A stretch of DNA of 64,000 nucleotides from Octopus sinensis (lineage: Eukaryota): contig NC_043002.1 of assembly GCF_006345805.1 (NCBI RefSeq), forward strand, positions 80,972,001 to 81,036,000, written 5' to 3'. Position numbers and translations under genes: made by a program. The stretch's first letter is position 1, and each line of letters starts with the position of its first letter. This document shows, piece after piece, positions 1 through 64,000 of this stretch. The notes beneath the pieces are model-generated. The model saw only the letters and a program-made list of their open reading frames with translations, searched no databases and was not told the origin of the DNA.

Positions 1-1958
1 CGTGGCTGAGGGCATGTCTGAGAGGGCCATTATGAACAGTAGTGGTCCCAGAACAGTGCCCTGCGGAACACCGCACACTATCTCCCAGTTTTCCAACTAT
101 GTTGAGATCACGCAGTTTGTGACATATCATTCCATGATCGACTTTATCAAAGGCCTTTGCAAAGTCGAGATATATCACTTCCACATTTGAGTGGTTGAGC
201 AGCCGTTTCAGCACCCAGTCATAGTGTTGTAGGAGCTGAGTTAAACAGCTTCTCCCTGGTCGGAAACCATGTTGGGTGTCGGGCAGCAAGTCATTTTCTT
301 CAAGGAAGGTGATCAGTTTCCTTCTGACTATTCGTTCCATGACCTTGCTGATGTGTGAGGTCAGAGAGATAGGTCTGTAGTTCTTGGCCTCCGCTCTGCT
401 ACCTCCTTTATGAATGGGGCATATTTTACCTTCCTTCAGTTTTCTTGGAAGTTTGCCAGCTGCAAGGAAGCTCTGAAAGAGGAACTGCAGTGGTCTTGCT
501 AGGACTCTCTTACATACTTTTATGAGGATTACCGGGAATACATCGGGGCCAGTAGCTGAGTCTGTTTTCATTTCATCTATAGCCTTTATTATATCGTCTT
601 CCTTTATATCGATGTAATTTATCGTCGCCGCCTCCGATTTTATATCTGCAGTGGTAAAGAAGTCAGTTGGATTGGTGATTTGGAGATGCCCAAGGGGTAG
701 AGTGAAAACACTCTTGAATTGCTCATTCAGTATTTCACTTACTCTCATTGGTTTTCCTGTAAGTATGCCATCCTTTTCAAGGAGTGGCCCTATTCTACAG
801 TGCACCGTAGCTGTTTCTTTGGCATACCTGTAGAAAGCTCTGGGGTTAGATTTTATGTTGTCTATAGCCCAGGCTTCTTTGTCTGCTCTTTCCTTTTCAT
901 GGGAGAGTTGCAGACATTTTTCGATTTCCAACAGTTTTATTTTTAGGCGGGATTTTTCACTGCTTTCCATCTTTCAAATGTTTGTTTAGGCGATTTGAAA
1001 TTTTTGTACGCCGTCTCATTAAAATTGTCCTCTCTCTGGGGATTTTGTTCTTGTGTACAGTGGCCTTTCTCTCTGGGACACATTTGTAGCATATGGCTTG
1101 CATTACAGACATGAATTGTTGAAGTTTCACGTCGATGTCTGGCGAGGAGAGACATTTAGGCCAGTTTTGTTTGAGGATCTCTTTCTCAATTTGTTTCCAG
1201 TTTGCCTTATGGTAGTTCAAGCTGGAAAGATTCTGAGGGTTTCTTGTAGGCTGCATGTCCGTGCTCTCTTTTGGCCCGTACATGGTCAGCTCTACCATGT
1301 TGTGATCCGAGAGTAGTGTCGGTGTCACTTTCACATTATGGATGAGATCCATGTCATTTGTGAAGCAGAGATCCAGTGTGTTACCTGCCCTGGTTGGTTG
1401 GAGTATTACTTGCTCCATGTACAGGGTGTTGATGAGGTTCAGGAGGGACCTCGCCTGTCCTCGTTCACATCTTGTCATTCCTGGAAGAGAAAGGCCCTCA
1501 GGCCATCTGACATTGGGTAGATTGAAGTCTCCCATGAGAAGTACACTTATGTGTTGTTCTAATGTGATTAGAACTTCTATTTTTATAAGGCAGTCTTCAA
1601 ACTTGCCTACATGGCTTGGGGCATCTGGAGGGCGATATGTAGCACACACAACTACATCGAGTTGCCTTATGTGTACAATTAGTGTGTCACACACCGAGTT
1701 TGAGTATGACAAAAGGACCTGGGGTGTGAGCTCCTCACGGATGTACATAGCAACTCCTCCATGACTCCTTTCTTTTCTGTCGGTCCGTAGTACAACATTC
1801 TGTGGTATGTGTAATTCCGCATCTGCTATGTCCGGTTTCAGGTGCGTTTCCGTAAGTGCTATGCATAAGGCTTGATTGCATGCGACAAAGTCTCTCAGGA
1901 ACGGGATTTTTGTCCTGTTACTGAGTGTTTGCAGTCCTCTGATGTTCAGTAGGAGCAT
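1..1958 (-). pseudogene. LINE ORF2 (APE endonuclease plus reverse transcriptase), disrupted
   Basis: The track ORF 957-2102 holds the endonuclease. After a frameshift near 960 another frame continues through the RT. Near position 80, GKLG joins VCGVPQG out of frame, so the usual intervening RT segment is missing (internal deletion). Confidence 0.9.
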
Positions 1959-2827
1959 TGAGGTGAGGTGTATGTTGTTGCCGGCGGTGTCCATCTTGGG
2001 TCTGTTTGCTGTGGTGGTCTTGTATATTGTGGGTAGTCCCACCTGTGAGCTTGGGTTTGATGAAGCCAGGTCAGCTGCTGTACAATCTTTTGTGCCATGC
2101 ACAAAAAAGATTCTTGCTCAGCAGCTGCCCTTTCAACAACGTCATGTTGGCGGTTTGTGGCACGCACCACATCTGCGTACCTCCGTTTTTGGGCAGGTGG
2201 TGCGTGGTCCATCCCTTTTCCTTGTGTTTATCTGTTTTCGTTTTGTGTCTCTGCGGCAGGGTCCCCGATGTGCAAAGCGGCAGCCTGCACCTTCCTCTCC
2301 ATGCCAGCAGGTACCTCTCAGGTAGAACCTACACACCCGTGTGCGCTGTTTGTTTCCATCCCTTGCGGTTCCACTTCTATTCCTGGCTGTTTCACCCTTT
2401 GGTCCTGCTTGAGCTTTTCCTTTAGCTCTTTCAGTCCTTCTTTTAGTTCTTCCCTGGGTTCTCCATCTCCATGGCCCTTGCTGCCGGTAGGAGCATTTGT
2501 ACTTGGGTTCACTTCCCGGGCAGGTTTCTCACTCAAAACCCCTTCCCGGGTATCCACCAGGTGGGGGTGACTTCTTTCATCGTCTCCATCCTTGCCATCT
2601 TTGCCCTGCTCGTTCTCAAAAATGGCATCAAGTGTGCCAATGTGCGACCGTACAAGCGCATAGGAGCGTTTGAATTCCTGTTTCTTTCGCTCTATCTGAG
2701 CTACCGTCCTTTTGTAGTTGCCGCTCTTCAGCGCAGCCGTAATCACATTGTTTGGGTTTTCTCCGTCGGCGCATTTCCAGGCTCATACGAACAACGCCAG
2801 TTCGTCAGGTCTCCAGGCTCTGGACAT
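1946..2827 (-). pseudogene. LINE ORF1 with a coiled-coil-like region and a CCCH-type zinc finger, broken into frames
   Basis: It begins MSRAWRPDELALFV*AWKC with a premature TGA. It continues in track ORFs 2318-2746 (EELKEGLKELKEKLKQ), 2142-2336 (CRFYLRGTCWHGEEGAGCRFAH) and 1946-2212 (RRYADVVR). Confidence 0.7.
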
Positions 2828-2935
2828 GTTGGATAATCTATCTATTTATTTATCTATCTAATTATGTTCAAAATTCAATAGTGTGACAGCGGGCAGAGAA
2901 GAAGCAGAGAAAGAAAGCGACTGTGCACCTAGAGA

Positions 2936-3100
2936 GATTGAGAGCTGAGAGAAGATAAGAAGATATATATTTATGCGACTATATATTTAGAGAAATTGAG
3001 AAGGTGAGAGAGGAAAGATTGAGAGCTGAGAGAAGATAAGAAGATATATATTTATGCGACTATATATTTAGAGAGATTGAGAAGGTGAGAGAGGAAAGAT
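2936..3100. repeat. Tandem duplication, ~81 bp x2, AG-rich
   Basis: GATTGAGAGCTGAGAGAAGATAAGAAG starts at 2936 and at 3017. Confidence 0.85.
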
Positions 3101-3133
3101 TGTGACAGAGAGAAGTGGAGAAGTGAAGAGACA

Positions 3134-3935
3134 AGGGAAGATTGAATGGCTGAAAGAAGAGAGATGGTGTGATAGAGAGAAGTAAAGAGACAGAGGGAGA
3201 AAGAGAGGGGGGTTACGAAGCTGAAATAGAAATGAGGGATTAAGAAAATGAAAGATTGTTAAAGAGAGGGAAGATTGAATGGCTGAAAGAAGAGAGATGG
3301 TGTGATAGAGAGAAGTAAAGAGACAGAGGGAGAAAGAGAGGGGGTTACGAAAGCTGCAATAGAAATGAGGGATTAAGAAAATGAAAGATTGTTAAAGAGA
3401 GGGAAGATTGAATGGCTGAAAGAAGAGAGATGGTGTGATAGAGAGAAGTAAAGAGACAGAGGGAGAAAGAGAGGGGGTTACGAAAGCTGCAATAGAAATG
3501 AGGGATTAAGAAAATGAAAGATTGTTAAAGAGAGGAAGATTGAATGGCTGAAAGAAGAGAGATGGTGTGATAGAGAGAAGCAAAGAGACAGAGGGAGAAA
3601 GAGAGGGGGTTACGAAAGCTGCAATAGAAATGAGGGATTAAGAAAATGAAAGATTGTTAAAGAGAGGGAAGATTGAATGGCTGAAAGAAGAGAGATGGTG
3701 TGATAGAGAGAAGTAAAGAGACAGAGGGAGAAAGAGAGGGGGTTACGAAAGCTGCAATAGAAATGAGGGATTAAGAAAATGAAAGATTGTTAAAGAGAGG
3801 GAAGATTGAATGGCTGAAAGAAGAGAGATGGTGTGATAGAGAGAAGTAAAGAGACAGAGGGAGAAAGAGAGGGGGTTACGAAAGCTGCAATAGAAATGAG
3901 GGATTAAGAAAATGAAAGATTGTTAAAGAGAGGAG
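3134..3935. repeat. Tandem array, 133-bp unit, about 6 copies
   Basis: AAGATTGAATGGCTG recurs at 3138, 3271, 3404, 3536, 3669 and 3802. The units are near-identical and have no unique spacers. Confidence 0.95.
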
Positions 3936-4204
3936 AGAGAGGGGGTTACGACACTGAGATAGAAATGAAAGATTAAGAAAAGTGAGAGATTTGCACAAAA
4001 GGAGAGAGATTTTTAATTTTTAACAGGAAGGCTGAAATAGGAAGTAATTATTAAAGATTGTTGTTAAAGTTCGCGTCTATGCATATATACGTATACATAT
4101 ACACGTGCACACACACACACACACACACATATGCACAAACGGAGAGAAAATGAGGAAAATATATTAAAATAAACAAACGGAGAGAAATTGAGGAAAATAT
4201 ATTA

Positions 4205-4572
4205 AAATATATTAAAGTGTGGAGAAGAAAGGGTTTTTTAATCCTAAAGCCAATTTCAGGAGGATAAGGTATAAAAACGAGAAACAGATATTGAGAGAAT
4301 GTAAACAAAAACGGCCTTCGTAACTTTAACGGAGTTGCAAGCTTAAGTTAAGGGAAATAAAATAAGATAATAGATAAAATATGATAAAATATATTAAAGT
4401 GTGGAGAAGAAAGAAAGGGTTTTTTAATCCTAAAGCCAATTTCAGGAGGATAAGGTATAAAAACGAGAAACAGATATTGAGAGAATGTAAACAAAAACGG
4501 CCTTCGTAACTTTTAACGGAGTTGCAAGCTTAAGTTAAGGGAAATAAAATAAGATAATAGATAAAATATGAA
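4205..4572. repeat. Tandem duplication, ~180 bp x2
   Basis: The block ATTAAAGTGTGGAGAAGAAAG...GATAATAGATAAAATATGA is present twice. Confidence 0.85.
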
Positions 4573-5076
4573 ATAGAAGATGAAAGTGATACTTATTCCA
4601 ACGATGTAGTCTGGGTTTTTGTGCTTTACGGAATTATTTTCCAGGAGAGATGTTTCTTTTTCCTTCTTACAGGAGATAAATTAATTCAATGAGTGTCCAC
4701 CATGTGCGTTTTCGGCGAAATGAAAATTACTGTATTTGGCTTCAGGCAAAATATATTACGTTTTTGATTAATATATTTTTAACCAATGTGTTGTAAGTGG
4801 ACTTTATGATTTGAATTTTACGTTTTGTGACTTTCAGTAGGCTATTTCGCCGATTTAAGCAAACTTTTCTGTTTTTTTAACAGAGCAAAGGCGAGACACG
4901 TCTTTCTCTGGGGGAACCGGAAGTATATATATATATATGTGTGTATGATTGTATGTATGTATGTATGTATGTATGTATGTATGTATGTATGTATGTATGT
5001 ATGTATGTATACATATATTTACATGTATGTATGTATGTATGTATGTATGTATGTATGTATGTATACATATATTTAC

Positions 5077-5109
<33 letters not shown>

Positions 5110-5147
5110 TGCATGTTTCTATGTATAAAGGTGGAACGAAGCGATGG

Positions 5148-5293
5148 GGTACGTTGGTGAATTGGTACCACACTTGTCGCGAAACACGCGTACGGAAAAC
5201 CCACTTTTTTTCTGTCGTAGGATTATATACCCTAATATTAGATTATTTTCTTTAGTCAGGACACGGTGGTCGCTTATAAGCTTTAAGCTTATA
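5148..5293 (+). mobile_element. Fragment of the long-inverted-repeat element family: internally deleted tRNA-like cassette plus one terminal arm
   Basis: 5205-5293 aligns with the arm at 37015-37103 (ending ATAAGCTTTAAGCTTATA). 5148-5194 reads GGTACGT-TG-GTGA-ATTGGTA-CCAC-A-CTTGT-CGCGAAA...CAC-GCGTACG, the same layout as the cassette at 36266-36336. Confidence 0.6.
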
Positions 5294-5306
5294 AAATATT
5301 ATCTTA

Positions 5307-5660
5307 TGGTTTTGTGGTGAGAAGCTTGCTTCCCAACGACATGGTTGTGGATTCAGACCCACTACGTGGCACTTTCGGTCTTCTACTATACCTTACGTCC
5401 GACCAAAGTCTTGTGAGTGAATTTGATGGACGCAAACTGAAAGAAGCTCGTCAGGTGTATATATATATATATGTTTGTATGTATATGCCTGCTTCTGTGT
5501 CTGTGCCCAATTACTACCACTTGACAACCGGTCTCAGTGTGTTTTTGTCCCTGCAGCTGAGCGACCGATATAGTAAGTACTAGGGTAGATCTGTTCGACT
5601 AAAACCCTGCAAGGGTGTGCACTAGCATGGCTGCAATCAAATGGCTGAAACAAGTTAAAG
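5307..5660 (+). mobile_element. SINE family A (tRNA-derived, internal microsatellite), diverged copy
   Basis: The head resembles 62491 onward, followed by an internal (TA)n tract and a tail ending GGCTGAAACAAGTTAAAG. Confidence 0.75.
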
Positions 5661-5694
5661 GTAAGTGGTATATGTATATATATATATATATACT

Positions 5695-5735
<41 letters not shown>

Positions 5736-5961
5736 ACCCTCTCTCTATATATATATATGTGTATATATACATGTGTGTGTGTGTGTATATATATATATGC
5801 CTGAAAATATGCATATATTCACACACATACATATACAAATAGATGTGTGTATATGTATGTATATGTTTATATACATACACATATATATGTATACGTGAAT
5901 ATACGTATATCTTCACACACATACATCCACAAACAGGTGTGCGTGTATGTATGTATGTATG

Positions 5962-6014
<53 letters not shown>

Positions 6015-7085
6015 ATATATGTATGTATGTATGTATGTGTGTATATGTGTATGTTTATGTGTGTGTGTGTGTGTTTGCTTATGTATATATATCAAGAGAG
6101 AAAGAGAGAGTATCAGAGATCTTTGTTAGCAGGCAGAATTGTATGCAAGCCGAAGTTATAGCTAACCGAATCAAAAGGGACACTATAAAAATATATGTAT
6201 ATCACAAAAAAGGAGTTGATTGAAATTAATTTGTGTAAATTCTATTGATGTTGACTGACATTGATATTATTTATCAAATATTAATACGATTACCAGATAA
6301 CCAGCCTCAAAAGGCGGCGATTAGAACTAATTTATGAATGCCGTATCACAAACACCTAGTATATTTAAATATAAATTATTATTTTCTAAAGTAAGGTTAG
6401 TCCTGACCGAAAAAAATCTATGATCGTAGACTGTTCGGCCATTACCATGCAGAATTTTTGGATATACTGAATTATGATGTCAAAAATGTCTTTCGTTTTT
6501 TGTAGACAGATGGTGTGTAAAATGATCACTTGTTGGTCAAGTGATCATAGAGAAATTTCCTCATTAGCTCGACGTAGAAACATACTTTGTGTTGCTGTTA
6601 CTACAACTGTCATTGGTCTGAGGTTATCCTTGTTTAAGTAGACCTATATGAAAATTGCTCAAGATGAGATCAGCTAATCTTTGTATAAAGTATCCTGCGA
6701 GCAAGACGACATCTTCCTGGGTATATATACCTGTCCTTCCTTATCTGGAATGTAGCGTGTGGTTTCTTTCTTCATACCATTTGTCTTTCACTCATTTCGG
6801 TTTCGTATGGTCAATGAATGCTGATTTAACAATGCATATGATGTAAGCTCGAGGCCATGTGGTAGATATACAAAAGAGGAAAGTTTAAGTTAGAACGGAT
6901 TATTGAGAGCCCCATGCTGCAGCAATTCTAATCTCTCTGAGCAATATTGATGACTAGCTATAACACGATTAGCTTAGCATTTTATCTTTCATTGCTTATA
7001 CATTACAAACATACATGCACGCATACAGACTACATGCATGCATACGTAAATACATACATGTATATATATATATACATATATATAT

Positions 7086-7131
<46 letters not shown>

Positions 7132-7618
7132 GAGGAATACTGAGAAAAGATTGAAAATTCGATAAAATTTTGTATATACATATAGGTTTTTAGTTTAAAA
7201 TAAGTTTAAGTTTTTAGCGTAAGGGGTAACTTGTTTCTTCCTATGTATTACTTGCGTATGAAAATAAAGATACAAAAATACATTTTCATATAAATGTTTT
7301 CGTATTCAAGTTTAATTGAAAATATATGGGTGTATGTATTCATTAGGTAAGTATAACTGGAATAAGCAACACAATTGCAAAGGAAAGAAGGCAAAAAATT
7401 GGGATCACATGTTACTTCGGGTCTTTTGTATAGAAATAAGTTTTAGTGTATATATTTTTGTGTGTGATGCGATCGATTAAAAGAGGTTTTATAGTGGAAG
7501 AAAAATCATATTTAAATAACCGGGATCTGGTTTACGCTTATCTTCAACCTTACAACGCTTTGGGTAATTTTTCCATGTGTAGAAAATGTGTGTGAATTGT
7601 ATGAAGTATGTCGCTTAT

Positions 7619-7672
<54 letters not shown>

Positions 7673-7739
7673 TCTTTGTACATTCATATATGCATATATA
7701 TATATATAGATTGTTTGTTCCTTCTCGAGCCATGCCTGT

Positions 7740-8012
7740 CTCATAAGGGCCGGTTTCCCGATTTCCTTGGCGTATAGGTTCCCCACCTGGAAGGGACGCC
7801 GGCCCGTCGCAGGTGAGCTGCAAGATGCAGGAGGAAAGATTGAGAGAAAACTGTGGCGAAAGAGTCAGCAGAAGTTCGCCATTAGCTTCTGCCGGAGCCG
7901 CGTGGAGCTTAGGTGCTTCGCTCATAAACACACACATCGCCCGGTCTGAGATTCGAACTCGCGATCGCTCGAACGCAAGTCCGCTGCTCTAACCACTAGG
8001 TCATGTACCTTC
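7740..8012 (-). mobile_element. SINE family C variant (tRNA-derived head, shared 3' tail)
   Basis: The minus strand has an A box (TGACCTAGTGGTTAGAGC) and a B box (GAGTTCGAATCTC). The tail GCGTCCC...GAAATCGGGAAACCGGC is shared with 27895-28112. Confidence 0.8.
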
Positions 8013-8475
8013 ACATATATTTAGATAGATAGAGAAAGAGAGACAGAGACAGAGACAGAGAGATGACAGGACAAATCAGTTACGAGAAATAACGCAGAGT
8101 GCTTTGTGGTGTGTATTAGAACATCAAAAACGAATAAGCATTATTAAAATATCATACAAGGCAGATTTTTTTTTTTATCTATTGGAATGATTTCTGCTTG
8201 GTATTATTGTAGCAGAATTTCTTTATGGTGAAAGGAACAATCAACAAATGAGAAGTGCAAATAATATAAAACTGACGTGACATTAAAGAGAAGACATTTT
8301 AATTGTCTGGAGACAAGAGGACACTTCGGACCCTTGTTTCTAACTCAACAGACATCATCAGGATAGCAGTGGCCCTACATTAATTTTAGCCAATAGATCA
8401 ATCATACATGCATGTGAGAGAGGGTGTGTGTTTATGTTTATATATGTATATGTGTGTGTGTGTACGTACATATAT

Positions 8476-8703
8476 ATTCTTTTTTCCATTTTTATTTGTT
8501 TCAGTCGTTTGACTGAAGCCATGCTGGAGCACCGCCATTAATCGAACAAATCGACCCCAGGACTTACTCTTTGTAAGCCTAATACTTATTTATCTCTCTC
8601 TTTTACCGAACTGCTAAGTTACGGTGACATAAGCACACCAACATTGGTTGTCAAGCGATGGTGGGGGGACAAATACAGACACATACATACATACATACAT
8701 GCA

Positions 8704-8739
<36 letters not shown>

Positions 8740-8890
8740 TATGTATATATATATATATATCTTCCAGATCCACTCACAAGGCTTTGGTCAGCCCGAGTCT
8801 ATAGTAGAAGACACTTGCCCAAGGTGCCACGCAGTGGGACTGAACCGGAAACCATGTGGTGGGTAAGCAAGCTACTCACCACATAGTCAC
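8476..8890 (-). mobile_element. SINE family A
   Basis: Reverse-complement match to 62491-62996, with an internal (CATA)n/(TA)n tract between head and tail. Confidence 0.9.
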
Positions 8891-9467
8891 ACACACACAT
8901 TCATACATACATATACGTATATAGATATATATAAAGTAACAGACTAAGGAGAGGAATTCCTTCAAAGGCGTGTCTATGTATGTGTATATGTATGCATGTG
9001 TAAGTGTGTATATATTTATTTTTTGTATATATGTGTATATGTATATGTACATGTATGTATATATATGCATGTGCGTATATGTCTATAAGTAAAACTGTGT
9101 CTGTATATATATATGTGTGTGTTTGTGTGTGTGTGTGTGCGTGTGTGTGTGCGTCTGTGTACGTATGTATGTATGTATGTATGTATGTATGTATGTATGT
9201 ATGTATGTATGTATGTTGTATGTATGTATGTATGTATATCTTTAAGTTTTGTCATCTTAATCTATATAATATTGTAGAATTTGGAAACTTAATTTGTTAT
9301 GAATTAATTCAGATTATTTTGAATCTTTCTAGTGCAAATTCTTGTAGTCACGGTAAAATACATCATTATATTAGTAATTCGGTGTTAATTACAAATTACA
9401 AATAATATTCATTATACTAAATAATTATATGTATAAATACATTCATTTAATTTATTAATTAATTGAA

Positions 9468-9550
<83 letters not shown>

Positions 9551-9552
<2 letters not shown>

Positions 9553-10079
9553 CTGACCGAAAGATAGACGCGAATAGGCCAGACATCATAGTAAAAGACT
9601 TCAGACAAAAACCATGCCTCCTCATTGATATGACTGTACCAATCGATATAAACGTTTCTGTCAAGACCTACCAGAAACTGAGCAAATATAAAGATCTGGA
9701 AATAGAAATCAGCAAAATGTGGAACCTGAAGACTAAAACAATACCTGTTGTCATAGGTGCCCTGGGAATGATACCAAAAGGGGCTGATTGCTGCCTAACT
9801 CAGATACCAGGAAACCCCAAAATGGCAGAAATTCAAAAGATAGTGCTCATGGGAACTGCTCATATCCTACGAAAAATACTTTCTTTGTAATCTCATGTTT
9901 TAAAACAAACAATTTTCGTATAGTTTTTTAGGCATTCACTAGTACAATACTAAGTACAAAACCAAGTATATGGCACCCTAGGCATAACACCAGCATGAAC
10001 TTCCAACTTGTTGTCTCTTGAGGTCTCTGGGTGAGACTTGGATCCAGCTTGTGCAGATGTAAAGCAAAAGTCAAACGTA

Positions 10080-10080
<1 letters not shown>
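9551..10080 (+). mobile_element. R4/Dong-clade non-LTR retrotransposon, 5'-truncated (restriction-like endonuclease region and 3' UTR)
   Basis: Encodes IDANRPDIIVKD...LLIDMTVP...KLSKYKDLEIEISKMWNLKTKTIPVVIGALG (PD..D/E-type RLE). Flanked on both sides by (AAT)n (9468-9550 and 10081-10150). Confidence 0.9.
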
Positions 10081-10132
<52 letters not shown>

Positions 10133-10150
10133 TAATAATAATAATAATAA

Positions 10151-13100
10151 CGCAACATTCCCAACAAACACGATGTAAACAACGAAGGGGAGCCTAATGA
10201 TTATGATAATATAAAAAATAAAATAATCTTAGAACTGAAAACCACAGAACCCAAATGTACCACCGACCATACCTCCCAAGAATAAAAATAAACGAAATAA
10301 CAACACCAATTATAAACAGCATAAATCTAGCCGTCCTGAACTAGCCACTGAAACAAAAAAAAGTGATATCACTGAAAAAATGACTTGATATACGCAGCAG
10401 CCACTGCAGCCACAAAAGAAGCTGGATACTCACCCAAACCCGCCCAAACAGGAGTACCACCACCCAAACAAACCCTGTGGATAAATAACATCCAAAACAA
10501 AATTTAAAAAATTAAAAAGACCTGTCGATTCTTAATGAAATCAGCAAAGAATCAACGCTACTGAGCAACAAAAAGAGAAAAAAATGCTCCGCAAATATAA
10601 CATCACAGAAAAAGATTTGCCGGAGATAAAAGAAAAGCTGAAGCAAGATATCCTTGCCAAAGCTCAAAGGATCCGCCGGTACGAGAAACGCCAACGCTTC
10701 TTTGAACAGAACAAAAAGTTCAACACCAACCCCAAAAAGTTCTACCAAGATCTGGGAAAAATAAAATAGAAGTCACTGCAGCACCAACGGCAGAAGAATT
10801 GGAAGAATTCTGGAGAGAAATATGGTCGGCGAACGAACAGCCAAAAAAAGGAGTATCAAAAAATAAAACTCGGCATCTGAACAACTTTGGACCCCCATAA
10901 CAACTGAAGAGGTCACCCAGGCACTGCAAAAACTAAGCAACTGAAGGCACCTGGCATGACAAGATCCCCAACTTCTGGTTGTGAAATATCTAACAGGAAT
11001 GCACAAAAAGCTGGCTGAAAACTTTAACAGCATACTAGCAGAGCCAGAGAAAATGCCTGAATGGCTCACGAAGGGGAAAACCATCTTAATTCCCAAATCA
11101 AATGAAACAGCAAAACCAGAAAACTACAGACCAATAACCTGCCTCCCTACTATGTTCAAGGCATTTACTGCAGTGATATCGCAAAGGCTGAACAAGCACC
11201 TGGACGAAAACAAACTGTTCCCAGAAGAAGAGCAGAAAGGATGCCGCAAAGGCTCATATGGCTGTAAAGATAACTAATGATTAATAAAGCCGTAACTGAA
11301 GACAGCCACAGAAAGAAGAAAGGCCTCAGTATGGCCTGGATTGACTACAAAAAGGCGTTTGATAGCATCCCCCACACATGGATCTTGAAACACTAGCCAT
11401 TAACAAAGTAGCACCAACAATCATAAAATTCATAGAGCACTCTATGAATAAATGGCAAACAGTCCTACATCTCCAAACAAAAGAGGGACTCATGAAAACC
11501 AAAGACATCCCCATCAGAAGAGGAATATTCCAGGGAGACACGCTCTCTCCACTCCTTTTCTGCTTGGCACTGTCACCTCTATCTGATATGCTAAATAGAA
11601 CTGGATGCGGATATAAATGTTACGGCAAAACGATCAGCCACCTTTTATATGGATGACCTAAAACTATACGCTGCAAATGACAAACAGCTGGAAACACTAT
11701 TAAAGACAGTTCATGGATTTACCAAAGAAATAGATATGAAATTTGGATTAGAAAAATGCGCCAAAGTAACCATGAAAAGAGGAAAACTAGTTAAGAGTAA
11801 CAACATCACACTAGATAAAACCAATGAAATAAAAGAATTAGACCAAAGCCAAACTTACAAATACTTAGGAATCCATGAACTAGATAAGACACAACACACA
11901 CAAATGAAAGAGAAAAAAAAAAAGAATATTATAGACGAGTTAGATCAATACTAAAAACAGAGCTCAATGCTAAAAACAAGATAATAGGTATCAACACTTT
12001 AGCTGTCCCAGTTATAAGTTACAGCTACAATATCCTTAACTGGACACGAAATGAACTGTCCAAAATAGATAGGAAAACAAGAAAAATACTGACAGGATCT
12101 AGGATGCATCACCCAAAATCTGACATAGAAAGACTATATATACAACGTATAGAAGGTGGTAGAGGCCTTATACAGCTGGAAAACTACTATAAAATAACCA
12201 CCATAGGACTGCAAAAATACCTACTTCAGACGGAAGGAAAACTGATCCAGATAGCAGCAAAACACGAGCAAAACAAAAAACTGTTCTCAGTATTTAAGGA
12301 AGCTGACAATACAAACAAGAAATCATATCACCTAATAAACACGAAGAAGAAGAAGAAGAGATGAAGAAACAACAAAAGCTATAAAACAAATGAAATCCAA
12401 ACTAAAAATAGAACAGCAACGAACCATGATAAAACGATGGCAAGAAAATCCCTTCATGGTAAATACTGCACTAAACTAAACGCAAAAGAAATAGACAAAG
12501 AAAGATCCCAGCAATGGTTGAGAAGCTCAGGACTCAAAGCAGAAACAGAGGGATTTTTAATTGCAGCACAAGACCAAAGCCTCCCCACCAGAAATTACCA
12601 AAAACATGTAATGAAAAGAAATATTACAAGTAACTGCAGAATATGTGGAGATGGACAAGAAACAATAAATCATATTATCTCTAGCTGCCCAGTCCTGGCT
12701 AAGAAGGAATATATTCACAGACATGACAGAGTTGGAACCTACATACACTGGAAGCTATGCCAACATTATGGAATAACAACAGAAAAAAGATGGTATAGGC
12801 ACACACCAGAAAAGTTTGCAGAAAACGAGAAAGCAACAATACTCTGGGATATGCCGATACACAGATAGAGAAATTAAGGCCAACAGACCAGATATAGTTG
12901 TCAGAGATCATGAAGAAAAAAAATGCTTCTAATTGATGTATCAATACCGGCAGATGACAACGTGTCTCTAAAAGAAATGGAGAAACTCTCAAAATACAAA
13001 GACCTGGAAATAGAGGTAACTAGAATGTGGAATCTGAAAACAGAAACAATTCCTATCATAGTAGGTGCATTAGGCATGATAAAAAAATATTCAGACAAAT

Positions 13101-13294
13101 ACATAACAAAACACCAGGACTTACAAACACATATATCATACAGAAATTTGCCCTACTAGGCACTGCACACATCCTACGCAGAGCACTTTCCATACAATAA
13201 CCATCAGAGCATCACAACAAATCAGAGCACATACCCAAGGCACACAGAGCTAAGCTCGGTAGTGAAGTGAAAGCACGCCATAAAAATAAAACTA

Positions 13295-13297
<3 letters not shown>
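10151..13297 (+). mobile_element. R4/Dong-clade non-LTR retrotransposon (RT, CCHC finger, RLE), 5'-truncated and frameshifted
   Basis: RT motifs NYRPITCLPT, WIDYKKAFDS, RGIFQGDTLSPLLF and (Y)MDDLKLY; zinc knuckle CRICGDGQETINHIISSC; RLE NRPDIVV...LLIDVSIP...KLSKYKDLEIE. Flanked by (AAT)n at 10081-10150 and 13298-13395. Confidence 0.93.
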
Positions 13298-13363
<66 letters not shown>

Positions 13364-13500
13364 TTAATAATAATAATAATAATAATAATAACAATAAATG
13401 AATAGTTTTATTTGATTTACTAACTAAATTTGATAACCACAATAATAATTCTTATAGTATTGTATAGTTTATAGCTTTTATTCTTATTTATATTCTTATA

Positions 13501-14787
13501 CGAGGGACGTTCAATAAGTAATGCCCTTGACCCACTTGCAGTTGTTTGAGCTAGCTGAAATTTTGCATGTGCAATCATTTATATCTCTATAGAGAAAGTG
13601 ACAAAGTACAGCTCTGAACTAATTGTGGTTTCCGATTTACAGGTGTTTGAACTGAGTCAAGTGTGAAATGGAGCCTGTTGAGTGTCGAGCAGTGATCCGG
13701 TTTTTGTATTTGAAAGGACGCACACCACGGGAGACTTTTGATGAAATGAAAGTAACTTATGGTGATGATGCCCCATCATATGACCTTGTAAAACGCTGGT
13801 ATCGGGAATTCAAACATGGTCGGAACTCTGTGGAAACAGCTCCCAGATCTGGTCGCCCCCCGTTCTGCCATTGATGAGGCATCAGTCCGTCAAGTTGAGG
13901 CTGCCATTTGAGGCTGCATAATTATTCGCCAAATAGCCCATGAGGTCAAGATTAGTACCGGGTCTGTGGAAACTATCATTCATGACCATTTGCATATGCA
14001 AAAAGTGTCTGCCAGATGGATTCCCAGGTTGCTCACGCCTTTCCAGAAGCAAGAACGCGTCGAGTGCTCGAGGATGAATTTGGAGATGGGCCAAGAAGAT
14101 GAGTCAAAGGTTTTCAAAAGACTGATTACACAGGATGAAACCTGGGTCCATCAGGATGATCCAGAGACCAAAGCCCAGTCAATGCAGTGGGAGCACCGTG
14201 ACTTACCCCCTCCAAAGAAGGCAAGGGTGCAGCCCTCCGCTGGCAAGGTCATGCTCACAGTCTTCTGGGACCAGGACGGAGTAGTGATGACAGATTTCCT
14301 GGCAAAGGGTACCACAATTACAGGAGCCTATTATGCTTCACTTTTGAGGAAATTAAGAGAAGTTATCAAAATCAAGAGGCGGGGCAAGATCAGCAAAGGC
14401 ATCCTCCTCCTGCAGGACAACGCTCCGGTCCACAACTCGCTTGTCGCCAGATCAGAAGCACAGGCGTATGGCTATGAACTCCTCCCCCATCCCCCTACTT
14501 TCCTGACCTTGCACCCTCTGATTTTCACCTCTTCCCAGTCATGAGGTTGTTTTTGAAAGGAAAGCGTTTCCCAGATGATGCAGCCTTGATTTCTGAAGTC
14601 ACGTTCATTTTGGAGGACCAAGCTGGGGTCTTCTACAAAAACGGTCTCCAGAGCTGCATCAAGCAATGGAATAAATGCGTAACTCTGGGTGGTTTCTATG
14701 TAGAAAAAGACTAATAACTGTGCTAAGTTCCGTTGCTCTACTGCTATGGGAAGTGGGTCAGGGGCATTACTTATTGAACGCCCCTCG
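13501..14787 (+). mobile_element. Full-length mariner DNA transposon (irritans/Hsmar2-like by terminal sequence), 1287 bp
   Basis: TIRs of about 37 bp (CGAGGGACGTTCAATAAGTAATGCCCTTGACCCACTT and its near-perfect inverse ending at 14787). TA duplications at 13499-13500 and 14788-14789. Confidence 0.95.
13668..14714 (+). pseudogene. Mariner D,D34D transposase, disrupted
   Basis: Motifs MEPVECRAVIRFLYLKG, RSGRP, ARWIPRLL, TQDETW, LLQDNAPVH and PDLAPSDF. Frameshift and stop around 13860-13920, and a frameshift near 14497. Confidence 0.92.
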
Positions 14788-15315
14788 TAGCTTGTATTCT
14801 TATAATTGTGTTACTTCTGAAAGAATTAATAAAATTTGGATATATACTATTTATAGTCCTTCATCTAAAAAAATAATATTGATTATATTTATCGTGGATC
14901 GATACTCAACCCTTATATTTTTGCTTATCGTACTTTATTTTATTTACTGACTTCGCTCTTCCATAATATACGTATTTAGGGACGTTTACTTGCTAGTTAC
15001 TGCGAATAATCCTTAATTATGTAACTTCATGTAGCTTGGTTCTGAAAGACTAGTAATATTTTGACATCCATTATTACCGCCTAACTCTATATCTATGGAG
15101 TAATATAGGTTGTAGTTATTGTAGTTCTAAGTTTCTCTTCATATTTATTACGGAATTCTCCCTCCGATAAACTAAGTAAATAAAGAACATTTTTTTCTTT
15201 TTTTTTTGTTATTTACTTTAAACAATATTTTTATTTCGAGAAATTTGAATGAAAGAAAAAGAGTTGTTATACATTCTTTTCTACTCTAGGCATAATGCCC
15301 GAAATTATTGGGGAG

Positions 15316-15682
15316 AGAGCCAGTCGTTTAGATTGACCTCAGTATGCAACTGGTATTTAATTTATCGACCAAGCAACGATGAAACCCAAAGTCGAAGTCG
15401 ACCTCGGCAGAATTTGAACTCAGAACGTAAAGACAGACGAAATACCTATTTTTTCTACTACCCAAAAGGGGCTAAACACAGATAGGACAAACAAGGTCAG
15501 ACAAAAGGATTAAGTCGATTACATCGACACCAGTGCGTAACTGGTACTTAATTTATTGAAACCGAAAGGATGAAAGGCAAAGTCGACCTCGGCGGAATCT
15601 GAACTCAGAACGTAGTGGCCGACGAAATACGGCTACACATTTCGTCCGGCGTGCTAACGTTTCTGCCAGCTCGCCACCTTGA
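15316..15682 (-). mobile_element. SINE family B, two co-oriented copies (partial 15316-15445, complete 15450-15682)
   Basis: Minus-strand head GGCGAGCTGGCAGAAACGTTAGC, B box GAGTTCAGATTCC, and conserved core GGTCGACTTTGCCTTTCATCCTTTCGG. Confidence 0.88.
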
Positions 15683-16088
15683 CTTGTGTTAATATTATTT
15701 GAGATATATAAAAATATATTTTGATAGTTGTAGATTCTATTTACTTTATTATTTTGTCTGTTATATTTTTTATTTGTTCTTTTAGTTGAAAAGTTAACGC
15801 TCACGCTCCTAAACATAGGCATTTGAATTAATTTTTTTTTTACAATCCAGCAGTCCTTTCACACAGAATTTCGTATGTCTTTAAACCAAAGGTCTGAAGA
15901 GACTTATGTAAATAGATATGAATTGTTTATAAATCAAATAATGTATGTAACTCGAAACAAATTTTTGGCTCTTTTGGGTTTTTACTGATTTTTTATGTTA
16001 TATTATATTTTATTCATAGTATGTTATGTTATATTATGATATAAATGAATTATTGGATTATCAATTGAATCTATTTAATTTATTGTTT

Positions 16089-16469
16089 ACTAGCAGTATC
16101 GCCCGGCGTTGCTCGGGTTTGTAAGGGAAATAACTATATAAGCATTTTTAGAGATGTAAAGTATAATAGCCATCTCAATATGGCTAACCACAAGGGGGGG
16201 TGTTACTGTAGCTTTTTACGTTCTGAGATTTAATAATAAATTTTTAGAGAGTTACTTCCCTTATATATGCCAAAAATGCATTAAAAATGGGAAACATTGA
16301 TGGTAAATTTTTTTTTAAATCGTAGACTCATCGTAGACACGCGCTAATACCCAGAAGGGCTCGATATGAATCACCGGTTTTGGTTAAACTGCACCGCAAA
16401 ATGTGGGAGTAGTTAGGAATCTAAATCGTAGGAGACAGACAACATACAACCTCACTTTTATATATAAAG

Positions 16470-16471
<2 letters not shown>
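16089..16471 (+). mobile_element. Non-autonomous Helitron-like element (Lep1/DINE-type architecture)
   Basis: 5' end ACTAGCAGTATCGCCCGGCGTTGCTCGGG with a CCCGG/TCGGG hairpin. 3' end GACAGACAACATACAACCTCACTTTTATATATAAAGAT runs into (AT)n. No TIR or TSD is seen. The family call rests on recalled end motifs. Confidence 0.6.
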
Positions 16472-16528
<57 letters not shown>

Positions 16529-16559
16529 AGAGAGACAAACAGACACACAGACAGACCGG

Positions 16560-16658
<99 letters not shown>

Positions 16659-18139
16659 TCTGGTACTTTGAGTAGATCTAACACGGTCGAAACGTGTATC
16701 ATGTGGTTAGCCGATATTGTGTGAGATGTGTTCCTTGCCAACTTGTTTCAACCGGCAATATGAGCGAGGGGTTTTATAGAACTCCAAATAAATCAAACCC
16801 TGCAAACGTTTTTGTTCTAAATAAGCCACACCAGCAAAAAGGCCGATCGACTTCCAGTTTGCCCGTTAACCTATTTTTCAGAAAAAAAAGGGTCAATAGC
16901 TCTATATGTTGTGTTGTCCCTTTGGATAGACAGCTATCCCTAGACTTAAGCAATATTTAGATGGATGTGGAATAATGAAATTTTCTAACTTAGGAAGAAA
17001 GCGACACATTTAGCTGGATAGTACACTGGATTAAATCGGCATCAGTATTTGATCCTTTATAATATAAAAGATAGTTTCGATTTGCACAGGATTTGAAATC
17101 AAAGCCGTGAAGGAGATATAGGAGATACATCCTAACTTAATTTGTCTGTTATCCACCCGTTCTAACGATTCGTTACTGCTCTGATGTGCGCTGGATAATA
17201 TTCTATTATATTGTCGGACTTGTGCTCATGCAAAGAATTGATCACTGTTGCTACTGCTTAATTATTAGTCTCATTTTGTAAGTACTAACTCTTTAATATT
17301 ACTCATTCCATAACTGTTAAATGATTTCTGCATTGTTGTGTTAGTTTTTAATGCTATTGTTGATTAGCTCTAGTCAAACTTATCGAAAGTAATTCTATTA
17401 ACAAAGAATTCCAATCGTGAACATCTCGTCTTTTTAGGGATATCTAGGATTGTTGTTCAGCCCTTGGCCATTTAAACCCGACCAAATGGATCAATGGTCA
17501 AATTTAATTGCAGCTCTGACCATCTCGTTTTTTAGGAGTAGCTGTGATTGTTGTTTATCGCCAACCAGTCAACCACGATCGGGCAGCCACATGTCCAAAG
17601 TTCTTCCAGTTCTGATTATTCAGTCTTTTTTTTTTATTATTATTATTTTCAATAATAATAATAATAAGATTATCCAAATGAAACCTTCAATTTTTTTTTA
17701 AGGTGGCACAGTTCTATGTTGTACGACGTGACTTAAGTGTTTTGGCTGCTATTTTTAGCAGGCTCAGTTACCAAGTAGAATCTCCCTTGGTTCAATTACT
17801 ATAGTTTACGTTGTTGTCCGATATTATTGTTACTGCTGCTACTGCTTCTGCTACAGCCATTGTTACCATTATCTTTGTTGCTATACTGCTGCAACAACAA
17901 CATGGCTTACAATATATAATTTCCATTGTATTCGCCATTTTATTTGACAACAAACTGAATTGAATTTCATTGAATTATCTTGAATACTTCTTCTAAAGAA
18001 CGCCAAATCCTCTGCTTCTTCCTAAAACAGAATCAAAGTGTTCTACAGCTGTGTGAAGCGACGCGTTCATACACTACAAAAGATAGACGGACTAATGATG
18101 TCTTGCTTACTCACAAGGCATGAGACTTAGAATGGCAAG

Positions 18140-18400
18140 CAAATGCGATTACGCAAACTTCATGCCTTTCGCAAAACTATTAGTAACGTAAGAAAAGTGA
18201 AATGGCTTCATCCAGGAATTGAATTTGGAACGCATGTAAGTGATAAGACGCGAGAACGCGCAGTGTTTGAAGGCAGAGATCTGGAAGAGAGCCGCTTCCT
18301 AGGCAGACGGAGGACAACGTGGATCGACAACATCAAGAAGTAACCCAGTCGAACGTTCAAAGATGTTAAAGGTTTGACTGCAAGTGAGATCACAGCAGCA
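18140..18400 (+). mobile_element. Decayed 3' end of an RTE-like LINE
   Basis: VFEGRDLEESRFLGRRRTTWIDNIKK resembles the RTE C-terminal EG...GR.R..W.DNI motif. Confidence 0.45.
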
Positions 18401-18781
18401 GAAAGAGGTCCTCTGAGGGAGGTTCTGGCAGACTGTAGCACGTGGTGATGACGGCAAAAACGGCGATGATGACAATGATGATGGTGGTTATGTTGATGAT
18501 CAACACCGCCACCACCTTCATCATTATCATCATCAACATCATCATCATTATCGGCATTATCATCATCGTCAGCATCATCATCATGACCATGATGGTAGTT
18601 GCGGGGTATAATGATGACAGTGGTGGTGGAGGAGGACGTGGATAAAGAGAATAAGGAAGTTTATGGTCATGAGCATGATCGTGTTGGTAGTGCTGGTAGT
18701 GGGAAAGGTGTTTGTGATGATGATGATGATGATGACAATGGCGAATGTTGTAGTGATGATGATGATAAGGAAGATGTAGAT

Positions 18782-19113
18782 CAAAGGTTCTCAAACGTTT
18801 AGGGCCACCGCTCCCCTCATGGCCACATAATACCCTCAGCGCTCCCACCTTTATTTTTATGTATAAATAACTATTTTATATTTTACTAATTTATATATAC
18901 TATGAATCATTTCATATTTAATATAGTATTAAATAATTTGTACACAATACTATAATATAAAAAATTCATAGCATCCCCCAATTCACTGCCTTCCTCCCAA
19001 CGCCTCCTTTTTTGTCTTGCCCCCTCCCGTCACCGCCCGTTTAGTCACCAGTTCCCACCTGGTTCGTCTCAACGCCCACTGGTGGTCAGGAGCGCCCACG
19101 TTGAGAACCTATT
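18782..19113. mobile_element. hAT (Charlie-like) MITE
   Basis: Ends are CAAAGGTTCTCAAAC and GTTGAGAACCTATT. The 8-bp target duplication is ATGTAGAT on the left and ATTTAGAT on the right once the adjacent mariner is removed. Confidence 0.7.
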
Positions 19114-19118
19114 ATTTA

Positions 19119-20388
19119 TCAGGTCATCCCATAAGTTCTGTCCGATTGTACCTTTTTTAAAATTGAATGAAATTTAATAGTATTTTAGAATATCTAATGG
19201 AATTAAAAATTACTGTATGTCTTTGTGTACATTTAAACTAATTAAATATTATTTTACAGAATAATAGAATTAAAATTTCTTTGATTAAAACCTTTTCTAA
19301 CATGGAAGTATCCAAAGAACATTTGAGGCACATAATGCTTTATGAGTACAAAAAAGGAAACTCTGCAGCCGAAGCGACTCGAAACACTCAGTTTATGAGA
19401 AAGAATGCTTGAATGAAAGAACTTGCAGAAGATGGTTTGCAAAATTCAGAAGTGGAGATTTCAGCCTTGAAGATCGAACAGGATGTCTAGTTGAGTTTGA
19501 TGATAAGCTCATTCAGGCATTACTAGAAGAAAATCCTGCTTTATCAGTTGAAGAATTGGCAATAAAGCTTAGTTCAAAACACACAACTGTTCATCGTCAT
19601 CTTCGATGACTGGGAAAGGTTCCTAAATTTGGAAAATGGGTGCCTCATGAATTGTCCAAAGCAACTGCAAATCCCGAGTTGACATCTGCTCTTCTTCCCA
19701 TTTTTGTGAACTCATTTCACACTTTTTGGATAGACTTATGACTGGTGACGAAAAATGGATCTTCTATCGAAATGTTAAATGTCATAAACAGTGGCTTGGT
19801 AAAATCTCAACCACAAAACAGAAGCGAACTTCATGGGGAAAAGGTTCTTCTCTCTATCTTGTGGGATTGCAAAGGAGTAATTCACTTTGAATTGTTACCA
19901 CCTAATGCAACAATCAATGCTCATGTCTACTGAGAGCAATTAGAGCGTTTGAACCAAGCTTTGAAGAAAAAAAGACAAACTTTAGTGAATCGAAAAGGAG
20001 TGATGCTTCATCAAGACAATGCTCGACCTCACACTGCAAAGATCACATCACAGAAGATTGAAAAGCTTGGTTGGTGAAAAATTCCTCATATCCATCTTTT
20101 TCTCCCGAACTTGCTCCTTCAGACTAACATTTGTTTCATAGTTTACAGAATTATTTGGGGGACATAACTTTCGCAAACCAGGAGGAGGTCGAAACTGACA
20201 TTTCAGAGTTCTTCACTTTGAAATCAAAAGAGTTTTACATTGATGGGATTAAAAATCTTGTAAATAGATGCAAGGATGTCATAGATAATCAGGGAATGTA
20301 CATTGATGATTAAATTTCAATTAAATATAACATTTGATCACTTGTTTTCTTTATTCAAAATTCGGACAGAACTTATGGGATGACCTGA
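19119..20388 (+). mobile_element. Full-length mariner DNA transposon (cecropia/mellifera-like), 1270 bp
   Basis: TIR TCAGGTCATCCCATAAGTTCTGTCCGA with its inverse ending at 20388. TA duplications at 19117-19118 and 20389-20390. Confidence 0.95.
19302..20313 (+). pseudogene. Mariner D,D34D transposase, heavily disrupted
   Basis: Motifs MEVSKEHLRHIMLYEYKKG, RRWFAKFRSGDFSLED, WVPHEL, TGDEKW, HQDNARPH and SPELAPSD. Several stops and frameshifts. Confidence 0.9.
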
Positions 20389-21484
20389 TAGATGATAACT
20401 TTAGCTGGAGTTATAGGCTGACAATATGACAGCATTAAACTAAGCCTTCGGTTCAAATTAATTTTCAACGTCCGAACTTACTTTCCACATCTAATTTTTG
20501 ACAAAATAAATGTGCAATCAGGTGAATTATTTATTAGTCGTGATCAGTTTCACTGAATTTTCTCTCTATATATATGATGAACTCTCCCGCCGAAGACGAC
20601 ATATGTACGTTCAGCTTTTGCAGAACGACCTGCACGGATGATTTGTTTATATATATAACTGGTGAATGACTGTTAGATCGATTCTTAGACTGGTAGTCTA
20701 TCATTTGCAAAATCCTTGTCCTTGATCTACAGCTCTTCAACAATTTACATCTTACTTTTTCTTTCATCTTATTGTTCATTTTTTCAAACCGTCCATTAGT
20801 CATCGTTTACTATTCGAATGACTGAAATTCGTAGCGTTTTTATTTATTTATTCATCCATTTATTACCGTAGATGGGTTCTTGTTATTTTCTTCTCGCTGT
20901 CTTCGTTAGTCTTTGATCATTCTTAGTTCTGTATCTCTTTCTCATCGTGGAAGGACGGTGGGGTAGTACGAAAGTTCTGACTGTAAGATGACACCCGAAG
21001 TCGTCGTATTCTAGCATTGAACACGAGGTGATCTCTTTTACTATTATTGGATCTTCGACCATTAGTGCCCTGATAACAACAGCTTATACGCCCTGCTGTT
21101 CTGCGCTTCTTATATTTCCCTTCCTTTCCCGCTACTCTGAATAGAAACTCCTCAGATGACTATAAGTGCCACATGCGTAACAACTAGGATTTCTTCCTTA
21201 CCACATCAGATACATCAAATTTCTCTTTGTGCTAACGATGGGATACAGTTCCGAGATAGCTTTGCATCAACAGGTTTATCCCCATATACACCCCACCTAT
21301 TAACTATATCTCAGTTCTCCCCACCTGAACGAATACCATCTTCATTGCAGTCTTGCAACCCGTGCCAAGAGTCAACCCCACCACAATTATCTTTCCTATG
21401 ATTTTTCTTTTACGTCTTCCCATGAGCAAAGAAATGATGATACCGATAATTCTTTCCAAAGTTTCGTTAGAGAAGCCGAAATAC

Positions 21485-22262
21485 ATAGAGCCCAAAACTC
21501 AACTGGTACTTATTTTATGGATCTTGAAAGGATGACAAGCAAAATCGACCTCGAGAAAATTTCAATTCAGAATGTAAAACCAGAAAAAGTTCCCCAAGCA
21601 TTTTGTCCAGCATACTAATTATTCTAGCAGCTCCATAATGATTATGATTAACGGGATAGATATGCAAGCCATTATATAAACAATAGTTATTGATTGGTAC
21701 TTCTTGCAATTTAAAAACTGCAAACCCGAACAAACCGGTGAGGTTCTTAATCGGCACAAATTACTCCATAGCAGAATTCCTGTCATTTTTCTTATTGGCC
21801 CCCAAAAACTCAGTCTGGCAGGATTTGGGTGCGGAACGTGAAACGGACACAACTAACATAAGACATATTTTTCTGCCACTTTATTAATTCAGTTTCCTAC
21901 ATAATATACAATAAGACTGGTGTAAATAATGAGTTTAAATTTTGGCACAACGCCAGCAATTTCGGGGTAGGGTATATCGATTACATCAACCCCCGGTGCT
22001 CAACTGATACTTATCTTATCAACCCCGAAAGGGACGAAAGGCAAAGCTGAACTCGGTGGGATTTGAACTCAGAACGTAAAAACGAACGAAATACCGGTAA
22101 GCATTTTGCCCGTCGTGCTAACGATTCTGCCGGCTTGCCGTGCCACAAGGTCAACAAGTTCGGTGTTGTTAGGGAAAAGTCGATTACATCGAACCCCAAG
22201 GGCCCAACTGGTACTTATTTTATCGACCCTGATTTTGAACGGAATTTGAACTCAGAACACCT
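21485..22262 (-). mobile_element. SINE family B cluster (degenerate 21485-21620; 21930-22140; partial 22145-22262)
   Basis: Repeated plus-strand motifs CAACTGGTACTTATT, AAAGTCGACCTCGG-like and ATTTGAACTCAGAAC. Confidence 0.75.
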
Positions 22263-22554
22263 TAAACGTATTTGAATACTAGAAGCATTATACTGCCCGA
22301 TTAACACAGGAAGGAATTTAGCTTCGTGTCTTTATTCTCTGGATCTACGTACGGTCGTCTTTCAGGGAGATGGAATTTATTTTGCCGCCTGTCCTATGGC
22401 AGAGGAAAAATCAGAGCCAGCAGTTTATTGAAGTCGATTCAGTAGACACGATAGGCATTTGCCTTAAATATTGGTGTCCTCGTGCCTATGTGATAAGAAA
22501 TCAATAAGCAATCAATCAGTAATAGTGACAAGGCGAAGAAGAAGTAACAGGAAG

Positions 22555-22588
<34 letters not shown>

Positions 22589-22631
22589 ATATATATATAA
22601 TATATATATATATATACACCTATATATATAT

Positions 22632-22666
<35 letters not shown>

Positions 22667-22963
22667 CATTTATACCCAAATATATATATGTGTATATATA
22701 CACGTATGTATGTATCAATATATGTTTATGCATATATGTGTGCGTTTGTATTTATGAGTGAATGAATGTGTGTGTATACATACGCATATATACATAGATA
22801 CAAATACATATACATACATATACATGGATAGGTATATACATATAAGTATATGTACATATACATGTATATATATGTATATATACATGTATATATATGTATA
22901 TATATGTGTACATGTATATATATATATATATACATATATATACATACATATATATACATACAC

Positions 22964-23029
<66 letters not shown>

Positions 23030-23044
23030 GTATGTATATATATG

Positions 23045-23118
<74 letters not shown>

Positions 23119-23119
23119 C

Positions 23120-23163
<44 letters not shown>

Positions 23164-23539
23164 ACTAGATAGCTCTTTTCTTGGCCAATAACATTTACTA
23201 ATGTCAGAATAAATTTCGCTTCGACTTTTCTCGCTTCACTAGCCATCGGCAATATATTTTCTCTTTTGATATGAACACATTTCATATCGCAAAGCGACAC
23301 ACAGACAAGTGGTGATCTGAGTGCGATATGAAGAAAAACAAACAAGCAAACAACCAACACACTAACAAAACAAATATATAATGTAAAATCAAATATAATA
23401 AATAGACAAAAAAAAATATTAAAATAAATACTCTCATTGTTATTGCCATGACAACGACGATCACCATTAATATTGTGTGTTACCCGCTACTGTAACCTTC
23501 CAGAACAAATGGAGCAACGACAACCAGCCAACGACGGAG

Positions 23540-24260
23540 CCTGTATGTGGCCAGGAGGCTTGCTAAAAATGACAGCAAAATTTTGAAATCAAGCACTGTC
23601 GGCTTAAAAAGCGAATGTTGCATAATATTATCCTGATTTCCCTTTTGGAAGTAGCAACTGAATAACCCTCAAATTACGTCTGATCGTCCTAGAAAAAAAA
23701 AGCAGGTTTTACAACGTGGCCTTGATGAGGCACGATCACGCCTAGAAAGCTTTTATTTGCAGGACTATTCGATCATTGTTGAGTTATCGAGCAGGTATCG
23801 CTTTAAGCTCTTTCATGTAAAATAAAGCGGAATGGGCACAGCTAGAAAGTCTTTATCTGTATGGCGGTTCGATCAGAGTTCACTGACCGCGCAGATATTA
23901 TAAAAACCATTCAATCCCTAGGAATGTGACTAAATACCACTATGAATTATGTCAACGTGCAACACCCTGTCATTTCCACAGTCTTCTGTTCACTGTAAAG
24001 AGAGCGCTACTGCCTTCCGCAACAATAAGAAAATGATTATCTCCACCAACGAAGGAAACCTGTTTTGTTATGCGATCAGCTAGAAACAGCAACTAAATTT
24101 GCCTCATATCAGCTCCTTACAGCTTTAAAAGTAGATGGACACACCGGATATATTATAATTCGAGGCATTTCGTAAAAGGGTTTCGTCACGGATGGATTGA
24201 TTTTCACTATTGGTCTTGCTCGATAAGAATCGATAAAAGACTATACAACGACAGCAACAA
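23540..24260 (+). repeat. Decayed copies of an unclassified interspersed repeat (similar pieces near 6400, 17400, 24340 and 26240)
   Basis: Recurring GCTA(G/A)AAA(T/C)AGCAGC-like and GGCTGGAA..CCTTTGATCAT-like segments. Similarity was judged by eye only. Confidence 0.4.
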
Positions 24261-26665
24261 GAACAAAACGAGAGCAGTCAATACAACATTGTAACTACAG
24301 CAGCAGCAACATTTTATTTGAACAAAAAATATAGACGAGATAGACACGGCTGGAAAGCCTTTGATCATATGCTTAATCAAAACTTACTAAGGGTTAAATT
24401 ACTGCAACATCGACCAGCACTACATTTAAAAGTTGAAACTGATGTTGTCCTATACCTCTGAGAGCATGTTTCCCACCAGACAATAAGCTAAAAATAGCAG
24501 CTAAAATATAATGCATATCACATGCTGTTGGAAAATGTAGCTCTAGGTACCTTTAATATAGACGAGATGGTCGTGGTTGGAATGTTTTCGATTATTGGTT
24601 TGTCTGCCAAGGGTTTAGTGGGGGAGAAAAACAACAAATAACGGATTTTATAAATGTGACGAATCCAAAGACATTGAATTAAAGATAAGTGGCTGAAAGC
24701 GAATACCAAAATCCCCCGGATAAAGATGCCATCATCATCGTCATCATCATCATCGCCATCATCATCGTCATCATCATCATCGCCATCACCATCATCATCA
24801 TCGTCGTCGTCGTCGCCAACAACATCGCCATAATCATCAACATCACCATCATCAGCATCAGCATCATCATCGCCATCATCGTCGTCATCGTCATCATCAT
24901 CAGAAGCAACAGCAGCATCATAGTTACCATCGTCATCTTTCGGATGTTATTTTAGGATTACTCAGATTGGCAATCCCCACTTCCTGTTTTCCATGATATT
25001 GCAGAAAGGTCATGTTCTTCAGAAAAATCCTACACTTGTTATGTGCCTATCGCTTTATCTCTCTCTCCTTTCTACCATCAATGCAAACACATGTAATCTC
25101 TATATTTTTCAAAGTAATAGTAAATCAATTATATTTACTGTTTTACGGGTAAAATTGCGTTTTACTCAGAGTATCTGGGCAGGATTTTCTTTATCTGCGT
25201 CTTCTTCGTCTTCATATAAATAATCCCTTGAGAAAAATCTGCTTTTAACATGGAGTTCTCGCGAGAAACATACCTAAAGTAAGCGAACATTCGACGTTTT
25301 ATTGCAACAAGGACTTGCCGCTTGAAAATGCTGTTTTGACGTGTTCACTGTATACGAGAAGCGTAGCAGACTTCGGAAGTACTTCAGTAGTTCAAACGTC
25401 TGGTAAAAGACAACTAACAACTTGAATAGCACTTGCTCCTGGACGCAAAAATATATATATTCAGCCCATTTTTTAATTTAGATTTTTACAGAGCAAAAAA
25501 CAGGAATTTTTGATAATTGTTTCATACTGTTTAGATTTAGAACAGTTCTTCATTACTCGGTACTTGCACTTCTATTTATCTTTTAATACAGAACTTTTTT
25601 ATCTGATTCATAGACACATTACAGTAAAGACACTTAATTTCTTTACGCAGAGGACCACACTGCTTCATAAAGTTAATTACCGGAAGAAGATCATCAACTA
25701 ATATTGTTTTAATTATTATTATATATTTTTAAAGTGTGCCGTCCGTTTTGATGGATGTTCCGATATCTTGTTATTTGTGTTAATTGACTTATTCAAGTAC
25801 AAAGTTAAACTGAATCGGCTAAATAAAGAGCTTCGCAGTTCAAGAGTATAAAGGAACCGATACCAAAGAGGAACTAATTCTAATAATTAAATTATTAAAA
25901 TGACCTCAAGAATGTCTTTTTTAAAAACATATGGTTGATTATGAACATAGATTAGTTTAAGTCTAGCCGATTTTACTCCAGTGCCTTTGATATTGACCGA
26001 GTTAATGGTTTTCCTCAAAGGATTGATTCTACTTTGATGTCGATTCCGTCAAATTTATGTTTTGGGTATATGTTATTATCCAAGAAGAGTTAGTTCACAA
26101 ATACCTTTTAAACCTCATTATAAAATTAAAGAACACGAAGAAACTCATAAAAAGTTAGAGAACTCCAAGTAGGTTTAGGCATCGTGATCTTTGTAAGCTA
26201 CCACATTGCAAAACAGAGCCAATGTGGTGGCGAGTGTTACACATGCTAAAAATAGCCGCCCAAGTTGTTTTCAAAGTCACCCAACCATCTTGGAAAATAA
26301 AGGATACCGTTACACAATGCCTTAGATATCTGGAAAAAAAAACACGATATGGTTACGGCTGAAATGCCATTGATCGTTGGCTTCTCGATGTGAGTTGAGC
26401 CGGTGCTAAACAACTATAAAAACAAACACAAGCATATTTTCTTCTTCAGGCTATGCAACACCTGATGAATTCAAGAGATTGTTGCTATGAGATTAAATAT
26501 CCTCCAGTAAGGTCAGTTGAGAGGAATTTTTCGACTCTTTAGACAAAGTAGATAGTAGCAAAAGTGATCTTTAAAGACAAATGACTGAGAGTAAAGAACA
26601 TGTTTGCTCAGTGACGATATTCAATTCAGCTGTTTAGACTAATGCCGACGAACACACACACACAC

Positions 26666-26700
<35 letters not shown>

Positions 26701-27217
26701 TGTATGTATGTATGTATGTATGTATGTATGTATGTATGTATGTATATACACACACACAATATCGAACACACATACGCAAGGAATGTGCTTTTCTAGTTCG
26801 CGGCTAGGCTGCGTTTATAGGCTGAAGAAACTATATTCTCATCAATTCGCCGGCAAAAATTCAAATATGAATTAGAATCAGCTCGAGAGATTTAAACAAT
26901 ATCGAATACATATACAGACAATTTGCTGTTTCGTCGGTAGGCTGCGCTTTTCGGCGTAAGAGATTACATCTCATCAATTTACCTCATGTTAAAACACTTA
27001 AAATTCATAGACAAGGGAGATAACTCGCATCTTGTCCTATTACAGGAGCGATACACATGGATGTTTCGTCGTTCATGTGACTTGTGAGTACCGCATACCT
27101 GAAACGAGGGTCGATGCAAGCTAAATCGGTGTCTATGATTGTGTAAAATGGTGTTAGAACCATATCCTGGTATATCCCAACGTAACATACCAAGGAATAT
27201 ATATATAAACGAAAAAA

Positions 27218-27251
<34 letters not shown>

Positions 27252-27255
<4 letters not shown>

Positions 27256-27463
27256 TTTTTATTCTTTTATTTGTTTCAGTCATTTGACTGCGGTCATGCT
27301 GGAGCACCGCCTTTAGTCGAACAAATCGACCCCTGTACTTATTCGTTGTAAGCCTAGTACTTATTCTATCGGTCTCTTTTGCCGAACTGCTAAGATACGG
27401 GGACGTGAACACAACAATATCGGTTGTCAAGCGATGGTGGGGGGACAAACACAGACACACACA

Positions 27464-27527
<64 letters not shown>

Positions 27528-27690
27528 ATACGACGGGTTTTCAGTTTCCGTCTACCGAATCCATTCACAAGGCTTTTGTCAGCCCGAGGATATAGTTGAA
27601 GACACTTGCTCAAGGTGCCACACAGTGGGATTGAACCCGGAACCATGTGGTTTGTGAGCAAGCTACTTACCACACAACCACTCCTACGCC
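27252..27690 (-). mobile_element. SINE family A, complete, with internal (CA)n
   Basis: Reverse-complement match to 62491-62996 over both head and tail. Confidence 0.92.
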
Positions 27691-27894
27691 TATATATATA
27701 TATATATATATAACAAACGTGTTTTAATTTTTCTATGCCTACACCGTACCTACAACCAGCTCTGAGTCGGATCTACGGTTTAAGTTGAATTTGGTACTTA
27801 CATTTCTGCAGTCTCTTGCCAACACCTGATTCAATTATAGTGGCAGTGATCATAGATGGAGGATAAAGATCCTTCCTGAGTCATATATATTCAT

Positions 27895-28112
27895 AGAGCC
27901 GGTTTCCCGATTTCAGTAGCGCATGTATTTCCTCCTGAACGGGACGCCGGTTGGTCGCAGGATTACTCATTTTTGCCAGCTGAGCGGACAGAAGCAACAT
28001 AAAATGATGTGTTTTGCTCAAGAACACAACAGGTCACCCGGTCCAGCTATAGAAATCACAATCTTACAATCATGAGTCTAACACCCTAACCACTAAGCCA
28101 CGCATCTCCACG
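27895..28112 (-). mobile_element. SINE family C
   Basis: Minus-strand head GTGGCTTAGTGGTTAGGGTG. The tail is shared with 7740-7810 and the body matches 48880-49040. Confidence 0.8.
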
Positions 28113-28846
28113 ACCACTGATTATAAATATGAACAAAATGTCTAAAGATAATCCAAGAAAGCGTTCAGCTTTATAGTAACTAGACATACGACAGGCTCTG
28201 GCTTATGTAAAATATAGAGAATTGAAAACCTTCGATTAACTATGACTACCGATGCAAACAGTAAACAAAAAATCACAACAGGAGGTTTTTAATTCAATTT
28301 TTTTTCTTGAAACAAAGCAGGAACTCCAATAAGATCAATTGATCACAATTCTGGGGGCAACGTACACAATGCATATTACAATAGATATGATCTTTAGAGC
28401 CAAGACACACCACCACAAACAAGCAATATCTCTATTATTCCAACTACAAAACACGCAACCACTCTATATATATATAAGTATTTTCAACCAAGTAACCTCA
28501 GACTACATTTATTTCCACACACCTTTCTATGATTTGTGGTTTATGAAAAAAAAAAAGCAAAACAGAAGTGATTTTGAGGGAACTAGCTACAACCTATGTC
28601 GATGTTTTCAGAACAGAAGAAGAAAGAAAGGAAAAAATGTATTATGGAATACTAGAAGACTGTCTTAAGCCATTTTACTTGTTGAACCGTTTATAGTTGA
28701 TGATCACTTGTTATTTATCAATATTATTATAGTTCCCCTCTGCTAAACAACATCGCCCACTACAACCGTTTCACGTATACACTTACGCACATACATATAT
28801 ATATATATATATATATCATACATACATACACACATATACACACACA

Positions 28847-28927
<81 letters not shown>

Positions 28928-29087
28928 GACATAACAGTACCACAATTCTCATTTTAAATATTAGTTCAAAGGAAACCGAAAAAATATTATTAGCCTTTAT
29001 ATTACCCGTGCTCTCTCTCTTTTCCACCCGCTTTCTGTTTACATGCGCAATATATGTGCGTCTATATATATGCATACATACATGAAT

Positions 29088-29148
<61 letters not shown>

Positions 29149-29247
29149 TATATATACATACATGCATACATACATACATACCTATGTATATATATATACT
29201 TACATAGACACATATATTACATATATATATATATTTACATAATCTCT

Positions 29248-29291
<44 letters not shown>

Positions 29292-29388
29292 TAATGTGTA
29301 CATAACCGACAGATTATATTTAATAACATCTCACATACACACACATATATACATATATATGTATATTTATAGATATATGTATAGATAT

Positions 29389-29430
<42 letters not shown>

Positions 29431-29504
29431 AGCACATATATATATATATGCGTGTATTAATGTATACACGTATTCGCCATACATATACATATACATACAC
29501 ACGT

Positions 29505-29542
<38 letters not shown>

Positions 29543-29586
29543 TATCAGTTTGTATTACGTTCCCGCTACGTTCTCTTGCTCTCTTT

Positions 29587-29617
<31 letters not shown>

Positions 29618-29622
29618 GTCTC

Positions 29623-29674
<52 letters not shown>

Positions 29675-29895
29675 CTTCTCCCTCCCTGTCGGTATGTGTA
29701 TTCTCATGTATGTATACACTCACTTATTGCCCATATAATCGACTACTGAAAAAAAAAACTATACAGTTCGGATGACAACAAAACGAATATTAAGAACATC
29801 ACTTAGCAGACTAGTTTTGAAATTAGCCTTTAAAGAATCTCCTAAAAAAATATTAGGTTTTTGCCTTGGTGATCCTTGCCCCCACTTCTCTCTCG

Positions 29896-29935
<40 letters not shown>

Positions 29936-30163
29936 ATCTATCTATCTCTATCTCTATCTCTCCTCTTTTCTATGCTATTTCTTACTTTCACTTTCGTTCT
30001 TTCTATATTTTTTCTTCCCTGTCTCCACCCAATCATATAGCAGTTAATTCGATATTTGATGTCTAATATCTCTGATGTAATAATAGTACATATATATCTT
30101 TTACCAGTATTTCTTCCCTATATATATATATATTATATATATATATATATATATTATATATAT

Positions 30164-30213
<50 letters not shown>

Positions 30214-30444
30214 TGTATGTATGTATGTATGTTCCTCTACGTCTATCTATCAAGCTATCCATATACACACATACATTCATAAATACACACACACCACACA
30301 CATGTATATATATATATAATATAATATAATATAGATATATCATATATACATACACTCATGCATATATACTCATACATATATATATGTATACATACACATA
30401 CGTGTGTGTGTGTGTGTGTTGAAACCAAGGTTATGGAAACTATA

Positions 30445-31910
30445 AAAACCAAAACTTAAAGCTTTATTTTTGAAAGAAAATTGCTAAAGAAACAGTCCCA
30501 GTGCATTGAAAATAGACTCAAAGGATAAGTGAAATACTGAATGGGGAAAGCAAAAACAGTTTCTCCCCCACGGTCTGGAACAGATGCAAGTAACTCAACA
30601 AGATGAGTATTTTTATCACAACAGATATACATAGGGAGACAGTAGCGACCGATTACTTAGACACAAGCTGCAGTACTGACCATAGATATAATAAACCTAA
30701 ACTCAGCTACTGATCCTGATGGATTCTGAGGAATCCTTCTAAAAACATCGAAACCAGTGGTCATATAAAACAGAGTTTTATATGACTCTTACGGATCCAT
30801 ATAATATTTTGTTGCAAAACGTTTTTTGCAATATATTGCTTACACTTTTACAATACACAAAATATTTAACAATTTTTTTATACAATTCCTAATATTTAAT
30901 TATAAATATATAATAGGATTCATTAAACAATGAATGGCTATGAGTGTTCACCAGAATAAAATAGGGATCAAAAGGGACCACAGTTAAAAAAATGTTTGAC
31001 AACCACTGATCTAAGCATGCCCTGGCAAAACCACTGCGCCTTTCATTGAGAGCTTCCTTGCAAGTGGCAATTTTCCAGGAAAATTCAAGTAAGCTATAAT
31101 GCATTTCATTCATAAAGGCTGAAGCAGAGCAGATGCTGAATCTGAGAGGCCTATCTCTCTGACATCACACATTAGCAACGCGAACGAAGAACGATTTGTC
31201 AGAGGAAAGCTAATCACGCCCTTGAAGATAATGTCTTCTTAACTAGCACCCATCATGGCTTTCAACCAGGAAGAAGTAATTTGGTACAGCTCCTAGAAAA
31301 CCACGACAGAGTATTAAAATAGTTGCTCATCTATTCAAATATAAATATGCAAAAGCCTTTGATAAACTGAAGTTTGCTAAAGACTTTCATAAACTCAACA
31401 ATGGATAGATATGTTACTAACTGAGTGATCTCGATGCAATCGGGAAAATGGGTGACTGGTTGCATGGCTTCTAAAACCAAGAGTCATGCAGTAGTTGCTA
31501 ATGGAGTTTTGCCCTAGCAAGCAAATACAGTGAACGGATTACCGGAGGGTGCTGTCTTGAGGTCACTGCTGTTCATAGTAGCTCTTTCAGACACGTCTTC
31601 ATCTATTCAGATAGCCACCTTCACTAGCTATGCCGACGATACAAAATAATCACAGGTGATTAAGAATCTTAGAGACACTCCGCATTTGCAACATATTTTA
31701 AAACCATATATATAAATGCATTGAAGAAAATAATCAGTAATTCAATGCTAACAAAGTCCAAGCCCTCCGCCTATCAGCGTACAAAACTAAATGAAATGCA
31801 ATGCAAATAAAATACACTGGAGCAGGAGGGACTACTGTCCCAAATTTGCAATCAGTATATGATGCATATATAATCCTAAGTTGGCAATGAAATGAAGACG
31901 GCTGACTATT
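30445..31910 (+). mobile_element. Old RT relic of the same CR1/L2-group family as 1-2827
   Basis: Shares AAGTGAAATACTGAATG, CTCAGCTACTG and CCTATCTCTCTGAC with the reverse complement of 1-900. TATGCCGACGAT (YADD) lies near 31630. Many stops. Confidence 0.8.
30755..31008. mobile_element. hAT-like MITE nested in the LINE relic
   Basis: Ends are CAGTGGT and TTTGACAACCACTG. Flanks ATCGAAAC and ATCTAAGC match at 6 of 8 positions. Removing the insert restores LINE colinearity. Confidence 0.55.
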
Positions 31911-32237
31911 CATCCAATTTATCATTAAAGAGCGGTTAAAGGCGGCGACCTGGTAGAATCGTTAGCACGCCAGTCAAAATGCTTAGCGGCATTTTGGACA
32001 CGTAATTCGAAAAAATTATGCGTGTGTATGTGTGTATGTATAGGTATGCATGCTTGTGTGTGTGCAGCTTTAAATGTGAGACAGAGAGATATAAACAAAC
32101 TGAATTTGGACTATGAGTTTAAATTAACGGCAAGCAATTTATTGCCTTGATAAATTCTATGTCCTGTTCATGACCTATACACGCAAATTCCTATCATAGA
32201 CCTGCGTAATTTCACAAACCTTATGTATACAATTTAG

Positions 32238-32459
32238 ACAAAAGGATTAAATTGCACATCACTGTTAAATTGCACATGGCCTATATACGAGACATCTTTG
32301 TACGTCAAAGAAGCCATTTGCGAATTCACTGAAGATGCGAAGCCATTTGACATGAAATCCATCGTTGAGAAAACAGGAGACGCTTTCCAATCAGCAGTCC
32401 TTGGGAATATCACTTGGCATAAAAACGCATGGTGCAGTCATTCTGAGAATTATACGTAG
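32238..32459 (+). CDS. Candidate coding exon of an unknown extracellular-like protein
   Basis: 73 open codons follow TTTAG: TKGLNCTSLLNCTWPIYETSLYVKEAICEFTEDAKPFDMKSIVEKTGDAFQSAVLGNITWHKNAWCSHSENYT*. Four N-x-T sequons. No strong donor site. Confidence 0.3.
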   Translation, partial: TKGLNCTSLLNCTWPIYETSLYVKEAICEFTEDAKPFDMKSIVEKTGDAFQSAVLGNITWHKNAWCSHSENYT

Positions 32460-33197
32460 CCAATCGTCGCATACAGGATAGAAACAACGACCACGAAAAC
32501 TACTTCAATAACGCAATGAATTGTCCAAGATACTTATTACAGATTTATAACATTGAAACAAGGCTCGATTTTTTTTTTTTTTGGTGGAGGGGTGTAGTGG
32601 AGGGAGGAAGGTGGCGGATGGATGGAATCGAAACCAGTCCTTCACTGATTGCCATATTTCTATTCATTCACTGTGAGATTAGAATTCAGATCGTGGAGGG
32701 TTAAAACCAAATACAACTTTGGTATTTTCTATGCCGCTCTACAAATTAACAATATGTGTTTCTAAACAGTTACAAACAGTGTCATCTTCAGGTTTATCCT
32801 GTAGTTGCGCTACTATCGAAGCTCAGATCACCCATCGAACTTGTTATATTTCAAAGGAGCGTTGACACTATTTCTTTGGTACAGTATTTCAAAATGATCC
32901 TAGTTACAAAGCCACGAATATCATGAGGGTGATAAGTGTACTTTGAGACAGCGCTGAAAGAAACATTCTATCCATTATAAATGAGTCGCTAATGAATTGC
33001 CACTAGGTGTTTGTTTGCTTTCTCCAACTAAATGAAAAATATCAATTCGTTGAGAATCTCTTTCCTGTATCCATATAGATATTTGCTTCACCATTAGCTT
33101 GTTTGGCCTATTCATCACATTTATCTTAGTTTTATTTGTTAAAACGTTACAAAATGAACCTCTGACTCGCCTCTTCAGTTTTTGTCGTTGACAGAGC

Positions 33198-33231
<34 letters not shown>

Positions 33232-33234
<3 letters not shown>

Positions 33235-33900
33235 CAAATTTTAGCACAAGGCCGGCAGTTTTAGGGGGTGGGGGTACACTATTACATCAATCTCATACAT
33301 AAGTATCAACTGAAACTTATTTTATAGACCCGAAAAGGTTAAAAATGCAAAGTCGACCTCGGTGGAACTTGAACTCAGAGCGTAAAGAAATAGGAAATAC
33401 CACTAAGCATTTTGCCCAGCATGCTAACGGTTCTGCTAGATCGTCGCTTTAGTGTTCATTATATATTGATTTCAAATTTCTGCACAAGGTCATCAGTTTA
33501 GGGGAGGGAGTAAGTCTCTTACATTGACCCGAGTATTCAACTGGTATTTATTTTATCAACCCTGAAACGATGAAATGCAAAGTCATCCCTCGTTGGAATT
33601 TGAACTCAGAACGTAAAGAAGTACGAAACACCACTAAGCATTTCGCCCGGCGTGCTAACGGTTCTTATTTCTTTACTGCCCACAAGGGGATAAACATAGA
33701 GGGGACAAACAAAGATAGACAAAGGGATTAAGTCGATTGCATCGACCCCAATGCGTAACTGGTATTTCATTTATCGACTCCGAAAGGATGAAAGGCAAAG
33801 TCGACCTTGGCGGAATTTGAACGCATAACGTAGCGGCAGACGAAATACCACAAAGCATTTCGCCCGGCATGCTAACGTTTCTGTCAGCACGCTGCCTTAA
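33232..33900 (-). mobile_element. Three head-to-tail SINE family B copies (33232-33450, 33458-33665, 33666-33900)
   Basis: AAAGTCGACCT.GG.GGAA.TTGAAC and GCATGCTAACG-like motifs recur three times in the same orientation. Confidence 0.88.
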
Positions 33901-34200
33901 GCGGACGCCGAACTAAGGCATGCGACTTGAGGTTGAGATGCTTTTGGAAAACAACTCGGGTCCGGCTACGGTTCCGGCTTAGAGGCGTTCAGCCGTTATC
34001 GCTCAGAGGCAGCCTGGCACCACCGCTATATCGAGCGAGCGCGCAAACCGTTGCTCTGATCCCGTGGTTCCTCTCGTACTGGAACGGGATAGCCGTAGCC
34101 GTAGTTGACGTTGCGGGCGCCCGCCTAAGGTCAGCGGAAGCGTTGGCGGCAGTGACGGACGACGCGCAAGCGAGCCGCCACTGCGCACCGAACCCCCGAC
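33901..34200 (-). rRNA. LSU (28S-type) rRNA-derived fragment containing the sarcin-ricin loop; not a complete rRNA gene
   Basis: The minus strand reads ATCCCGT-TCC-AGTACGAGAGGAAC-C-ACGGGAT...CTGAACGCCTCTAAG. These are the universal SRL and the downstream conserved eukaryotic LSU motif, at the expected spacing. The segment is GC-rich within AT-rich DNA. Confidence 0.85.
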
Positions 34201-34729
34201 GCTAACGGTTCTGCCACAGCTCACCAACACAGACTTCACTATCTACCATACATTAAATAGTATTAGGAGTCAATTTCTCTCATGCCATAGACTTATGAGA
34301 AGTTATTTCCCTTAGCTCATTGTTGAATTTTTTTTTTTTTAATTACGAGGCCAGGCTCTATACAGCCCATTGCTAATTCTGCCATCTCAGCGCCATTCAT
34401 AGCGTTCACTATTACAGACATTTTATTATACATAAAATAATAATAGTATAAGTTAATTTCTCACAAAGCATCATCGTATCACTTTACTGTCATTAAAATA
34501 ATTAAATTATATTCCATGTCAGTGTTATTGATTTCTTCTCCTTTCTTTTAAATAATCTAATTTCCCCACCGCCGCTACAACAACGAACTTCCCTCACCTC
34601 TTACCACAGCTGTCACAATTTTTATTTTTCCTATTTTAAATATAAACAAACATTACAATTGTTAATGTATGTTTAAGCTCAGTGTGTATGTGTGGTGGTG
34701 ATGGAGGAGGTGATTGGTAACAGTACTGA

Positions 34730-34731
34730 TA

Positions 34732-34768
<37 letters not shown>

Positions 34769-35336
34769 CGATGATGACGATGATGATGACGATGATGACG
34801 ATGATGACGATGATGACGATGACGACGATGACGATGATGACGATGATGACGATAATGACGATGATGACGATGATGACGATGATGATGATGATGATGACGA
34901 TGATGACGATGATGACGATGATGACGATGATGATGATGACGATGATGACGATGATGACGATGATGACGATGATGATGATGATGATGACGATGATGATGAT
35001 GATGATGATGATGACGACGATGATGATGACGATGATGACGATGATGATGATGACGATGATGACGATGATGACGATGATGACGATGATGATGATGATGATG
35101 ATGACGATGATGACGATGATGACGATGATGACGATGATGATGATGACGATGATGACGATGATGACGATGATGACGATGATGATGATGACGATGATGACGA
35201 TGATGACGATGATGACGATGATGATGATGACGATGATGACGATGATGACGATGATGACGATGATGACGATGATGATGATGACGATGATGACGATGATGAC
35301 GATGATGACGATGATGACGATGATGATGATGATGAC

Positions 35337-35378
<42 letters not shown>

Positions 35379-35412
35379 GATGACGACGATGATGATGACG
35401 ATGATGATGATG
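34730..35412. repeat. (GAT/GAC)n compound trinucleotide tract, ~680 bp
   Basis: Seen directly; a GATGATGAC higher-order period dominates. Confidence 0.95.
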
Positions 35413-35459
35413 GTAACGGCTGTTGAGATTCTTGTGGCGGTGCTGCTGCTGCTGCTATG

Positions 35460-35497
<38 letters not shown>

Positions 35498-35936
35498 TTC
35501 GGTGTCAGTAGATTAGGCACTTGCGATAATATAGTGGTTTCATTTGATTGCATTTAACATTAAATGATGTTGATGTGCAATGTGCAAATGAATATTCTGC
35601 ACAACAGAAAAATTGATATACTTGTTATTACAGCGTAACGGCATTTTATGAATGGATTCATTAATAAATATTGATTATAGACACAAGAAAACAATTTAAA
35701 TAAGAAAGGCCTATATAATCGATTATATAGAAACTCGGTATATTACAGATAATTATATTTTTGTATCTTTTTAATACGTTGTTTCTTTTATTCTTTGTAA
35801 TTTTTTTTGTTTTATCGACCAGTGATTGGAGGAAAGCAAAGTTGACTCCATTTTCAATTTGAACTCTCACACCCAAATATGGGAATATATTTTTCTCAAA
35901 CAGTTATGAAATGAACTTTGAGACCAATATAGCCAT

Positions 35937-36088
35937 AGGTGCACATATGGCTGTGTGGTTAAGATGCTTCATTTACAACCGCGTAGTTTCAGGTTCATTC
36001 CCACTATGCGGCAACTTCAGCCTGTGTTTGGCACCAAGCGAACCAATCTTTTGTGAGTAAATTTAGAAGACGGAAACTGGAAATTCGT

Positions 36089-36092
<4 letters not shown>
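35937..36092 (+). mobile_element. SINE family A, head only, diverged
   Basis: TGGCTGTGTGGTTAAG...TGTGAGTAAATTTAGAAGACGGAAACTG, followed by (CA)n. Confidence 0.7.
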
Positions 36093-36129
<37 letters not shown>

Positions 36130-36147
36130 GTAGATATATACATATAT

Positions 36148-36471
36148 ATTCTGTAAATTATAATAATAGTATTTTATAGGCTTATAGCGATCACCGCGCG
36201 ATGACTAAAGAAAATAGTTTAATAATGGGGCATATAAGCCCTCGACGGGAAGAAGTAGGTTTTCCTGTGCACGTGGGACTCGAACACATATCTCTTTGTT
36301 TTCTCGACAAGACTGCTACCATTACACTAGCGCACCAACAATGTTCTCAGGAAAACCTACTTTTTTCCGTAGAGGGCTTATATGCTCCATTATTAAACAA
36401 TTTTCTTTAGTCATCGCGCGGTGAACGCTATATTTAAGCTTATACAATGCAATTAGTATTATTTACAGAAT
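36148..36471. mobile_element. Long-inverted-repeat (fold-back/MITE-like) element enclosing a tRNA-like cassette
   Basis: Arms of about 90-115 bp (TATAGCGATCACCGCGCGATGACTAAAGAAAAT...GTAGGTTTTCCTG and its inverse) surround an ~80-bp spacer. Confidence 0.8.
36266..36336 (-). pseudogene. Degenerate 71-nt tRNA-like sequence inside the fold-back element
   Basis: GGTGCGC-TA-GTGT-AATGGTA-GCAG-T-CTTGT-CGAGAAA-ACAAA-GAGAT-ATGTG-TTCGAGT-CCCAC-GTGCACA has canonical class-I arm lengths and A and B boxes. Stems pair 6/7, 3/4, 4/5 and 3/5. Confidence 0.7.
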
Positions 36472-36504
36472 TGTAAAAATCGACGCTGCTTAAAAAAACA
36501 TTCT

Positions 36505-36870
<366 letters not shown>

Positions 36871-36912
36871 TATATATATATATATATATATATAAATATA
36901 TGTGTGTGTGTG

Positions 36913-37103
36913 TAAGCTTAGAGCTTATGGCGATCACCGTGTAAAACTAAGGAAATTAGTCTAATAAAGGGGCATATAAGCCCTCGACAGAAGAAAGGCA
37001 AATTTCTTGTTCGCCTTCTTTTTTCTATCGAGGGCTTATATGCCCCTTTATTAGACTAATTTCTTTAGTCATTGCACGACGATCGCCATAAGCTTTAAGC
37101 TTA
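36913..37103. mobile_element. Second fold-back element of the same family, without the tRNA cassette
   Basis: Arms TAAGCTTAGAGCTTATGGCGATC...GGGGCATATAAGCCCTCGA and their inverse, homologous to 36148-36471, with a short spacer. Confidence 0.8.
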
Positions 37104-37202
37104 TATAAAAAAATACCATTATCATTATAATAATAGTACTGAGGAGCGTTGTAGTTCGCTTGAAACCTTGTAATATAGTATTAGAATAAAAAATGAAATA
37201 AG

Positions 37203-37309
37203 GAAAGCTTCTATCAATGCAGAGATAACAGTTGAAAGCCATTTATACATTTCGGGCGCCTGAAATATATAGATTTTCACCTTTCATCTCTGCGTTGTTC
37301 GAAGCTTTC
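37203..37309. repeat. Imperfect 107-nt hairpin
   Basis: GAAAGCTTC...GCAGAGAT...TGAAA pairs with TTTCA...ATCTCTGC...GAAGCTTTC. An inner TATACATTTC/GAAATATATA stem closes an 8-nt loop. Confidence 0.8.
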
Positions 37310-37383
37310 TTCACTTCGGGCCTTTGCACTCTAGTTTGTTAATGTTTTGGCCCACTTTCTACTCTCTATCTTTGTCCCTTTAG

Positions 37384-37426
37384 GAAACCTTAATGAAAGG
37401 AACAAGACAAAGACAATGGCCCCGGG
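37384..37426 (+). CDS. Candidate 43-nt internal exon
   Basis: Pyrimidine tract plus TAG acceptor at 37381-37383 and a GG|GTAAGT donor. Open in two frames (ETLMKGTRQRQWPR or NLNERNKTKTMAP). Confidence 0.3.

Positions 37427-64000: not shown

What the first reader, a model, noticed from the sequence alone, without database searches (positions are those of the whole stretch)
33901..34225. Structured, highly divergent 28S rRNA fragment with an intact sarcin-ricin loop, fused to SINE pieces
Seen: on the minus strand the order is a 25-nt SINE-B head (GGTGAGCTGTGGCAGAACCGTTAGC, 34201-34225), 300 nt of GC-rich sequence, then a complete SINE-B, all in the same sense. The insert has the universal SRL AGTACGAGAGGAAC (34067-34080), closed by a perfect ATCCCGT/ACGGGAT helix, and the conserved CTGAACGCCTCTAAG (33978-33992). 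Established: these are LSU rRNA domain VI landmarks. Compared from memory with the common eukaryotic sequence (CCTGC/GCAGG; TTGGCT/AGCCAA), the differences are compensatory (CCCGT/ACGGG; TCGCT/AGCGG), and a further 9-bp hairpin lies at 34150-34183. The source was therefore a functional but divergent rRNA rather than a randomly decayed copy. Inference: this is a template-switch chimera, or a member of an rRNA-derived SINE lineage in which a pol III head drives an SRL-containing RNA. Alternatively the fragment came from a parasite.
Basis: partly seen in the sequence, partly recalled or inferred. Interest (0 to 1): 0.72.

Follow-up and report, generated by a model that had tools for sequence, protein, structure and literature searches.

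The report
Octopus 28S fragment retrocopied with SINE
A 304-base piece of the octopus's own, naturally unusual, 28S ribosomal RNA was reverse-transcribed together with a SINE and pasted into an older SINE, so it is an ordinary dead retrocopy and not a parasite gene or a new rRNA-driven mobile element.

Summary
Infernal places 34102-33951 (-) on eukaryotic LSU rRNA helices H94-H97 (91.8 bits). 41 of 44 pairs are canonical and 17 differ from the Rfam consensus on both sides.

The interpretation needs correcting in three ways.
1. The 25-nt "SINE head" is not fused to the rRNA as a promoter. It is the left part of an older SINE that was split by the insertion. A perfect 12-nt target-site duplication (AGAACCGTTAGC) flanks a ~535-nt unit made of the rRNA piece plus a full-length SINE. 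Joining the flanks restores an intact SINE.
2. All 304 GC-rich bases are one contiguous stretch of 28S: an expansion segment, then H94-H97, then the start of ES39. An independent copy (L108) has the same order plus the conserved upstream strand.
3. The "divergent" source is the host. A published Octopus bimaculoides 28S primer matches 34054-34035 exactly (20/20), and no other fetched LSU matches it.

Related marine LSU genes are 89% identical in the core. The best explanation is a single LINE-mediated retro-insertion, probably by template switching from the SINE RNA's 5' end onto 28S rRNA. This is a known kind of event. Copy number in the genome could not be tested.

The parts
34201..34225 (-). 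5' part (positions 1 to about 25) of the older target SINE ('SINE-X').
   Evidence: Aligns to the 5' end of the other SINE copies. Joined to 33653 onwards it gives a seamless full-length SINE.
34201..34212 (-). Target-site duplication, copy 1 (AGAACCGTTAGC)
   Evidence: Perfect 12/12 direct repeat with 33654-33665.
33897..34200 (-). Retro-copied contiguous piece of host 28S rRNA (304 nt, GC 0.62, CpG o/e 1.31). It is 5'-truncated inside an expansion segment and ends in the start of the ES39 region.
   Evidence: Colinear with L108, which also carries the conserved H92/H93 strand. No second copy of any part in the window.
34103..34200 (-). Lineage-specific expansion segment between the H73/H93 strand and H94. 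It contains the 9-bp hairpin at 34183-34150.
   Evidence: Not matched by the Rfam LSU model. Homologous to the same position in L108. Real rDNAs L005 and L101 also have a GC-rich hairpin insertion at this site.
33951..34102 (-). LSU rRNA domain VI core, helices H94-H97, including the sarcin-ricin loop (34080-34067) and the H97 loop (33992-33978)
   Evidence: Infernal RF02543, 91.8 bits, model 3010-3158. 41/44 pairs canonical. 88.6-89.4% identical to genuine LSU genes L109 and L111-L115.
34035..34054 (-). Exact match to the reverse complement of the published O. bimaculoides 28S primer H88-5'-RACE-R (in H96)
   Evidence: Primer taken from the supplement of PMC13321053. 20/20 match in the window, none expected by chance. 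0 of 115 fetched loci match.
33899..33950 (-). 28S sequence 3' of H94 (start of the ES39/H98 region). rRNA homology with L108 ends at about 33899.
   Evidence: Alignment with L108.
34116..34128 (-). 5' strand of a 13-bp helix that encloses domain VI
   Evidence: Pairs with 33909-33897. Pair probabilities about 1.0. 5 of 2000 dinucleotide shuffles do as well. Weaker but present in L108.
33897..33909 (-). 3' strand of the 13-bp helix. It ends exactly at the junction with the SINE. The last two bases (AA, 33898-33897) may be junction filler rather than rRNA.
33666..33896 (-). Full-length tRNA-derived SINE ('SINE-Y', subfamily with the tail ..GTAAAGAAATAA), co-inserted 3' of the rRNA piece in the same sense
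   Evidence: Alignment with 7 other copies in the window. It has no TSD of its own.
33654..33665 (-). Target-site duplication, copy 2 (AGAACCGTTAGC)
33460..33653 (-). Remainder of the split target SINE-X (from position about 26 to its ..AAATTTGAAAT(AT)n tail)
   Evidence: Empty-site reconstruction aligns end to end with intact copies of the same subfamily.

Best explanation
This is a dead retrocopy made in a single LINE-mediated event (target-primed reverse transcription) in the octopus germ line. Reverse transcription began on the 3' tail of a SINE RNA (SINE-Y) and copied it to its 5' end. It then continued on a molecule of the host's own 28S rRNA, entering in the ES39 region just 3' of a stable 13-bp helix. 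It copied back through H97, H96, the sarcin-ricin hairpin and H94 into an octopod-specific expansion segment, where the cDNA ended. The ~535-nt cDNA was integrated inside an older SINE (SINE-X), which it split after about position 25, creating a 12-bp target-site duplication.

Shown: the TSD and empty site; the rRNA identity and intact helices; the contiguity of the 304 nt as 28S; the exact match to an octopus 28S primer; and the single TSD around the composite. Inferred: template switching as the joining step, and the absence of any function. The 'divergence' is a property of cephalopod/octopod 28S domain VI, not of the copy.
For: LSU H94-H97 match at 91.8 bits. 41/44 canonical pairs, 17 compensatory against the consensus. 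Perfect 12-nt TSD and a seamless empty-site SINE. Only the composite has a TSD. SINE-Y is complete to its 5' end and in the same sense as the rRNA. L108 carries the conserved strand, then the ES, core and 3' flank in the same order. Genuine LSU genes L109 and L111-L115 are 88.6-89.4% identical in the core and share the derived UUUUAUCCUACC signature. The O. bimaculoides primer H88-5'-RACE-R matches 20/20 at 34054-34035 and matches no other fetched locus. The second octopus primer matches L111/L112 at 24/26, against 9-12 mismatches in unrelated eukaryotes and in loci that lack this part of the LSU. The window is octopod DNA. Sense-oriented 28S/LINE-1 chimeras of similar size (median 269 nt) are documented in primates (PMC13174262).
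Against: I could not align the insert to a full octopus rDNA unit, because no eukaryotic genome or rRNA database was available. Host origin therefore rests on one exact 20-mer plus relatedness to group A LSUs. In the same supplement the 'Octopus' DMS primer list is identical to the human list and includes a human-type H96 primer. This is either a copy-paste slip or conflicting evidence. Template switching cannot be told apart from RNA ligation or read-in transcription using a single copy. No octopod rDNA ORF with this sequence surfaced in the protein-indexed collections. Three non-canonical pairs and 8/57 mismatches at highly conserved positions could be post-insertion decay or real octopod states.
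Confidence: 0.85

Rival explanations
1. Read-in (5' transduction) instead of template switching. A SINE-Y copy sits inside the ES39 region of a 28S gene or an rDNA orphon. A long transcript running through 28S into that SINE was reverse-transcribed from the SINE tail and 5'-truncated at 34200.
For: The rRNA piece is contiguous and in the same sense as SINE-Y, with only 0-2 extra bases at the junction. This model would give the same architecture and the same single TSD.
Against: It needs an rDNA unit that carries a SINE and an RNA whose 3' end is the SINE tail. No downstream 28S sequence follows SINE-Y. The rRNA/SINE junction falls exactly at SINE position 1 and at the end of a 13-bp rRNA helix, which fits a jump at the template's 5' end. 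Not testable here.
Confidence: 0.1
2. A propagating composite SINE lineage in which a 28S-derived module (ES plus domain VI) forms the 5' body of a SINE-Y-tailed element.
For: SINE28 shows that 28S-derived SINE-like elements exist (PMC4994717). Stand-alone H94-H97 or 28S 3'-region copies recur in other genomes: L108; L110; the L004 group, which may be one locus seen in five samples; and P0083, P0086, P0091 and P0093.
Against: The other copies do not share this junction or these boundaries. L108 starts at H92 and runs further into ES39 with no sense SINE-Y. There is no second copy in 64 kb. The piece has no recognisable pol III promoter of its own. The A-box-bearing head belongs to the target SINE. 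ORF-based look-ups found no identical copy.
Confidence: 0.04
3. Foreign origin: rRNA of a parasite or symbiont (dicyemid, Aggregata, other) captured by the host's reverse transcriptase.
For: The core is only about 60% identical to most eukaryotic LSU cores. There are no exact hits to its SRL hairpin in the metagenome or prokaryote collections.
Against: Exact 20/20 match to an O. bimaculoides 28S primer in the most idiosyncratic stretch. Both octopus primers lie within 2 mismatches of the related group A LSUs. A second, older copy of the same rRNA type exists (L108). A germ-line insertion of parasite RNA fused to a host SINE is mechanistically demanding.
Confidence: 0.02
4. Assembly artefact: a chimeric read or a mis-join brought rRNA-derived sequence into a SINE cluster.
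For: rRNA is abundant and SINE clusters are hard to assemble. No reads were available to me.
Against: A mis-join would not create a perfect 12-nt duplication whose removal restores an intact SINE. It would also not produce a junction exactly at the 5' end of a full-length SINE.
Confidence: 0.02

Closest known systems
LINE-mediated chimeric retrocopies formed with small or abundant RNAs (U6/L1, 5S/L1, and the 28S rRNA/LINE-1 chimeras catalogued in primates; PMC13174262)
   Same: An rRNA fragment of a few hundred nt sits at the 5' side of a retroelement in the same sense. One set of TSDs surrounds the whole unit. The proposed mechanism is template switching or RNA ligation during target-primed reverse transcription.
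   Different: The 3' partner here is a full-length tRNA-derived SINE with a non-poly(A) tail, in an octopus, rather than an L1. The responsible LINE is unidentified. A different 28S region is captured (H94-H97 plus flanking ES).
SINE28 (mammalian 28S-derived SINE; PMC4994717)
   Same: 28S-derived sequence dispersed by retrotransposition and flanked by TSDs.
   Different: SINE28 derives from the extreme 3' end of 28S (human about 4819-5034), has its own A-rich tail and is reported as pol III-transcribed. The piece here is internal (model 3010-3158 plus ES), has no tail of its own and borrows a SINE's tail. No family is shown.
Ordinary rRNA retro-pseudogene fragments, e.g. L110, L108 and the L004/L032/L038/L045/L098 locus found here
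   Same: Isolated LSU pieces that include the same H94-H97 module (model 3007-3161, 91-93 bits where Infernal still detects it), embedded in non-rDNA sequence that is AT-rich in L108 and L110.
   Different: Those copies are not joined to a sense SINE at their 3' end. The boundaries differ in L108 and L110.
Incirrate octopus 28S rRNA with the H88 break (preprint PMC13321053; PDB 9EHO)
   Same: This is the source molecule. The insert lies downstream of H88, and the published 5'-RACE primer for the 3' fragment anneals inside it.
   Different: The window copy is a genomic pseudogene fragment and not part of an rDNA unit. The H88 site itself is not included.

Membership tests
Eukaryotic LSU rRNA, domain VI (H94-H97) | Significant covariance-model match to RF02543 over the domain | tested here: met
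   91.8 bits, E 7e-22, model 3010-3158.
Eukaryotic LSU rRNA, domain VI (H94-H97) | Universal SRL AGUACGAGAGGAAC and H97 loop; helices maintained by compensatory change | tested here: met
   Both motifs are exact. 41/44 canonical pairs, 17 changed on both sides against the consensus.
Host (octopus) 28S rRNA as the source | Sequence identity to octopus 28S | tested here: met
   20/20 match to the O. bimaculoides primer H88-5'-RACE-R at 34054-34035. 0 of 115 other loci match. This tests only 20 nt.
Host (octopus) 28S rRNA as the source | Colinear high identity over all 304 nt to an octopus rDNA unit or the 28S chain of PDB 9EHO | not testable with these tools
   No eukaryotic genome, rRNA or PDB-RNA sequence search was available. 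Colinearity is shown only against the pseudogene L108.
Retrotransposed insertion (target-primed reverse transcription) | Target-site duplication and a reconstructable empty site | tested here: met
   12/12 TSD (AGAACCGTTAGC). The joined flanks give an intact SINE.
Single-event chimeric retrocopy (template switch or RNA ligation type) | One TSD around the composite and none around either half; partners in the same sense; 3' partner complete to its 5' end | tested here: met
Single-event chimeric retrocopy (template switch or RNA ligation type) | Direct evidence for the joining mechanism (non-templated bases, or recurrent acceptor sites across many loci) | tested here: inconclusive
   Only a possible AA filler at 33898-33897. 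One locus only.
SINE28 | Derived from the extreme 3' end of 28S, with its own A-rich or simple-repeat tail | tested here: not met
   Covers model 3010-3158 plus flanking ES and stops about 240 model positions before the 28S 3' end. It has no tail, and the SINE-Y 5' end follows directly.
   The head is the 5' part of the split target SINE and lies outside the TSD-bounded insert.
   No copy elsewhere in the window. No identical ORF is on record. The host assembly was not searchable.
Foreign (parasite) rRNA | Best match to a non-host LSU | tested here: not met
   Exact octopus primer match. The nearest full LSU genes (89%) are themselves within 2 mismatches of both octopus primers. Parasite LSU sequences themselves were not available.

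The most novel reading that the evidence does not exclude
The octopod-specific cleavage of 28S at H88 (preprint PMC13321053) releases a separate 3' rRNA fragment of roughly 1 kb. This free fragment could be unusually prone to capture by the SINE/LINE reverse transcriptase. In that case retrocopies of the region downstream of H88, such as this one and L108, would be over-represented in incirrate genomes, and some (rRNA module plus SINE tail) could have become a propagating composite element.
Probability: 0.07. Interest if true: 0.5.

Novelty: new member of a known kind. Interest (0 to 1): 0.2.

Why it matters
This is mainly a clarification. A sequence that looks like a foreign or novel structured RNA is the host's own rRNA, captured in a routine chimeric retro-insertion.

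Two practical points follow. First, octopod and cephalopod 28S domain VI is so atypical (about 60% identity to other eukaryotes, an extra expansion segment of at least about 130 nt before H94, and a 13-bp helix closing the domain) that contamination or horizontal-transfer screens can mis-flag it. Second, the locus is a clean, TSD-bounded example showing that the octopus SINE/LINE machinery makes SINE-rRNA chimeras. That is relevant to how composite SINEs arise in a genome with hundreds of SINE families.

Tried and rejected
- Rfam at gathering threshold, and at E<=0.01 on the whole window, found nothing or only low-complexity miRNA-like noise. The LSU hit appears only when a small region is scanned.
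- The second GC island at 41861-42621 is a (GGT)n microsatellite and is unrelated.
- The exact 28-nt SRL-hairpin pattern gave 0 hits in metagenome contigs and genome contigs.
- The first word-based protein search, using the ORF across the insert, gave no hits because of its length window.
- Exact-ORF look-ups for the insert ORFs and a LINE ORF found nothing on record.
- I considered a fragmented-rRNA (euglenozoan-type) source with a spacer processing stem, to explain the non-rRNA-looking flanks and the closing helix. I rejected it once L108 and the octopus primer showed the flanks are octopod expansion segments.
- I considered L052 (two SRL domains 424 nt apart) as a related element. It looks like a chimeric assembly and is only about 79% identical.
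- I tried to identify SRR6291281 and SRR11869394 through the literature, with no hits.
- I tested for the octopus SINE in L108. The score equals the best shuffle, so it is not significant.
- The H88 TATG/CGTC diagnostic is absent from L111 and L112, so those are not incirrate rDNA.
- The B-box-like GGTTCGGTGCG at 34195-34185, next to the head, was considered as a promoter element. I dismissed it because of its spacing and because the head belongs to the target SINE.

Full report
OBSERVATION. On the minus strand the region reads as follows: GGTGAGCTGTGGCAGAACCGTTAGC (34225-34201), then 304 nt of GC-rich sequence (34200-33897; GC 0.62 against 0.35 for the window), then a full-length tRNA-derived SINE starting at about 33896. 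AGTACGAGAGGAAC lies at 34080-34067 and is the only copy in the window. It is closed by a perfect ATCCCGT/ACGGGAT stem. CTGAACGCCTCTAAG lies at 33992-33978, and a 9-bp hairpin lies at 34183-34150. Infernal against Rfam places 34102-33951 on the eukaryotic LSU model at positions 3010-3158 (H94, the H95 sarcin-ricin hairpin, H96 and H97) with 91.8 bits and E 7e-22. Scans of the whole window lose this hit to the speed filters. From that alignment, 41 of 44 pairs are canonical (35 Watson-Crick, 6 G.U). Against the Rfam consensus, 17 pairs differ on both sides and 3 on one side. Paired columns are 53% identical and unpaired columns 78%.

THE 'SINE HEAD' IS THE LEFT HALF OF A SPLIT TARGET. I aligned the eight SINE heads in the window. 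The SINE that follows the 'complete SINE' begins at GAACCGTTAGC, which are the very bases on which the 25-nt head ends. AGAACCGTTAGC occurs as a perfect 12-nt direct repeat at 34212-34201 and 33665-33654. Joining the left flank (up to 34201) to 33653 onwards gives a seamless full-length SINE of the subfamily with the ...CCCCTAAACTG..TTGTGC.AAATTTGAAAT(AT)n tail, carrying the same GAACCG diagnostic on both sides. So an older SINE (SINE-X) was split after about position 25 by a ~535-nt insertion (34200-33666) consisting of the GC-rich piece plus a full-length SINE of another subfamily (SINE-Y, tail ..GTAAAGAAATAA). Only the composite is flanked by a duplication. The flanks of SINE-Y alone share only TTAG, and the flanks of the rRNA piece alone share only CGTTAG, which is SINE-head similarity. 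This rules out a pol III head driving the SRL-containing RNA. It argues for one retrotransposition event rather than two, and it makes mis-assembly very unlikely.

ALL 304 NT ARE rRNA. Only 152 nt match the LSU model. The 98 nt upstream and 54 nt downstream do not, and the universally conserved strand that normally precedes H94 is missing. I also found a 13-bp helix between 34128-34116 and 33909-33897 that encloses the domain and ends exactly at the SINE junction. Its pair probabilities are about 1.0, and only 5 of 2000 dinucleotide shuffles do as well. To get comparison data I scanned the metagenome collection for CCAGTACGAGAGGAACC-N(55-85)-CTGAACGCCTCTAAG and obtained 107 eukaryotic LSU loci. 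In most of them the conserved strand ends 25-27 nt before the SRL hairpin. Complete rDNA units L005 and L101 carry a GC-rich hairpin of about 90 nt inserted at exactly this site, so the site can hold an expansion segment. An exhaustive HMMER search with the spurious 92-aa ORF that spans the insert found four rRNA-encoded 'proteins', and their DNA could be fetched. L108, a Logan contig, is a second and more decayed genomic copy. It contains, in order, the conserved strand GTTTAGACCATCGTGAGACAGGTTAGTTTTATCCTACC, sequence homologous to the window's 98-nt flank, a damaged core, and sequence homologous to the 54-nt flank and beyond. The window's 304 nt are therefore one contiguous stretch of 28S: a lineage-specific expansion segment, H94-H97, and the beginning of the ES39 region. 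The copy is 5'-truncated inside the expansion segment. The closing helix is best read as part of that rRNA's own structure. It is weaker but still formable in L108.

WHOSE rRNA? The core is a real outlier. Its median identity to 63 distinct eukaryotic cores is about 60%, and its nearest neighbour in that set is at 67%. It is not an orphan, though. L109 and L111-L115 are genuine LSU genes (L111 scores 2001 bits over model 1061-3401; Tara Oceans and other marine assemblies). Their domain VI is 88.6-89.4% identical to the window and shares its peculiarities and the derived UUUUAUCCUACC signature, but they have only about 14 nt where the window and L108 have the long expansion segment. I call these group A, and the window plus L108 group B. 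The window itself is octopod DNA, because its LINE endonuclease ORF has an Octopus sinensis protein as best annotated relative. A 2026 preprint on the octopus ribosome (PMC13321053) reports a break in H88 of incirrate 28S and accelerated substitution around it. Its supplement lists the O. bimaculoides primer H88-5'-RACE-R, GCGAGCGCGCAAACCGTTGC, which must anneal downstream of H88. The reverse complement of that primer matches the window at 34054-34035 at 20 of 20 positions, in the H96 stretch where the window differs from everything else. None of the 115 fetched loci match, and group A has two mismatches. The other octopus primer (H88-3'-RACE-F) matches L111 and L112 at 24 of 26 positions, against 9-12 mismatches in unrelated eukaryotes and in loci that lack this part of the LSU. 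L111 and L112 have a canonical H88 without the incirrate TATG/CGTC. The simplest reading is that group A is the 28S of close relatives of octopus (probably non-incirrate cephalopods; this is inference) and group B is octopod 28S. The fragment therefore comes from the host, and the parasite idea is not supported. One caveat applies. In the same supplement the 'Octopus' DMS primer list is identical to the human list, so I rely only on the RACE primers, and I could not align the insert to a full octopus rDNA.

MECHANISM. The architecture is: TSD, then a 5'-truncated 28S piece, then 0-2 filler bases, then a SINE complete to its first base with its own tail, then TSD. This is the architecture of chimeric retrocopies made during target-primed reverse transcription. 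The enzyme copies the SINE RNA from its tail to its 5' end, then continues on a second RNA. Sense-oriented 28S/LINE-1 chimeras with a median rRNA length of 269 nt are catalogued in primates and attributed to template switching or RNA ligation (PMC13174262). Active Dong-R4, CR1, RTE and L1-Tx1 LINEs and hundreds of SINE families are reported for O. vulgaris (PMC13282606), but the partner LINE here is unidentified. An rRNA fragment has no LINE-recognised tail, so riding on the 5' side of a SINE is a sensible route into the genome. The rivals are read-in transcription from a SINE sitting in an rDNA unit, RNA ligation, a propagating composite family, foreign origin, and mis-assembly. Each is weighed in its own section. 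None can be fully excluded for the joining step from one locus. The perfect TSD and a CpG o/e of 1.31 suggest a fairly young insertion. The three non-canonical pairs and 8 of 57 mismatches at highly conserved positions may be early decay or true octopod states.

COMPARISON AND NOVELTY. The element works like the known RNA/LINE chimeras and is a new example of that kind, in a cephalopod and with a SINE as the 3' partner. It is not a SINE28, which comes from the extreme 3' end of 28S and has its own A-rich tail (PMC4994717). Stand-alone copies of the same H94-H97 module occur elsewhere: L110 in a 98.7-kb AT-rich contig, the L004/L032/L038/L045/L098 locus in host-associated metagenomes, and several ORFs on long contigs. 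So such fragments are common genomic debris. I found no evidence of function. Interest is low. The useful by-products are the demonstration that octopod 28S domain VI is atypical enough to be mistaken for foreign RNA, and a pseudogene-based view of an octopod-specific expansion segment before H94.

NOT DONE. I could not determine copy number in the host genome, identity to a full octopus rDNA, read support, or the orthologous empty site, because no eukaryotic genome, rRNA or read database was available.

Noticed in passing
window 34103-34200 and 33897-33950; L108 380-860: Judged from two pseudogene copies, octopod-type 28S has a long expansion segment (at least 98 nt in the window, about 130-150 nt in L108) between the conserved H73/H93 strand and H94. 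Related group A LSUs have about 14 nt there and most eukaryotes 0-25 nt. It also has a 13-bp helix closing domain VI. This should be checked against the 28S chain of PDB 9EHO.
   Followed up: partly
L004 2217-2378, L045 778-939 (also L032, L038, L098): Five metagenome contigs share one locus or repeat with near-identical non-rRNA flanks. It contains an isolated, typical-metazoan H94-H97 module (LSU model 3007-3161, about 91 bits), with the same boundaries as the window's core.
   Followed up: partly
L110 10264-10418 (ENA ERZ21867824 ctg107593l, 98.7 kb); P0083, P0086, P0091, P0093: Group A-type 28S 3'-region fragments are embedded in long AT-rich, microsatellite-rich contigs next to a Tc1/mariner transposase. 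These are further rRNA retro-pseudogenes in an unidentified, probably cephalopod, genome.
   Followed up: partly
L052 1-1542: Metagenome contig in which LSU model 682-805 is joined directly to 3006-3399, and the H94/SRL region then starts again 424 nt later. It is preceded by coding-like sequence. It is probably a chimeric assembly, but the breakpoint is at the same domain V/VI boundary.
   Followed up: no
window 15400-15700 (SINE copy with head at 15653-15666, minus strand): A full SINE tail (..GGGTAGTAGAAAAAATA) is followed directly by a 5'-truncated SINE starting at GGTATTTCG. This is another head-to-tail SINE-SINE junction, either a chimera or a nested insertion.
   Followed up: no
window 34692-35463 and 41800-42600: Long trinucleotide microsatellites, (GAT)n and (GGT)n, give spurious 244-428-aa ORFs and many false C/D-box snoRNA and miRNA hits in permissive Rfam scans. 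A (CAGA)n run lies at 42580-42650.
   Followed up: yes
window 957-2102 (-), 12437-12868 (+), 13966-14544 (+): TE remnants: a LINE endonuclease ORF (Exo_endo_phos_2; 57% identical to an O. sinensis protein), a zf-RVT reverse-transcriptase C-terminal piece, and a mariner-type transposase fragment (Transposase_1).
   Followed up: partly
Supplement of PMC13321053 (DMS probing methods): The 'Octopus' amplicon primer list is character-for-character the same as the 'Human' list and contains human-type H96 and ES39 sequences. This is likely a copy-paste slip, and it conflicts with the octopus-specific RACE primer from the same supplement.
   Followed up: no
window 1-64000 (Rfam scans): The 152-nt LSU fragment scores 91.8 bits against a listed gathering score of 50. 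It is still missed when the whole 64-kb window is scanned, at gathering threshold or at E<=0.01, and is found only in a 2-kb scan. Short rRNA fragments can be false negatives of window-scale scans.
   Followed up: yes
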